64,000 nt of DNA from Pelagomonas calceolata (Eukaryota). The stretch is taken from assembly GCA_918797485.1 (NCBI GenBank), contig CAKKNE010000002.1, positions 1,426,001 to 1,490,000 of the forward strand. The letters run 5' to 3'. Position 1 is the stretch's first letter. Each line of letters starts with the position of its first letter. A model generated the notes under the pieces. That model saw only the letters and a program-made list of their open reading frames with translations, was not told the origin of the DNA and ran no database searches. This document shows, one piece after another, positions 1 to 64,000 of this stretch. The position numbers and the translations under genes were made by a program.

Positions 1-386
1 GCCTGCTCACGGCGCCGGATCACATCGTAGCGCATCTATTACAGTGTGGATCGACCTACGCGAATCTCACTGACGAGGAGGGAATGCTCGACGTACATGT
101 CCGCAATGACTTGTGTAGGCGCTGTGCAAACGTATCTCGGATGCTGGCGTGCCAGGATTATTTCTTCTCGCTACCCCCAACGATAGTCGCCGCCAGCGTG
201 CTCTACCACGTCCGCAAATCCCTTCTTACCGAGGAGACGGCGTGGAACCCCGGGCTCGAGCAGCTCTCGGGGTACGCTTCCGACTTGGTCAAAGACGTTG
301 CCAACCTGCTCACCGACGTTGTTCCCGATCCTGCCCTCCCGGCGTGGCCGTGGATCCATATGGGAGACGCACACGACTCGGATTAG
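1..386 (+). CDS. 3' end of a probable cyclin-family protein (C-terminal cyclin fold), 5' truncated by the window edge
   Basis: Frame open from base 3 to stop at 386. The sequence FFSLPPTIVAASVLYHVRK...WNPGLEQLSGY resembles the cyclin C-terminal motif PSxIAAA...W...L...tGY. Confidence 0.55.
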   Translation, partial: LLTAPDHIVAHLLQCGSTYANLTDEEGMLDVHVRNDLCRRCANVSRMLACQDYFFSLPPTIVAASVLYHVRKSLLTEETAWNPGLEQLSGYASDLVKDVANLLTDVVPDPALPAWPWIHMGDAHDSD

Positions 387-434
387 GAGTATGACTGGAT
401 GGGCGGCAGCGACACTGCATGTGATAAGTAACAA

Positions 435-2459
435 TCAATTTACGACGCGCTGCTTTCCGCGCGACGACACGTGCTGGTATAAATACACGAGCGACGCCGG
501 CGTCAAGCCACTAATCGCGCCGGCCTCGGCGAACGTCCGCGGCCGCGCCGCGACGAGCTTTTCCCGTTCTTCAGCAGAGAGCGCGGGAAGATTTGCCTCG
601 GAATAATCTAAATCGGCGGGGATTTTGGTAGCATCATGTTTCCGGTAGTTGTCCATGTCCCGCTTTTGCCTCGTGAGGTAGGCGGCGTACTTGCACTGGG
701 CCGCGACGGTGTCCTCCGCGTCGGCCGCGACGTTCAAATCAACATTCTGCTCCGCACAGAACGCCTTGAGCTTGTCAAAGTCCGCGTGGGGCATGGCGAG
801 TAACTCGGAAGCCGTCTTGTGCGGCCTTCGTTTCGCATCTCTCTCTGCTTCCGCCCCTTCCAGGAAGAACGCGCCCCAGGCCTCCGGCGCGAACCTCAAA
901 CTGTCTAGATGTTGTACACCGTCATCTACTAATTTAGATCGTTCAAGGCACTTGTCTAGCCTGCCTGATTCCACCAAACCGACTTCCGCACCCTTCTCCG
1001 TTAACCGTAGATCCGCGTTGTCCGCCCGTAAGTGTAACCGATACTCCGCCCGACTGGTGAACATGCGGTAGGGCTCCATCGTGCCCCGCGTCACGAGATC
1101 GTCGACCAACACGCCGATATACCCCTGGTCACGACCGACAACAAAACGCCTCCTGTTCTCAAGAGGCAGGTCCCGATCCAAGGCGGATAACGCCGCGTTC
1201 GCGCCGGCCACAATACCTAGAGCTGCCGCTTCTTCGTAGCCCGTCGTGCCGCAGATCTGGCCCGCCAAGTGCAAACCTACGACATTCCTGACACCTAGAC
1301 CATGATCCAACGACCGAGGATCCACAAAATCATACTCCACATCGTACCCCGGCTGGACGATCTCCGCCCGCTCCAGCCCGACGATGGACCGCACGATTTT
1401 CTCCTGGACGTCGCGCGGCCACGCGCCCGACAGGCCGTTCGGGTATACTAAATCAGTCTCAAGACCTTCCGGCTCCAACCAGACCACGTGGGAATCCCTC
1501 TCGGAGAACCTTTCCACCTTCTTGTGGAGCGAGGGGCAGTACCGCGGCCCGACGCCGTCGGTCGTCGTTGGAGCTAGCGTATGAACGTAGTCTCGTACTA
1601 TATCATGGGTCTTCTGGTTCGTCGCCGTCCGGAAGCACTTGACCGTCTTTCTATCTTTTCTTTGGTCATTAAAGTAGGAGAAAGGTTGGGCTTCTTCGGA
1701 GGGCTGCTCGACACATTTGTCCCAGTCGATCGTTCGACCGTCGAGTCGAGGAGGCGTCCCCGTCTTCAGTCTCGATAAAGGCAAGGCCAAATCCACCTCG
1801 AGCGTCTTGGCCAGTCCACAGGAAGGCGGCTCCGTCGTCGCGGTATACGGATCGTCGCGGACGTAGCGCCCGGCCGGGAACGACTCGCTCCCGACAAAAA
1901 TCTTGCCCCTCAGAAACGTGCCCGTCGTGATGACCGCGGCCTTCGTCTCGAGTTCGCCCGCCGACGTCTGGACCGCGCGGACCTCTTCGTTATCGAAGAG
2001 GACGTCCTCGGCCGAGGCTTCCACAATACTCAAGTTCGGATAGTCTGATAGTTCATTCTGCATCCAGTCTTTATATAAATCACGGTCCGCCTGCGCCCGC
2101 GGCCCCCAGACCGCCGGCCCCTTCCTCCTATTAAGCATCCGGAAGTGAATCCCCGCCCAATCAATCCCGCGGCCCATGACTCCTCCGAGCGCGTCGACCT
2201 CCTTCACGAGGTGGCCCTTGCCGATGCCGCCAATCGACGGGTTGCAGGACATCTCGCCCACGGTATCCGCGTTCTGCGTTACCAGAGCAGTGCGTGCTCC
2301 TGCTCTTGCCGCCGCGGTCGCGGCCTCGCAGCCCGCGTGGCCGCCTCCAATAACTATGACGTCGTAGGCGGCGGCCGGGCGCGCCGTCGTGATGCCGCGC
2401 CTTGTCGTGGGCGCCACGAGGCCCGCGCCCCGCCGGGCGAGGAGGAGCAGCATCAGCAT
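435..2459 (-). CDS. MTO1: tRNA uridine-34 carboxymethylaminomethyl modification enzyme MnmG/GidA (MTO1), with organelle-targeting N-terminus
   Basis: Motifs YDVIVIGGGHAGCEAA, MSCNPSIGGIGKGHLVKEVDALGG, RLKTGTPPRL, GPRYCPS, AGQICGTTGYEEAAA and EPYRMFTSRAEYRL. Intronless, 674 aa. Confidence 0.95.
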   Translation of the reverse strand: MLMLLLLARRGAGLVAPTTRRGITTARPAAAYDVIVIGGGHAGCEAATAAARAGARTALVTQNADTVGEMSCNPSIGGIGKGHLVKEVDALGGVMGRGIDWAGIHFRMLNRRKGPAVWGPRAQADRDLYKDWMQNELSDYPNLSIVEASAEDVLFDNEEVRAVQTSAGELETKAAVITTGTFLRGKIFVGSESFPAGRYVRDDPYTATTEPPSCGLAKTLEVDLALPLSRLKTGTPPRLDGRTIDWDKCVEQPSEEAQPFSYFNDQRKDRKTVKCFRTATNQKTHDIVRDYVHTLAPTTTDGVGPRYCPSLHKKVERFSERDSHVVWLEPEGLETDLVYPNGLSGAWPRDVQEKIVRSIVGLERAEIVQPGYDVEYDFVDPRSLDHGLGVRNVVGLHLAGQICGTTGYEEAAALGIVAGANAALSALDRDLPLENRRRFVVGRDQGYIGVLVDDLVTRGTMEPYRMFTSRAEYRLHLRADNADLRLTEKGAEVGLVESGRLDKCLERSKLVDDGVQHLDSLRFAPEAWGAFFLEGAEAERDAKRRPHKTASELLAMPHADFDKLKAFCAEQNVDLNVAADAEDTVAAQCKYAAYLTRQKRDMDNYRKHDATKIPADLDYSEANLPALSAEEREKLVAARPRTFAEAGAISGLTPASLVYLYQHVSSRGKQRVVN

Positions 2460-2926
2460 GCAGCCTCGCTCCCTCTTTTGTTAGCAGTCACAGGTGGTCC
2501 TTTCGATCGCTGGCGTTACTGGCAGCACTATGAGGTTCTCTTCCAGTTATTGCTGATCCCACAGAGCCCAGCGCTCGCCTGTTTCAGTCCAGACTCAGCT
2601 TCACACAGCCTATAGACACACTAGCCTCAAAAAAAAATCAAGAGTCCTCGCCACCAATCGCCACCAACGGTCGTCGACGCAGCCGTAGGCCAGGCTTTCA
2701 CCACCGCGCTCACTTCGACGACGTCGTCTTGGAGTCTGTTGCAAAATTGCCGAGGCGCTGCGTGCGCAAAGGAAGAGAAGAACACAGCCCCGCGCGGCCG
2801 CAGCGTCCCCACACCACGCAGGACGCCACCGCCGCGCTGCCCCCATCAAGAGCGGCGCCGCGCGCTGCGGTCCCCAACGAAATTTTCGCCCCCTCACTTT
2901 TTCGCCTCACGCGCCGCGCGCAGGCC

Positions 2927-4156
2927 ATGGCGGCCCTCACGGAAGCCACGGACAACGTCGTCGACGCCCCGGTGCCGCCGCTGTCGGACAAGAAGCGCGC
3001 CAGCGACGCCAGTGCACCGGCGGCCAAGCGCCCGAGCCTCGGGCCGAGCAGTGGCCCGTTACTGAAATTTACGCCCGAGGACCAAGCCTTGCTTGTGGAA
3101 TTGTGCAAGAAGCCCTTCGAAAGGCAAGCGAAGCACTTCATCAACGCCTTCTGGGACCGGAGTTCCACGAAACATAAGCCGTTCGGCGAGAATCAAGAAG
3201 AGTGCGAACGGATCTTTACTTGGTCCCATGAATTCGCCAAGCTCGACAAAGGCAAAAGAGGCAATGAACTCGATGAATTCGAGGCGCACCAGTTTCTGGA
3301 AAAGTGCGTCGGTGCATTAACGGTCCATGACATGCGAAGCGCCCTCAAAGCCATCGACATTGATTTTAATAGAATGATGTCCCTGACGGAATTCTTGATT
3401 TTCCACTACGCGTTGCAGGAGAAGGACTGGGTCTACCTCGTGAACTGGGCGCCTGGCATGTCTGTCGCGCAGCGGCGCTTGATCGAGGCCGCCCAGGCGC
3501 AGATGAGTGAAGCTAAGGAGAAGTTGGCTGTGTCGCGGGAGATGCTCGAGAAGTCGCAAGAATCTGCGGCTGTCGCAGCTAAGGAGCAAGAAAGTGCTCA
3601 GACGGAAGCTCAGCTGTCCGAGGCCGCGGCCGCGGAGTCGACGAAGGCGACGCAGGACCTAGAAGCGCAGGAGCAAGCTAAGAAAGATGAGTTGGCGAAG
3701 CAGGAGGCCATGGCTTGTGATGATACACTATCAGTCGTGAAGCGCTCTAGAGCTAAAGCCCAGGTGGCCATCCTGAAGAACGACAACGGCCAGTCGTTGC
3801 GAACGATGCGCATCACGCAGGGCGCTTGTGCAAGGAAGATGGCCAAGGCCGCGGCCAAAATGAAAGAGGCCGCGGCGAAGGCCGAAGCGTCCAAGCTGGA
3901 AGCGGAACAGGCCGCTCAATTAGCTTCGGAGGCGGTCGAGGCCGCCGACGCCGCCGTCCAGCAGACGACGCAGCAGCTCGAGGAGGCCAAGGCCGCCTGC
4001 GCCGAGGGCGGTTGTGAAGAAGGTACGTTCTGGTGGTTGGATCGGGAGTTCGAGGAGTCGATGAAGTACATGGGCCCCAAACAAAAAGCCAAGGCCCTCG
4101 AGGCGCGGACGGCGTCGCGGCGCAAGTCGGGTACTTATTCGCCGCAGCGGCCCTGA
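2927..4156 (+). CDS. EF-hand/coiled-coil protein resembling the calcium-regulated actin-bundling protein (Dictyostelium 34-kDa ABP) family
   Basis: QAKHFINAFW, ELDEFEAHQFLE, EF-hand-like IDIDFNRMMSLTEFL, a long Ala/Glu/Lys coiled coil and C-terminal GTFWWLDREFEESMKY. First ATG at 2927. Confidence 0.65.
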   Translation: MAALTEATDNVVDAPVPPLSDKKRASDASAPAAKRPSLGPSSGPLLKFTPEDQALLVELCKKPFERQAKHFINAFWDRSSTKHKPFGENQEECERIFTWSHEFAKLDKGKRGNELDEFEAHQFLEKCVGALTVHDMRSALKAIDIDFNRMMSLTEFLIFHYALQEKDWVYLVNWAPGMSVAQRRLIEAAQAQMSEAKEKLAVSREMLEKSQESAAVAAKEQESAQTEAQLSEAAAAESTKATQDLEAQEQAKKDELAKQEAMACDDTLSVVKRSRAKAQVAILKNDNGQSLRTMRITQGACARKMAKAAAKMKEAAAKAEASKLEAEQAAQLASEAVEAADAAVQQTTQQLEEAKAACAEGGCEEGTFWWLDREFEESMKYMGPKQKAKALEARTASRRKSGTYSPQRP

Positions 4157-4267
4157 TTGGCGCACACGGCGCCCCCCCGCCCCTTGTCCTAACGACACTG
4201 CTGCTCGTTTGACTCCTCGGCTGTTGTCTGAGGACTCCAGACTCATTTCTGAGATCTGTTAGTAGGG

Positions 4268-4290
4268 CTAGTGTGTTACCTGAGCGCTAG
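4268..4290 (-). promoter_or_regulatory. Conserved upstream motif (variant)
   Basis: Reverse complement CTAGCGCTCAGGTAACACACTAG, upstream of ATG 4506. Confidence 0.5.
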
Positions 4291-4505
4291 TTCGCAGATC
4301 CGAACGCCGCGCGCCCATTTCTCGGCCCCATCGGCTGCGTTCGATCGCTGCGGCGCCATTCCGCTGCAACTTCGCATCGCTGCGCCTTGTCAGCGAGTCA
4401 CGCGTGCTCGCGCGCCCCCTACACGGAGAGCGCCAAGACCCCCCAAAGCTTGCTCGCGCGCCCTGGTTCGACAGAGCGCCCAAGATCCAAGCTTCAGCAG
4501 CAAAT

Positions 4506-5943
4506 ATGAAACGCGCGGCGCCCGGCGACGAGGGAAATGACGCCGCAAAAGGCTTGTTGCCCGAGGGCGACGACTGGATGGAACGGATGCCCGAGGCGCT
4601 CCGGAAACAGATGCAACAAATGCTCGACATGTACCTAGGCGCGGGCATCATCATGACGAAGGAGAAGTTCCTGGCAATGGCCTCGCAAGGCGCGGAGCAC
4701 ATGGGCCGCACGTGCCTCCTGACGCTGATCCGCTCGCCGGCCGAGGAGTTCGACGCCGTCGAGGACGGCGTCCTAGAGAAGATATCCAAGATGTCGCCGC
4801 AGGAGGCCACGAATATGTTGCCGCACGCGGGGCGCGCCTGTTGCGGCCCCGTGCTCGAGGCGCTCATCCGCCAGGGCGCGGACCTGAATAGTTTCAACTT
4901 TCAGCGCGGGGCCCTGACGGCCGGCGGCGCGCCCTTTGCTATAGTCGCAAAAAAGGCCAGGCCGCGCCTCTTACAGCTGATGCTGGAGGCAGGTGGAGCT
5001 GATCCCAACGCGATCGATTCGATGGGCTGGTCGGCGCTGCACATCCTCGCTCTGGCCGCCTCGGACAGAGGAGGTACGACGGAGGACTGGCAGCGAACAT
5101 TGAAAAGCGACCGCGAAACGGCCGAGGCCACCCGCGTGCGGCAGCACGGCGACGTGATTGAGTGCGTGCGCGTCATGCTCGAGGCTGGCGCCGACCCGAC
5201 GCTCCAGACGTCGCGGCAGGCGCTGAACGGTGCAGAAATCAAATTTGAGGCCTCTATCACCGACGTTTTCGCAGGCGATGATGACGGACCGCATCTACAA
5301 GGAACGGTTCTTCCCCCACGAGCTCCTCGCCGACGCGAACGGCGCGCCCGCGACGGATGACAGAAGCGAGACCATCAGAGGCATGCTCCTGGACGCCATC
5401 GCCGAGCGAGGCGGGTTACCGTCGCAGCGCGCTCAAGACCTGGCGGCCGCCCGGCAACGCGCGGCGCATCGCGAGGCCGTGACGGACGCGGCCCAACAAG
5501 GCGGCGATCCGATTCAACGCGCGGGGTGCAATGCGATGATGAGCCATCCCTCGTCGCGGATGCAAGTGCAGGCGCTCAAGCTGGACGAGGCGGAAGCGCG
5601 GGCCCGCATGAAGAAGAGCGGCCGCGCGCGCGTGTGCGACTTCTGCAACAAGCGCTCGGAGACCAAGCTCCGCGCGTGCGGCAAGTGCAAGTTCGTCGCC
5701 CTGCGGCGTCCTCGTCGTTTCCCTCAACGCCATCGACGACGATCTGCTTCCGCGCAGGTCTTCTACTGCGACGCGGCCTGCCAGCGCAAGGCCTGGCCGA
5801 CGCACAAGAAGGAGTGCGGGAGCGCGCTCGACCGCCTCTGCCTCGCGCTCGAGCGCAACGCGTCGAGGATCGACACGCAGCACGCGGCCATACAGATGCA
5901 AGCGAACGAGGCCGACGACGCGCGCCGCGCCGCGCAGAACTGA
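4506..5943 (+). CDS. Ankyrin-repeat and MYND zinc-finger protein (predicted introns 5220-5274 and 5695-5757)
   Basis: Ankyrin-like GADPNAIDSMGWSALHILA and MLEAGADPT. MYND CDFC...CGKCK..FYCDAACQRKAWPTHKKEC. The GC-AG intron 5220-5274 joins ORF 4404 to ORF 5230 in frame. Confidence 0.75.
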
Positions 5944-6075
5944 ATGTGCTTTAACGATGCGACCGAAGCCGCGCGACTGCCATTCTATCTTACGTAACGT
6001 GATTTCTTGTGAAACAGTGTGCCACTGTGTGATCTGAAATTGATAATACATAGCGTTAGGCGCATAAAGACCTCC

Positions 6076-6718
6076 CTAGAGCGCGCCCGGGATCTCGGGG
6101 ATCTTCACGGCGACGAAGTAGCCCACGGCGTCCGTGGGCAGCGTGTGGCGCGGGATGCGCAGCATGTCGTCTGATGTGGGAGACGGCGTCATCTTGATGG
6201 CGCCCTGGACCTGGGGCGGCACGTCGTTCAGCGCGATGACGTCGCCGATGAAGACGCGCGTCGTGGAAAAGGTCGATTTGACGTCCTCGAAGGTCCGCGT
6301 CAGCTCCAGAATGAGCTCCTTGCCGTCGTACTCCCAGCGGCCCTTGGAGTCCGCGAAGGGGATGCCGTCCGTCGACCCTAGTAAAGCTTTGCCGTCGGCC
6401 GTCAGCTCCATGAGCGTCTTCGCCGAGTCGGCGTCCTCGCGCTCCTCTAGCTCGTACTGGCCTGCGAGAAAATGGATCCGTCGACGACGCGTAAAGGCAA
6501 ACGCCGTTTCATGGTTGATTTGTACACAGCTATTGACCGACGAACGACGCGTCGGTGATCTCCTCATCGGGCGCGTCCTTGGCCTTGTCCGCCGCATACG
6601 ACAACTCTGGCGGAGAGCTGCAAAGGGATACGCCTCGCAGCGCGACCGGCGCGCGTGGCGCGAGCAATGCATGCGCCTGCGGCGCTAGCGCCAGCGCAGC
6701 GAGAACAGTCGACAGCAT
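6076..6718 (-). CDS. Hypothetical protein with probable signal/plastid-targeting leader (one intron, 6462-6537)
   Basis: Leader MLSTVLAALALAPQAHALLAP. Removing the GT-AG intron fuses ORF 6530-6718 to ORF 6076-6672 in frame (SFVG/QYELEE). Confidence 0.65.
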
Positions 6719-7088
6719 CCTGCGATCGATCAGGAATGCAATGCGACTGGCAAGACTGATTGCGCCTGGGGCTCTGTAGAAGACAAGCTAATAATCATAG
6801 ACATACTAGCCCGAGCAAAGAACCGCGCCAAGGAGTCTTCTTGCGCCAGCACCGCATGCAAGGGCTCGAAGACCGCTTGCGTGGCGGCTTTGACGGGTCC
6901 TTTCGCACAGGGCAAGGTGCTGTGGTCGGCCTGAGGCTAATTTATACGTGCATCGACGCAAAGTAGTCATCAATTTGCTGGAAAAGTCAATACATATTGG
7001 GGCGACAGCGAAAATCGATCGATTTCGATCGCTACGGCACGAGGCCACAGCAAAACACAGCCTTGCACATAAGAAGAGTAAATAAGAG

Positions 7089-8450
7089 ATGGGCGCCTCC
7101 TACGCAAACGCTCCGGACGGCGCCGCAACGGGCGCGTCCTCCTTCTACACGCTCGTCGTGCTCACGTTGTACCTCGCCTTTATAGTACCAGTTCTCCTCA
7201 CGCGCCTCGCAAAAGGCAACAAAAACGTGACCACGGTGGCATTAGCAATCTCCTGCGCCGGCTCTTTTGTAGCCTTCAAGCGGGTGCACCCCGCGGCAGT
7301 GGCGTGGGCGGATGCATCCTCAGTGTTCGACCCGTACGACATCCTCCAGATCCCGTCCACCGCCAACGCGACCGTCGTCAAGAAGGCCTACCGCAGCCTC
7401 AGCCGGACGGCACATCCGGACAAGGGGGGAGATGCCGAGACCTTCCGCAAGATCCAGAACGCGCACGCGGCGCTCGCGGGCGACGCGACGGCGCGCCGGA
7501 ACTACCGGGACTTCGGCCACCCCGACGGCCCGCGGCCGTCCTTCGCGGGCTTCGCGCTGCCGCACGGCTTCGAGGCGACGGCCGTTGGGTTATATGTGCT
7601 GATGTTGATATTGGTATTGATGCCCGTGTTGCGCCTCGCGACTGGTGGTAGCAGTGCTCCAAATGCCTTGCCGAAGAAGGCCACGGTCCTGGCGCTGCGC
7701 GACGCGCTGCAGGAGGACGCGCCCGCGCACATTTCGACCTGGCTCCTCCTGCTCGGGAAACTGCTCGACGACGTCGAGGGCGTCGATGCGAGCGAGGTCT
7801 CGGACGCTGAGAGGGCGGCGGTGGCGCACGTCGCGGAAGACCTCGACACGGACGCGGGCTTCGCCGTCGTCCAGACGCTCGAGGGCCTCACGCCGACGGG
7901 CGCGCTGCTCATCCAGCGCGCCGCCGGTGGCCGGAGGCTGGACGAGGACAGCGATACCAGGACGCTCGACCTCGCCGCGTCTCTGGCCCGCGCGGCCTTC
8001 GAGCTCTCGTGCGGCGCGTGGCAGCCCCTCGCGAACCTGCAGACGGCCGTCGGCGCGCTCCAGTGCCTCTGCGCTCCCAAGAAACGCGGTTCGGCCTCCG
8101 TACTCGCGATCGAACTCGCGGTCTACGACGACGACGAGGCGCTGCCCGACGTGCGGTCGTCTGATCTCGCGACAGTCGAAGTCAAGTTCTCGCTACCCAC
8201 GACGCTGGCGCGCGAGTGGTACTGTGTCCTGAGCCACGACGGCGCGAGCGTCGCGGCCTGCCTCGCGGTGCCGATTGACGATCTTGCTATGGATGAGTTC
8301 AAGAGTGAGCTTCGGGCGCGGGTCCACGTGCCGCGGAAGGTCGGCCGCCACCAGCTCACCGCGCAGCTCCGCGCCATGGACGCGCGCGGCGTCGACAGCG
8401 ACGTGCGGCGGCACACCTACAAGGTGCTCCCGCAGGAGGACGAGGACTAG
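7089..8450 (+). CDS. Membrane DnaJ-domain protein, SEC63-like architecture
   Basis: Two TM helices, J-domain FDPYDILQI...KKAYRSLSRTAHPDKGGD...NYRDFGHPDGP, GFALP, a third TM helix and a C-terminal Ig-like region. Confidence 0.7.
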   Translation: MGASYANAPDGAATGASSFYTLVVLTLYLAFIVPVLLTRLAKGNKNVTTVALAISCAGSFVAFKRVHPAAVAWADASSVFDPYDILQIPSTANATVVKKAYRSLSRTAHPDKGGDAETFRKIQNAHAALAGDATARRNYRDFGHPDGPRPSFAGFALPHGFEATAVGLYVLMLILVLMPVLRLATGGSSAPNALPKKATVLALRDALQEDAPAHISTWLLLLGKLLDDVEGVDASEVSDAERAAVAHVAEDLDTDAGFAVVQTLEGLTPTGALLIQRAAGGRRLDEDSDTRTLDLAASLARAAFELSCGAWQPLANLQTAVGALQCLCAPKKRGSASVLAIELAVYDDDEALPDVRSSDLATVEVKFSLPTTLAREWYCVLSHDGASVAACLAVPIDDLAMDEFKSELRARVHVPRKVGRHQLTAQLRAMDARGVDSDVRRHTYKVLPQEDED

Positions 8451-8545
8451 TCACGTTGCTGAGGTGGGGCTGGTGGCAGCGCGTCATGACGCCCAATGCG
8501 GGCGGGCGCAAGTGTAGTAGAAGACTAAGAAAATCGTGTGTTAAG

Positions 8546-9724
8546 CTAGCGCAGAGGAGCGTGCTGCGGCAGGCGCCACGGCGCTCGCGCGTGCCGCGGC
8601 AGGACCCAGCGCAGCGCCTCCCCATTTGTAGGCGCGAGGACGAGCTCGACGCCGCTCTCAACCGCGGCCGCCCGGGCTGTTAATGAGAAGGGGCAGAGCG
8701 TCGACATATGAGGAGAGTAGCAGTTCTCGCAGGCCTCGTCGCGGTCCGCGCGGCAGCGGCCCGACAGGCGCGCGCGGATCGCGGCGGCGCTTTCCGTCTC
8801 GTTCGTGCCCAAAGTAGGACCGCGATAAACCCATAGACCATCCAGCGCGTCGTCGACGTCGACAATATGAATGTTGGCACCTCGCACCACGAGTCGCGGC
8901 GCCGCGAAAGTGACACCATCAACAGAAGGCGCGCAGGCCACTCCCTCAAAAGAAGGGAAGCAGCCGAGGACCCAGGGCCCGACGCCCTCCAACCCCATCC
9001 GTTGAAAGAATTCAATGGGAATGGTCGAGACAACCATGAACTCGAATCTCGCATCCACAAGAACCGGTTCAAACGGGGCCCACGCGAGGCCGTCCCTCGA
9101 GCGCGCGACCTGCGCGCCGCAGCCATTCGCCCTCCCATAGAGCAGCCAGGCGTCCCCGAATTTCGTCACGGAGAGCTTCCCCCCGTCAATCTGCTGGAGC
9201 CGCCCGCCCGCGTACGGAGTCATCACGCGCGCCCAGCGGCCCCACTTCAACAGAGCGCCCGCGCCCTTGGTCATGATCGCCTCGCGCCGCCAGATGCCCC
9301 GCGACTCCATCTTCAGGTCGCCCCTCATAGCATGGGGCCACACTTTTCGGACGCGCGGCTCGCCGATGCCGCCGTACGCCACTAACACATCATCAACACA
9401 AGCGTAGGCCGTGTTCTCGCTCACGCCGAAAACTTTGGCCCGGGACGTGGGCATGGACGGCGTCCAGCCGGCTCCGATTGACACGCGGGCGCGCTGCTCG
9501 TGCTTCCGCACGAGCTCGCCGTTGACCGGTATAATGAGTTCCTTGCGGCTGAAGAGGTACGTGATTCCTCCGCACTGTATCATCGACAGGTACTTCTCGG
9601 AGCAGTCCAGTTGTAAAGACGTCGCGTTGCAGGCGTTTTCAGCCGGGATCCGTGCGGTCGGCGCCGCGCAGGTGTCCGCGCGCGTCGCGGCGAGGCGCAG
9701 ACTGAGGAGCCAGAGGAGGCGCAT
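8546..9724 (-). CDS. Hypothetical secreted protein
   Basis: ATG at 9724 with signal peptide MRLLWLLSLRLAATRA. Long open frame; no family recognised and the 3' end is uncertain. Confidence 0.5.
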   Translation of the reverse strand: MRLLWLLSLRLAATRADTCAAPTARIPAENACNATSLQLDCSEKYLSMIQCGGITYLFSRKELIIPVNGELVRKHEQRARVSIGAGWTPSMPTSRAKVFGVSENTAYACVDDVLVAYGGIGEPRVRKVWPHAMRGDLKMESRGIWRREAIMTKGAGALLKWGRWARVMTPYAGGRLQQIDGGKLSVTKFGDAWLLYGRANGCGAQVARSRDGLAWAPFEPVLVDARFEFMVVSTIPIEFFQRMGLEGVGPWVLGCFPSFEGVACAPSVDGVTFAAPRLVVRGANIHIVDVDDALDGLWVYRGPTLGTNETESAAAIRARLSGRCRADRDEACENCYSPHMSTLCPFSLTARAAAVESGVELVLAPTNGEALRWVLPRHARAPWRLPQHAPLR

Positions 9725-9910
9725 CGCTCTGCTTGACCCGGCGACCGGTCGGCGGACGTCACTGATTTTTGTGTCACAATTTTTAATGGCAACCTGGCCG
9801 CTCCGACAGCGTTTCGCGGGACGCGTCAATCTCGGCCGGTCTCAGAGCGTCCCCTCTTGCCGCGGACGGTACCTGTCGCCTCGCGTCCCGTCGATGGGCA
9901 AATGCGTGAG

Positions 9911-9932
9911 CTAGCGGCATGTAAGACACTAG
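9911..9932 (+). promoter_or_regulatory. Conserved upstream motif CTAGCGGCATGTAAGACACTAG
   Basis: Identical to the copies at 25425 and 42775; lies between divergent genes. Confidence 0.65.
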
Positions 9933-9989
9933 CAAGCAGCTCTTCGAGTCGGTAATTTGCTCGGATCTCAGCTGAAACGAGTCAATTGC

Positions 9990-10727
9990 ATGCAAGGTTA
10001 CGCATTTCTATTACTGCTTCTACCAGCGCACGCCCTCGAAACGAAAATGGCTGCGAGAAAGGTTGCCGCAGTGATTGGCTATGGACCTGGCATCGGCCAC
10101 AGCTGCGCGGCGCTCTGGTCATCGAAGGGATACTCCGTCGCACTCGTGAGCCGCACGGCGTCGAAGCTCGAGACGGCCACCACGCAGATTCCCAATTCTG
10201 CCGCGTTCCCGTGTGATATTACTGACAACGCAGCGCTCACGACGACGATGAAATCCATCGCCGCACAACTGGGCCCCGTCGACACGTTATTGTACAACGC
10301 GGGCAACGGCGTCTGGAAAAAATTTAATGAGATATCTGTAGAGCAGTTAGACATGGCTATGAAGACGAATGTTTATGGGTTGCTCACCTGCGCCCAGTGC
10401 TGCACGCCGGCGATGGTCGACAAGGGCGGCGGCAACATCATCGTCACCGGCGCGACCGCTTCCTTAAGAGGTATGCCGTTCACGAGCGCCTTCGCCGCGG
10501 CCAAGGGCGGCCAGAAAAGCCTCGCGCAGTCCATGGCGCGCCAGCTCTGGAAGGACAACGTCCACGTCGCGTATGCCATCATCGATGCCGCGGTCGGCGA
10601 CGGCGAGGGCAAGATGCACCCCGACAGCATCGCGCGCGAGTACTTCCACCTCGCCGAGCAGACGTCCGACTGCTGGTCGTTCCAGCACCACATCCAGTGC
10701 AAGACGTCGGACATGAGTCTGCTCTAG
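9990..10727 (+). CDS. Short-chain dehydrogenase/reductase
   Basis: VIGYGPGIG Rossmann motif, LLYNAG, TGATASLRG, FAAAK (YxxxK variant) and SMARQLW...VHVA. Confidence 0.85.
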   Translation: MQGYAFLLLLLPAHALETKMAARKVAAVIGYGPGIGHSCAALWSSKGYSVALVSRTASKLETATTQIPNSAAFPCDITDNAALTTTMKSIAAQLGPVDTLLYNAGNGVWKKFNEISVEQLDMAMKTNVYGLLTCAQCCTPAMVDKGGGNIIVTGATASLRGMPFTSAFAAAKGGQKSLAQSMARQLWKDNVHVAYAIIDAAVGDGEGKMHPDSIAREYFHLAEQTSDCWSFQHHIQCKTSDMSLL

Positions 10728-10921
10728 TGAATAAGTCATGACTGTGTTAGCTAGTCCGCGGCAGCGTCACGACCCCGAACGACACCGAGCTATGCCTCGC
10801 GGCGTAGGCGACAGAAAAGGTGCTGGCGTTGCGCCGCGGCGCGAACGCGGCGACGGCGCACGCTCCGGTTTGAGGTGAAATAAAGGGCGCGTCGAGGCGC
10901 CGGAAGCCGCCGTGACTCGTC

Positions 10922-11221
10922 GTGGGAAACCCTAGCTCGTGCGCGTTTCCTCTGTTGAAGAAGATGGACATATGCGGCGCGTCGCGCGACGCGTCGTTCG
11001 ACCCCAACGGACTGTGCTGCGGCACGACCGCCACACCGCGGCCGACATTGCTCCGAGGCACGACGCCGCCCACGGACGCCGGTGGGTGCCTCGCGTGTCA
11101 CGCTTGCGGGGGCAGCGCCGATTGCCCCGCGACGTCCTACTGCCGAGGCAACGGCGTCTGCCAGGGCTTCCCCGACTACCCCTCCTTCGACCCGCGCGGC
11201 GAGTGCTGCGCCCGGCCGTGA
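10922..11221 (+). pseudogene. Small Cys-rich ORF or gene fragment with repeated SFDPxGxCC motif
   Basis: SFDPNGLCC and SFDPRGECC repeats with coding-like codon usage, but the upstream frame has stops and there is no clear signal peptide. Confidence 0.3.
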
Positions 11222-11251
11222 CCTACTACTTTCTAGTATAATACAAAAACA

Positions 11252-13522
11252 TTAAGCCTTCTTGGAACAAGCCGCGATCCCTGTCGCCGCGTACGACGCG
11301 CCCCAGTCCGTCCCGTCAAACTTGCGCACCTCCACCGAAGACACGGTCCCCGGATCCAAACAGTGAACAGTAATCGCGACGCCGTCCGGATTGGATCGGG
11401 GATGGTAGAACGCCTGGACTCCACAAATCTTGCAAAAACGGTGCCGCGCGACCCCTGTACCGAAGCGGTACTCCGACAGGTTCTCCTCGCCCGCGTCCAG
11501 GAAGAAATCGGAGGCCGGAACAATGAAGTGCGTGTTCTTCTTCATGTGACAAATACTGCAGTTGCAGTCCCACGCCACGAGGTGGCGCGGCGCGCGGACG
11601 CGGAAGCGCACCGCTTTACAATGGCAGCCGCCCGCGTGTTCTACTACCTCCTCCTTGACCGCCGGGAGCTGATTTACGATCGCCGGCAGCGCCTTTGCTA
11701 CGCTCCGGACGCACGCCGCGGCGCTCGCCTCGGGCACGACGAGGACCAGCGCGTTCCCGACGATCGCCGCGGCGGGCGCCTCGAGCGCGTCGCCGGACGC
11801 GAGCGCCATGGCGCGCGCGAGGCCCGGCGCGCGGCGGTGCGCCGCGAGCGTCTTGGAAATGTGGGGCTCGCGCGGCGCGAGGCCGAGGCCGCCGCACGCG
11901 ACGACGACGGCCGCGTCCCGGGCGACGGCCTCGATCTCGTCAGCGCTGCGGATCGGCGGCCGCGTCGCGGCGCGCAGGCCCGTCGCGGCCGCGACGACGT
12001 CGGCGCCGGCCGCCGCCGCGGCGGCCCGCGCATCAGCTGGCTCCTCGCCGCCGACGATCGCGACCGCGACCACGACGCCGTCGATTGGTGGTGGTGGTGG
12101 TGGTGTCGTCGCCTCGACGCCCGAAGCGGAAGATAGGAACGGCGCGCCCGCGACCAACGGCGGCGGCGCCGCGATCAGGAGCCCGGGCACGGTCGTCCCC
12201 GCCGGTAATGATGATGTCGCCCCGGGCGCGACGAGGCGCGCGCGGCCCCGCTCGGGCAGGCACGCCAGCGCGTGCGCGCCGCGCATCGAGAGCAGCCGTG
12301 ACGACCGCTGGACGCCCGTCGACGCGGCGACGATTTCACCCGAATGGCGCACGCGGTACGGCTCGGCATTCCCATCACCGCCCCGCAGCGACAGCGCGAC
12401 GCGGTGGAATTCCGGCCGCACCGCGTCCAACGACACTGGAGCAGAGAGCGTCACCGGGAGTTCACATGGTGCGCAGTTTGACCGCGCCACGCCCTGGAGG
12501 CGCTTCAGGCAGGGCACGACGAGTAGCGACGCGGTAGTCAGCGCAGAGACAGGATTGCCCGGCAGCGCGAAGGCCCATCGTTTTTCGCCCTCGACTTCAT
12601 CAAAAAAAGAGCGTGAATCTAAGGTAGCAAAGGTCGTGGGCTTGCCGGGCTTCATGTGTAACCTTCCGAATCTCACTGAAGAGCGCCTCGCCCCCTCGAG
12701 CGCCTTCTTCGCAAAGTCCGCCCGGCCGACGCTGGCGCCGCCCGTCGTCACGACGACGTCGCACGTTCTCAAGGCGTCGCCCAACGCTTCGTTCCACGCG
12801 TCGAGGTCGTCGGGCAGGACGCCCCCGTCCTCGACGACCGCGTTGCCGCCAAAACTTGACCCGTCACTCAGCAAAGCAATAAGTCCCGCGCGGTTCGCGT
12901 CCTTGATCTGCCGCGTGGCGTCGAAGGGGCCCCTTACGTGCAGCTCCGCGCCGCTCGAGAAGACGCGGACGCGCGGCCTTCTGTTTACTATGATTGTATC
13001 GTGGCCCGCCGCCGCGATGATGGCGACGTCTGACGGAGTTAAAGGCGTCGATGCTGAGCAGAGCTCATCACCTAAAGCCCAGTCGCTGCCTACGGCTCGG
13101 ACGTCGGCGCCCGGCTTGAGTGCCGGCAAGGATACGTCAGCACCATTCCGAGCGCAGTGCTCCTGCTTCGCGACGGCGTCGGCGCCCTCTGGTAAAGGAG
13201 CGCCCGTCGTGATGTAGCGGCACGCGCCTCCGCCGAGCGGCGTCGCGCGCGTGCCGGCGAGCTGCCTGGCCCCGTCATCACTTAACGTCTGCTCGGCACC
13301 GGTCGCCGCGCAGCAGTAGCCGTCGCTGATCGCCGCGCGGAATTGTGGGAATGGCGCGGCCGCCTCTATTCTTTCGGCGAGGCAGCGCCGGAGCGCCGGC
13401 GCCGTCCCATGCTCCAGCAGCGGGACGTGTTCCGTCGGCAGCGGGGCCGTGTGCTCGAGAACTATTGAAAGCGCGTCGTCGACGGCGACCATGGGGTACT
13501 TGGCGCCGTCGTCGTCCTTCAT
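11252..13522 (-). CDS. CNX1: Molybdenum cofactor biosynthesis protein (MoeA/CNX1 E domain plus degenerate MogA/G-like domain) fused to a C-terminal GFA/CENP-V domain
   Basis: YPMVAVDDAL, PFPQFRAAISDGY, YITTGAPLPEGADAV, TTGGASVG, MKPGKPTTFA, ALPGNPVS, RPEFHR and QRSSRLLS. The frame continues to GGCHC...CNCSIC...HRFCKICGVQAFYHPRSNPDG. Confidence 0.85.
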   Translation of the reverse strand: MKDDDGAKYPMVAVDDALSIVLEHTAPLPTEHVPLLEHGTAPALRRCLAERIEAAAPFPQFRAAISDGYCCAATGAEQTLSDDGARQLAGTRATPLGGGACRYITTGAPLPEGADAVAKQEHCARNGADVSLPALKPGADVRAVGSDWALGDELCSASTPLTPSDVAIIAAAGHDTIIVNRRPRVRVFSSGAELHVRGPFDATRQIKDANRAGLIALLSDGSSFGGNAVVEDGGVLPDDLDAWNEALGDALRTCDVVVTTGGASVGRADFAKKALEGARRSSVRFGRLHMKPGKPTTFATLDSRSFFDEVEGEKRWAFALPGNPVSALTTASLLVVPCLKRLQGVARSNCAPCELPVTLSAPVSLDAVRPEFHRVALSLRGGDGNAEPYRVRHSGEIVAASTGVQRSSRLLSMRGAHALACLPERGRARLVAPGATSSLPAGTTVPGLLIAAPPPLVAGAPFLSSASGVEATTPPPPPPIDGVVVAVAIVGGEEPADARAAAAAAGADVVAAATGLRAATRPPIRSADEIEAVARDAAVVVACGGLGLAPREPHISKTLAAHRRAPGLARAMALASGDALEAPAAAIVGNALVLVVPEASAAACVRSVAKALPAIVNQLPAVKEEVVEHAGGCHCKAVRFRVRAPRHLVAWDCNCSICHMKKNTHFIVPASDFFLDAGEENLSEYRFGTGVARHRFCKICGVQAFYHPRSNPDGVAITVHCLDPGTVSSVEVRKFDGTDWGASYAATGIAACSKKA

Positions 13523-13855
13523 GGCGGCAGTGCTTTGTCTCAGCAGTGTTTGCGTGCGCGGGTGCGCGTCCGAGACGTCTTGTGCCGTACTTGCAGTGCC
13601 TTTTGAGCACGCGTGCGGCCTATTCACCACGCGTTCGTGCAGCGGCGCTTGGAATTGCTCACGAGTTTTTGGGAGAGCCTGCAGCAGAGGAGCGAGGTGA
13701 ATGCCTCTTGCCTCGCGCACTGCCTTACACAGACGTTGAGATAGCTCAAAGTGCGCAGTCTCACCGCATCGATCGAAGGAGAGCGTTGCAAGCGCAGCCA
13801 CTCGCGCGCGGCAGCCGGCACAGCCACACAAGCCTTGCACAAGCATTGCAGGCGA

Positions 13856-16036
13856 ATGGCCGCCGTCGTCGAGCGCGTGCTGGCGGGCCTCGACGAGGAC
13901 CTGCTCGAGTACGTGACGGGCCTCTGCGAAGACACGGACGACGACAGCGACCTCGCCGAGGCGGTGGCGGCCTTCTGTTTGTCGAGTGAGCTCTGCGAGG
14001 AGGAGGACGACGCGGAAGCGAAGGCCCAGGAATTGCTAAAGGCGTTAGGACGAGGCGCCTCGAAACCTGTGGAAGCGCCGAAGCCGCCCTCACCCAAGGC
14101 ACAAAAACCGCGGGCGCCGAGCGCCGCGCTGGCGGCCGCGAAGAGCGTCTTTACAGAGGCGCCGAAGCCGCCCGTGGCACCCGTACAACAAACGACGCGC
14201 GCACCAGTCAAAGAGAAGAAGCCGAAAAAAGCACCGAAAAGAGTAGATGATAAAAATTCGGTAGCGAACAAAAAAATGCGCCTCGAGGCGGAGATGGAGG
14301 CGGCCCGGATCAAAGCTTGCCGGGCGCGGTGGGCTCAAGGAGCGCATAAAGGTGCTATTGAGGCCAAAAATTTTTCTCTGCCGAATCCTGGGGGAGGTGT
14401 CGACCTCGTCGAGGACGCGGCCTTTACATTAGTGAGAGGCCGGAGGTACGCTCTGGTCGGTCGCAATGGTAAAGGCAAATCCACACTGCTCCAAGCCGTC
14501 GCCGCGCGGAGAGTTGGTTCTGTTCCAGAGGCGTGCGCCGTGCACTATGTACATCAAGACATTCAACTAAGTAAGGAGCAGGAGGAATTGAGGCCCGTCG
14601 ATCTCGTATTGGCGGCGGACGTCGAACGACGCGTACTACTGTCAGATCGGGAGGTCATTAATTCAAAACTGAAAGACGCCTCACCGTCCGAAGCGGCTAC
14701 GCTAACGAAGGACCTGCAGAAGACGCTGGAGAGATTAGAGACCTGCGAGGCCGATAGTGCTGCTCGTAGAGCCGATGAGTTGCTGCAGAACCTGGGATTC
14801 TCCGAGGCGCTACGTAAGAGGAAGATGCGCGAATTGAGCGGAGGCTGGCGCGTGCGCACGTTTCTCGCGTCGGCGTTGTTCGCGAGGCCCGACGTGTTGT
14901 TGTTAGATGAGCCTACGAATCATTTGTCCATTGCTGCCGTGTTGTGGCTCGCACGCGAGTTAACCACCTCCGAAGTTTGGAGTGATAGAGTCGTCGTATG
15001 TGTCAGTCATGATCGAACGTTCCTCGAAGACGTTTGTGGGGATGTGCTCCACATCTCGGGCCACTGCCGACGTTTGACCCAAACGCATGGGGACTACGCG
15101 ACCTGGCGCGCTCGTAGGGCCGAGAAGTTAATAACGTGGCAAAGACAGCAAAGAAAACAAGAGGCCGAGGTCGAGAAACTGAAGGAGTACGCCGGCCACG
15201 GCTTTCGCTACGGCGGGTCGCAGTCGCAGATCAACAAGATGAAGATGAAGGCTAAACAGGCCGATAAAGTCCAGGAGCAGATCGATGCCGACGCGGACGA
15301 GGCCCAGGATCTCCTCGAGGACCAGGAACTACCTTTAGAATTACAGTGCGGCGGGCACATTCCCGGCAATCTCATCGCGCTGAAGGACGTCGGGTTCCAC
15401 TATCCGAACGGCGAGTGGTTGTTTCGTAATGCTGAATTAGGCGTTGATGGGAAGTCTAGGATCGTGTTCCTGGGAGAGAACGGCAACGGCAAGACTACTT
15501 TAGTGAAATTATTAACTGGTAGCCTGGAACCGGTCGAGGGCGAGTGCAAGCGGTCCCCGGGCGTTCGTATCTCGTTGGTGAATCAACACCACGCCGACCA
15601 GTTGGACCTGCGAAAGACACCCCTACAATTTATGTTGGATAAGTTCCCAGGAAACGGGAGCAACGAACACGAACTGAAGCTGAGATCCCACCTCGCGAAA
15701 TGTGGCGTCACCGGCGGCGAGCCTGATTTACAAAATATTCCGGCGGCGGCTTTATCGGGAGGGCAACGTTCAAGAGTCGCATTGGCTGCTGTCAGCTATA
15801 CGGCGCCCCACGTCCTGGTCATGGACGAGCCGACGAACAATTTGGACCTGGAGTCTGTGGCAGCTTTGGCTGATTGCGTGCGCGGGTTCAAGGGCGCCGT
15901 GGTCGTGGTCTCGCACGACCAGTTCTTCGTCAACGCCGTCTGTGACGAGGCCTGGGTCGTGAACCACGGCAAGGTGAAGCGGGCGGCGTCCTTCGCAGCG
16001 TACGTCGAGCGGCAGGTGCGCAAGCTCGAGCGGTAG
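13856..16036 (+). CDS. ABC-F family ATPase (GCN20/ABCF3-like)
   Basis: Two ABC cassettes (GRNGKGKST/LSGGW/LLLDEPTNHL and GENGNGKTT/LSGGQ/MDEPTNNLD), no TM segments. Confidence 0.9.
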   Translation: MAAVVERVLAGLDEDLLEYVTGLCEDTDDDSDLAEAVAAFCLSSELCEEEDDAEAKAQELLKALGRGASKPVEAPKPPSPKAQKPRAPSAALAAAKSVFTEAPKPPVAPVQQTTRAPVKEKKPKKAPKRVDDKNSVANKKMRLEAEMEAARIKACRARWAQGAHKGAIEAKNFSLPNPGGGVDLVEDAAFTLVRGRRYALVGRNGKGKSTLLQAVAARRVGSVPEACAVHYVHQDIQLSKEQEELRPVDLVLAADVERRVLLSDREVINSKLKDASPSEAATLTKDLQKTLERLETCEADSAARRADELLQNLGFSEALRKRKMRELSGGWRVRTFLASALFARPDVLLLDEPTNHLSIAAVLWLARELTTSEVWSDRVVVCVSHDRTFLEDVCGDVLHISGHCRRLTQTHGDYATWRARRAEKLITWQRQQRKQEAEVEKLKEYAGHGFRYGGSQSQINKMKMKAKQADKVQEQIDADADEAQDLLEDQELPLELQCGGHIPGNLIALKDVGFHYPNGEWLFRNAELGVDGKSRIVFLGENGNGKTTLVKLLTGSLEPVEGECKRSPGVRISLVNQHHADQLDLRKTPLQFMLDKFPGNGSNEHELKLRSHLAKCGVTGGEPDLQNIPAAALSGGQRSRVALAAVSYTAPHVLVMDEPTNNLDLESVAALADCVRGFKGAVVVVSHDQFFVNAVCDEAWVVNHGKVKRAASFAAYVERQVRKLER

Positions 16037-16339
16037 CGTCTTCGTCGCGCGCGTCGATGGCGCCTCGCCGCGGCGTCGCCGCCGCGTTTTCTAACTTTAG
16101 TAGTGTGAGCTTTCCTTCTACGTACGCGGCCCGGGGAAGTAGTCAGTTAAGGTCAAGGCGATGTTTACAGTTCACTACAGGTCTTTTTTGTGCACGGTGG
16201 GGCAGCGGCGGTGGGGATATATGGACAGGTCGCCGCGGCAGGCTAGTGAAGGTGGTGGCGGGGGAAGGGCCGTGCGTGGATAGGTATGTACAGGTCGACG
16301 CATCACGGACGTCGGAGAAAAGCAAATTTCAGAGAGCAG

Positions 16340-18999
16340 CTAGGACACGGCGCAGGAGCCGTTCGACCGGTCCATCGACACGTTCATCGGGTCGCGGTCG
16401 CGGCTGCCGCGCGCCGGCGGGTTGAAGTGCAGGCCGCCGGTTTGTGGTGCGGGCGCGACCTTGGGACTTCGGATCGTCGAGAAGGAGAGGCTCCGCCGGA
16501 TCGAACTGGAGGAGGGCGACGGTGACGCGGTCAGCGACGAGCGCGACCGTGACCGCGAGACGCTGTTGCTAAGCGAGTCGGGCGTGTCAATCAGGGACGA
16601 CGCGCTCCGCCGGTTCACTGCGCCGACGCGCTTCAGGAACGCGACCTGTGTGGAAATCAAATTGTCGCGGTGCGTCTCCGCCACTGCTGAATCATGGCCT
16701 CCACGCCATCGACGCGACGTCAGCACGACAGCGTGGCGATTTCCACACAGAACGCGACCGTCTCGGTGTGCTCGCCGGCCTCGGCGTCCCTCAAAGGCGT
16801 GCCGCGCCACCGGTCGACGGCGTTGACATCCGCACCCCTGGCGACGAGATACTTAACCGCAGCGAGGTGCCCTTCGGCGGCTCCAAGGTGCAAGGCAGTT
16901 CTGTTGTCGTAGTCTGTGTGTGGAAATCAACCAGTGAGTCGGGTTTGAGGGACCCGTCGCAGCCGAGCAGGCGTCGCGTCGATGGCGTGAGGTTATGATT
17001 CAGCCGTAGGCGAGAAGCGCCGCGAAATTTGATTTCTTCACAGGGCGGCACCACCACGACACACTTCCGCGCCCGCGTCGAGCAGCTCCCGCAGCTTGAC
17101 GACGTCGCCGTTCCTGGCAGCGTCGCAGAGCTTCCCGGTCATGTCCACGAGATCGTCGGGAGACGGCACACTCTCGTCCTCGACGCGCGACGGCCTCCGA
17201 ATCGCGCCGTTCCTCTCGAGATACTCCACGACGGATCGATGGCCACCAGCCTCGGCGTCACGAATCGGCGTGCCACCCCAGCGGTCATTTTTATTGACCT
17301 CGGCGCCGTGGCACACTAGAAACTCGACCTGTGTGGAAATCAACCAGTGTGTCGGGTGTCGGGTGCACTCGATAATTCTTCACTAAGTCATTTCTCGGCG
17401 ATGACGTGGCCGCGCTGGCTCCGTCGAGCGGTGAGGAACCGACATCGCCACGCCATCGAGCAGGCGTCGCGTCGATGGCGTGGAGGTCGACGCGGCGATT
17501 CAGGACGATGGCGCCGTAAATTTGATTTCCACACGGAATCCGACGGCATCTAAATGCCCCTCGGCCGCTGCCAAGTGTAGTGCAGTGCGGTTGTCGTAGT
17601 CTGTGTGGAAATCAACCAGTGAGTTAGGTTATCATCGAGCCGACGCGGTCGCGGAGACAGCATCGGATCGATGGCGTGGGGCGCCCGAAATTTGATTTCC
17701 ACACGGGACGGAACCTCCAGTCGTGACCTCGGCCCCTTCCGCTATTAATTCGCGCAGCTCCGCGCAATCACCTCTAGTAGCGGCCTCGCAGAGCTTGCCC
17801 ACTAATTCAGCTTTAGCTCGAGGATCGACGCGAGAATAAGCCGCGAACTCGTCGAAGGCCTTCAGGTCCTCCTTCGACGCCTGCCGGCCGTACGACCCGG
17901 GCCCCATGGCCTGGACGGCCGCGTCGGGCTTGAACGGGGGCTCACTTCTTTTCGACTCGAGCTTCGGCCAGTCTATACTAGCTAAAAAAGCATGACTTCG
18001 CAACGCTTGCGGGCCGTTCTCACCGCAGCCCAACCTCTTATCGACGTCGCGCTGCAACAACCCCAGGCAAAACTCACGAGATGAATCCGACAGCCGCAGA
18101 TGCGACAGGTCCGCGCCCTTCGAGATCTTCTCCATCAACTCCGGCATATCCCGCGCGACGAACGGCGGCCGCCCCGTGAGCATCTCCACCGTGAGACAAC
18201 CGAGGGTCCACCAGTCGACGCTTCGCCCATAGGGCGTCTTGGCCACGACCTCCGGCGCTAAATACAGCGGCGTCCCGCAGAACGTCTCGGTCTTCACGAT
18301 CGAGTGCCGAAAGGTCTGGCGAAACGACTGGGCCATCTGCTTCTGGGCCCTTTTTCTTGCCTTGCCTTCGTCTTCGAGCCTCAACGTCTTCGCGAGGCCG
18401 AAATCAGCTAGTACCACATACCCGTCCAAGCCTAACAAAACGTTCTCCGGCTTGAGGTCGCGGTAGACCACGCCGTACGAATGCAGATACGCAAAAGCCG
18501 CGACTAATTGGGCCGCGTAGAACCTTCCTACTTCCTCGGCTAGCGTCCCTCGCGCCGTTATTAATTGGTATAAAGTACCACCACCGACGTAGTTCGTCAC
18601 GAGGTACAACCGAAACTCGTCCTGGAAGGCGTGCTGCAGCGTGAGGATGAAGGGATGCTTCAGTTGCTGCAGGATCTTGTTCTCATCCAGTATATGTCTT
18701 ATTGCTGTAGAGCCACAAGCTAAGATCTTGTCCTTGCGGACGGCCTTGATGGCGTGCAATGAATCGGTGCGCTTCTTCCGCGCGAGCACGACTTTCCCGA
18801 AGGCGCCCTCGGCGATCTTCGAGAGTACCACAAACGACTCTAAATTAAGATCTCGCCCTTCGTCTCGCGACAGGTGCGCGAAATTCTTGCCCAGCGCATC
18901 GGGCTTCGCCGGCAGGCCTAGATCATCATCAAAGACGTCGTTGCTGCCCGACGCCGACGCGCGGACGTCGCTTACATCAGTGTGCCCGGACGAGTCCAT
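16340..18999 (-). CDS. AGC-family Ser/Thr kinase with two C-terminal ankyrin modules (introns 17601-17714, 17329-17544, 16914-17051, 16646-16758)
   Basis: EGAFGKV, HAIK, YRDLKPEN, DFG, TFCGTPLYLAPE, DWW and PPFKP. After splicing, GDYDNRTALHL(A/G)AAEGHL...DRW(G/R)GTP occurs twice. Confidence 0.85.
16646..16750. mobile_element. Introner (non-autonomous TIR element forming an intron)
   Basis: CTGTGTGGAAATC...GATTTCCACACAG with perfect 8-bp TSD AACGCGAC (16638-16645 and 16751-16758). Confidence 0.9.
16914..17043. mobile_element. Introner, degenerate
   Basis: CTGTGTGTGGAAATC...GATTTCTTCACAG; splicing restores G-D-Y-D. Confidence 0.8.
17329..17536. mobile_element. Introner, ~205-bp subfamily, inverted relative to the copies at 46802 and 56599
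   Basis: TIRs present; TSD AACTCGAC/AATCCGAC (6/8); internal sequence aligns by eye to the reverse complement of 46802-47003. Confidence 0.88.
17601..17706. mobile_element. Introner
   Basis: CTGTGTGGAAATC...GATTTCCACACGG; splicing restores G-D-Y-D. Confidence 0.82.
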
Positions 19000-19705
19000 G
19001 GCCTCGCCGCCGCCGCGTCCTTCTGCAGCTCGCGCTCGAGGTCCGCGCCCTCGGTCGCCGCCGCCAGGTCTTGGCGCGACTACTCCGTGCGCGATGCCAG
19101 CTACGGGGCGCGCATCGCGGAGTTGCCCGTGTTTAGATTAACGTGGAGCGAGAGGGGAGCTCCACGGAGACGCTCTGCGGTAGCGGCTAGTTGGTGCAGG
19201 GAGCAGCAAGACAGGCTAGGGGTGCTGGTGGTGCAGGGAGAGCCGCAGGTGGCTGACGTGTGGTGCAGGGACTGGCGTGTGGTGGATGGGAAAGGGCTGC
19301 CGCTGCGGTGCCTGCGCGCCTCTCGGCACACGAAATGGAGCCGACGCGGAGGGCCTTATTCACTGCACTTTGCACCTAAGAGCATTTTTACCTTTCTCGT
19401 TTGAGGCGTCGCGGCGCCCGGGCGGGGAGCGCTCGGGCCCCGGGCGACGGATCCTATTTTTTTGCACTAGGCTGCTTCACCCTCAACCGCCGCCATTTTT
19501 GTGTGCCGGAGAGCGTTGAGTTAAACGCGCCGTGCCCGAGCGAGCGCAACCGAGGCTGCCTCTGCGCCGCGGCAGGTCGCCCGGTGCCTTCCGCCGCCGA
19601 TAGGCAGCTCCGCGCCTGCGCCAGCGAGTCGGGCGAGTGGAGCCAAGCCACACCCAGACTCTTTGCATCTTGCATTAGCTGGAACGAGCTGAAACGCACC
19701 GCACC

Positions 19706-22272
19706 ATGGACGTCACGCGCTCCGTCGCCTCGCCGAGCGACGACATCAAGAAGGCCGCGGTCTTCGAGAAGGACGCGCTCCTCAGCGCGCAGACGATGAT
19801 CTACGACGACGGCGAGATGAAGAAGACGCTGCCGGGCGACGTCTACGAGCGCTTCAAGGCGGCCCTCGTCGACGGCGGCGCCACCAGTGATGAGGACCAG
19901 GAGGCTATTTCCAAAGCATTGTACGCGTGGGCGCGCGAGCGCGGCGCGACGGACTACGCGCACTGGTTCTTCCCCATGCGCGGCGGCTCGGGCGCCACGG
20001 GCGGCATGCGCGTGCCCCGCGTCCAAACGTCGAGATCGCGTCGATGGCGTAGGGGTGGCGCCAGACGCCATCGACGCGACACCACAAACGCACAGGCTCG
20101 GCGCGTTGAAATGTGACGCCTTCATCGACCTCGACTGGTCGTCGGACGCGGCGAACAAGCCCTTCAAGACGCTGTTTCCGTCGGGCCGCCTCCTGTGTAG
20201 AAATCAACCGGTGCGTCGGGTGCGTGACGACGCGGCGATTCAGCACGGACGCGCCGTAACATTTTGATTTCCACACAGGCCGCCTCTACACGGGCGAGAC
20301 GGACGGGTCGTCCTTCCCGAACGGCGGGCTGCGCGCGACGCACACGGCCGCGGCCTTCACGTCGTGGGACCGCAGTTCGCCCTGCTTCGTCTACGACAAG
20401 GTCCTGCGCATCCCGTGCGCGTTCGTGACGCACTACGGTCGAGCCATCGACGACAAGACGCCTTTACTCAGATCGCAGGACGCCGTCGCGCGCGAGGGCC
20501 TCCGGCTCCTCAAGGCCTGCGGCGTCGAAAAGGAGGCCTCGACGATGTACGCTTACTTGGGCTGGGAGCAGGAGTTCTTCGTCGTGAGCGCGGACCTCTA
20601 CAAGAAGCGGCCGGATTTGGTGAACGCGGGCCGCACGCTCTTCGGCCGGCTGCTGTGTGGAAATCAACGAGTGAGTGAGGTTACTCCGCGCCATGGAGCA
20701 GACGCAGTTATGCGGACAACATCGCGCCGATGGCGTGGAACCTCCACGTCATCGAGCAGACCCACTCACGGAGATATCTTGGCGTCGATGGCGTGGGGCG
20801 CCTGAATTTTGATTTACACACAGGCCGGCTCCCGCCGCGCCACCAGTCCGGCGACTTGAATTATTTCGGGGCGACGCCGGGGCCGGTCGAGGATTTACTC
20901 ATAGCCGTCCAGACGGAGATGATGCGCATGGGCTCGCCCATGGTTTGTGCGCTGTGTGGAAATCAACCAGTGAAATCGAGCAGAAAGTTTGATTCCCGCG
21001 CAGGTCGTCCGCCACAACGAGGTGGCTCCCGGCCAGCACGAGATGTCGCCGATCTTCTGCGTGGCCAACGCGTCCTGCGACAGCAACGTGCTGTTCATGG
21101 AGGTCTGCGCCAAGGAGTCTCAAAAAAGGGGGCTCGCCGTGCTCTTCCACGAGAAGCCGTTCGCGGGCATTAACGGCAACGGCAAGCACGCGAACTGGTC
21201 CGTGGGCACGGATACCGGTTTAAATTTCTTCTACCCGAAGACGTATGGCGATGAACGCGACACGATCTACACGACGGCGCTCGCTTGTTTGAGTCACGGG
21301 CTGCTCGAGTACAACGAGCTCGTAAGGTGCTCCGTCGCGCACGCGGGCAACGACCATAGATTAGGAGCCCAGGAGGCGCCGCCGGCGATCATTTCGCTCT
21401 ACCCGGGCACGGGCTTCGAGGCCCACGTCGACAAATTGATCGGTGGCGAGGGCGAGCTCGCAGATTACAAGCCCGAAAAAGGCAAGGCCGACCCGCGGTG
21501 CCGCGCCGCGGCGGCCGTCGAGGCCAATGTAGAAGATCGCAACCGGACGGCGCCCTTCCCGTTCTGCGGCAACCGTTTTGAATTTCGCGCGTGTGGGAGT
21601 TCCCAGAACTGCGCCCTGCCCATGACGGTCTGCAACACGCTCATGGCCGCCGGCATGGCCAAGGTCGCGTCATTGATTGAGGGCGGCGCGTCCCAAAAAG
21701 ACGCCGTCGTCGAAACGCTCAAGGCGGCGCGCCAGGTCATCTTCACGGGCAACGGCTACGGCGAGGAGTGGCCCATCGAAGCTAAGGAGAGGGGCCTGCC
21801 CAACCTGAAGACCACGCCGGAGGCGACGGCGGCGTTCGCCTCCGAGAAGAACGTGGCCGTCTTCGAGGCCATGGGCGTCTACGCCCCCGACGAGACGCAC
21901 GCGCGGGCGGAGGTCTTATATGAGAACTACACGAACACTCTGAGCGTGGAGATCGAGACCATGGTCGCCATGGCCAAGACCGGGTTTCTCCCGGCCTGCG
22001 CCAAGGACCTGGCGCTCTACGCGGCGGCGCCGTCCTTGGCAGGGGACAAGGCCGAGCTTTATGGGAAGATCAAGACGGCCTGCGCCGATTTAGAAGAGAC
22101 GTTCGCCGCGAAGCCCGCCGACCTCGCGGCCGAGGCCACGTACCTCTGCGACGTCTGCAAGCCCAAGATGGACGCGCTGCGCGCGGCCGTCGATGCGGCC
22201 GAGGCCGAGATGGACGCCGCGCTCTACCCGTACCCGACCTACGAGGCTTTGGTGTATGGCCACCACTTCTAG
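19706..22272 (+). CDS. glnN: Glutamine synthetase type III (introns 20008-20095, 20185-20278, 20645-20823, 20943-21003)
   Basis: The spliced product has GATDYAHWFFP, GETDGSSFPNGGLRATHTA, GWEQEFF, HNEVAPGQHE, HEKPFAGINGNGKH, GNDHRLGAQEAPP and DRNRTAPFPFCGNRFEFRA. All four junctions keep frame. Confidence 0.93.
20193..20278. mobile_element. Introner
   Basis: CTGTGTAGAAATC...GATTTCCACACAG; perfect TSD GCCGCCTC (20185-20192 and 20279-20286); GC donor lies in the TSD. Confidence 0.9.
20653..20823. mobile_element. Introner
   Basis: TIRs; TSD GCCGGCTG/GCCGGCTC (7/8). Confidence 0.88.
20952..21003. mobile_element. Short degenerate introner
   Basis: CTGTGTGGAAATC...GATTCCCGCGCAG; splicing yields PMVVRHNE. 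Confidence 0.75.
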
Positions 22273-22326
22273 TACATGTTCCCCCCCGCCTGTGTGCATA
22301 GCCCCCCTGTATCATAACTACATGTC

Positions 22327-22393
22327 TTAAATGGCGTAGCAGCGCCCTTCACCACTCCACTGCGGCCAGGGCCCCTTCACCTTGGGTTCAGGA

Positions 22394-22426
<33 letters not shown>

Positions 22427-23010
22427 TCGACGATCGGCGGCGCGGCGGCGACGTCGTCTTCCTCAGATCTAGAATCCCACTCCTCGATCACCTCGTCCGT
22501 GCGCCGCGCGGCGTCGGGCGCCACGCCGCGCTTCTGGCCCCGCCTCAACGCCAGCACGCTCTCCGCGGGGTAGCCTTGCAAATCTTCCCGCAAATAGACG
22601 CGCAGCTTCGACGTACTTAAATGAGGCGCCTTGTGGAAGCCGAAGTTGTTCAATTGTCTTTGAAACGACGAGAACTTGCCCGTGCGGAAGAATTTCGCCA
22701 GGATGGGCTCGAGGCGCTCCTCCGGCCGCGCGACGACGACGCGGCCGTCGTCCCAGTAAATGAGGGTAGGATATTCCGTGAACATGCAGTACAGCTTCAC
22801 GACGAAGTCAGGAGCTTTCGCGCCGCCGGATCTGAGCAAGCGCTGGGCCTCGCGGCCCGCGGCGGTGTGGCAAGCCGCGTCGAGCGCCCTTCTTCTCGCC
22901 TTCGCGTGGGCGAGCGCGGCCTTGGAGTCGCCGCGCCGGTTCGCCGCCTCCTTGAGCTCTTGTTCTTCGTGGGCTTGCGCTAATAGTTCGCTCGCGGTCG
23001 GCTCCTCCAT
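22327..23010 (-). CDS. Heat-shock-factor (HSF) DNA-binding domain protein
   Basis: PDFVVKLYCMF...IYWDDG...LAKFFRTGKFSSFQRQLNNFGFHK. Confidence 0.85.
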
Positions 23011-23215
23011 GGGTTTGTCTGTCTCGCGCTTACGCAGCCGGCTCTTGGCAGACCCGAATGTTGTAATGCAGCAGCCGAATGTGCGCGCGCGCTCGTGCCG
23101 TGAGGGCTGCCGAGAACGATGCGCGTCTTGTCGTAGAACGTCGCGACGTTGTTCTCACGCAAAGGGCAGCCGCGTGCGGCTCCTCGCGGCACTTCTCTCG
23201 AACTTAAAGCGTTTG

Positions 23216-23236
23216 CTAGTGTCTTACAGCCGCTAG
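23216..23236 (-). promoter_or_regulatory. Conserved upstream motif
   Basis: Reverse complement CTAGCGGCTGTAAGACACTAG, between divergent HSF and QSOX genes. Confidence 0.65.
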
Positions 23237-23371
23237 CAAGCCTCGCGTTTTGGCTCGGCTGTGTTGCGAAACGACAGCCTTGCGTCGCTTGCCGGCGCGT
23301 GATTCGTGACGTCCGGCTCCGCCGCTATCGCGCTGCCACGCGCAAGCGCATCGATCAGGCACAAGGAAGCC

Positions 23372-24831
23372 ATGCTAGGCTGGCTCCTGCTGTTGGCGGC
23401 AGCAGCCGACGCGCGCCCCAAGCCAAACACGAAGCCCGACACCTTATTTAAGGGACCGGGAGTCACGATTCTAGATCGGCAGGGCGTCCAAGCCATCCGA
23501 AACGATAAAAGTGGTGCAACTGGATGGGTCGTCGCATTCTACGCGCCCTGGTGCGGCCACTGCCGCCACTACGCGCCCGAATTTAAAAAGTTCGGCGCGG
23601 CCTTGCAGGGACACCCGAACATCAAGGCGGGCGCCGTGTCGTGCACGGCCGAGCGCAAGGCCTGCGACGAGAACGCCGTCAAGGGCTACCCCACCGTCAA
23701 GAGCTTCGGGGTGCTGGGCCACGATATTGTACTGAAAAGGCACCAGTCGAAGGACCTGCTGGAGCTCGTGCGCTCGAAACAGACGGACGCCGCGTTCGCG
23801 GGCCTCGTGAAACCGAGGTGGAGTGAAGAACCCCCCAAGGTGATCTCGGCACCGACGCCCCAGTCGCCCTACGACAAGATCATGGCCACGGCTTTACCTC
23901 CCCCAAAGCTCCGCGCGGCGCCATCAACTATCGACGCGGCGGCGTCGCTGCGGTTCCTGCTGGAGAACGTGTTCGTCGGTGATCGAACGCTCACGGAGGA
24001 GAAGAGCGTCGCGCTGCGGGGTGTGTTAGCCGCCGTGGCGCGAGCGTCGCCCGAGATTACCGTGGCAAGCGCCATATCAATATGTCTGCAGCAGCAGCCG
24101 AGCCCGACTTCTACAGATTGGGCGTCTTGGCTGGAGGAAGACGGCGTCGTAACGTGCCACGATCAAACGACGCGCGTCCAGCGCAAGCGCTGGACCAGTA
24201 GGTGCGACCCCGAGGGGAAAGGAACAGACGGGACGGCGTACACGTGCGGGTTGTGGGGCCTCTTCCATGGATTGGTGCAATCACTAAATGCGCGCGACGG
24301 TCTGAGTGCGGTCCGGGCGTCCATGCACTTCTTCGGCTGCGAGGAATGCAGAGACCACTTCCTCGAGATGTACGATTCTTGTAGATACGGCCGCTGCGAC
24401 GCCGACGCGGACGCGTCATTGTGGCTCTGGCGGGCGCACAACGTCGTGAACGCGCGCACGCACGGCCACGTTGAGGATGGCTATATTACGGCCAACACGC
24501 CGGACAACGCGGCGGCGTTTTGGGCCTTCCCGTCCGTGGAGCAGTGCGCCGACTGCCGCGACGGCAAGAAATGGGATTTGGACGGCGTGCGCGCTTTTTT
24601 AAAGCGCGAGTACGGCAATGGTTCGTCGTCGGCGTCCGGCGTCTCTGCGCGCGGACGCGCCCTCATAATGTTTCTCGCAGGCCGGCGCCGCTCGCCGCGG
24701 CGCCGCCGCCCGGCTCCTCGCGCCTACACGGCCTTCTGATCGTTTGTCTGGTTGGTGGCTGCGTGATTTGTCTCTGTCTGCTCCGGCGGCGGCCTTTGAC
24801 GCGCCGCAGCAGGTACAGGTTGCCCCACTAG
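23372..24831 (+). CDS. QSOX: Quiescin-sulfhydryl oxidase (thioredoxin plus Erv domains), with a probable intron near 24634-24680 leading to a C-terminal TM exon
   Basis: Signal peptide, FYAPWCGHC, YTCGLWGLFH, FFGCEECRDHF, LWLWRAHNVVNAR and FPSVEQCADC. Hydrophobic tail LLIVCLVGGCVICLCLL lies in the next frame after ...TCGCAG. Confidence 0.85.
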
Positions 24832-24894
24832 TGTGTAAGTTGTTGACGTTGTGTCCTTGTGTTGTTGACAGGGTACATCTTACACGAAGGGGGT

Positions 24895-25197
24895 TCAGGC
24901 GCAGCAGCTGGATTTGCAGAGCCCTTTCAGCCGCGGCCAGCGCTCCCGGGCCCTGGCGCGCGCGCGGGGGCTCTTGGGTTCGCCGTTCTGCGCGTGGAAG
25001 GTGTCGCCGGAGTCCTCGGGCGTCTTGTAGTTCGACCAGTATTCGCGGTCGTAGAAGATGCTAGAACGGTCGCGGGGCGGCGCCGTCGGGAAGAGGTCGG
25101 CGAGGAGGTCTTCCTCCGCGGGCGCCGGCGCTTTCGTTTGCTCTTTGGTGGCTTTGGGGGAGTCTGGCGGCGTCATCTCGAGTTCGCTCGTCTCCAT
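24895..25197 (-). CDS. Small hypothetical protein
   Basis: 100-aa ATG-initiated ORF with host-like codon usage and the promoter motif upstream at 25425. Confidence 0.45.
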   Translation of the reverse strand: METSELEMTPPDSPKATKEQTKAPAPAEEDLLADLFPTAPPRDRSSIFYDREYWSNYKTPEDSGDTFHAQNGEPKSPRARARARERWPRLKGLCKSSCCA

Positions 25198-25424
25198 GTG
25201 CGCGCTCCTGAGGGTGGCGCGAGCTCGTAGCGCTCGCTACGTCCTCGGGACCGGCAATTGCAGGCCACCAGCCTCAGAGCCTTATTCCTTGTTAAGCGTC
25301 AGTTTCCGGGTCGGGAGTTGCGTCGGGCTCGAGCCCGGGTTGGAATCAGACCGTCGCTCCCTCCCGGAGGTCGCTTGCGCCGCGAGTCGAGAGCAAGTCA
25401 GTCCCAAAAGTGAATATTACCGAG

Positions 25425-25446
25425 CTAGCGGCATGTAAGACACTAG
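25425..25446 (+). promoter_or_regulatory. Conserved upstream motif
   Basis: CTAGCGGCATGTAAGACACTAG, 17 bp from the MULE left end. Confidence 0.65.
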
Positions 25447-25463
25447 GAAGCCAAGCCTTTGAG

Positions 25464-25530
25464 GGTACGGGCTGACTAGGGAAATTGGTGGGCTGACCAG
25501 GGAAATTGGAGCGAGGGGCTGGAAATTGGG
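25464..25530 (+). repeat. Left TIR of the MULE
   Basis: Reverse complement of 29138-29204; internal sub-repeats GGGCTGACnnGGGAAATTG. Confidence 0.95.
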
Positions 25531-25543
25531 GCTGACGCTGTCC

Positions 25544-26986
25544 ATGGACTTTTTTCGATATATATTTAGGACTCCGGAGCCTGCGCGGCAGCCCCAAATC
25601 CTGAAGGAGACGTCGCCACTGGCAGGCAGGTCCAAGGCAGAGCAGCGGGACCACCTCGACCGGATTTGCGAAGCGCGCCACGGGGAAATCAACAGCGACG
25701 AAGAAGACGAACCGCACTGGTCGGTACCACCTGGAGCTAAAGAAGTGCTGCCCGCGTTCGAGCTCGACCCGCCGTCGAAGCGATCGAAGCGCGCTGGCAC
25801 AAACTACGATTCTACAGACCACGTACCAGAAAGGACATGGATCAAGGTGAAGGGTGCCGCCATCAATGACCCGCCCGTCGCTGCGGCTCTCGATGAGCTG
25901 TTCGGCGAGGACGGCGCAGGCCACACTCCGTTGGGAAAAAAACCTAAGCCGAACCCGAAAAGAGGTATTAAGAAATACGAGTGGCGCTTCTGCAAGTTTG
26001 CCAAACTGGGCTGCCCGAAAGCGTGTCGCATCTCATTCATGGAGAACGGCGACGCCATCATCAAACCCAACAGGTGGGGCCACGAGCATCCGGAGGGCGA
26101 TGCTCGTGAAGAGCTAGCTAATCGAAAGGGCCTGCCACCGACAGCTAAACTTGCACTGAAGCCCTTCGTCGACGCAGGCCACTACAAGATGGTGGATTGC
26201 ATCGATACCTTGAAAAAAGGTGGGCATTTGGGCCCAAACGGGGCATACTACAACGAGAAGACCCAAAGGAAATTCAAAAAGATGATCAAAAACTACTTGA
26301 CGTACGCCATCGAGAAGAAACACGGCAAAGGTGGGAGGTGGTCGTCGGAGTACGGTGATTTTTTGAAGGACGTGGAGGACGACTCCAAAACTGACGAGGA
26401 GGTGGAGGCCATGGTGGCCAACAAGGACTGGGACACACCATTTACTTTTGATGCCAATATATCAGGAGCTCAGAGCAAAAACTTTTTTTGTAGTGCTAAC
26501 ATCCGCTCTCTTAGCAGAGCTATGCAACAGGCTTTGACTGGGACACCCCAGGCGTGTGGTGATGGGACAGGCCGCATCAATTTAGAAGGAAGGTCGCTTG
26601 TATTCATCGGGACCGTCGACCGTGGGCAATCCTTCCATCACATAGCAGCTTTCCTATTATCAAAGGGCGAGACGAAGGAGGAGATTCTGCGTGGCCTCAG
26701 AGCCATCTCCAAGAAGATTGATGCTGTTCACAGGGCGATGCTTCGCCTACCAGCCGGCGAGGCTCTCTACAACGCCAGCGAGCTCGGCGCAGGCTACACA
26801 TGGGCTCCGAAGACCGTGATGAACGACAACTCGGACGCGTTTTTTAGCGCCTGGACCGAGATCATTTTCGAAAGATTGAGGGAGGAGATCGTGCAGCTCA
26901 AGGCCGAGAACGCCGAACTCAGAGGCGAGCAGATGGACACCGACGAAGATGAGGAGGCCGAGGACTCGATGGAGGACGTCGCTTAG
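25544..26986 (+). CDS. MULE transposase, N-terminal half (zinc finger and first two catalytic Asp)
   Basis: WRKY/FLYWCH-like CKFAKLGCP...HEH; D1 region CGDGTGRINLEGRSLVFIGTVD...AFLLSKGETKE; D2 region PKTVMNDNSDAFFSA. It then ends in a coiled/acidic tail without CxxH or the catalytic Glu. Confidence 0.85.
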   Translation: MDFFRYIFRTPEPARQPQILKETSPLAGRSKAEQRDHLDRICEARHGEINSDEEDEPHWSVPPGAKEVLPAFELDPPSKRSKRAGTNYDSTDHVPERTWIKVKGAAINDPPVAAALDELFGEDGAGHTPLGKKPKPNPKRGIKKYEWRFCKFAKLGCPKACRISFMENGDAIIKPNRWGHEHPEGDAREELANRKGLPPTAKLALKPFVDAGHYKMVDCIDTLKKGGHLGPNGAYYNEKTQRKFKKMIKNYLTYAIEKKHGKGGRWSSEYGDFLKDVEDDSKTDEEVEAMVANKDWDTPFTFDANISGAQSKNFFCSANIRSLSRAMQQALTGTPQACGDGTGRINLEGRSLVFIGTVDRGQSFHHIAAFLLSKGETKEEILRGLRAISKKIDAVHRAMLRLPAGEALYNASELGAGYTWAPKTVMNDNSDAFFSAWTEIIFERLREEIVQLKAENAELRGEQMDTDEDEEAEDSMEDVA

Positions 26987-27860
26987 TAGATACATCCCGC
27001 TTCCCCGGGGGTTCCTACACGTCGGGGCCCCGCGTTAAGGAAGCTTTCATACCAAAACATAATTACACAAGGCCGGCGGCGCTGAGCTGCGGGTCACCTA
27101 GGACGTTCATTCAACGCCGAACCGATGACGTTCATGATGCCCGCGTCATCTATCAGACATGGAGAGACCACTGCGTCGACCTCCAGGTCGTCGACGCGAG
27201 GGAACTCGACTTGGCGCTCGTGCAATTGCTTGTGCGCGGCGGCCATCACCCGGCAACACCGCTCCGCAGCTCTTCTTCGCTAAAGGCTCGGCTGCTCGCG
27301 TTCTGGGGTTGGTGCGCTGTCAAATGGCACCGGGGCTCAACCCGCGATGCCGTCGCCGCGTCGTACTCGGCGCCCCATCTCAGGGAGTGGCAGTGGGCTG
27401 CCCACGCCGCGCGGTGGTGCGCGGCATCGCACCGGCGCTTCCGGCGCGTCCTTAAAGGACTCATGGGGCCCCCGGCGGCGCGTGGGCAGCCGGCGCGCAG
27501 CTAGGACAGCCTGGGAGATTAAGCGTGGCGATGAATTAGCCGGGCGGGTATTACGCGTCAAAATTCGGTTTTAAGGCCCCGCTAGCCGCCCTAAGCTGCG
27601 CGTCGGCTGCCCCACGCCACTGGCCTGGCCCAGAGGGCCGGATCGGCAGCCTGACGGGCCGTCTGGGCTGCCTGGGGCCAAAATCATGCCATCGTCCCAT
27701 CGCGCTCTCCCAGCGCTCCATCCGGATTCCACCGCTCCATCCGGACGCCGGTCGTTCCATCGTGCCACCGGTCCAGGAAGGACTGATGCATCGCTCGGAG
27801 GGGCCCGAGCGAAGCCTGGACGGGCCCGCCCGATCCAACCTGGTTTGTGCCAGGCACAGA

Positions 27861-27894
27861 CCAGGCACCTGGGCGGGCCCGCCCAGGTGCCTGG
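27861..27894. repeat. 34-bp perfect palindrome inside the MULE spacer
   Basis: CCAGGCACCTGGGCGGG|CCCGCCCAGGTGCCTGG. Confidence 0.9.
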
Positions 27895-27985
27895 GCGGGC
27901 CGGACCGGGGCCTAGAGGGAGCGCTCCGGAGCACCCGAGATGTCTAGTTTACGCGCTATAGGGATGTCTAGGGCCCCTGCGCCAG

Positions 27986-28037
27986 GGTTCAGGTTCAGTT
28001 CAGGTTCAGTTCAGGTTCAGTTCAGGTTCAGGTTCAG
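27986..28037. repeat. TTCAG(G) simple repeat just 3' of the ORF2 stop
   Basis: GGTTCAGGTTCAGTTCAGGTTCAGTTCAGG... Confidence 0.9.
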
Positions 28038-28045
28038 CCCCAGAA

Positions 28046-29137
28046 TCAACCAAAGGGGTGGGGAGGGGGGGCTGTAGCAGCTGGGGCCTTCGGAGGAATG
28101 CTGAAGCGCGGCTGATCAAAGGTGAGGGCCCCACCTTTCCTAGCCTTCCTCCGGCCCCCACGCTTCGTCTCTTCTCCGATGACCTTAATATCTTTTTCTT
28201 CTGGTATTTGGATCCTTCCGTGCTTCACATCCCAGGCCAGGCTGCAATCGCAAGTTTCCTTCATCTGGTAATCAATGCACGTGCAAGCGCACGAGGTCGC
28301 AGCACCGGTGCGGACAATGGAATAGAGCATACACGCACCCTTAGAGGATTTGTGAAAATCATCTAAGGATGTGATGCGGTCCATGTCTCCTGTGTATAGG
28401 AGCTCCTTATTCTGAAGGATCGGTTTGGCATGCTCCTCGATCGTGCTGCGTTCTCCACCATGCTTGGAGGCAATTGCCTTGTAGCTCTCTTTTGAGAGGA
28501 GGAAAACACACGTTGCCTTCTCCGGCGGGTGAAAGGGCGAATATGTGATTTCCAGCTCCCTCGTGGCTGTCACGTCGAATATGAACGTGTCTCGAAGTAA
28601 CTGCTGTACGCTGCGCCATTGATCCTCTTTGATGTGCTCTGCTTTAGTGAGGAACAATTGGTTTGTGAAGGGATGTTTCCTCATCCACTCCATGTGCTCC
28701 CGGTACCAAGCACGGAGCGAGAGACGGTTCCAGTCAGTGGCCTCGTCTTTGTAGGTGCGATTCCCTCTTTCATCACCATTGTTCTGGTCGGGTAGCCCTG
28801 GTTCCTGGTCCGCCGTCGTCCAATTGACGGCCCGTCCGTGCAGGTACTCCTGGGAGAACCTTTTCATGACCTTCGGTTCGCGCCGCGTCCACTCGAACTC
28901 GAACAGCTGGAACACCCTGGCCTTCCACGGCCGGAGAGTGATGCCGAGCTTCGAGATGTCATAGAGCTCTTTCTTGAACTCCTTGCGGCTCTCGTCGCTC
29001 GTGAAAAGGCTTCTATATCCTCTCTTGCCACCCTTGTCCATGAGATGCTGTACATGTACTGAACAGGTGCCGAGCAGCCACTCTACCGTGCCAGTAGGCT
29101 CCGGCGCAGTTGGGGGCTTCTTCTTGCCTCGTGCCAT
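28046..29137 (-). CDS. MULE transposase, C-terminal half (CxxH, catalytic Glu, SWIM zinc finger)
   Basis: LLGTCSVHV (CxxH), VNWT, DQNNGDERGNRTYK (TNNxxE-type), SWIM-like CTCIDYQMKETCDCSLA and basic tail KRGGRRKARKG. The ATG abuts the inner end of the right TIR. Confidence 0.82.
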   Translation of the reverse strand: MARGKKKPPTAPEPTGTVEWLLGTCSVHVQHLMDKGGKRGYRSLFTSDESRKEFKKELYDISKLGITLRPWKARVFQLFEFEWTRREPKVMKRFSQEYLHGRAVNWTTADQEPGLPDQNNGDERGNRTYKDEATDWNRLSLRAWYREHMEWMRKHPFTNQLFLTKAEHIKEDQWRSVQQLLRDTFIFDVTATRELEITYSPFHPPEKATCVFLLSKESYKAIASKHGGERSTIEEHAKPILQNKELLYTGDMDRITSLDDFHKSSKGACMLYSIVRTGAATSCACTCIDYQMKETCDCSLAWDVKHGRIQIPEEKDIKVIGEETKRGGRRKARKGGALTFDQPRFSIPPKAPAATAPPPHPFG

Positions 29138-29204
29138 CCCAATTTCCAGCCCCTCGCTCCAATTTCCCTGGTCAGCCCCGCAATTTCCCAGGTCAGCCCG
29201 TACC
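29138..29204 (-). repeat. Right TIR of the MULE
   Basis: Inverted copy of 25464-25530. Confidence 0.95.
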
Positions 29205-29416
29205 GCCTTTGAGGCTGGCTAACTCCTCGACACGCAGTGCATAGCTGCACAGCATTCGCGTGGGACGCGAGACTTACTCACAGATCAGGCTGCAAGCCGC
29301 CGAGCGAGGTCTAGGGACCCTGCTGCCGAGGCAAGCTGCACTGCTCTCCCTAGCACTTTTGGCCTGCACTCCACTCCACGCCGTCGACGCGAAATTACGA
29401 AATACCTCGTGTACAA

Positions 29417-29794
29417 ATGCGCTGGTGCCTCGCCGCAGTCCTAGCGGTCGCGCCATGCACGACGGCGCTGGCCGCGCGCCGCAAGAAGCCGCACCGGCCG
29501 CCGCGCCTCGCGCGCGGCGCGATCACGGAACGGACGACGTTCGCTGCGACGCTCGTCGAGCGGAGCGACCTCCGGCGCCGCTCCCACGCGCCGCCCGAGC
29601 GGGCCATTTGTCTCGCGGACGTGACGACAAACGGCGCCGTCGTCGCGGACCACTGCTGGCTGAGAGGTGCGGACGCTCGGTGTTTTGATCGAGTCCAGCT
29701 CGACACCCCTACCACCTTCGACGCCGAGGTCGAGACCTACCGCCGGCGGGGCCGGAGGGACTACCGCCTCGCGCGCGTCGACGCCGTAAGCTAG
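29417..29794 (+). CDS. Small hypothetical protein with signal peptide
   Basis: Leader MRWCLAAVLAVAPCTTALA followed by a compact beta-rich-looking domain (ICLADV...VADHCWL...FDAEVETY...DYRL). Confidence 0.5.
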   Translation: MRWCLAAVLAVAPCTTALAARRKKPHRPPRLARGAITERTTFAATLVERSDLRRRSHAPPERAICLADVTTNGAVVADHCWLRGADARCFDRVQLDTPTTFDAEVETYRRRGRRDYRLARVDAVS

Positions 29795-29906
29795 CTGTTT
29801 CTATCTTGTACTCATCCCGATTCAATTTGGTTGAAGCCGCGCCGCCGAGCAGCCGGCCGCCGCGTCGACGGCGTGCCCCCCACAATTAGTCAACACTCCC
29901 GAATAC

Positions 29907-30314
29907 TTACGCCTCCTCCGCGCGCAGCCGCGCGTTCGCGTTCGTCACCTTGATGTTCAGCTGCTCGGCGCGCTCGACGATGGCCTTGCGCTTCTGCGAC
30001 GAGACGGAGTGCGCGATCTCCGCCGCGTAGGTCCGGTTGTGCATCATGAGGAGCTCCAACTCGGACACGTTGTTGACGACGAACTTGTAGAAGCCCGACG
30101 GGAGGCGGTGCCGCGTCTTCTTGTCCGAACCATAACCGATCTTCGGCATGGGGATCGTGCCCTTGAAGCGCCTCCGGACGCGCGAGTCGATACCGTGGAT
30201 CTTCCGCCAGCTCGAGTTCCGGATCTTCATGAACCGGTTGCTGAAGTGGCGCGCGAACTTCTTCGTGCGCTTCTTGACGATCGTCGGCTTGTCGAGCGCC
30301 GCGACCTTCACCAT
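29907..30314 (-). CDS. RPL32: 60S ribosomal protein L32 (eL32)
   Basis: [12 protein letters not shown]...[17 protein letters not shown]...PKIGYGS...[19 protein letters not shown]. Confidence 0.97.
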
Positions 30315-30876
30315 CTTGGCGTCGCGTTTATAGGCCTTCGCCTACGGATTGAAACGGGTGAGTTGGGGAGGGGTTGGCGCGTCGTTGGCGTGCCTCTCGA
30401 CGTGTGTGGGCGCGGCGCGACGTCTCTGGCTGCAGCCGGCGCCTCGCGCGCGCCCCGCGCAAGCGATGCAGCAGCACTTTGCAGGGTGGCCGTATGTCGC
30501 TGCTAGCGAGCGCAGCGGCTTACGGATTGCTGCACACGTTGGCTCAGTCTCTCTATATGTCCAGCGGAGGGGCCTCGTAGCGTCAACTCACCTCTAATGC
30601 GTCTGCCGCCGCCTTATTTGGTCTCCGCTCGCTCGAGCCCAGGCGATGCCACTAGGATTAGCCGTCGCCGTGATACCCGATGGATCTGTAAAGCACTCCG
30701 CCGATGACGCTTAGGACACCTCCAGGCCGGTGTGCCGCCTGGCGTCGCCGTTCGTGGCCGTGCTGTTCGGCGCCGCCGTGCCGCGGGATCTCTCCAAAAT
30801 CCGGCCGACGCCGCCGCCCGCCGCCGCCGCGACGCCATCGACGCGAGCCACACAACGGCCACAATCTAAAATACAA

Positions 30877-31518
30877 CTACTTACGACTCCGCGCCCTCTC
30901 CCTTAGTTCGGTAGACGAGATGTCCACGCGGAAGTCCGGGATCTCGAGGAACATGTCTCTATGGGAATCCGGCGCCGAGGCGAGCGCCTCGTGGGCGTCG
31001 ACGAAGCTTTGTTCTCCGAGCCGGCCCGCCACCACAAACCCACAACCGCGGCTCCGCAGCGTGTCCAGCGCCTCCGCCAGGCCCTCGACCCCGCCGTAGT
31101 ACTTCGCATCGAGGACCCTTGACGCGGTGTCCGCGCCCATGACGAAGTCGCAGGGCCCAAACAATTGCGACTTCTCGACGTACAGTGCTCTCCGGGTCAA
31201 CGCGACCGCCGCATTCGCCTTCTTGAACTGGAGTAGGCGCTCCTCGGCCTGCTTGACGTCGATGACACCCTTGTCGGCGTTCTTGAGCGAGATCTCGTAC
31301 AACAAGGAAGGCTCCTCGGCGTCTCGCTGTTTCGTGGCATCGAGCGCCGCCTCGGCCAGCTTCGTGTGGCCCTCGTGTAAAGGATCAAAACTACCGGGAA
31401 AGACCAGTAGGCGGCCCTTTGGCCGAGGGACTGTCTCGAGAGCTTGGCCCTTGGCCGAAATGACGACGAGCTCGGCCTCGCGCGCGAGGAACTTGGTCAG
31501 GAGGGCGAGCATTATCAT
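30877..31518 (-). CDS. Cytidylyltransferase-like (HxGH) nucleotidyltransferase
   Basis: VFPGSFDPLHEGH, EISLKNADK, FVMGADTASRVLDAKYY and DISSTELR. Confidence 0.8.
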   Translation of the reverse strand: MIMLALLTKFLAREAELVVISAKGQALETVPRPKGRLLVFPGSFDPLHEGHTKLAEAALDATKQRDAEEPSLLYEISLKNADKGVIDVKQAEERLLQFKKANAAVALTRRALYVEKSQLFGPCDFVMGADTASRVLDAKYYGGVEGLAEALDTLRSRGCGFVVAGRLGEQSFVDAHEALASAPDSHRDMFLEIPDFRVDISSTELRERARSRK

Positions 31519-32189
31519 GGGGCTTTGTTGTGTCTCTGGGAGCTTGCGCGGCGGCTTGGGAGGGTAGTGGCTTCCAGCGTCGCGCGTCGGACACCCGGCG
31601 CGGCGCCGCGGACGCCAGAGATCACCGTAGCGGTTCTGCAGAGAGCGCGACGCGTCGACAGCGTTAGACGCCAAATTAGAGGACGCAGCGCTTTAGCGCG
31701 CGTGGGCACGCCGGGGCAGAGAGAGCCTGCAGCAGGTGCTGCTGCCGCAGCTACCAGCGAAGGCGCGGCAGGCGCACGGATGGAAGCGCGGTTGATGATT
31801 CGCGTTCCTGGCTTGCCAGCGACGATCCCTATGGGTGTTTTGCAGACTTTGCGCGTCGCGTGCGCGGCAGTGAAAACCTGTTTTATGGGCTTTTGAGCAG
31901 GCCCAAAAACCGGCTTGGACGCGTCCAGAGTCCTGCAAGCGCATCCTGCCCGGCAAAATACGAGTTCCGCGCTGGGCGCTGGCAAGAAAGCTCTCAATGT
32001 CCAGCTGGACAAAGCCAAATCCACCGCGCGTCACGCCGAGCCTCCGACGAGCGCAGGCGTCGTCAGCGTTTGACAGCTCATAAGCTCAGCACAACTCAAA
32101 ACTCCTCAGCGGCCGCGCAACGCGCACGCCCGCCGAAGCTTTTGGACCTCTCTCACAGCCAGCCAAGCAGGCGCGCCCGTCCAGCAGCC

Positions 32190-33148
32190 ATGGCTCCGGC
32201 ACCGATGCGAGCGGCGCTCCTCGTCGCCACGAGCGTGGCCTTCGCGCCCAAAACCGCGCGCCTGCCCTCCACGACCCGAGCGAGGCCGACGACGGCGCTC
32301 CAGATGAACTTTTTTGACCGGTTTAAGAGAGTGGCCGAGGCGAACATCAACAATGTGTTGGGGAAGATGGAGGACCCGGAAAAAGTACTGAACCAGGCCG
32401 TGGAGGACCTCCAGAAGGACCTCGTGACGATCCGACAGAGCTACGCCGAGGTCATGGCGACTCAAAAAAGGTGCGCTCGCGGCGTCCCGTCGTGTCGAGA
32501 CGCCTTCGACGCGACTCGGTGGTCTCTTTTTTTGACGGAAATGCTCCGCGCAGGCAGCAGCGCCAGAAGGACCAGGCCGACCAGTTGGCGGACGAGTGGT
32601 ACCGGCGGGCCCAATTGGCCCTCGAGAAGGGCGACGACGAGCTCGCGAGGGAGGCTCTCTCGCGGAAGCAGCAGCAAGTCGATGCTAGTACTTCGTTGGA
32701 CGAACAGATCGCCATCCAGAGCGACTCGTTATCGAAGTTATATGATAGTATGACGGCGCTCGAGTCGAAGATCTCCGAAGCGCGGTCCATGAAGGACCAA
32801 TACATCGCTCGAGCGCGAACGGCGAAGACTGCTACCAAGGTCAATGACATGTTATCTTCGGTATCAGGTACGACGTCGATGGACGCCTTCGAGCGCATGA
32901 AGGAGAAGGTCGAGATGCTCGAGACGCAGGCCGAGGTCTCGGGCCAGTTGCAGTTCGGGGCTGGCACGGCGGACATGGAGTCGCGCTTCAAGGAGCTGGA
33001 GGCTGGCTCGTCGGTGGACGATGAACTCTCGAAGATGAAGCGCCAATTGACCGCTGGTTCGGATGAACCAGCGAAGCCGGCGGCTCCTGCGGACCCGGCG
33101 GTCGAGGACGAGCTCGCCAAACTGAAGGGTGAAATGAAGGGGGAGTAA
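32190..33148 (+). CDS. VIPP1: Plastid VIPP1/IM30 (PspA family), intron 32471-32553
   Basis: Bipartite leader ...SVAFAP; MNFFDRFKRVAEANINNVLGKMEDPEKVLNQ; AQLALEKGDDELAREAL; AFERMKEKV; C-terminal extra helix VEDELAKLK. Confidence 0.9.
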
Positions 33149-33157
33149 CTTGTAAAA

Positions 33158-33793
33158 TTAATCGGCCCAGCCGGCGCCGGGGCGGAGGAGGTTTGATGAG
33201 GGACACCTCTCGGGGCGGACGTTCGCGTGGCAGCCGCTCCACAATACCACAATGAGCGCGCCGTCGCCCTCGGTGAAGCTCTGGTGGACGCTCCCGGCGG
33301 CGTTGACGACGAACTCGCCCGCGGGCACGGTGCCGGCCTCCCACGCCAGCGCGCGCCGCAGGTCGGGGCCCTCGTCGCCGTCGGGCAGCGTCGGCGGGTC
33401 GCCGCAACGCACCTCGTGCAGCGTGCCGACGAGCGTCTGCATCAACTCGATGTTCGGGTGAGCGTGCACACAAAACCAGTCGTTGGGCTTGATTGCCATC
33501 ACCGACAGCCGCAGCGGGCGCCCGTTCGAGAGGCCCGTGTCCAGCCAGGCGTCCAGCTCGTCGACGACGCCCTGCGCCTCGAAGCGTTCGCGCAGCGCCG
33601 CCCGCCACCGCGCGTTGAATTCTGCGGCAGATTCGATGGCGAAGCGCGTCTCGTGCGCCACGGAGTTGATGAGCGCCGCCGGGTCGAGCGTCGACAGGTC
33701 CACGACCCCTCCTCCTGGGACGGGCACGGGCTGGCTTACGAAGGTGCTCGTCCTCGACAGCAGCGCTCTCTTTGCCGCGTCCGTACCGTTCAT
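33158..33793 (-). CDS. Cupin-fold protein of unknown function
   Basis: VHAHPNIE...GTLHE...GSVHQSFT. Confidence 0.6.
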   Translation of the reverse strand: MNGTDAAKRALLSRTSTFVSQPVPVPGGGVVDLSTLDPAALINSVAHETRFAIESAAEFNARWRAALRERFEAQGVVDELDAWLDTGLSNGRPLRLSVMAIKPNDWFCVHAHPNIELMQTLVGTLHEVRCGDPPTLPDGDEGPDLRRALAWEAGTVPAGEFVVNAAGSVHQSFTEGDGALIVVLWSGCHANVRPERCPSSNLLRPGAGWAD

Positions 33794-34126
33794 ATTGTTC
33801 TCCTGCTGCTGGGCCTTGGCCAGCGGCGTCTCAGTTGGCCGCTGCGACTCGGCAAATGCGGGCTGCCCCTTGCGGAGCCAGCCTCCGCCGCCGATGCAGG
33901 CTCGACATTGTGCAAACATTTGTTCAGGTGGCCGCACGCCTATCGTTTTCGGTCACGCCGTGGTATGCTTGCCGTCGTCGCGTGCACGGAGCGTTTTTCT
34001 CAAGCTAGAGCTCCTTGTCTCAAGCCTGCTTCCGGCGGGTTCTTCAGGGCGCTGGACGGAGATCTGGACGGCTGTCCGGACGCGTCGGTCGACGCAACGC
34101 CATACGTAGAATGACTTCAAAAACAT

Positions 34127-34597
34127 TTATACTTGGATGTGGAACACGGTGCCCGGCGTCGCGTTCGGCGGGACGACGGCCTGGACGGTCTTGCCGTCGG
34201 GCAGCACCACTGCAATTTGCTGCCCCGGTGATGCGTCGGGCGGCACCGGCACGGCCATGGTCTGGGTGGGCGGCGGCACTTCGGCAATCGGGACAGCAAT
34301 CGGAGTCGAATCGACGACGACCGGCTCCTTGGGAGCTTTGAGCTTGTTGAGCTCGACGATCTTCGCCTGGACCTTCGCTTCCTTCTCCCTTATTTTGACG
34401 AGCTGCTTCGCGTGCGAGGCATTCACGCCGTTCGCGTCGCCCTGGGAGTACAGATCAAAACAGGTCACGCCCCAGGCCTCCTTCAGCGACTTGATGTCGC
34501 CCTTCAGTAACGAGATCTCGGCGTAGAGCTTGAGCTTGGCGGCTTCGTTCCCTACTTTGTTCGCGCCACTCTGCAGAGTTTTCATCCAGGACGACAT
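34127..34597 (-). CDS. Small coiled-coil protein with C-terminal VPxxxxPG beta-module
   Basis: MSSWMKTLQSGANKV...; VPVPPDASPGQQIAVVLPDGKTVQAVVPPNATPGTVFHIQV. Confidence 0.6.
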   Translation of the reverse strand: MSSWMKTLQSGANKVGNEAAKLKLYAEISLLKGDIKSLKEAWGVTCFDLYSQGDANGVNASHAKQLVKIREKEAKVQAKIVELNKLKAPKEPVVVDSTPIAVPIAEVPPPTQTMAVPVPPDASPGQQIAVVLPDGKTVQAVVPPNATPGTVFHIQV

Positions 34598-34882
34598 GGT
34601 GGGCAGCCTGGGCAGCCTGGGCAGCCTGGGCTGGGGAGGGACTCTGCGAGAGCTGGACGGTAGTGGTCCGTGGCACAGCTGCTGCTGTGCTGTAGACCAA
34701 GTGGGCTGCTGCCTAATACAGTCCGCGGGCGGGCTGACTATGCACGGTTTCGGCCTCGATGTCGGAGAGGTTCCAAGCTTTGCAAATTTCGGGTCCGCGG
34801 GCATTCATGGCCACGCCACCGTGACGCTTTCACGACGCCTCCGCGCGACGAGTCACGACGAATCCCGGGTTCGCGTTTGTGG

Positions 34883-34901
34883 CCAGCGTGTAAGACACTA
34901 G
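34883..34901 (+). promoter_or_regulatory. Conserved upstream motif
   Basis: CCAGCGTGTAAGACACTAG between divergent genes. Confidence 0.6.
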
Positions 34902-35025
34902 CAAGCCGGCAGCGGCGCAGGGCAGCTTTTTTTGCTTAAACGAGCTTGTACGACGGTCATTCGTGGTGGCAGCATCATTTCTCATTGCTGGACGACCGGC
35001 GGCTGCATTCCACCACTCGTGAGCC

Positions 35026-35805
35026 ATGGCCGCCGTCGTGGAGGCCATAGCACCAGATCCAGCAAGCACCATGGCCGCTGTGGAGGGCGCCCAGCAAGAC
35101 CTGGGCACCAGCAGCTCGTCGGAGCGCGTCTCGACGCAGCGCGAGCTCCCGCACTACTTCCACACCTATACTGATGAAGAAGCGGGCACGACAGAACTCG
35201 TCGAAGCTTTACGGGCGCGACTCGAGAGGCGCATCAACGGTTCTGTACTAGCAAATCTCGACGACAAGGGTGATGTGTTTGTAAGCTTCTCGGAGAAGGA
35301 CCGGTCCGCGTCGTCGGACTTCTGGCGGGAGATCTGCGAGCCGCTCAAAATATTCCTCAAGAACACGCCATCATTGGCCCGACGAAACCTGCCCGCAACC
35401 CTAAAGCAAGAGGGCGGGTCCTGCATGTTCCAGGTCCAGTGGCTGACCGGTAGAAAGGCGAACTACTGGCACCAGGACGTGCGCTGGAAACAACATTGGG
35501 ACGCCGTCTTCTTTCTGTATGCGGGCAACGACCCGACGCCGACGGACATCGCCTGCCCTTCGGAGCAGCCCGACGCGTGTGTCACTCCAAAAGAGTACGT
35601 GCGCTGCGCCGACGGCCAGCCGGATATCGCCCAGGCCGCGCGCAGCGGCGCCGCGATCACGTACCGGCCCGCGGTGAATAGGGGAGACGTGGTGGTGTGC
35701 GACAACCGGCGCGTCTGGCACCGCACGCCGCCGTCGCTGGACGAGGCGTGTGCGGCCGACGACGCGCTCATGACGGTGCGGCTCAAGCACTTCCCGCCGC
35801 GGTAG
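35026..35805 (+). CDS. Putative Fe(II)/2-oxoglutarate oxygenase-fold protein
   Basis: WHQD (HxD), then GDVVVCDN..VWHRTP and a distal R. Confidence 0.55.
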   Translation: MAAVVEAIAPDPASTMAAVEGAQQDLGTSSSSERVSTQRELPHYFHTYTDEEAGTTELVEALRARLERRINGSVLANLDDKGDVFVSFSEKDRSASSDFWREICEPLKIFLKNTPSLARRNLPATLKQEGGSCMFQVQWLTGRKANYWHQDVRWKQHWDAVFFLYAGNDPTPTDIACPSEQPDACVTPKEYVRCADGQPDIAQAARSGAAITYRPAVNRGDVVVCDNRRVWHRTPPSLDEACAADDALMTVRLKHFPPR

Positions 35806-36034
35806 TTTTTGCTAAGTTTTGATCTCTTGTCCGTCGTCGGCGGCAGCGTTGCGGGTAGAGCCGCGTCTTTGCTCGATCCGCATGTTCCGGTGCTAGTACT
35901 AGTGGGCGGGGCTGGGGAGACACCGCGCGTCGCCAATTCATCGGCGGCGGGCGCGTGCCACGTTTTCATAACAGCAGCCCTCCTTCTAAATAGAACCGCC
36001 TCGGCAAACTCCCCCGGACAGTGCGTCTAGCTCG

Positions 36035-36054
36035 CTAGTATCTTACACCGCTAG
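36035..36054 (-). promoter_or_regulatory. Conserved upstream motif
   Basis: Reverse complement CTAGCGGTGTAAGATACTAG, upstream of ATG 36273. Confidence 0.6.
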
Positions 36055-36272
36055 GTCGAAAAATTAGTGAATTCGATTGGCGGCGGGAGAAATCCGCAAC
36101 GTGTGAATTGCCCGAGTTTGCAATCGCTGGTGACGAACGCCAGCCAGAACCACCCAGCAAGCAGAACAGCTCCAGCCGCAAGCGACTCACAGCTCCCTTG
36201 CTTGTGTCGCCCGCCAAGACCTCCCTACAGTCTAAAGGCTGCGCCGACGGACAAACACAGCCTCCAAAAAGC

Positions 36273-38192
36273 ATGGCCGGCCTCACGATCGTCACGCTGG
36301 CCGTCGGCGACCGCACGCGCCGCATCACGGTCACGGGCGGCTCGGACGTCGACGAGCTCCGCGCGCTGATCTGCGCGGCCTTCCAGCTGCCCGCAACCAC
36401 CAGAACGGCGCCGGTGGCATTAATAGCAAGAGACACGAACGTCCTCGTGCCGCTCAGCGTCGCCTGCGCGCGGCCCGACTCGCTGCGGGCGCCGGCCTAC
36501 GGCGTTTTGTGTGTGGGCGGCCAGCTCCTGCTGAATGAACCGGCCGGCGACCTCGAGAGCGAGGACGACGAGGACACCGAGACCGAGTCATCGGAAGAGG
36601 AGGACCAGCAGGTCGCGCCGGCCACCGATGATTCCAGGGATGAGCAGCTCGACCGGCTCGTCGCCATGATCGTCAAGTTCGCGTCCATGCTCGAGGCCTC
36701 CGGACATCTATCTAGGGATGAAGCCGCTGTGGCGACGGCGTTGGCCGAGCGAAGGGACACGGTCATATTAGCGGCGTACACGCTCGCGGCCGCCGCGCAA
36801 GATGCAGGCTACTTGGCGGCTTTGATCCGCAAAGTAGCTAGGGACTACCTCACGAAGCGCACGGACGCCTCCGAATCCTTCGACGGGCCGCGCGACCACG
36901 ACGTGGCTGGTAGATTGCTCCACGCGGTCGACGAGCTGTTCGTTACCGATCAATTGTCAGTGCCGCAGTGCCGCTACTTGCAATCGTTAGTCTTGCTGAA
37001 GAACCCCGTCGTGTTTGCGGCCTTCGAGGTCTACGCGCAGGACGGCGACGCCGACGAGTTGTTCGACACGTTGCTGCGCGTCGCCGAGAGGGCGGGCCGC
37101 GCGTCCGATGAAGCCGCGGCTGAGGCGTCGACGGAATCCGAGGAAGAAGAATCAGAAGAGGAGGAGGAAGAGGTTGAAACGGACGAATCGTTAGCGCTCT
37201 TCCGGGGCGCGATCTGTCGGGAAGTCGACGATTTGCTGACGAAGGGCGAGCTCTTACCAAAAGCGGCCAAGGCCGTTCTCACGGCGTTGCGGTCCGAGGG
37301 CACCGATTCCGCCTCGCCGGTCGATAGGGCACTTTGTAGATTAGCACGGGCGGCCTACGAGGTCTATAGGTTGGATCGGGACCGCGGCGAGCTCCGCCAG
37401 GCGCTGTTGGATGCCTGTCGGGCCTACGCCGGTCTCGACGCCGAGCCCGAGGCGAAGCCGGCGCCGGCGCCGGCGCCGTCCGGCGCGGCCGTACTGCGAG
37501 AGTGCGCGCGCTGGCTCGTCCAGTCGAAGACGCTCGACGAGGCCGCGGCCGCGAATTTTTTGCGCCTCGCGGCGGGCGGCGACGACCGCGTGGCCGCGGC
37601 GTTGGCAAGATACGGGCGCGGCGGCGAGCTCGAGGAGTTTTTGACGTCGCTGGCGGCCATCGCCACCGTTGAGGAGGACGAGGAGGAAGTGCGTTCGCCG
37701 CAGGAGCCGTCAAAGCCCGCGACGAACGACGCCGAGGCCCTCAAGGAGCTCGCAGAATTAGTCCAGTGCCTCGCGGAAGACGGAAAGCTCCAAGGGAGTG
37801 AACGAGAATTGGTGGAAGGGCTCGTGAAAAGGGGCGACGCTAGACTATTAGCGGCCTACGACGTCTACGTGGACTCGCAGGACGTCGACGACCTCGTGGA
37901 CACGATTCTGCGCGTCGCGCGGCGCGACGCCGAGCTCGACGCCCAAGACGCGCGGCCGCCCCAGGACTTCGCGAGCGTCTTCGCCGAGATCACGTCATCG
38001 AATCTGAGCGAGGTCGAGAAGGCCGCGCTCCAGCTCTGCGCCGCGCGCAAGGACGCGGACCTTCAGGCGGTCCTGGAAGTCTACCGCCTCGAGGGCGACA
38101 AGGACGACCTACTGGACTCCGTGAAGCGCATCGCGCGCAAGACGATCGACGAGACCGTCGCCGCCGGCCTGCCCGGCGGCGGCGACGAGTAG
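36273..38192 (+). CDS. Hypothetical helical-repeat protein
   Basis: About six copies of a repeat of the type (L/F)AA(Y/F)(E/D)VY..D.D..(E/D)L.DT(L/I)LRV, separated by acidic linkers. Confidence 0.7.
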   Translation: MAGLTIVTLAVGDRTRRITVTGGSDVDELRALICAAFQLPATTRTAPVALIARDTNVLVPLSVACARPDSLRAPAYGVLCVGGQLLLNEPAGDLESEDDEDTETESSEEEDQQVAPATDDSRDEQLDRLVAMIVKFASMLEASGHLSRDEAAVATALAERRDTVILAAYTLAAAAQDAGYLAALIRKVARDYLTKRTDASESFDGPRDHDVAGRLLHAVDELFVTDQLSVPQCRYLQSLVLLKNPVVFAAFEVYAQDGDADELFDTLLRVAERAGRASDEAAAEASTESEEEESEEEEEEVETDESLALFRGAICREVDDLLTKGELLPKAAKAVLTALRSEGTDSASPVDRALCRLARAAYEVYRLDRDRGELRQALLDACRAYAGLDAEPEAKPAPAPAPSGAAVLRECARWLVQSKTLDEAAAANFLRLAAGGDDRVAAALARYGRGGELEEFLTSLAAIATVEEDEEEVRSPQEPSKPATNDAEALKELAELVQCLAEDGKLQGSERELVEGLVKRGDARLLAAYDVYVDSQDVDDLVDTILRVARRDAELDAQDARPPQDFASVFAEITSSNLSEVEKAALQLCAARKDADLQAVLEVYRLEGDKDDLLDSVKRIARKTIDETVAAGLPGGGDE

Positions 38193-38247
38193 TAGTTTTC
38201 CCGAAGGCCCCCCCCGCCCCTCTCCGCGTCGTAAACCGAGTGCCTTT

Positions 38248-38880
38248 TTATTCTTGAGCGGGGTCCTCGGGCACGATTCCTCTCGCGGACCAGTACCCCG
38301 CGCCGTAGGAGAAGTAGAGCTCGGAATGGGCAGGAATGTCGGCCTTCGCGTAGAACGCGTGCGACCGGCCGAAGCGGTGGCCCGAGTCCGTGCAGAGCGC
38401 GACGTTCTGGTGGGCGGCCGAGGCGTGGTTGATGAACCGCCTGTGTGGAAATCGAGCGTCATCGCCGACAAATGCTGTTGAGTTCCACACAGTCAACCGC
38501 GTCCAGGACGACTCGACGCCGGCCCACGTCGCCTCCTTCTTGAGTTTCGTCCAATCGTCCGCGGTCCAGTCGTGGCAGTTGACTTTGCGCCCGTCGACGA
38601 CGAGGCGGCCGGCCTCGTCGTAGGCGTCGCGGCTCGGCCCGCCGTCGCCCTCGACGATGTAGTCGCGATTCTCCGACCGCTTGCCGGCGGCGCCTAGATA
38701 AAACCCGACGCACTCGCCCCGCTTGATCGGTACGGTGGTGAACGCGCCGCCGCCTCCGGCCGCTATCCGCGATTTCCGGATTCGTATCGCGCGGCCGATC
38801 TCGTCCGCCCGCGCTCTTATCTTCGCGAGGCGGGCCGTGCGCGAGGGCTTCTTGGCTTTGGGTTTTGTGGTTTGCGCCAT
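38248..38880 (-). CDS. Small SET-domain protein (in-frame 60-nt intron 38441-38500)
   Basis: GGGAFTTVPIKRGECVGFYLG; splicing gives WTRFINHA; ELYFSYGAGYW. Confidence 0.82.
   Translation of the reverse strand: MAQTTKPKAKKPSRTARLAKIRARADEIGRAIRIRKSRIAAGGGGAFTTVPIKRGECVGFYLGAAGKRSENRDYIVEGDGGPSRDAYDEAGRLVVDGRKVNCHDWTADDWTKLKKEATWAGVESSWTRLTVWNSTAFVGDDARFPHRRFINHASAAHQNVALCTDSGHRFGRSHAFYAKADIPAHSELYFSYGAGYWSARGIVPEDPAQE
38441..38492. mobile_element. Short introner (52 bp)
   Basis: CTGTGTGGAAATC...GAGTTCCACACAG; TSD TGAACCGC/TCAACCGC (7/8). Confidence 0.85.
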
Positions 38881-39084
38881 GTGTGCTCACGATCGATGTG
38901 TGCTCGTGCAGGTCACTTTTTTTTTAAATTTTAATGACTCAAAATATGGCAATAACCGGTGGCGCAACGACTGACCCGATTCAAGGAGCAGTGATAAGAC
39001 AAATGCAACGAGCCCCGCGGGACGATGCCTACTCGCAAATACCCCGTCAATCCCACCCGGGCATGCTACACAAGACGGCCTTGT

Positions 39085-39105
39085 CTAGCGCTGTAAAGAC
39101 ACTAG
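39085..39105 (+). promoter_or_regulatory. Conserved upstream motif
   Basis: CTAGCGCTGTAAAGACACTAG between divergent SET and GT genes. Confidence 0.6.
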
Positions 39106-39328
39106 CAGGCCAAGCAGCGCCCCTGCGCCCAGGCCTGCCCAGCTAGCAAACGACGCGGCCGAGGCTGACATTTATCGAACTGAAGTGTGCCGTGGCCCGT
39201 CAGATCGAAAGGTTCAACGCTTCCTTACGCCGCCGACGCTGCTGGCATAATCAGCCTGCTGCATTGGCTAGCTGCCAAAACTCTGCACGGCTGTGCGCCG
39301 AGCACTGGAAGGCTACACCTTTTAAAAA

Positions 39329-41170
39329 ATGCGCCTCCTCGTCATCACGCTAGAATACGACGCCTTCCCCTTCTCCGGCAACGGCGTCTACGCGCAGTCG
39401 CTGGTCCGCGGCCTCGAGCAGCAGCCGGATGTAATTGTGGACGTCGTCTGCGGGTCGCCCGAGCACGACGAGGAGGCGTGCAACAGCAAGGCGCTCGTCA
39501 AGATCCAGCTGCCGCGCTGGTGCTCCCTCGACGGCGCGTGCTCGCACCGCGAATTTCGGGACCAGGCCATCAAGCGGCTCGACGCGCTGTACGAGGGCGG
39601 CCACCCGCAGCCGGACCTCGTGCTCTGCGTCGACTGGCACGCGCAGCCCATCGGGGCGCACCTCCGGTGGCGGCTGGGCGGCCTCGCGATGGTCTACCTC
39701 AACTTCCGCGTCTTCTCGCGCGGCCGGCCGGACGGCTTCCTCGCCTGCCAGGAGTTCCGGAGCGTCGACCAGGCGTGGCTCACGCTGGCGCTGTCCGAGT
39801 CGGACGCGGCGCTGCTGCGCGCGTTCAAGGAGGACGCGGACGTCCGCGTGCTGCTCCCGCCGCTGCGGCGCGACCTCGAGGTGCGGGCGCGGGACCGGGC
39901 CCCCGAGGAGCGCGACTTCCTCACGTGCGTCGTGCGGCTGTCCGAGGAGAAGGAGCCGGCGCGCTTCGTGCGGCTCGTCGAGCGCCTCGCGAAGAAGGGC
40001 GCCTTCGACGAGGGGCTGATTCCCGTGCTCGTGACGGGCCGCGCGGAGCTCGACGGCCGCGCGGAGCTCGTCGAGCGCTTCCTCGCGACGCACCCGTCGG
40101 CCCAGGCCTTCCCCTTCCAGACGCCGGACGGCACCTCGCCCCGTGTGGAGAATTACTGCAGAGACCTTCGTCAGCCTGAACGCCATATCGAGCAGACGTA
40201 GGAATGGAGGCGACCTCTCGTCGATGGCGTGGAATCTACACGCCATCGAGCAGACGTAGGAATGGAGGCGACCTCGCGTCGATGGCGTGGAATCTACACG
40301 CCATCGAGCAGATGCAGTTACGGGAACGACGTCGCGTCGATGGCGTCGGTCGTCCCCGCAGGCCTCGCCGCGCTCTACGCGCGGACGCGGCTCAACGTGC
40401 ACCCGCCGCGCTACGACGCCTTCGGCATGTCGATCGTCGAGGCGGCGGCCTTCGGCGCGCCGACGGTCTTCCCGCCGGGCGCGGACGTCGGCGCGAAGCG
40501 CATCCTCTCGTTTCGCGGCGACGACGCCTTCTTCGAGCTGGACCTGGACGGCGACGGCGCGCTCGACCCGCTGCCGCCGGACCTGTCGCGCCCGGCGACG
40601 GCCGCGCTCGCGCCGTCGCGGCCGCCGACCGCGGCGTCGCGCCCGGTCTCGGCGGCCTACGGCACGCGGGCGGCCGCCCCGGCGCCCGCGCCCGCTCCGG
40701 CGCCCGCTCCGGCGCCCGCACCCGCGCCGGCCCCGGCGCCGGCCCCGGCGCCCGCGCCGTCCGCGCTCGCGCTGACCGGCGACGACGCGGTCATGGCGCT
40801 CCTCGCGGACCGCGGGCGCCTCGCGGCCGTGGGCGAGCTCGCGCGGAAGCGCGCCGGCTTCTGGACCGAGCAGGCGCACGGCCGCGTGCTCCTGGCGGAC
40901 CACCTGCGGCCCCTCCACGAGGAGTGCGCGCGGTCGAAGGCCGAGCTAGAAGAAATAGAGAAGGAGGAGGCCAAGGGCGACGCGTGCGCCTACCTCGAGG
41001 GCGCCCCGCCCTACGACCCGTCGCCGCCGCCGCCGCCGACGACGGAGGAGGAACTCGCCGCCGAGGACGAGGCCTCCGCGGCGGGCCCGTGCGCCGCCTG
41101 CGGCCTTGACCCGCGCGTGCCGCGCTTCAAGGTCGACGCGCCCGAGGCGCCGAGCTGGAGGACGTCGTAA
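39329..41170 (+). CDS. GT-B (GT4-like) glycosyltransferase, intron 40131-40361, with an Ala-Pro repeat
   Basis: MRLLVITLEY..FSGNGVYAQSLVRGL; VRLSEEKEPARF; LNVHPPRYDAFGMSIVEAAAFGAPTV. Confidence 0.8.
40141..40361. mobile_element. Degenerate introner with internal ~58-bp tandem repeat
   Basis: CCGTGTGGAGAATT...CCCCGCAG; TSD ACCTCGCC/GCCTCGCC; unit CGCCATCGAGCAGACGTAGGAATGGAGGCGACCTCGCGTCGATGGCGTGGAATCTACA repeated about 2.8 times (40181-40347). Confidence 0.7.
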
Positions 41171-41531
41171 GGTAGGTTTTGTTCGTATCGCGTCGAGGGG
41201 CCCCCGCATTCTTGGCGGGCGCAATGGGGGTCTTCTGGCGTGCTCGCTACCGATGCGGATTCGCCAAGATTGAGCCTCAGCCTTTGCCTCAGCCAAAATG
41301 CCACTGCCACTAGGCAGAACCACACGATTTTGCGAGCTATAACTCACAACAGGCGCGATCCAGCGCATATTCACGACGACCGCGAGGTCCTTCGTGCTGT
41401 GAGTCAATACACACAAACCAAAAAAACTGGGAGAACAATCCGTGCCCTGATCATGGGAACTAGGCCCGACTCACTCGGCCAACCCGCAGCCGCCGCACCC
41501 CGCGCCCAAGCAAGAGCGGGCCCCCTTTGCG

Positions 41532-41662
41532 ATGATCGACTGAACGCCGCGAGGCCGTCGGAGACGCCGACGACCGCCGGAGCGCTGTTCATCATCGGTC
41601 CTCCCCGCGCCGCGGCCGCTGCCCTGTATGACAGAGAGAGAATAAGTACTTCGGTACACGAC
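41532..41662 (+). repeat. Left arm of ~130-bp inverted repeat
   Basis: Matches the reverse complement of 43745-43874 with 3 substitutions and a 1-bp indel. Confidence 0.92.
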
Positions 41663-41679
41663 TCGGGAATAGTAGAGAC

Positions 41680-42564
41680 TTACGTAGTAGAAGCATCACC
41701 CGTCGCCGGCGGCGCTTCCGCCCGCGCCGCGAGCGCGTCCAGGAACGCGCGCACGTCGTCGACGTCGCGGAGCCGGTGCGTCGCGTGCGTCCGCGCCGGT
41801 CGCTCGGACTCGTCCGCGGGCGCCACGAGCACGCCGACGGCGCCGAAGGGCGCAAGGGCCTTGAACGCGTCCTCGTCCGTCACGTCGTCGCCCACGTAGA
41901 TGGGCTGCACGCCGTCGAACCAGTCGTGCGCGCCGCCCTCGGCCTTGCGCACCATGTCGAGCAAGTAGAGGGCCGCCTCGCCCTTGTTCCAGGCCGCCGA
42001 CGGCCGCAGCTCGAAGACGCACTTGCCGCTGAACTTCCGCAGCGTCGTCCTAAAGGGCGCCAGCGCCAGCACGGCGTCGACGGCCCCCGCGACGCGCGGC
42101 CGGTCGGCCTCGGCGACGCCGCGCCAGTGGATCGACACGGAGAAGACGTTGTCCTCGACGGACGCGCCCGCCACGTCGCGCAGCCAGACCTCGAGCTGTG
42201 ACCGCGCCGCGCGGAGGATCGGCACCGCGGACGTCTTGACCTGCTTCCGGAGCCCGCCAGGTCCATCGATGTCGAAGCCGTGGCTACCAGCGTAGTAGAG
42301 ATTTTCGACCGCCACGAATTCGCGGACCTTTTCCCGCGCCCGTCCGCTCACCACCGCCACGGGCGCGTGCCGCGCGAGCCGCGCGATGGATGCGCGCATC
42401 GGCGCCGTTAGCACGGCCGCGTCGCTCGCCTCGACGATGGGCGTCAGCGTGCCGTCGTAGTCGAGGAAGACGACGAGCCGCTTCGTGCCGGTATCGATCG
42501 TCTTCGCGTCGGGCAATTCGCGCCAGTCGCGCGTCTGCGGCGGCGGGACCGCGAAGGTGGCCAT
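41680..42564 (-). CDS. otsB: Trehalose-6-phosphate phosphatase (HAD family)
   Basis: VFLDYDGTLTPIV, VAVVSGR, YYAGSHGFDI, VEDN..SVSIHWR, ELRP...WNKGEA and YVGDDVTDEDAF. Confidence 0.92.
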   Translation of the reverse strand: MATFAVPPPQTRDWRELPDAKTIDTGTKRLVVFLDYDGTLTPIVEASDAAVLTAPMRASIARLARHAPVAVVSGRAREKVREFVAVENLYYAGSHGFDIDGPGGLRKQVKTSAVPILRAARSQLEVWLRDVAGASVEDNVFSVSIHWRGVAEADRPRVAGAVDAVLALAPFRTTLRKFSGKCVFELRPSAAWNKGEAALYLLDMVRKAEGGAHDWFDGVQPIYVGDDVTDEDAFKALAPFGAVGVLVAPADESERPARTHATHRLRDVDDVRAFLDALAARAEAPPATGDASTT

Positions 42565-42774
42565 TTCTTACAGTGTGTCACCTGAACATAGCGAGCGCGC
42601 GAGGACAATTAGCGTCCTGCGGCGCAGATGTGCCCTGCAGCCTGAATTCGGCTGTGGTCTCACTAGCGCTCGCGCGGCGTCGTGCTGTCGGCCCCGACTG
42701 CAGTTTTCGAGAGGATTCCTGTGTGCGCCGCCGCCTGCAGCGCCTAAAATCCTTGCCTGGAGCAAAAAACCGAG

Positions 42775-42796
42775 CTAGCGGCATGTAAGACACTAG
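42775..42796 (+). promoter_or_regulatory. Conserved upstream motif
   Basis: CTAGCGGCATGTAAGACACTAG between divergent TPP and C2H2 genes. Confidence 0.65.
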
Positions 42797-42922
42797 CAAA
42801 CGATCAGTCCCACACAAGCGCACTCTCGCCAGAGCGCTGCCGCCGCCGATCCTCTGTGCTGCCACGCACACACTGTGCTGTGCAGGAGAGCTGCTTCAAA
42901 AGCAATCGTACAGCTCGAAGCC

Positions 42923-43708
42923 ATGCCCGAGGACGCCAGCTGCAGCCGCGCAAAGTCGCGGGTCGCGCGCGCCCTGCTGCGTAAGCGCGGCATCCTAGGC
43001 GCGGCGATGCCGGCGACGTGTCCGCTCCACGCCGACCTCTACGGCGACCAGGAGCAGCACAAGCGCGCGCTCCGCCGGTCGCTCTACAAGTGCGCGTACT
43101 GCGGCAAGACCTTCTCGAGCGAGGACTGGCTCGACCGGCACTTCGACCGCAAGCACGCGGACACGCTCGCCGCGGACGGCTTCTGCCTCGGCGACCTGTG
43201 CGACGTGCTCGACTGCGCGGCGGCGCCGCGCCTCGCGCGCACGCGGCCGAGCTACTACGACGACGACGACGGCGCGCGCGATGACGACGGTTACCGCGGG
43301 TCGCGGCGGCGGCGGCGCTACGACGACGACGGCGACGACGACCGGCCGGGCCGCGCGGCGGTGAAGCGCGCGTCGGCCCTCGCGACGCCCTGCGACGCTG
43401 ATTCCCTGGCGGCCGGCCGCGCGAGGTGCAAGGCGGCGCTCGCGGCCTGCTCGCTGGCGGCCGACGCCGACGCGCTCTGCGACGCGCGCTGCGTGAACGG
43501 AAGGGTGCTCGTCGCGCCGACCGTCGACGCCGGTCCCGCGGTGGCGGCCGCTCCGGCCGCGGGCAGCCCGCGGCTGTACGGCGCCTTCCTCGCCGCCTTC
43601 TACGCGCTCCTCTACTACTGCACGCGCGGCTCGTCGTCGTCGTCGCGCGATGCGCCGCGGAGGCGGTCGTCGCGGGCGCGGCCGCATCGCTATCATCGGC
43701 TCGACTGA
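42923..43708 (+). CDS. C2H2 zinc-finger, Cys-rich protein
   Basis: CSRAKSRVAR, CPLH, YKCAYCGKTFSSEDWLDRHFDRKH, CLGDLCDVLDC and a C-terminal hydrophobic segment. Confidence 0.75.
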   Translation: MPEDASCSRAKSRVARALLRKRGILGAAMPATCPLHADLYGDQEQHKRALRRSLYKCAYCGKTFSSEDWLDRHFDRKHADTLAADGFCLGDLCDVLDCAAAPRLARTRPSYYDDDDGARDDDGYRGSRRRRRYDDDGDDDRPGRAAVKRASALATPCDADSLAAGRARCKAALAACSLAADADALCDARCVNGRVLVAPTVDAGPAVAAAPAAGSPRLYGAFLAAFYALLYYCTRGSSSSSRDAPRRRSSRARPHRYHRLD

Positions 43709-43744
43709 CTAAGATTTTCCAACCAATCACTACGTTGTGAGGCC

Positions 43745-43874
43745 GTCGTGTACCGAGGTACTTATTCTCTCTCTATCATACAGGGCAGCGGCGCGGCGCG
43801 GGGAGGACCGATGATGAACAGCGCTCCGGCGGTCGTCGGCGCCTCCGACGGCCTCGCGGCGTTCAGTCGATCAT
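43745..43874 (-). repeat. Right arm of ~130-bp inverted repeat
   Basis: See 41532-41662. Confidence 0.92.
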
Positions 43875-44555
43875 TGCGGCTGTGAGACGCTTGGTTCAGA
43901 GGGTTTCCGGGGCGCGATGAATGTGTAAGGTGCCGCGCGTGATCCACGCTAATAGTGAAGTGATTACTACCCGGACGCGTGCGTTGTAAGGATGATGAGA
44001 CTGCAATACCTGCACTTCAGGCAAGCCAGTCGGAATCAAAACCCGAGCGATGATGAGTGGGTTGAATTGTTTGTCTTTGCTTTGCAGTCATTTCGACGTC
44101 TACTTACCGATGCCACGCTCCCCGGCGCGGCCAAACGACCGGCGCGGGGCGCGCGGGTCCGTCGCGCGCGAGCCCAGGATGCCGCCTTCGAGACGGGTAT
44201 ATTGACGCGCTCCTACTCGCCACGAGAACCCAACTCACTCGATCGCGTCGCGTCGATGGCGTGGAGGTGGGGCGTCGAAAATCATGATACGCGTCTCGTC
44301 ATGCAAGGATGGCTTGGGTTTCCTTGTCGAATCACGAGAATTATCGCGCATGTCGCGAACCAAAACTCTTCTATAGCGTTGGACGCTGTGAATTTGCCCC
44401 AAACTTTTTTCAGGTGCGTCGTATTCTCAATGTACTCGATAGTTGTGCTTCATGCCAACTAGTAGGTAAGTAACGTAATTTTGCGCCCTCGCCCAGACCG
44501 ATGCTAAGCTCCCCAGCGCGGCCGCGCGACGGGAGAGAACACTACAATTAAACAA

Positions 44556-47500
44556 CTACCGCTTCTTCTTCCCCGACGACGACGACGACAAGCCCTCCGC
44601 GAGCAAAGCGAGGCCGTCGTCCTTCTTCTTCTTCGGCTTCGCAGCTTTCGGCGCGGGAGGAGGCGCCTTGCCCTTGCCGCGACCGCGACCGCGCCCCCGA
44701 CCCGCCCCGCGCCCGCGCCCGCCGTCCTTCTCGAGCAGCGCCTTGCGGAGCCGGACGCCCGACCCGCCGCGGACGGGCACCCTCGCGATCAGGGCGTCGA
44801 CGGCATCGGCGCCCTCTTTCTTGTCGGCGTCGATCGTCGCCGCGAGCTCCGCGAGCGCGGCGTCGTCCACGCCGGCCTTGGCGAAGGGCTCGACGTACTG
44901 CTCGAGCTCGAGGCGCTTCAGGAGCGCCGCGACGCCGCCCCGGCAGCGGCCAGCCGCGCCGCCGCTGGCCGCGGCTTTGCGCTCCTTGCGTTCCATGGCC
45001 TCGGCCCGCGCGAGCGCGTCGGCCCGGGCCGCCGTCGTCGCCGCGCTGTCGTCCCGGTCCTTCTTCCGAGCCAACGCGGCGGCGTCGACGGTCGTCGACG
45101 CCGTCGCCGCGGCGGCAGCGGCGGGCGGCGGGCGCCGCGCGGCGAGGTCTGCCTCGAACGCCGCGACGGCCCGCCGCCCGGCCCGCTTCGCCTCGGCCGC
45201 GGCGGCCGCGGTCGCCGTCGGCCGCGTCCGCCGCGCCTCGAGGCCATGAACCGCGTCCGCTTTCCAGACCGGGCTCCCGCTCGCGTCCTCCTCGACATAC
45301 CAGCCGTCGGGCAGCGCGGACCACGGCGGCCGCCACCTCTCCAGCAACGCCGCGAGGAGCGCCCGGAGGGCCGCGTCGTCGCCGCCGGCGAGGAGCGACC
45401 GGACGCGCGCCCGCAGCGCCCGCACGCGGCCCTCGTCGCCGGGCTCCGCCGCGACGAGCGGCGTCGCGGCGGACGCGAACACGAGCGCCGCGAGCGGGGG
45501 CGCTTCTCCTAACCCGCGCGCCGACGCCTCGGCGGCGCCCGCCGCCGCCCGCACGAGGCCGCCGGTCGCGGCGAGCAGCGCACCGCTCTTGAACGCCGCG
45601 AACCCGCCCGACGGGTGCGGCTTGGCGGCGCGCACCGCGCCGGCCTCGTCGACGAACGCGAGCCGCGGCCGCGCGCCGGCCGCCTCGACGCGCAGGAGCG
45701 GCGGGTCGGCGGCCAGCAGCGCCGCGGCGACGAGCGCGCCGTCGGCCTTCCCCAAGTTCTCGCCGTCGCCGCCCCGCCGTGCCGTTCGCACCGCGAGCGC
45801 CAGCCGCTTCGCCTCGCGCGACACGTCGCGCAGGGCCCGGCCGTCGGCGCACGGCGCCTTCTCCGCCGCGGCCCGCACCACGGCCAACGCGTCGCTCGTC
45901 TTCTCGAGGGCGCGCTTCGCGGTCGCGTCGAGCGGGTCGCGCGGCGCCTCGGCCGCGGCGAGCGCCACGGCGACGGCCTCGCCCACGCCCAGGGCCGCGC
46001 CCGCCAGGAGCGCGCGGCCCGCGGCGGGGTCCGTCGGCAGCGCCGCCAGCGCGGCGCCGAGCGGCGTGAGCGCCTCCGTCTCCTCGTCGAGCGCGCCCAT
46101 TTCCACAAGCTCGCGGACCGCCGCCGCCGCCCTATCTAAGGGCGGCGGCGCGGGGCAGGCCGCGAGCAGCGGCGCGACGGCCCCGCCGAAGAGGCTCTTG
46201 GCCCGTAGCGCCACGCCGCAGAGCGGCAGCGTGGCCATCTCCGGCGGCCGCGCGACCTCGAGCGCGTCCTGCTCCACGGCGCACCAGAGCCGCCAGCACG
46301 TGCCCGCGCGGACGCGGCCCGCGCGGCCCGCGCGCTGCTTCGCCGCGTCCGCCGACACCCGGCCCGTGACGACCCGCCGCGCCGCGCGCGCCGACCAGGC
46401 CTCGCCCACGACCGACCGCGCGAGGCCGCAGTCGATGACGTTCGTGCAGTCCGGGATCGTGACGCTCGCCTCGGCGACGTCCGTCGCGACGACGACCTTC
46501 GTGCGGCCCGCCGGCGCCGCGCGGAAGGCCCTCGCCTGCTCGGCGACGCTCAGGCGGCCGTGCAAGGGCACGACGACGCACTTCGGCTGGCGCTCGAGGG
46601 CCGCGCAGAGCGAGTCGATCTCGCGGACGCCCGGCACGAAGATGAGTATAGCGCCGTCCTCACAACTCAAACGCGCGACGAGCGCCGCGATGAGCGGCTC
46701 GTTGACGCGCGCGCCCAGATCTAATTTACGTAGCACGTCGCCCGCGCGCCCGAGCTCCGCGCGCGCGCCCGCCGCACCGAGGCCCTCGAGCCAGTCGTCG
46801 CCTGTGTGGAAATCAAAATTTTACGGCGCGTTCGTGCTGAATTGTCGCGTCGTCCTCCACGCCATCGACGCGACGCCTGCTCGACGGCGCGGCGATGCCG
46901 GTTTCTCGCCGCTCGACCGAGCCAGGACGGCAGCGCCATCGCCGAGAAATGACTTATGAAGAATTGTCGGGTGCACCCGGCGCACTGGTTGATTTCCACA
47001 CAGATCGTCGCCCGCGCGGCCGCACGCGCCCGCTGGGAACGCGCTCGCCGCCCGCCGCAGCTTTGCCGCGCGAGCCGCAAGCGTCGCCGCGCCGTTCGAC
47101 CCTTCCGCCGCCGCCACTTCTGCCTGCGTCGAAACAAAATGTCACTGCGCCTTCAGCTTGATTTCCACGCAGGCGCTACGGCTTCCTCCGCCTCCGCCGC
47201 CGCGGCCGCGGCCGCGCGCGCGGGCGTCAGGCTCGACGCCTCCGGCCGCGGCGCCGCCCGCGCGCCGGCGCCGCCGATGGCGACGTCGAACGCCGGCAGC
47301 GCGCGCACGGCGTCCTCGAGGAACTTGACGGCCACCGGAAACCTGTGTGGAAATCAAACTTCGGGCGCCCCACGCCATCGACGCGACGATGATCCCATTA
47401 CTGCGTCTGCTCGATGGCTTGGAGGTTCACGAAGGTCTCCGCAATACTTCTCAGGGATAACCTAATTCACTGGTTGATTTCCACACAGCCGAAAACGTCC

Positions 47501-48233
47501 GGCCCGGCACGTCGACGACTGCCGCGTTGCCGCCGAAGTAGTCCTTGAGCGGCGCCGCGTCGACGGTCGCCGACATCAATACAATCTTCGGCTTCGGCGC
47601 CCCCTCAAGCCGCCGCAGGAACAGGAGCAGCAGGTCGCAGTCCGCCGACCGCTCGTGCACCTCGTCCACCACCACATGACTGACGCCCGCGAGCGCGCCG
47701 GGCTCCTGGAGCCGCCTCAGCACTAAACCCGTCGTGCAGTACTCGACCGCCGTCGCCGGCGTGCGCTTCGCCTCGCCGCGCACGCTGTAGCCGACGAGGC
47801 CGCCGACGGGCCGGCCCGTCTCCTCGGCGACGCGCGTCGCCAGCGCCGTCGCGGCGAGGCGCCGCGGCTCGCAGACGACGACGCGCGCGTGGGCGGCGCC
47901 GCGCGCCGCGAGCGCCTCGACGATCAATCGCGGCACCTGCGTGCTCTTGCCGCAGCCCGTCGCGCCCCTCAAAATCGTCACCGCGTGGGAGTCGATCGTG
48001 TCGAGGATGGCCGCGCGGTGCTGGAAGGCCGGCAGCGCCGCCCGCAGCGCGTCGCTTTTGCTCGTCGCGAGCGCGGCGCGCGTCGCGTCGCCGTTCGGCG
48101 GTGGCGAAGGTTTGCTGCTCGTGCGACTCGGCGGCGGCGGCGGGAGCGTCGTTGCGGCCTTGTCCTCCAAGTAGCTATCGATTGCCGCGCGCTCGCGCTT
48201 CGTGAGTTTCAGGAGGGTTGGTGTGGTCATCAT
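44556..48233 (-). CDS. DEAH-box RNA helicase (DHX36/57-like) with C-terminal WW-like and SAM-like segments (introns 47343-47496, ~47124-47179, 46802-47011)
   Basis: GATGCGKSTQ, EPRRLAA, DEVHER, MSAT, spliced PGRTFPV, IFVPG, ATDVAEASVTI and KQRAGRAGR. Also LPDGWYVEEDASG and LLKRLELEQYVEPF. Confidence 0.85.
46802..47003. mobile_element. Introner, ~205-bp subfamily
   Basis: Perfect TIR ends; TSD GTCGTCGC/ATCGTCGC; near-collinear with 56599-56801. Confidence 0.9.
47124..47172. mobile_element. Short degenerate introner
   Basis: CTGCGTCGAAAC...GATTTCCACGCAG; it is needed to join the helicase frames. Confidence 0.65.
47343..47488. mobile_element. Introner
   Basis: TIRs; TSD CCGGAAAC/CCGAAAAC (7/8); related to 17601-17706 in reverse orientation (ACCAGTGA(G/A)TTAGGTTATC end). 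Confidence 0.88.
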
Positions 48234-48427
48234 CGCTGTCCGCGTTTTATGTTGGTACGCTGTCCAGCCTGTGCAGCCTGTGCAGCCTGAGTGTTGACAG
48301 CAGCAGCGGTGCTTAACGTCGACGCGGCGACGCTGTGGCAAAAACTAATGTTGTAAACTGAATCCTATGCAACTTCGACGCGTCTTGACGGCCAATGGGG
48401 CAAGTCTATGAGCCCCTGGGGGGCTTG

Positions 48428-48448
48428 CTAGTGTCTTCATGCCGCTAG
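48428..48448 (-). promoter_or_regulatory. Conserved upstream motif
   Basis: Reverse complement CTAGCGGCATGAAGACACTAG, between divergent helicase and TTLL genes. Confidence 0.65.
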
Positions 48449-48712
48449 CCCAGGGAGACCCTAAAGCACGCGCCACGCGTCCGAGCCCTAGCAAGACGAT
48501 CCGGCGGAGCCCTGCAAGAATTCCCAGAGGCACCGAGAGCCGGAGAAGGTAGTTGGACTCGGCAGCGCCCATCTGGAGCCTGGCTCCGGCCGCCGTCCCT
48601 GGGCCCAGGCGGACGGGAGCCCCCGTCCTGCGACTGTAGACCACACACACAACACCAACCACCACCAACAACCACCCCGGACGTCGTCCGACGAGGCAGC
48701 CCCAGAGACCAG

Positions 48713-50452
48713 ATGCCGGCGGACCTCGCGGCCATCCGCGACGCCGTCGCCGCGCGCAAGGCCATGCTCGCCGAGCAGGACACGGAGCCCTCGGCGACGG
48801 CCAAGGCCGTCGCGCGGTGGTGCGTCAAGCGGCCGGGCCCGAAGCGGGTCTACACCGCTAAGCACACGGGAAACCTCGACTTACTCAGAAGGACCTTAGA
48901 TGAATTGGACGGCTGGCAGGAGGAGAAGAAGGACGGCCAGGGCTACAAATGTCGGTTAGTGTGGGTCGCGAGCGCGGGCGACGGGCCGAAGGAGTTGTTA
49001 AGGCATCAAATGATGAACAAGTTCGAAGGGATGGCGTCGCTGGCCGACAAGGCCGAGACGGAGCGATGCCTGCAGCGTGCTAGAGATGCGGGCGTGCCGG
49101 GTCTAGGACCGGGGGCTGGGTCGTACTTCCCGAGGACGTGGATCCTACCGGCCGGTCGCGCGGATCTGGTGGAGTACTTGAAGAGAAAGCGATTAAAGGG
49201 CTACCAGAAGCACGGTACGATCATCTACAAGCCCGCGAGCGGCATGCAAGGGACTGGGATCATGCTCATCCAGCACGAAGGCAATCTACCGACCGAGTCC
49301 GGTCATGTCGGCCGGAAGGCGGCCGTGGCCCAGGCGTATATACCTCCGTTGTTGTATGATGGCCTGAAGTTCGACCTGAGGTTATATGTGGTCGTGACCT
49401 CAGTAGATCCGTTGGAAGCTTATTTGCATCGCGAGGGCCTCGCGCGCTTCTGCACCGAGCCGTACAAGACGCCCTCGGCCAAGAACTTGCATCGGTGCTA
49501 CGCGCATTTGACGAACTACTCTTTAAATAAGTACAACAAGGAGGGCTACGTGTTAGCTACCGATGACGATTCTTCCAACAAGAGCGAGTCTTCTGACGAT
49601 GGACAGTCATACAAAGGGGCGTCGAAGCGACCGGCGTCGCATGTGATTGATGAACTCGATGTGCGAGGCTTGATCGATGGCGAGGAGTTCTGGGACCGGA
49701 CCGAGGATTTGGCCGCGTGTGTGTTAAGGGCGATGCAGCCGGATCTAGCCTTGCGCTACCGCCGGAACTTCCCGAGAGATAGGGAGAGTCTGAGCGACGC
49801 GGCCGGGCCGAACCGAAGCGCCCCAGATTTAGATGACCGGCGCTGCTTCCACGTCATTGGTCTGGACGTGATGATCGACGAAAAATCACAACCTCGCTTG
49901 ATCGAGGTGAACTCGTCGCCATCCCTGGCGCTGGACCAGGAAGTGGAAGTCCTGAATGAGGAGACGGGCGAGAGTCGCGTGCGGAAGCAGGTGTCGCCAG
50001 TCGACGTCGCGGTGAAGGTGCGCGTCATGCGGTCGGTTTTGCGACTCGTCGGCGACCGAACGCTCGAGGCCGATTTAAGGCCTATCTGCGGCGGCGGACG
50101 AGCGGAAGCGGACGAGTGGACGCTCGTCGATCGGTGTCGAAGGCTCTTCGCCGCGGTGCAGCCAGACACGTCCAAGGGCATGAGCGCGGCGCACTACGTG
50201 CGCTTCTGCAAGAACGCCGGGCTGCTGGAGCTGGGCGCCTTCGCCAAGGCCGACCTCGAGATCATGCATACGCAGCTCTGCGCGCAGCAGGAGTGGCGTG
50301 CCAACGAGCCCGCCCAAAAACTCATGCGCTGGGCGACGTTCGTGCGAGCGCTCCAACAGCTCGCGACGCGCGCGTTCCCGGATCAGGACGTCGGCGCGGC
50401 CTTTGGGCGGCTCCTGGACCACATCCATCGCAACGCCGTAGAAGGCACATAG
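48713..50452 (+). CDS. Tubulin-tyrosine-ligase-like protein (probable polyglutamylase)
   Basis: FPRTWILP, IYKPASGMQGTGI, KFDLRLYVVV, EGLARFCTEPY, HLTNYSLNK, GLDVMID and LIEVNSSPSL. Confidence 0.9.
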   Translation: MPADLAAIRDAVAARKAMLAEQDTEPSATAKAVARWCVKRPGPKRVYTAKHTGNLDLLRRTLDELDGWQEEKKDGQGYKCRLVWVASAGDGPKELLRHQMMNKFEGMASLADKAETERCLQRARDAGVPGLGPGAGSYFPRTWILPAGRADLVEYLKRKRLKGYQKHGTIIYKPASGMQGTGIMLIQHEGNLPTESGHVGRKAAVAQAYIPPLLYDGLKFDLRLYVVVTSVDPLEAYLHREGLARFCTEPYKTPSAKNLHRCYAHLTNYSLNKYNKEGYVLATDDDSSNKSESSDDGQSYKGASKRPASHVIDELDVRGLIDGEEFWDRTEDLAACVLRAMQPDLALRYRRNFPRDRESLSDAAGPNRSAPDLDDRRCFHVIGLDVMIDEKSQPRLIEVNSSPSLALDQEVEVLNEETGESRVRKQVSPVDVAVKVRVMRSVLRLVGDRTLEADLRPICGGGRAEADEWTLVDRCRRLFAAVQPDTSKGMSAAHYVRFCKNAGLLELGAFAKADLEIMHTQLCAQQEWRANEPAQKLMRWATFVRALQQLATRAFPDQDVGAAFGRLLDHIHRNAVEGT

Positions 50453-50481
50453 GTTTTGTACTAATCGTATCGGAAGTTTAG

Positions 50482-50505
50482 CTAGCGGCCCGTAAGACAC
50501 TCTAG
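50482..50505 (+). promoter_or_regulatory. Conserved upstream motif (variant)
   Basis: CTAGCGGCCCGTAAGACACTCTAG upstream of ATG 50691. Confidence 0.55.
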
Positions 50506-50690
50506 ACAGATTCGCAAAGCAAGCACCCGAAAGGCAGCCTTAAAACGACTGCGTGACGGCCAAATTGCTGCCCCCCGACGCCCGCGGCGGAAGGACAGGC
50601 AGTCGGTTCATCGCATCTGCCTTACGGCGCGGCAAAAAGGCAGGAGGAGAAACAGATAGCTCCGCTTTTGGGAAGCACTAAAAGCCATCA

Positions 50691-51740
50691 ATGCGGGACG
50701 TAAAGTTTAGCTGGGGCTGCGTCGGGGCCGGCTCGGCCATCCTCCTCTTCATCGCAGCTCTGGCCAACAATGTGCGGCACGACACGCAAATGGGGGGCGC
50801 CGCCGACGCCGTCGAGAACAACTGCCTCGCCACGACGGACCACACGTGCGCCAGCCGGACGAACCTCGCCGCGAATAAAACCTGCCTCGTGTGCGTGTAC
50901 CAGCCCTGCGACCGGTTCCGCCTGAAGGCCTGCGCGCCGATCGAACCGCTCAAGCTGAAGGAGTGGCGGCACGACGCCCGCAAGGAACTTGACATCGGCG
51001 TTGCGGCGCGGGACTTCAGCCTGACCGGAGGCCCCACGGACCTCCGCACCGGCGCGATCAACGACCTCGTCGTTCTCAAAGCGTCGTGGGCGACGGAGGC
51101 GGTCGCCGCGAAGCGCCGTATTTACGTGGACCTCGGCGCGAATTTGTACGAGTCGTCGATCGGCAACTGGTTCCGGGCGTCCTACCCCGACGCTGGAACG
51201 TACAAGGTCTACGCCTTCGAGGCGGAACACAAGTACGACGACAGCTACGCGGGCCACCCCGACGTGACGCTCTTACATTACGCCGTTTCGACGGCGAACG
51301 GCACGGTGAAATGGGGCAAAATGGAGAAAAAGGGGGGGCGTACTCGCTCAGGGTTCGCCCTCGGGCCGGGCGGGCGGCGGCGCCTCGGATCGGGGCACAA
51401 CCTCGTCGCGGACGGGCGGCGGCGACTCGGGTCGGGGCACAACCTCGTCCAAGATGGCACGCGGCCTGCCATCGACATCGCCGACTGGCTGCGGCGGACC
51501 GTCCGCCCGGACGACTTCGTGGTCGTGAAGATGGACATCGAGGGCGCCGAGTACGACGTCGTGCCGCACCTCCTGCGCGAGAAGGTCGCGGACCTGATCG
51601 ACGAACTGTTCCTGGAGATCCACACGGAGACGAACACGTGCTGCAAGCCGCCGCACGACGCCGGCCGCCACCGGCCCGACGCGATGCGGCTGCTCCAGAG
51701 CCTCCGCGACGCGGGCGTGTACGCGCACGAGTGGTTGTAA
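50691..51740 (+). CDS. FkbM-like SAM-dependent methyltransferase with N-terminal anchor
   Basis: YVDLGAN, VYAFEA, DFVVVKMDIEGAEY and IDELFLEIH. Confidence 0.75.
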   Translation: MRDVKFSWGCVGAGSAILLFIAALANNVRHDTQMGGAADAVENNCLATTDHTCASRTNLAANKTCLVCVYQPCDRFRLKACAPIEPLKLKEWRHDARKELDIGVAARDFSLTGGPTDLRTGAINDLVVLKASWATEAVAAKRRIYVDLGANLYESSIGNWFRASYPDAGTYKVYAFEAEHKYDDSYAGHPDVTLLHYAVSTANGTVKWGKMEKKGGRTRSGFALGPGGRRRLGSGHNLVADGRRRLGSGHNLVQDGTRPAIDIADWLRRTVRPDDFVVVKMDIEGAEYDVVPHLLREKVADLIDELFLEIHTETNTCCKPPHDAGRHRPDAMRLLQSLRDAGVYAHEWL

Positions 51741-51750
51741 CAATTGTATT

Positions 51751-53256
51751 TTACGAATCACAGAGCTCGCACGCGAGCCCGTCACCATCGCACGAATCAC
51801 AAACAAGCAAACGCATGCGGCACCGGTCGCACCGCTCGTCCCCGTAGGCGTCCCAGGCGCGGCCGCAGCGGCGGCAGGCGCCGACAATTGGGGGAGACGC
51901 CTCGCCCGGCGCCCCCACGGCCATGCGGGGATCAAAAACGTAGCAGCGGCCGCGGAAGAAGCCGCCGTTGCCGTACCGCTCCTGGTAGCGGTGGATGCCT
52001 CCGTTTAACTGGCAGAGGTCGCCCGCGACGCCCCGCGACCGCAGGTAGGCCGACGCGCGTTCGCAGCGGACGCCGCCCGTGCAGTACATCAGGATCGTCT
52101 TTGCACTATCTAGGGCGCCGTCGTCGAGGGCCCTTGGTAAATCCGAGAACTGGCGCAGTTTCAGGTCGGCGTCGCGGACGCCGGGGGCCTCGAAGCGGCC
52201 GACCCTCCTTTCATAAACGTTGCGCACGTCGACCAGGACGACGCCGGCGGCGCCGCTCTCGAGCACGGAATGAAACTCGGCGGCGTCGACCTTGCGCGCG
52301 GGCGGCGCGCCGATGGCTTGTTGGTCTACGCCGCCGCAGTCCGAGAACGCGACGACCTCGCGGCACGCCTTCACGGAGAGCGTCCGGAGCTTCTGGAGTT
52401 CCAGGGGCCGCGCGGGGTCGGCCGCGCCCCACTTCCAGTCGACGTCGTCCACGGACACGCCCTGCCCGGCCGCCTGGCGCCGCGTCTCCTGGATATAGGC
52501 CTCGAGGGCCCGGCGCGGCCCACCGAGCGTGCCGTTGATGCCGTCCTCAGCAATACGCAGCCGGCCGCACAGTTGCAGAGCGCTGCAGGTCGCCTCCTGC
52601 GCCGCGCGGAAGGCGTCGCGGTCGCGCCACCGCGCGTACTTGTAGAAGAGGAGGACGGCGTAGTCGTCGTCTTCATCAGACTCGTCGTCGAAGAGCGCCG
52701 CGGCGCCGTCGAGCGCTCCGTCGTCGCCGCGCTCGCACGGTGGTGGCGCCGCGTAGAACATCAGCGACACGCGGACGTTCTGTGCCGCCGTGCCGGCAAT
52801 AATGGCGTCGACGCCGTGCAGCGTCGTCGCGGCGTCGAGCGCGACGGCGTCGCCCGACCGGAGCCGCAGCTTGGCCGCGCCCGCCCGGAAGACGCAGTCT
52901 AGACCGAAGGACAATACGACGAGCGGCTTCGACCGCGTAGGGCTCGCGTCGACGTGGGGCGCCATCGACCCTTTGATACCGTAGGCCACGCACTGCGCCA
53001 GCAGCGGCGCCTCGACGAGCTCGCCGTAGAGCGCCGAGTCCGCCGCCGCCGCCTTTTTGAACGCGGCTCGCGCCGCCGCGACGGCGGCTTGTGGCGGGCC
53101 GTTCGGCAGTGGGACGCGCACGCCCTCATTCGTCGCTTTTACATCGCTGATGTCCAGCGCGGCGAGAATGGCGTGCGCATCAGCCTCAGGGACCAAGTTG
53201 GTGAGGTGCACGACGCCGGATGGCAGCGGTGCCGTGGTCCCGTGGTAGGCCGTCAT
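51751..53256 (-). CDS. Fusion of an AlkB-like 2OG-Fe(II) dioxygenase and a TrhO/TSTD2-like rhodanese-domain protein
   Basis: N-terminal part: MAPHVD, PLVVLSFG, LRSGDAV, LHGV, RVSLMF. C-terminal part: LLFYKY, GRLRIAEDGINGT, DVRNVYE, YCTGGVRCE, QLNGGIHRY, YVFDPR. Confidence 0.8.
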   Translation of the reverse strand: MTAYHGTTAPLPSGVVHLTNLVPEADAHAILAALDISDVKATNEGVRVPLPNGPPQAAVAAARAAFKKAAAADSALYGELVEAPLLAQCVAYGIKGSMAPHVDASPTRSKPLVVLSFGLDCVFRAGAAKLRLRSGDAVALDAATTLHGVDAIIAGTAAQNVRVSLMFYAAPPPCERGDDGALDGAAALFDDESDEDDDYAVLLFYKYARWRDRDAFRAAQEATCSALQLCGRLRIAEDGINGTLGGPRRALEAYIQETRRQAAGQGVSVDDVDWKWGAADPARPLELQKLRTLSVKACREVVAFSDCGGVDQQAIGAPPARKVDAAEFHSVLESGAAGVVLVDVRNVYERRVGRFEAPGVRDADLKLRQFSDLPRALDDGALDSAKTILMYCTGGVRCERASAYLRSRGVAGDLCQLNGGIHRYQERYGNGGFFRGRCYVFDPRMAVGAPGEASPPIVGACRRCGRAWDAYGDERCDRCRMRLLVCDSCDGDGLACELCDS

Positions 53257-53427
53257 TCGTGCGTGTGATTGCGTGTGAGAGTCATCATTCTATGTTGACA
53301 CGGTAAGCGCCAGCATCAATTTGCAGGCTGCAGCCTGCTCCGGCGAGGAGGCTTGCACGGCTCTGCACGCCGCGCATTTATGCGATGAGCCTACGGTAAC
53401 ACGAGCACAAGTTCAAACCAGTGCAAC

Positions 53428-55566
53428 ATGCCTCCCAAGAAGACTCCGGCCAAAAAGCCAGCCGCGGCCGCCAAGGCACAGCCTGCAGCCCCTGCAGCAG
53501 CAGCAAAAAAGCCCGCCGCCGCGCGCAAGCGCGCCCGGTCGTCCTCAACCATCGCCCCACAAAAACCGCCGCGGACGCACCGCTGCGGCTTCTGGCGCTG
53601 GGCGCCCTCGGACATCACGGCGCTCGCGGCGAAGCGCGGCAGCGTCGTCGCCGCGGCGCGCGCGGACGGGAGCTTTGAGCTCGTGGACGGCGCGGCGCGC
53701 TGGACGTCCGTCGCGAAGGTATCGGGCCGGCGCGACGCCGCGGCGACGTCGCTCGCGTGGGTCGCCGGCCGCTGCTACGGCGCGACGGCGTCGGGGATCA
53801 TCTTCGAGGTGGATTTTAATGAAGGACGCATCCACCACGAGACGGATGGATTAGGAGGCGCCGTCTGGCAGCTCCTCGCGGACGCGCGCGCGCCGGCTCG
53901 CTTGAACACGTGCTGCGACGACGGCTCGATCCGCGTCTTCGAGTGCGACGAACAAGGTGCTTTGTCGTACACCGGCGCGCTACGGGTGGCGACGGGCGCG
54001 CGATGCCTCTGCGCGGCGTGGGCGGAATTGGGCGACAGCCGGGCGCTGTTTGCGGGCTGCGACGACGGCACGCTGCGGCGCATCGATTCAAACACGGGCC
54101 GCTCGTCTCTGAGGTTGACGGTCGACGGCGACTCTCCTAGAGTGTGGAGTGTAGCGACGCTGTGCGACGCGACGTCTTGCACCGTCGCGTCCGGCGACTC
54201 GACCGGCGCGGTCTGCCTCTGGGACGGCGTCGTCGGGAGTCTCCTGAGGCGCTTCGCGCGGCACGACGCCGACGTGCTCTGTGTGGCTATTGCGGGCGAC
54301 TGCGTCTTCGCGGCGGGCGCGGACTCGAAAGTCGTGTGTCTGGAGCGCCACGCGGACGAGTGGAGTTTCGCGGCGGCGCATCGGCCCCACGTGCTGGATG
54401 TGAGGGCTTTATGCGTGTCGGAAGATGCGGAGGGGCGTCCCACTTTGCTCTCGGGTGCGCTAGATGCCAAACTCTGCGCCTACGCGGCGTCGAACGGGCG
54501 CTCCTTCGCCGAGCGGCGGCCGGCGCGATTGTGGCCCTTCCCGGGCACGCCCTGCGTCCGGGCCTGCGATGCTACGAGGCTCGCTACTTGTAACCACGGC
54601 GCGCACGCGGACGTGTGGCGCCTCGCCTCATCCAGTGATGCGGCGCCGGCCGACCCGATTCTCGCTTTGAGGGTGACGGCGCCGGGCCCGCACAACTTGG
54701 CCTTTGCGTGCGTTTTTGACGGTGGTTTGTTGATGGTTGGTGACGGCGCGACGCGGACGCGGTGCATGCGTTTGATTGATGACGGCGACGCCCTTTCTAC
54801 AGAACGCGTCGCCGGCGCGCGGCGGCTGCCTCCGTCCCTAGCCGCCGCATCAAACGACGGTGTGCTCGTCCTCGCGTGCGCCGGGCGCATCGTTGCCTAC
54901 GACGTTTCTCAGAATGAATTGACGCCACGCTGCTCCATCGCCTGCGCGTGCCCGGCGCCGGCGTTGCTAACGGTGCGGGACGGCCGCGTCGCCTGCGCGG
55001 CGCGCGGCGGCCGCGTCTTCGTCGCGGCGCTCGACGATTCGACAGCGGCGCCGGCGCCGCGCGGGCCCGCGCGCGCCGCGGCGCTGGCGTTTCTGAGCGA
55101 CGGGCTGCTGGCCGCGGCGACGCTGGACCCGGCGCGCCCCTTGTGCGTCGTCGACGCCGCGGCCGGCGAGGACGAGCCGCGCGCTATTGTTGAGCAGCGC
55201 CAGGCCGTCCTCGACGCGGCGGCGTCGGCGCTGACGACGCGCAAGGACGCGCCGGTGGGGCTGGCGGCGGGGCCCCACGATCGGCTCCTCGTCCACTCGC
55301 ACGCCTACGTGTTGTTGGTTGACACGCACGCCGCGGCGCCGCCAGCGCCGACGTCGCCGCCGCCGAAGCAGCGCCGGCGATCGCGGTCGACGACCGCGGA
55401 CGATCCGGACGATAGAATTGTCCCATGGACCTTCTCTACCTTGTACTCGCCGCTCCTCGCGGCGACGTGGCTCGGCGACGAGATCCTCGTGGCGGAGAAC
55501 CCGTGGCTCGCGATCGCGCGGCAGCAGACCGTATCCGCGGTCGCGCGGCGGAAGTATGGCGTCTAA
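53428..55566 (+). CDS. UTP4: WD40 protein, U3 snoRNA-associated UTP4/cirhin-like
   Basis: HRCGFWRWAPSDITALA, GGAVW, ASGDSTGAVCLWD, HDADVLC, HVLDVRAL and ENPWLAI...RRKYG. Confidence 0.8.
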   Translation: MPPKKTPAKKPAAAAKAQPAAPAAAAKKPAAARKRARSSSTIAPQKPPRTHRCGFWRWAPSDITALAAKRGSVVAAARADGSFELVDGAARWTSVAKVSGRRDAAATSLAWVAGRCYGATASGIIFEVDFNEGRIHHETDGLGGAVWQLLADARAPARLNTCCDDGSIRVFECDEQGALSYTGALRVATGARCLCAAWAELGDSRALFAGCDDGTLRRIDSNTGRSSLRLTVDGDSPRVWSVATLCDATSCTVASGDSTGAVCLWDGVVGSLLRRFARHDADVLCVAIAGDCVFAAGADSKVVCLERHADEWSFAAAHRPHVLDVRALCVSEDAEGRPTLLSGALDAKLCAYAASNGRSFAERRPARLWPFPGTPCVRACDATRLATCNHGAHADVWRLASSSDAAPADPILALRVTAPGPHNLAFACVFDGGLLMVGDGATRTRCMRLIDDGDALSTERVAGARRLPPSLAAASNDGVLVLACAGRIVAYDVSQNELTPRCSIACACPAPALLTVRDGRVACAARGGRVFVAALDDSTAAPAPRGPARAAALAFLSDGLLAAATLDPARPLCVVDAAAGEDEPRAIVEQRQAVLDAAASALTTRKDAPVGLAAGPHDRLLVHSHAYVLLVDTHAAAPPAPTSPPPKQRRRSRSTTADDPDDRIVPWTFSTLYSPLLAATWLGDEILVAENPWLAIARQQTVSAVARRKYGV

Positions 55567-55575
55567 CAAGTCTCC

Positions 55576-58453
55576 TTATGGTTCTAACTCCCGGAAGGCG
55601 GCGAGGACCGCCTCCTTCTGTGCCGCGTGTTCCGCCTCCCCAAGCAACCCCGAGTCCCTCGAGGAGTCGAGCCACGCGAGCTTGCGCGTGAGCGCGTCGA
55701 GGCGCGCGTCGACGGACTCGAGCACCTCGGTGCGGTTCCGCAGGCGCTGGAGGTAGGCCGTGGCGATGGCCGCGGCGACGTCGTCCTGCGTCAGGTTGAA
55801 CGTCACATTCAGGGCGGCGCCGCCGACCGTGAGGTTTAAGAGTGGCGCGTCGTCCTCCGGCTCGACGGGCCGAGGCGGCGCAGGCTTGCCGAACTTGCGG
55901 CTGCTCTCGGAGGATCTCTTGCTGCTCCCCTCGGCCGGCGCCGTGCACGTCCGGGCGGCCGCTTCCCGCCACTCTTCGGCCAGCGCGCGCCACCACTTGC
56001 CGAGCGCCTGCTCAAGTACGGCCTCGACGTCCTTGGAGGCGCCCGACTTGAGCGACCAGCTCTGCGCGGTCTTGCCCGCCCGCGCTTTGGTCTCCTGGAA
56101 CTCCACCCCAACGTACGCGAGCTGCGATCGGTGGACCACGACGAGCTCTGGACCAGCGCCCGGCGCCGGAAGGCCGCCCGGGTCTACGTCCCAGGGCTCC
56201 GTCGACTTCGGGGGCAGCGTCAGATTGGCAAGGGTCGCATTTAACTCGGCCTCGGCCTTCTTCTTATCAACCTTGCCTTTCTCCTCCTTCTTCTTGAGCT
56301 CGCGTTTATGCTCGGCCTTCTTTTTGCGCCGGAGATCCTCGAGAGCTTCGGCTGGGTCGTCCTCCTCACCAATGACTCGGAACTTGTCCTTGAGGTCACC
56401 TGTGCGCAAATCAAACAGTGAGCGCCGTGATGTTGATTTATGCACAGACACAGGAGGTCACTTTCGTTCAGCGGGTATCGTAAAGGGGGATCGAAGGCGC
56501 GTAGCGTGACGTTCACGTCTGGATTCGAGTTTTTGCCAGCTTTGTCTTCTTTTAGTTTACCGCCGATTATGTCTACGATAACTCCGAAGCGGAACCACCT
56601 GTGTGGAAATCAAAATTTTACGGCGCGATCATGCTGAATCGTCGCGTCGAGATCCACGCCATCGGCGCGACGCCTGCTCGATGGCGTGGCGATGCCGGTT
56701 CCCGACCGCTCGACCGAGCCAGGACGGCCGCTTCATCGCCGGGAAATGACTTAGTGAAGAATTGTCGGGTGCACCCGACGCACTGGTTGATTTCCGCACA
56801 GGGAACCACAGCTCTCCGGGCTTGCCGACGGGCGCATAGTGCCACGCGACGGCCTTGCCGATCTCGAGCGTCGCTGTCTCGTGTCTCGTATGGACGTCGC
56901 GCTTCTTCCACTCGGCCTCGTCCGCTTTGAGACCTGTGCGGACATCAAATCTCAGACGCCCTACGCCATCGACACGTTGATTTCCACACAGTTTGAGCAC
57001 GAGCAACCACCGGCCGCTTCTCGACCTCGGCGATCCGCGTCCCCGACTTTCTGGAGGCAAACTTTGCCTTCTCTTCCTTCTCCGAGTCACTCTCGATCTT
57101 CCCAATCTCGCGAGACGACTTCCGCGCGCCGCGAGCATCTCTGCCAAATTTGTCCTTTTCGCCGTCCTCCTCATCCGTTCCGTTCGCTGCGCGCGCCGCG
57201 GCCCACGCGGCGCTCATGCCGGCGGCAGGGTCTTGCCCGGCTGACGCGTCGCCCGCGCCCGAGAGCTTGACGTCTATGTAGGCAATCGCGTCGCGTCGTA
57301 ACCTAACGAGCCCCGCGCTCGACGAATCTCTTTCAAAGGGGCTATTCACCTGTGTGGAAATCAACCAGTGTGTCGCGTGCACCCGTCGAGCGGTGAGGAA
57401 TCGCGTCGAGCCGGCATCGCGTCGATGGCGTGGAGGTCATGATTGGGCCAAGGGGAGATGCGCCGCGACATTTGGTTTCCACACAGGAATTAACGGCGTA
57501 ATTCGAGACATGCTTGATGTATTCTTTGAAAAGCCGCACCTCGAGCAGCGAGTCCGGCGAGATGCCGTCGCCCTCGACGACGCTCAAGATCTCCGCGAGC
57601 GTCCACCAGAGCGACGCCTTGCCGTGTTTCGACCTCTTGTCATAGTCGTAGAGCCGCACGATGGCGTAGGACCCGGGCCGCGCGGGCAGGTCGTCGTGCG
57701 TCGACAGCGTCGCGCACTCCCAGGACTGATGCTTCTGGAGCTCCTTGACGTCTTCCTCTAAAGCTTTCTTATCTGCGTCCCGCCGGTCCGCTCCCTCGCG
57801 TTGCTTGTCCTGGCCCTCCTTCGCACGCTTCTCCCCGGACTCGTGCCGGTCTACTTCTTGGAGCAGCCTATAGAGCTCATCGTCGCACCTTTCTTCCAAT
57901 GCGCTGTGCTCCTGCCGCAACAGCGACAGCGCTGCCCGCAGCCGCACGCCCTCGTCGACGAGCGTAGCGACACGCGTTTCTAGGGCGCTCGCGTGGTCCG
58001 TCGCCGTCGCCGCGAGTAGCGCCGTGAGCTGCGCTTCCGTCGAGTTCAAGGCGTCTCCCAGGCACTCACCGCCGTCGCATCGCTGCATGAACACGACGAG
58101 CTTGCTGTAATCCGCTATCGCACCGAGGCCTTCGAGGTCAGCCAATTCTATTTCCGTCTGGAGGTCGTTCAGGTGCGCCCCGTCGTGTTCGATAGCGAGA
58201 CGCATCGCATCAATATCGGACAGGGCTACGTCGTGCGCCTTGCGCATGGCGTCGAGGTCCCTAGAAAAACAAAATAAGCACAAATCAAGATCACATATAA
58301 ATACCTCTTGGCGTCTTTGGCGGCCTGAACGACGCTGTGCGCCTGGTAGACCTCCCACTCATCGAAGTCTGCGACCAGGGGCGGAGAGACCTCCAGCGGC
58401 GGCGCGCCGACGGCGACCGAGCAGACGAGCAGCGCCGCCCAGCGGGCTGGCAT
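55576..58453 (-). CDS. Hypothetical multi-exon protein with signal peptide and coiled coils (introns 58261-58304, 57350-57494, 56934-57000, 56599-56809, 56400-56461)
   Basis: Six ORF pieces join in frame when the five introns (four of them introners) are removed. Leader MPARWAALLVCSVAVG. Confidence 0.7.
56400..56453. mobile_element. Short introner
   Basis: CTGTGCGCAAATC...ACACAG; perfect TSD GAGGTCAC. Confidence 0.85.
56599..56801. mobile_element. Introner, ~205-bp subfamily
   Basis: TIRs; perfect TSD GGAACCAC (56591-56598 and 56802-56809). Confidence 0.92.
56934..56991. mobile_element. Short introner
   Basis: CTGTGCGGACATC...GATTTCCACACAG; flanks TTTGAGAC/TTTGAGCAC. Confidence 0.8.
57350..57486. 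mobile_element. Introner
   Basis: CTGTGTGGAAATC...GGTTTCCACACAG; degenerate TSD CTATTCAC/GAATTAAC. Confidence 0.82.
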
Positions 58454-58536
58454 TGTTGCGTCACCTGTTTGATACTTCGGGCAGCATTGCGGCAGCTATT
58501 GTTGTGGCAGAGGCCCAGAGCCGCTGGGGCCAAAAG

Positions 58537-58558
58537 CTAGTGTCTTACAGGCCGCTAG
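58537..58558 (-). promoter_or_regulatory. Conserved upstream motif
   Basis: Reverse complement CTAGCGGCCTGTAAGACACTAG, upstream of ATG 58453 (-). Confidence 0.65.
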
Positions 58559-58797
58559 CAGCGAACCAAGGCAAGTCACTGCTCGCAAACTGGCCGGCCT
58601 CTGTTCGGAGCGAAACCTCACACCACTCGTGTCTGGGTTCTCGGGGGGCAGGGTGAAACAACACCCTATCGCCAATCCCAATAGACACAGTGGCGAAGCG
58701 TTCGGGGTCCGTACTACCTGGGGGTGGGTTCAATAAGTGGCTCTCTCTCGCGAACGAGATTCATCGCGTATTTTGTATTAGCTATCCAGAGCAGAAA

Positions 58798-61302
58798 TTA
58801 TGCATATGCCCCGTCCACCGCCGGGAGCCGCGACGCCGCGTACGCCTCGCCGACGACGTCCGCGAAGCCCGGCGACGGCACGGGCGCAGAAGCGCGGGCC
58901 GCGTGGACCGCATTCGCCGCACTACGAAATTTGAGGCGGTTGGTCTCCCGCCGGTCGGCGGCGGCCTCCCGTCGCGACGCCCGCAGGGCCTCCTCGACGA
59001 CGCCGGAGAAGCCCGAAGGTCGCTGCTCCGGCGGCGCGCCGGCCCGCTCCATCTCGAGCTCGAAGATCTTGAGGCGCGCCTCGGCGAGCTCGCGCGCGTC
59101 CTTCGTCGCCTGCTCGTGGAGTTGGCCCTCGAGCATGGCTATCCGTTGGTCCCGATGTTGTAAAGCTGCAGACAGGCGCACGGCCTCGCCGTGCGCCGAC
59201 GGGTCCGCGCGCGCGACGCTCTCGGCGAGCTCCGCCTTGCGGCCGGCCGCGAGCTCCCGCAACGCATTCGAGACCAGATCCTCGAGCTTCGCAATCACTC
59301 TTTCCTGGACGCCGATCGTCGTCCGGTAGGCGTCGGCCTTCGCGCGATCATCTTGTAAACTCTGGACGTAGGCCGCCTGCTGCGTGTGCGCCCGCCGCAA
59401 ATGGGCGTGCTCCGCCTGCAGATCTTTAAGTTTTGTCGAAGCACTCGTCGCGCCCTTCGACGCCTCGGTCAACTCCGCGTTGTCGCGTTTTAGTTGCGCG
59501 CAGAGCGACGCGGCCGCTCTTAATTGGGCCATGGGGTCGCTCATGTCTATACTACGCCCACGCGACCGCTCCGCGACGAGCGTTTCGAAGGTCCGGCGGT
59601 CGCTCGTTCGTTTCGCCTCCTCCTCGGCGACCTTCGCCTCCAGCGTTTCCTTCGCTTTCTCGGCGGCGTCGGCGCGCCGTCGAAGCGCGGCCATCTCGGC
59701 GCCGCATGCTCGTAGCGCGTCGCCGCGGCCCTCGAGCTCCATCATCAGCCGCTGCACCGCGAGCTGCTTGGCGGCGAGGTCGTCGGCGAGCCGTCTCACT
59801 CTAGGATCGCCGTCGTCGTCGCCGTGCGACGCGCGTTGGACGCGCGGCGTCGCGGCCTCCCATTCGGTGGTTGCGGCGAGCTGCGGCCCCGGCGTCAACC
59901 CGCGCGATAACAACGAGGGCGTCTGCGACCGCGCCGTCGCCGACGTTCGCGCCGTCGCCGGCGGCTGCGACCGCGCCTCGACCCTTACGCGCGCGGCGCA
60001 CGTGCCGATCTGCGAGCCCGATCGGTGGTGCACGGCCACCGTCGATGGCACGCCCGCGTCGCCCGTCGGCGACGACGGCACGTCCAGCACACAAAAACCG
60101 ACGTGCGCCGGCGTCAGGTCGCCCCGTTCCCCGTCGCCGGCGTAAAAGTCGACCAGTAAACACTCGCCGTCTCCCGTAAAAACGACGCTCCGGTCGTCCC
60201 AGACGGCGCGCCCGCCCGCGACCTCCGTGTATAGCGTCGGCCTTCGACAAATGATGTCGTCGTCACCGGCGTAGTCCTCTGCGGGTGGTCGTAGCGTCAC
60301 GGGGAACAAGGGCGGCGCCTGCCGCCGCTCCTCGGACAATTTTGATAAAGCATGCCGTTGGACCAACTGAGCAACCGCAATAGCCGTCCCCGTCGGCGCC
60401 TTCGTCGGTCCGAGATCCAACACGGGTTTGAGGAGGTAGACGACATTCGCCGCGTCGTCGTGGGCGGCGACCGTCACATGCGCCGCCCAGCCGCCCGGGC
60501 CCTCGAGCGGTAGATCCAACGTGTAGGACTTGAAGGGTTTCAATTGATTGACGTCTATCGACGACGACCGCTCGCCGTCGCCTAGAACGCTTATATTGAG
60601 TTCAGCGTCGCGCGGCGCCTCGAGCACAAGCAACTCGTTCCACACGACCGTACAGGCCGCGCTACACACTTGGGCCGCCGTCTCGGCCGCGCCGCTTCCT
60701 GTACTGCACCTTAGTCTCAACTCGGCGTCGACGGCGTCCCCGAGCGTAGCAGAGCGGGCGTGCACGACTAATCTCACAACATCCGAGGCCGGCCGTTCCG
60801 GCGTCACGGCGTTGATCTCCGACAGTTCGGTAGCTTCCGACTGCATGCTTAGCGCGGGCGTCCGCGGCTTCTGCACAGGCTTTTTGACCTCCGCAATTTC
60901 GAGCTTGAACCGCCCGACGTCGATCTGCGTGTTCGACTTCTTCTCCAGGCGCGTGAAGGATAATGAGCGCGTCTCGGATTGCAGCGTATCTGAGGGTTCG
61001 AAGCGAGGCAGCGGCACCGTCACGCTCCCGAGCAGCTCGTGCGCGGACGTCGCATCCTGCTTCGTGAGCACGACAAACACGTCCAATGTCAAGGTTCGTT
61101 CTATGCTATCCGCACCGATGATGGCGAAGTCCTCCTCGAAGTCCGTGGTGCAGAAGGCCTCCTCGAAGACTGGATTCTTCGTCTCGGCGGAGACTTTCGT
61201 CCTTAATCTTTTCTTGTTCTCGTCGAGCTGCAAGGACAGGTAGTACTGGCAGGGCTGCATGAACTCCATATCACTTAAACGGAACTCGAGGTTCGACATC
61301 AT
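58798..61302 (-). CDS. C2-domain and coiled-coil protein (CCDC33-like)
   Basis: N-terminal C2-like YYLSLQLD...RTKVS..TKNPVFE, a second C2-like VWNELL, and a C-terminal coiled coil with YRTTIGVQERVIAKLE. Confidence 0.65.
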   Translation of the reverse strand: MMSNLEFRLSDMEFMQPCQYYLSLQLDENKKRLRTKVSAETKNPVFEEAFCTTDFEEDFAIIGADSIERTLTLDVFVVLTKQDATSAHELLGSVTVPLPRFEPSDTLQSETRSLSFTRLEKKSNTQIDVGRFKLEIAEVKKPVQKPRTPALSMQSEATELSEINAVTPERPASDVVRLVVHARSATLGDAVDAELRLRCSTGSGAAETAAQVCSAACTVVWNELLVLEAPRDAELNISVLGDGERSSSIDVNQLKPFKSYTLDLPLEGPGGWAAHVTVAAHDDAANVVYLLKPVLDLGPTKAPTGTAIAVAQLVQRHALSKLSEERRQAPPLFPVTLRPPAEDYAGDDDIICRRPTLYTEVAGGRAVWDDRSVVFTGDGECLLVDFYAGDGERGDLTPAHVGFCVLDVPSSPTGDAGVPSTVAVHHRSGSQIGTCAARVRVEARSQPPATARTSATARSQTPSLLSRGLTPGPQLAATTEWEAATPRVQRASHGDDDGDPRVRRLADDLAAKQLAVQRLMMELEGRGDALRACGAEMAALRRRADAAEKAKETLEAKVAEEEAKRTSDRRTFETLVAERSRGRSIDMSDPMAQLRAAASLCAQLKRDNAELTEASKGATSASTKLKDLQAEHAHLRRAHTQQAAYVQSLQDDRAKADAYRTTIGVQERVIAKLEDLVSNALRELAAGRKAELAESVARADPSAHGEAVRLSAALQHRDQRIAMLEGQLHEQATKDARELAEARLKIFELEMERAGAPPEQRPSGFSGVVEEALRASRREAAADRRETNRLKFRSAANAVHAARASAPVPSPGFADVVGEAYAASRLPAVDGAYA

Positions 61303-61907
61303 GGTGAAGGCTGCCCTTCCCCTTCCCAGGGGGCACCCGGCGGACCGTTACCGCGATGGTGGTTGCCGGCAGCGTCTCTGGACGGTGTGCGTCGCGTACG
61401 GCACGACTTTGTCCGCCAACGAATGCGCTGGCCGCCTGGCCGCGGCTCCAGCGCCCGTTGCGTCGCACCGTCTCGACCGGTAGAGCCGAGCAAAGGCGGG
61501 AGGGCTCTAGGCGTCTTCTGAGCTCCTTCGCTGCTGCGGTACGTGGTAATGTACGCATAGACGAGTCTTTGGACGATCGGTTTTTCGTGCGGGTCAGGCT
61601 GCCCCTGGACACGCTCTTTTTGCCGGCCATACGCAACAATAAGTGACTTACGAGCAGAGTTGACTCGTTTCGACCTATTGTTTTGACCGCTGCGTGCTGC
61701 TGCAGTTGAAGTCTTGGGCGTCGAAGAGCACTTGACAGCTGGCAGCCTCATGCACAAGCAGTGTGCCGCCGCGTAGCGCAGGCTGCGAGCAAGCATTGCT
61801 GTAAATACTGCGCGCAGGCTGCAAGCAAGCATTGCTGCAAATTCCAGGACCAGGCAGTCGCAGTGAAATTACTGCATATCAGGAGCGGTGCCGCGCATCA
61901 ATAGCTG

Positions 61908-62321
61908 ATGGGTCGCCGCCGCCGCAGCGACTCGTCGTCGTCCTCGAGCAGCGAGGACAGCGAAGCGCGGCGGCTGCGTAAGGAAAAAAAGCGCCTTAAG
62001 AAGGAAAAAAAGCGAATGAAAAAGGAGATGAAGAGGCAGAAACGACGCCGCTCGAAGAGCCCAGTACAACGAAAAACGCCCGAGGGACCGCAACCGCCGC
62101 CGCCGCCCGCGCGGCCCTCGCTGCTCGCGGCGGCGATGGCGCCCCTCTCGACGGGCACCGTCGCGGGCGACCGCAGCGGCTCCTTTGTTGGGAGCGGCTG
62201 GTCGCACGGCGGCGCCGCTCCCGCAAAAGAAGGGCCGCTCACGGGCCTCCAGCGCGCGCACCGAGATGAATCCCGCGAGACCGCGCTCCACGCGCTCGCG
62301 CGCAAGCGGCCCGATAAGTAG
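61908..62321 (+). CDS. Small Ser/Lys-rich low-complexity protein
   Basis: ATG-initiated 137-aa ORF with SDSSSSSS and RKEKKRLKKEKKRMKK. Confidence 0.5.
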   Translation: MGRRRRSDSSSSSSSEDSEARRLRKEKKRLKKEKKRMKKEMKRQKRRRSKSPVQRKTPEGPQPPPPPARPSLLAAAMAPLSTGTVAGDRSGSFVGSGWSHGGAAPAKEGPLTGLQRAHRDESRETALHALARKRPDK

Positions 62322-62325
62322 AAAC

Positions 62326-63447
62326 CTAGAATTTATTGCTGTGCACCCCAACGTACTGCTCCGCCTGGTCCGCGAGGACGTCCGTAATTTCCAGAGACGC
62401 GATCGCGCCGGACGCGTCCGCGAAGACGCGGTCGACCTGGATCCGCATCTCCGCGCCCGGCGCGTGCCAGTCCAGGCTCAGCACGCCGCCGGCCTCGCAG
62501 CGCGGCGAGCACGCCGCCGTCGCGCGGCCCGCGAGCCGCACCTCGGCCCGCGCGGCGCCGAGTTTCGGGTGCACGTCGAAGAGGCCCGTGCCCGCGGTTT
62601 CTGGAAAATCGCCCTCTGACCGCACGACATCCAAGTAGGCGAGCGCGCCCCGCTCGTAGACGGCCCTACATGTGAGCAGCCTCTTCTCATACGCGGTCCA
62701 GACGTCGCAGGCGAGCCGGTCGCCGTCCGCGCGCGCGAAGCTGAAGGCCTCGCCGTTCGCCGCGAGGCCGCCCACGGCAAACGACCCTCGGGCCAGGCCG
62801 TCGAAGTCGATTGGACGAAGAACGGCGTCGCCTAAAGCTAATTCATCCCGCTTTTCGTTGATCGCCACGCGCCAGCCGTCGTACGCCGTCGGCGCGCCCG
62901 CGTCGTCGTCCGTGTTTATGTCCAGGCTCCCCTCAAACGTCTCCTTCAGCGTGAGGATGCCCTCCTGCAACACGAAGCGCTCGCCTCTGGTAACGTAGCT
63001 CCCGCAGAACGCTTCCCTAAATTTTTGGCACTGGAACATCTCCTTCTCCTTCTTCGTCGCCGCGAGCTTCGCCTTGAGCTCCTCCTCGGGCAGCATCTCG
63101 TCCGGGACGGGGGGGCGCACCTTCGGCATGTAGCCGAGGCGGTCCCTTGGTAATTTCTCGATGGGCCAGTCCTCCCAGCCCAGATACTTGACGGAGGCGC
63201 TGCCGGCGTCGCACTCGACGACCTCGGCGACGTACCACTGGCCGTACTCGTCCCTCGCTTGCACGAGCGCGCCGGGGAAGACGTAGTCCGCGTCCTCCGG
63301 TGGGGTTCCTGCGGCGTTGAGATCAAAGTCCGAGTAGTCGTCATCTATCCTGGAGTCGACGGCGCGCCGTGGCGCTGGTCTCGGCAGCGCTGGTGCGAGG
63401 AATGCCGCCGCGCAGGCGAGCCACGCAGCTTGCACAAGCGTACGCAT
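62326..63447 (-). CDS. Probable plastid-targeted protein with a Tudor/chromo-like domain
   Basis: Leader ...CAAAFLAP; VQARDEYGQWYVAEVV...VKYLGWEDW. Confidence 0.6.
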   Translation of the reverse strand: MRTLVQAAWLACAAAFLAPALPRPAPRRAVDSRIDDDYSDFDLNAAGTPPEDADYVFPGALVQARDEYGQWYVAEVVECDAGSASVKYLGWEDWPIEKLPRDRLGYMPKVRPPVPDEMLPEEELKAKLAATKKEKEMFQCQKFREAFCGSYVTRGERFVLQEGILTLKETFEGSLDINTDDDAGAPTAYDGWRVAINEKRDELALGDAVLRPIDFDGLARGSFAVGGLAANGEAFSFARADGDRLACDVWTAYEKRLLTCRAVYERGALAYLDVVRSEGDFPETAGTGLFDVHPKLGAARAEVRLAGRATAACSPRCEAGGVLSLDWHAPGAEMRIQVDRVFADASGAIASLEITDVLADQAEQYVGVHSNKF

Positions 63448-63582
63448 GGCTGCAATCTCTCGTCCCCTGCGATGGAGCGATGCGACTGCGGTCTGCGGCT
63501 GTCTAGCGGATCGAAAGGGAGCACGATGCCGCGCTTAGACTGTCTAGCAGCCACGCTGGTGCAAATAGCCGAGCGCCCGGAG

Positions 63583-63604
63583 CTAGCGTGATGTAAGGCA
63601 CTAG
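63583..63604 (+). promoter_or_regulatory. Conserved upstream motif
   Basis: CTAGCGTGATGTAAGGCACTAG upstream of ATG 63447 (-). Confidence 0.6.
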
Positions 63605-64000
63605 CTCACGCTGCTGTGCCTGTAAAAACAGCAGTGCTGGCGCGCGAGGCCTTATTGACCTCTTTTGGATTGGCACTGCAAGGCCAGCATACGCCTGCAG
63701 TCGATAGTAACGAGCAACTGCTCACACAAGTGAGCAGTGCTCTCCCTGAGGCCTGTGCTCTCTGAAGCAGACCAGCGCCTGAAACGCTGCTACAGACCCG
63801 AAGCGCTGCGTTAGAAATGACACCACAGCTGCTACGCAATGTCAAGCGTCAGACGTGGCTCCTGACCTACGTTCTGCTGCCACTCATACGCGCGCTCGAC
63901 TGGCTGCTCTGCAAAAGGCACTTCGGCCTGCGCCTCCTCGACCCCAACCATCTGATCACGAGGCGCCTCGACCCGCGACGCCTGATGCAAAAGGCGCGCG

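What the first reader, a model, noticed from the sequence alone, without database searches (positions are those of the whole stretch)
25455..29213. Mutator-like transposon whose DDE transposase is split into two convergent genes on opposite strands
Seen: 67-bp TIRs (63/67 identical), a perfect 9-bp TSD (GCCTTTGAG) and two stop-free ORFs reading inward from each TIR. ORF1 (+, 25544-26986) has a WRKY/FLYWCH-like zinc finger, D1 (GDGT, codon 26561) and D2 (VMNDNSD, codon 26825), then stops after a coiled/acidic tail. ORF2 (-, 29137-28046) starts with a basic NLS-like MARGKKK and continues with exactly the motifs that normally follow D2: CxxH (TCSVH), W, NNxxE (DQNNGDE, codon ~28770), SWIM and a basic tail. 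Established: MULE transposases carry D-D-CxxH-E-SWIM in one polypeptide. Maize MuDR has two convergent genes, but MudrB is not a transposase half. Inference: the break falls in the short loop between D2 and CxxH, nothing appears lost or duplicated, each half has its own termini, and the TSD is intact. This suggests a functional two-subunit (or trans-spliced) transposase in a recently mobile element, not debris. I know of no description of this architecture.
Basis: partly seen in the sequence, partly recalled or inferred. Interest (0 to 1): 0.92.

Follow-up and report, generated by a model that had tools for sequence, protein, structure and literature searches.

The report
Transposase split into two facing genes
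This intact jumping gene, likely from a marine alga, encodes its DNA-cutting enzyme as two separately transcribed genes that face each other and divide the catalytic residues between them, a layout kept in a distant sister family, so the working enzyme is likely assembled from two proteins, which I did not find described for this kind of enzyme.

Summary
Confirmed. The 3.74-kb element has 67-bp TIRs, a 9-bp TSD and two open, convergent ORFs. Profile alignments tile one single-chain MULE transposase without overlap: ORF1 covers residues 141-477 (zinc finger, D, D), and the ORF2 family covers 480-796 (CxxH, W, E, SWIM). Stranded RNA-seq (one sample, four runs) shows two separate unspliced transcripts. 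Their read 5' ends pile up at the same TIR nucleotide, and no joining reads appear. A sister family (42-56% identical, different TIRs) has the same break and orientation, with dN/dS about 0.3, so this is neither a one-off inversion nor a misassembly. A structure model pairs the two halves across the catalytic sheet (ipSAE 0.75, controls 0.00); split halves tend to pass this test. Best reading: an autonomous MULE whose transposase is a two-chain enzyme (0.72). Protein production, binding and transposition are untested, and no empty site was examined. Nine literature searches found no description. The scan has noted this architecture before on other DNA (11 notes, mostly decayed copies). New here: an intact copy, the transcript evidence and the complex model.

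The parts
25455..25463 (.). Left target-site duplication (9 bp)
   Evidence: Identical to 29205-29213
25464..25530 (+). Left TIR, 67 bp, three internal GGAAATTG-type repeats; likely holds the ORF1 promoter
   Evidence: Read 5' ends pile up at 25479-25500, strongest at 25500 = TIR nt 37
25544..26986 (+). ORF1, 480 aa: N-terminal transposase half (zinc finger, helical DNA-binding region, RNase H strands 1-4 with D340 and D428, following helix, coiled/acidic tail)
   Evidence: hhalign to single-chain relatives, prob 99.5, E 1.3e-22, covering P0051 141-477. Atlas MULE-like hits 0.90-0.94. + strand transcript
25991..26089 (+). C150-x6-C157...H180-x-H182 WRKY/FLYWCH-like zinc finger
   Evidence: Sequence. 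Conserved in family B and single-chain relatives. Best fold hit is the WRKY18 domain, weak, E 0.22
26561..26563 (+). Catalytic D1 (D340)
   Evidence: Aligned to the DGT motif of single-chain relatives
26825..26827 (+). Catalytic D2 (D428)
   Evidence: Aligned to the MNDN motif of single-chain relatives
27050..27700 (-). Third, abundant unspliced transcript in the spacer; short ORFs only (72 and 50 aa); function unknown
   Evidence: Depth up to 180. No Rfam hit. No conserved protein in family B
27550..27940 (+). Weaker divergent spacer transcript
   Evidence: Depth 7-32
27937..27966 (-). 30-nt spacer motif shared with family B (26 of 30 identical), near the ORF2 transcript 3' end
   Evidence: Score 40, against a maximum of 35 in 200 shuffles and 31 in 56 window tiles
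28046..29137 (-). ORF2, 363 aa: C-terminal transposase half (short head, RNase H strand 5, C25xxH28, helical insertion domain, W106, E123, SWIM-type finger, basic tail)
   Evidence: hhalign of the ORF2 family to single-chain relatives, prob 99.9, E 3.7e-33, covering P0051 480-796. Atlas MULE hit 0.96. - strand transcript
29054..29065 (-). CxxH motif (C25, H28)
   Evidence: Invariant in alignment A5
28769..28771 (-). Catalytic E (E123)
   Evidence: Nearly invariant in 51 homologs. Kept in 15 of 15 listed family-A ORF2 sequences
29138..29204 (-). Right TIR, 67 bp; likely holds the ORF2 promoter
   Evidence: Read 5' ends pile up at 29168 = TIR nt 37 in 2 of 4 runs
29205..29213 (.). Right target-site duplication (9 bp)

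Best explanation
This is a Mutator-like DNA transposon whose transposase is encoded as two convergent, separately transcribed genes, and whose two proteins likely assemble into one working cut-and-paste enzyme. Shown: ORF1 carries the zinc finger and both catalytic aspartates, ORF2 carries CxxH, W, the catalytic glutamate and SWIM, and each has its own mRNA starting inside its own TIR. Inferred from homology: the break lies in the loop between the helix after D2 and the last strand of the RNase H sheet. Predicted: ORF2 residues 19-25 slot in beside ORF1 strand 424-426 and the ORF2 E-helix packs on the ORF1 sheet, rebuilding the D/D/E plus CxxH site. Inferred origin: one ancestral inversion of the 3' half placed it behind the other TIR's inward-facing promoter, so both halves stayed expressed and the split was inherited by several families.
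For: (1) The halves tile single-chain relatives with no overlap and 2 residues unaccounted for. P0051, P0028 and P0144/P0139 match ORF1 and then ORF2 in order. P0022, in the same cluster as P0144/P0139, has Pfam MULE at E 2e-10. (2) Stranded polyA RNA gives a + transcript over ORF1 and a - transcript over ORF2, with no joint in the element. 5' pile-ups at 25500 and 29168 are both TIR nt 37. (3) Family B (L002, L003, L004, L005) has different TIRs but the same orientation; L002, L003 and L004 reach ORF1's end and show the same break point. (4) dN/dS between A and B is 0.26-0.28 for ORF2 and 0.28-0.32 for ORF1, at dS 1.3-1.8. (5) Catalytic residues are kept: E in 15 of 15 listed family-A ORF2 sequences, and D1 plus D2 in 11 of 16 listed ORF1 sequences. 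(6) Signs of mobility: a second family-A site (L001) and a TIR-intact deletion derivative with a 10-bp TSD (L005). (7) Complex model: ipSAE 0.75 against best control 0.00; this mark was reached by 51 of 78 solved and 2 of 108 mismatched pairs; contact agreement at least 67%, partner pLDDT at least 75. The interface covers ORF1 338-342 and 422-429 and ORF2 19-25, 28 and 121-126. Halves of a split gene tend to pass by likeness to solved folds. (8) 12 split-type proteins fall on one side of one branch (SH-aLRT 87, quick tree).
Against: No protein, binding or transposition data. The RNA comes from one sample, with 6-12% of each run read. ORF1 mRNA is several-fold more abundant than ORF2 mRNA. dS between A and B is near saturation. 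Within family B, dN/dS is 0.9-1.1 for L004 against L005, although those frames hold no stop where about 7 are expected under random change. L004 has no TSD, and the L002/L003 copy has a stop in ORF2. Five of 16 listed ORF1 sequences lack D1/D2. Single-chain relatives exist in a pelagophyte and could in principle supply transposase in trans. Branch support for a single origin is below the starred level. Gene layout was seen in DNA only for families A and B.
Confidence: 0.72

Rival explanations
1. The split element is non-autonomous: it is moved in trans by a single-chain MULE transposase, and the two halves are kept for another role such as DNA binding, regulation or anti-silencing.
For: Single-chain relatives exist, one annotated in Aureococcus. 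No activity data exist. ORF1 and ORF2 mRNA levels differ.
Against: The nearest single-chain proteins found are only 22-29% identical, and a search for longer ORF2 relatives found none (weak evidence). Families A and B have unrelated TIRs, yet each keeps its own two halves with D, D, E, CxxH and W intact.
Confidence: 0.15
2. The two transcripts are joined by trans-splicing, or the two proteins are joined after translation, so the enzyme is a single chain after all.
For: The halves are exactly complementary. Rare joints under the listing threshold would be missed.
Against: No joint or strand change within the element in 4 runs. The loose ends near 26873-26920 lie on nothing in the stretch (5 loose ends were not shown). 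Each half has its own start, stop and added tail or head in both families. No intein family was hit.
Confidence: 0.06
3. The two genes are a domesticated host gene pair that still sits in old transposon ends.
For: Both are steadily expressed at levels like the neighbouring host gene. Many DNA and RNA runs of the same organism hold the stretch.
Against: Intact TIRs and TSD, a 98%-identical copy at another site, family B at three different sites, and a deletion derivative. GC3 is 0.66 against 0.97 in one host ribosomal protein gene.
Confidence: 0.04
4. A one-off internal inversion or a misassembly has left a dead element.
For: Internal rearrangements do occur in this group: the spacer is inverted between families A and B, and L005 is internally deleted.
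Against: The same layout occurs in independent assemblies and in a family about 50% diverged under purifying selection. Strand-specific RNA matches the assembled orientation.
Confidence: 0.03

Closest known systems
Single-chain MULE transposons (Muta1 of Aedes aegypti, PMC5225508; the 50 groups of Dupeyron et al., PMC6446971; passages seen) and the single-chain relatives P0051, P0028, P0144/P0139
   Same: TIRs, 8-11 bp TSD, N-terminal zinc finger, D-D-CxxH-W-E order, C-terminal SWIM. The W-to-E spacing is 17 here and 18 in Muta1.
   Different: Those carry the whole triad in one chain. Here D, D and CxxH, W, E are on two proteins from opposite strands.
Maize MuDR (mudrA/mudrB) and barley Abermu (PMC10401008, PMC9168764; passages seen)
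   Same: Two genes in opposite orientation inside TIRs; MuDR's TIRs contain the promoters of both genes.
   Different: MURA and Abermu ORF1 hold a complete DDE domain, and the second gene is an unrelated helper. Here the second gene is the missing half of the catalytic domain.
IS256-family ISCth4 TnpA (PDB 6XG8, PMC7780238; passages seen)
   Same: RNase H fold with D175, D241, C262/H265 and E348 and a helical insertion domain. D2-to-C is 21 residues there and 22 in P0051.
   Different: Single ORF, bacterial, copy-out/paste-in. The structural match of the ORF2 model was only Z 4.7, rank 31, which is inconclusive.
Two-protein transposons such as ProtoRAG (RAG1L/RAG2L), PIF/Harbinger and CACTA, and naturally split enzymes such as methanogen family-B DNA polymerase (recalled, not tested)
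   Same: Two genes cooperate in one reaction; ProtoRAG's genes are tail-to-tail inside TIRs.
   Different: In those transposons one chain holds the entire DDE triad. None splits the RNase H sheet itself.

Membership tests
MULE / Mutator superfamily | Terminal inverted repeats | tested here: met
   67 bp, 63 of 67 identical; family B 45-47 bp
MULE / Mutator superfamily | 8-11 bp target-site duplication | tested here: met
   9 bp here, 10 bp at L005, none at L004; range from PMC6446971
MULE / Mutator superfamily | Transposase homologous to the MULE DDE domain | tested here: met
   Indirect. No Pfam hit for either half. Both halves match single-chain proteins, of which P0022, P0026, P0101 and P0030 pass the PF10551 cut-off. 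Atlas hits are MULE clusters
MULE / Mutator superfamily | D-D-E triad with CxxH and W between D2 and E | tested here: met
   D340 and D428 on ORF1; C25, H28, W106 and E123 on ORF2
MULE / Mutator superfamily | RNase H fold with helical insertion domain, by structure comparison | tested here: inconclusive
   No significant Foldseek match for either half; ISCth4 TnpA at Z 4.7, rmsd 7.7, 148 aligned
MULE / Mutator superfamily | Demonstrated excision and insertion | not testable with these tools
   Only indirect signs: second insertion site, deletion derivative, TSDs
Canonical single-chain MULE | Whole DDE domain in one polypeptide | tested here: not met
   Two ORFs on opposite strands, two transcripts, no joining reads. 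It is therefore not filed as a canonical MULE; it is a MULE-derived element by homology
MuDR-type two-gene elements (mudrA/mudrB, Abermu ORFR) | Complete transposase in one gene plus an unrelated convergent helper gene | tested here: not met
   ORF1 lacks CxxH and E; ORF2 is the transposase C-half
MuDR-type two-gene elements (mudrA/mudrB, Abermu ORFR) | Both genes driven from promoters in the TIRs | tested here: inconclusive
   Read 5' ends pile up at TIR nt 37 on both sides, but these are not cap-mapped starts and no promoter assay was run

The most novel reading that the evidence does not exclude
A clade of active algal MULE transposons runs on an obligate two-chain DDE transposase. The RNase H catalytic sheet is completed in trans by a strand and the glutamate helix from a second gene, each gene is driven by its own TIR, and activity needs both mRNAs. 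That is a natural AND-gate that could set transposition by the ratio of the two halves and let defective copies complement or poison one another.
Probability: 0.65. Interest if true: 0.9.

Novelty: new variant of a known kind. Interest (0 to 1): 0.82.

Why it matters
DDE transposases, integrases and RAG1 are understood to carry the catalytic triad in one chain (established knowledge; ISCth4 and Muta1 passages). A natural, inherited split through the RNase H sheet would show that this fold works as two pieces, and it would mark a tolerated cut site for engineering switchable transposases. It suggests how TIR promoters can rescue an internal inversion and turn a one-gene element into a two-gene one, which bears on the origin of MuDR-like layouts. 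It would also mean that annotation pipelines miss or misfile such elements, since neither half hits Pfam. This copy is intact and expressed, so it can go directly into the published yeast excision assay.

Tried and rejected
Pfam found nothing for either half. PDB sequence search with the ORF2 alignment gave only E 1.7 or worse. Fold searches gave no significant match, and the ORF1 model was poor, mean pLDDT 52. The word-seeded search found only one family-A relative for ORF1 and no longer ORF2 relatives. Viral and prokaryotic collections held no relatives. No whole host genome was available, so copy number, empty sites and single-chain partners in this host are untested. The idea that ORF1's acidic tail and ORF2's basic head pair electrostatically fits families A and B, but it is rejected as general because heads of distant split-type ORF2s are neutral or acidic. 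A third protein-coding gene in the spacer is not supported: no conserved ORF and no Rfam hit. The careful tree did not finish; only the quick tree is cited.
Full report
Observation. The element spans 25464-29204. Its 67-nt TIRs differ at 4 positions, and the same 9 bp flank both ends. ORF1 (+25544-26986, 480 aa) and ORF2 (-29137-28046, 363 aa) are open and read inward. The ORFs are about 55% GC in a window of about 63%. The host is a GC-rich eukaryote found in marine samples.

What the ORFs are. Neither half hits Pfam. The ESM Atlas places both near MULE clusters: 0.96 for ORF2 and 0.90-0.94 for ORF1 residues 140-450. An HMMER search with the ORF2 alignment returned 107 proteins. An ORF1 profile run over the 113 proteins then held hit 12 non-self proteins at E below 0.05, best P0051 (797 aa), P0022 and P0028. 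These, with P0144 (820 aa) and the Aureococcus protein P0139, match ORF1 in their N-part and ORF2 in their C-part. P0022 passes Pfam MULE at E 2e-10; P0051 and P0028 have no Pfam hit. Profile alignment against three single-chain proteins covers P0051 141-477 with the ORF1 family (prob 99.5) and 480-796 with the ORF2 family (prob 99.9). The two genes are therefore the two halves of one transposase, with nothing duplicated and about two residues missing. [quoted passage not shown] The break falls in the loop between the helix after D2 and that last strand, so ORF2 carries one strand of the catalytic sheet plus CxxH, W and E. Muta1 needs D214, D283, E419, H307 and W401 (PMC5225508, passages), so neither half should work alone.

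Expression. Four stranded polyA runs from one sample, 6-12% of each read, were laid on 24000-29900. Strand was read against the neighbouring + strand host gene. ORF1 is transcribed on + at depth 14-141 and ORF2 on - at depth 11-35, with under 3 on the opposite strand in the ORF bodies. ORF1's RNA ends near 26980-27000 and ORF2's near 27940-28000, so they do not overlap. The only joint listed is a host intron at 24619-24680; none lies in the element and none changes strand. Loose ends at 26873-26920 (3-9 reads) lie on nothing in the stretch, and 5 further loose ends were not shown. Joining below about 3% of reads is not excluded. Read 5' ends pile up at 25500 (2 of 4 runs; 25479-25493 in 3 of 4) and at 29168 (2 of 4 runs); 25500 and 29168 are both nucleotide 37 of their TIR. 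This suggests that each TIR holds the same inward promoter, as stated for MuDR (PMC10401008, passages), but these are not cap-mapped starts. The spacer yields two more transcripts of unknown role.

Conservation of the layout. A metagenome scan gave 5 loci. L001 is a second family-A copy, 98% identical, with a different flank; it does not reach ORF1. L002, L003, L004 and L005 form family B, with ORF2 about 50% and ORF1 42-56% identical, different TIRs and the same convergent orientation. In L002, L003 and L004, ORF1 stops after the same helix with an acidic tail, and in all four ORF2 starts with a basic head before CxxH. L004 is complete with both frames open, given a 47-nt GT-AG intron, but has no TSD. 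L002 and L003 share one site and have a stop in ORF2. L005 is an internal deletion with 100% identical 45-bp TIRs and a 10-bp TSD. Nei-Gojobori dN/dS between A and B is 0.26-0.28 for ORF2 (8 pairs) and 0.32 and 0.28 for the two ORF1 exons, at dS 1.3-1.8, near saturation. Against this, L004 versus L005 gives 0.9-1.1, though with no stop where random change would give about 7 (1 of 2000 simulations had none). Among cluster members listed (15 per cluster at most, not all members), 11 of 16 family-A ORF1 sequences keep D1 and D2 and end in the same tail, 14 of 15 family-A ORF2 sequences begin with the same start, and 15 of 15 keep E. None approaches fused length. More distant ORF2-like proteins (P0009, P0012, P0013, P0014, P0021, P0025, P0032) also begin just before CxxH without a D2 helix; for these I have no DNA, and gene-calling fragments are possible. 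In a quick tree of 49 rows, chosen from 113 for having a recognisable CxxH (the remaining fragments were dropped, and labels are mine), the 12 split-type rows lie on one side of one branch (SH-aLRT 87, unrooted), near the single-chain trio. One origin is not ruled out, and it is not shown.

Structure. The ORF2 model is confident (mean pLDDT 87), but residues 1-18 are disordered and no strand forms before the first helix, as expected if the partner is needed. Folding ORF1 95-480 with ORF2 1-345 scored 0.75 against 0.00 for the best of 3 controls. This mark was reached by 51 of 78 solved and 2 of 108 mismatched pairs; contact agreement was at least 67% and partner pLDDT at least 75. Confident contacts pair ORF1 424-426 with ORF2 21-23 and include the D340, D428, H28 and E123 regions. 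Halves of a split gene tend to pass by likeness to solved folds, so this shows compatibility, not binding. Fold searches were inconclusive.

Mechanism. Shown: two genes, two mRNAs, complementary catalytic residues and a conserved layout. Predicted: strand complementation rebuilds the active site. Inferred: the two-chain unit binds the TIR repeats and cuts and pastes as other MULEs do, and the split arose when the 3' half inverted behind the other TIR's promoter. Rivals are trans-mobilisation by a single-chain enzyme (0.15), RNA or protein joining (0.06), domestication (0.04) and one-off debris (0.03).

Comparison and novelty. MuDR and Abermu have oppositely oriented second genes, but a complete DDE domain in the first (PMC9168764, passages). 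A survey of 1631 MULEs in 50 groups mentions extra ORFs, and the passages and table rows I saw mention no split triad (PMC6446971; supplements not seen, and they may bear on this). Nine searches listed no paper describing it; I read listings for these and passages of five papers. Repbase and most subscription journals were not searchable. The scan's own notes hold 11 findings of this architecture on other DNA, 8 of them shown and mostly decayed copies, one from a freshwater alga. They are unchecked AI notes and not independent support, and none shares sequence words with ORF2. Verdict: a real, inherited, expressed split of a MULE transposase, a new variant of a known kind, interest 0.82.

Noticed in passing
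window 27050-27700 (-) and 27550-27940 (+): The spacer gives two divergent polyA transcripts; the minus one is as abundant as ORF1's. It holds only short ORFs (72 and 50 aa, with stop and start overlapping at about 27246) and has no Rfam match.
   Followed up: partly
window 27348-27365 and 27937-27966; L004 2117-2134 and 2373-2402: Two short spacer motifs are shared by families A and B but lie in opposite orientation relative to the ORFs, so the spacer has been inverted in one family.
   Followed up: partly
window 9910, 25424, 42774, 50481, 58559, 63582; L004 462; L005 11695: A 23-bp host motif recurs about six times in the window. One copy ends 8 bp before this element's TSD, and related copies lie within about 70 bp of the L004 insertion, which may indicate a preference for host regulatory regions.
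   Followed up: partly
L004 2795-2749; L002 2353-2307: Family B ORF1 has a 47-nt GT-AG intron just after D1 that restores the frame; family A lacks it.
   Followed up: yes
L002 89-140, L004 529-580, L005 5457-5508: Within family B the inner TIR repeats differ strongly between copies whose interiors are 88-98% identical, while the outer 14 or so bases are nearly constant.
   Followed up: no
L004 against L005, both ORFs: dN/dS is about 1 at 12% divergence, yet there is no stop where about 7 are expected. This may reflect diversifying selection or mosaic subfamilies.
   Followed up: partly
P0167, P0171, P0173, P0174 (family A ORF1 cluster): Four of 16 listed ORF1 sequences share one alternative C-terminus before D1, suggesting a circulating frameshifted copy.
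   Followed up: no
P0009 cluster (318 members), P0012, P0013, P0021: Further ORF2-like proteins start just before CxxH without the D2 helix. P0021 is annotated in Aureococcus anophagefferens, which also has the single-chain P0139. Their DNA context was not obtained.
   Followed up: partly
window 27987-28030: A GTTCAG-type short tandem repeat lies just downstream of the ORF2 stop; it is identical in L001.
   Followed up: no
window 23372-24739 (+) and 29910-30314 (-): Host neighbours: a thioredoxin/sulfhydryl-oxidase-like gene (my reading of its motifs) with an intron near 24619-24680, and ribosomal protein L32e.
   Followed up: no
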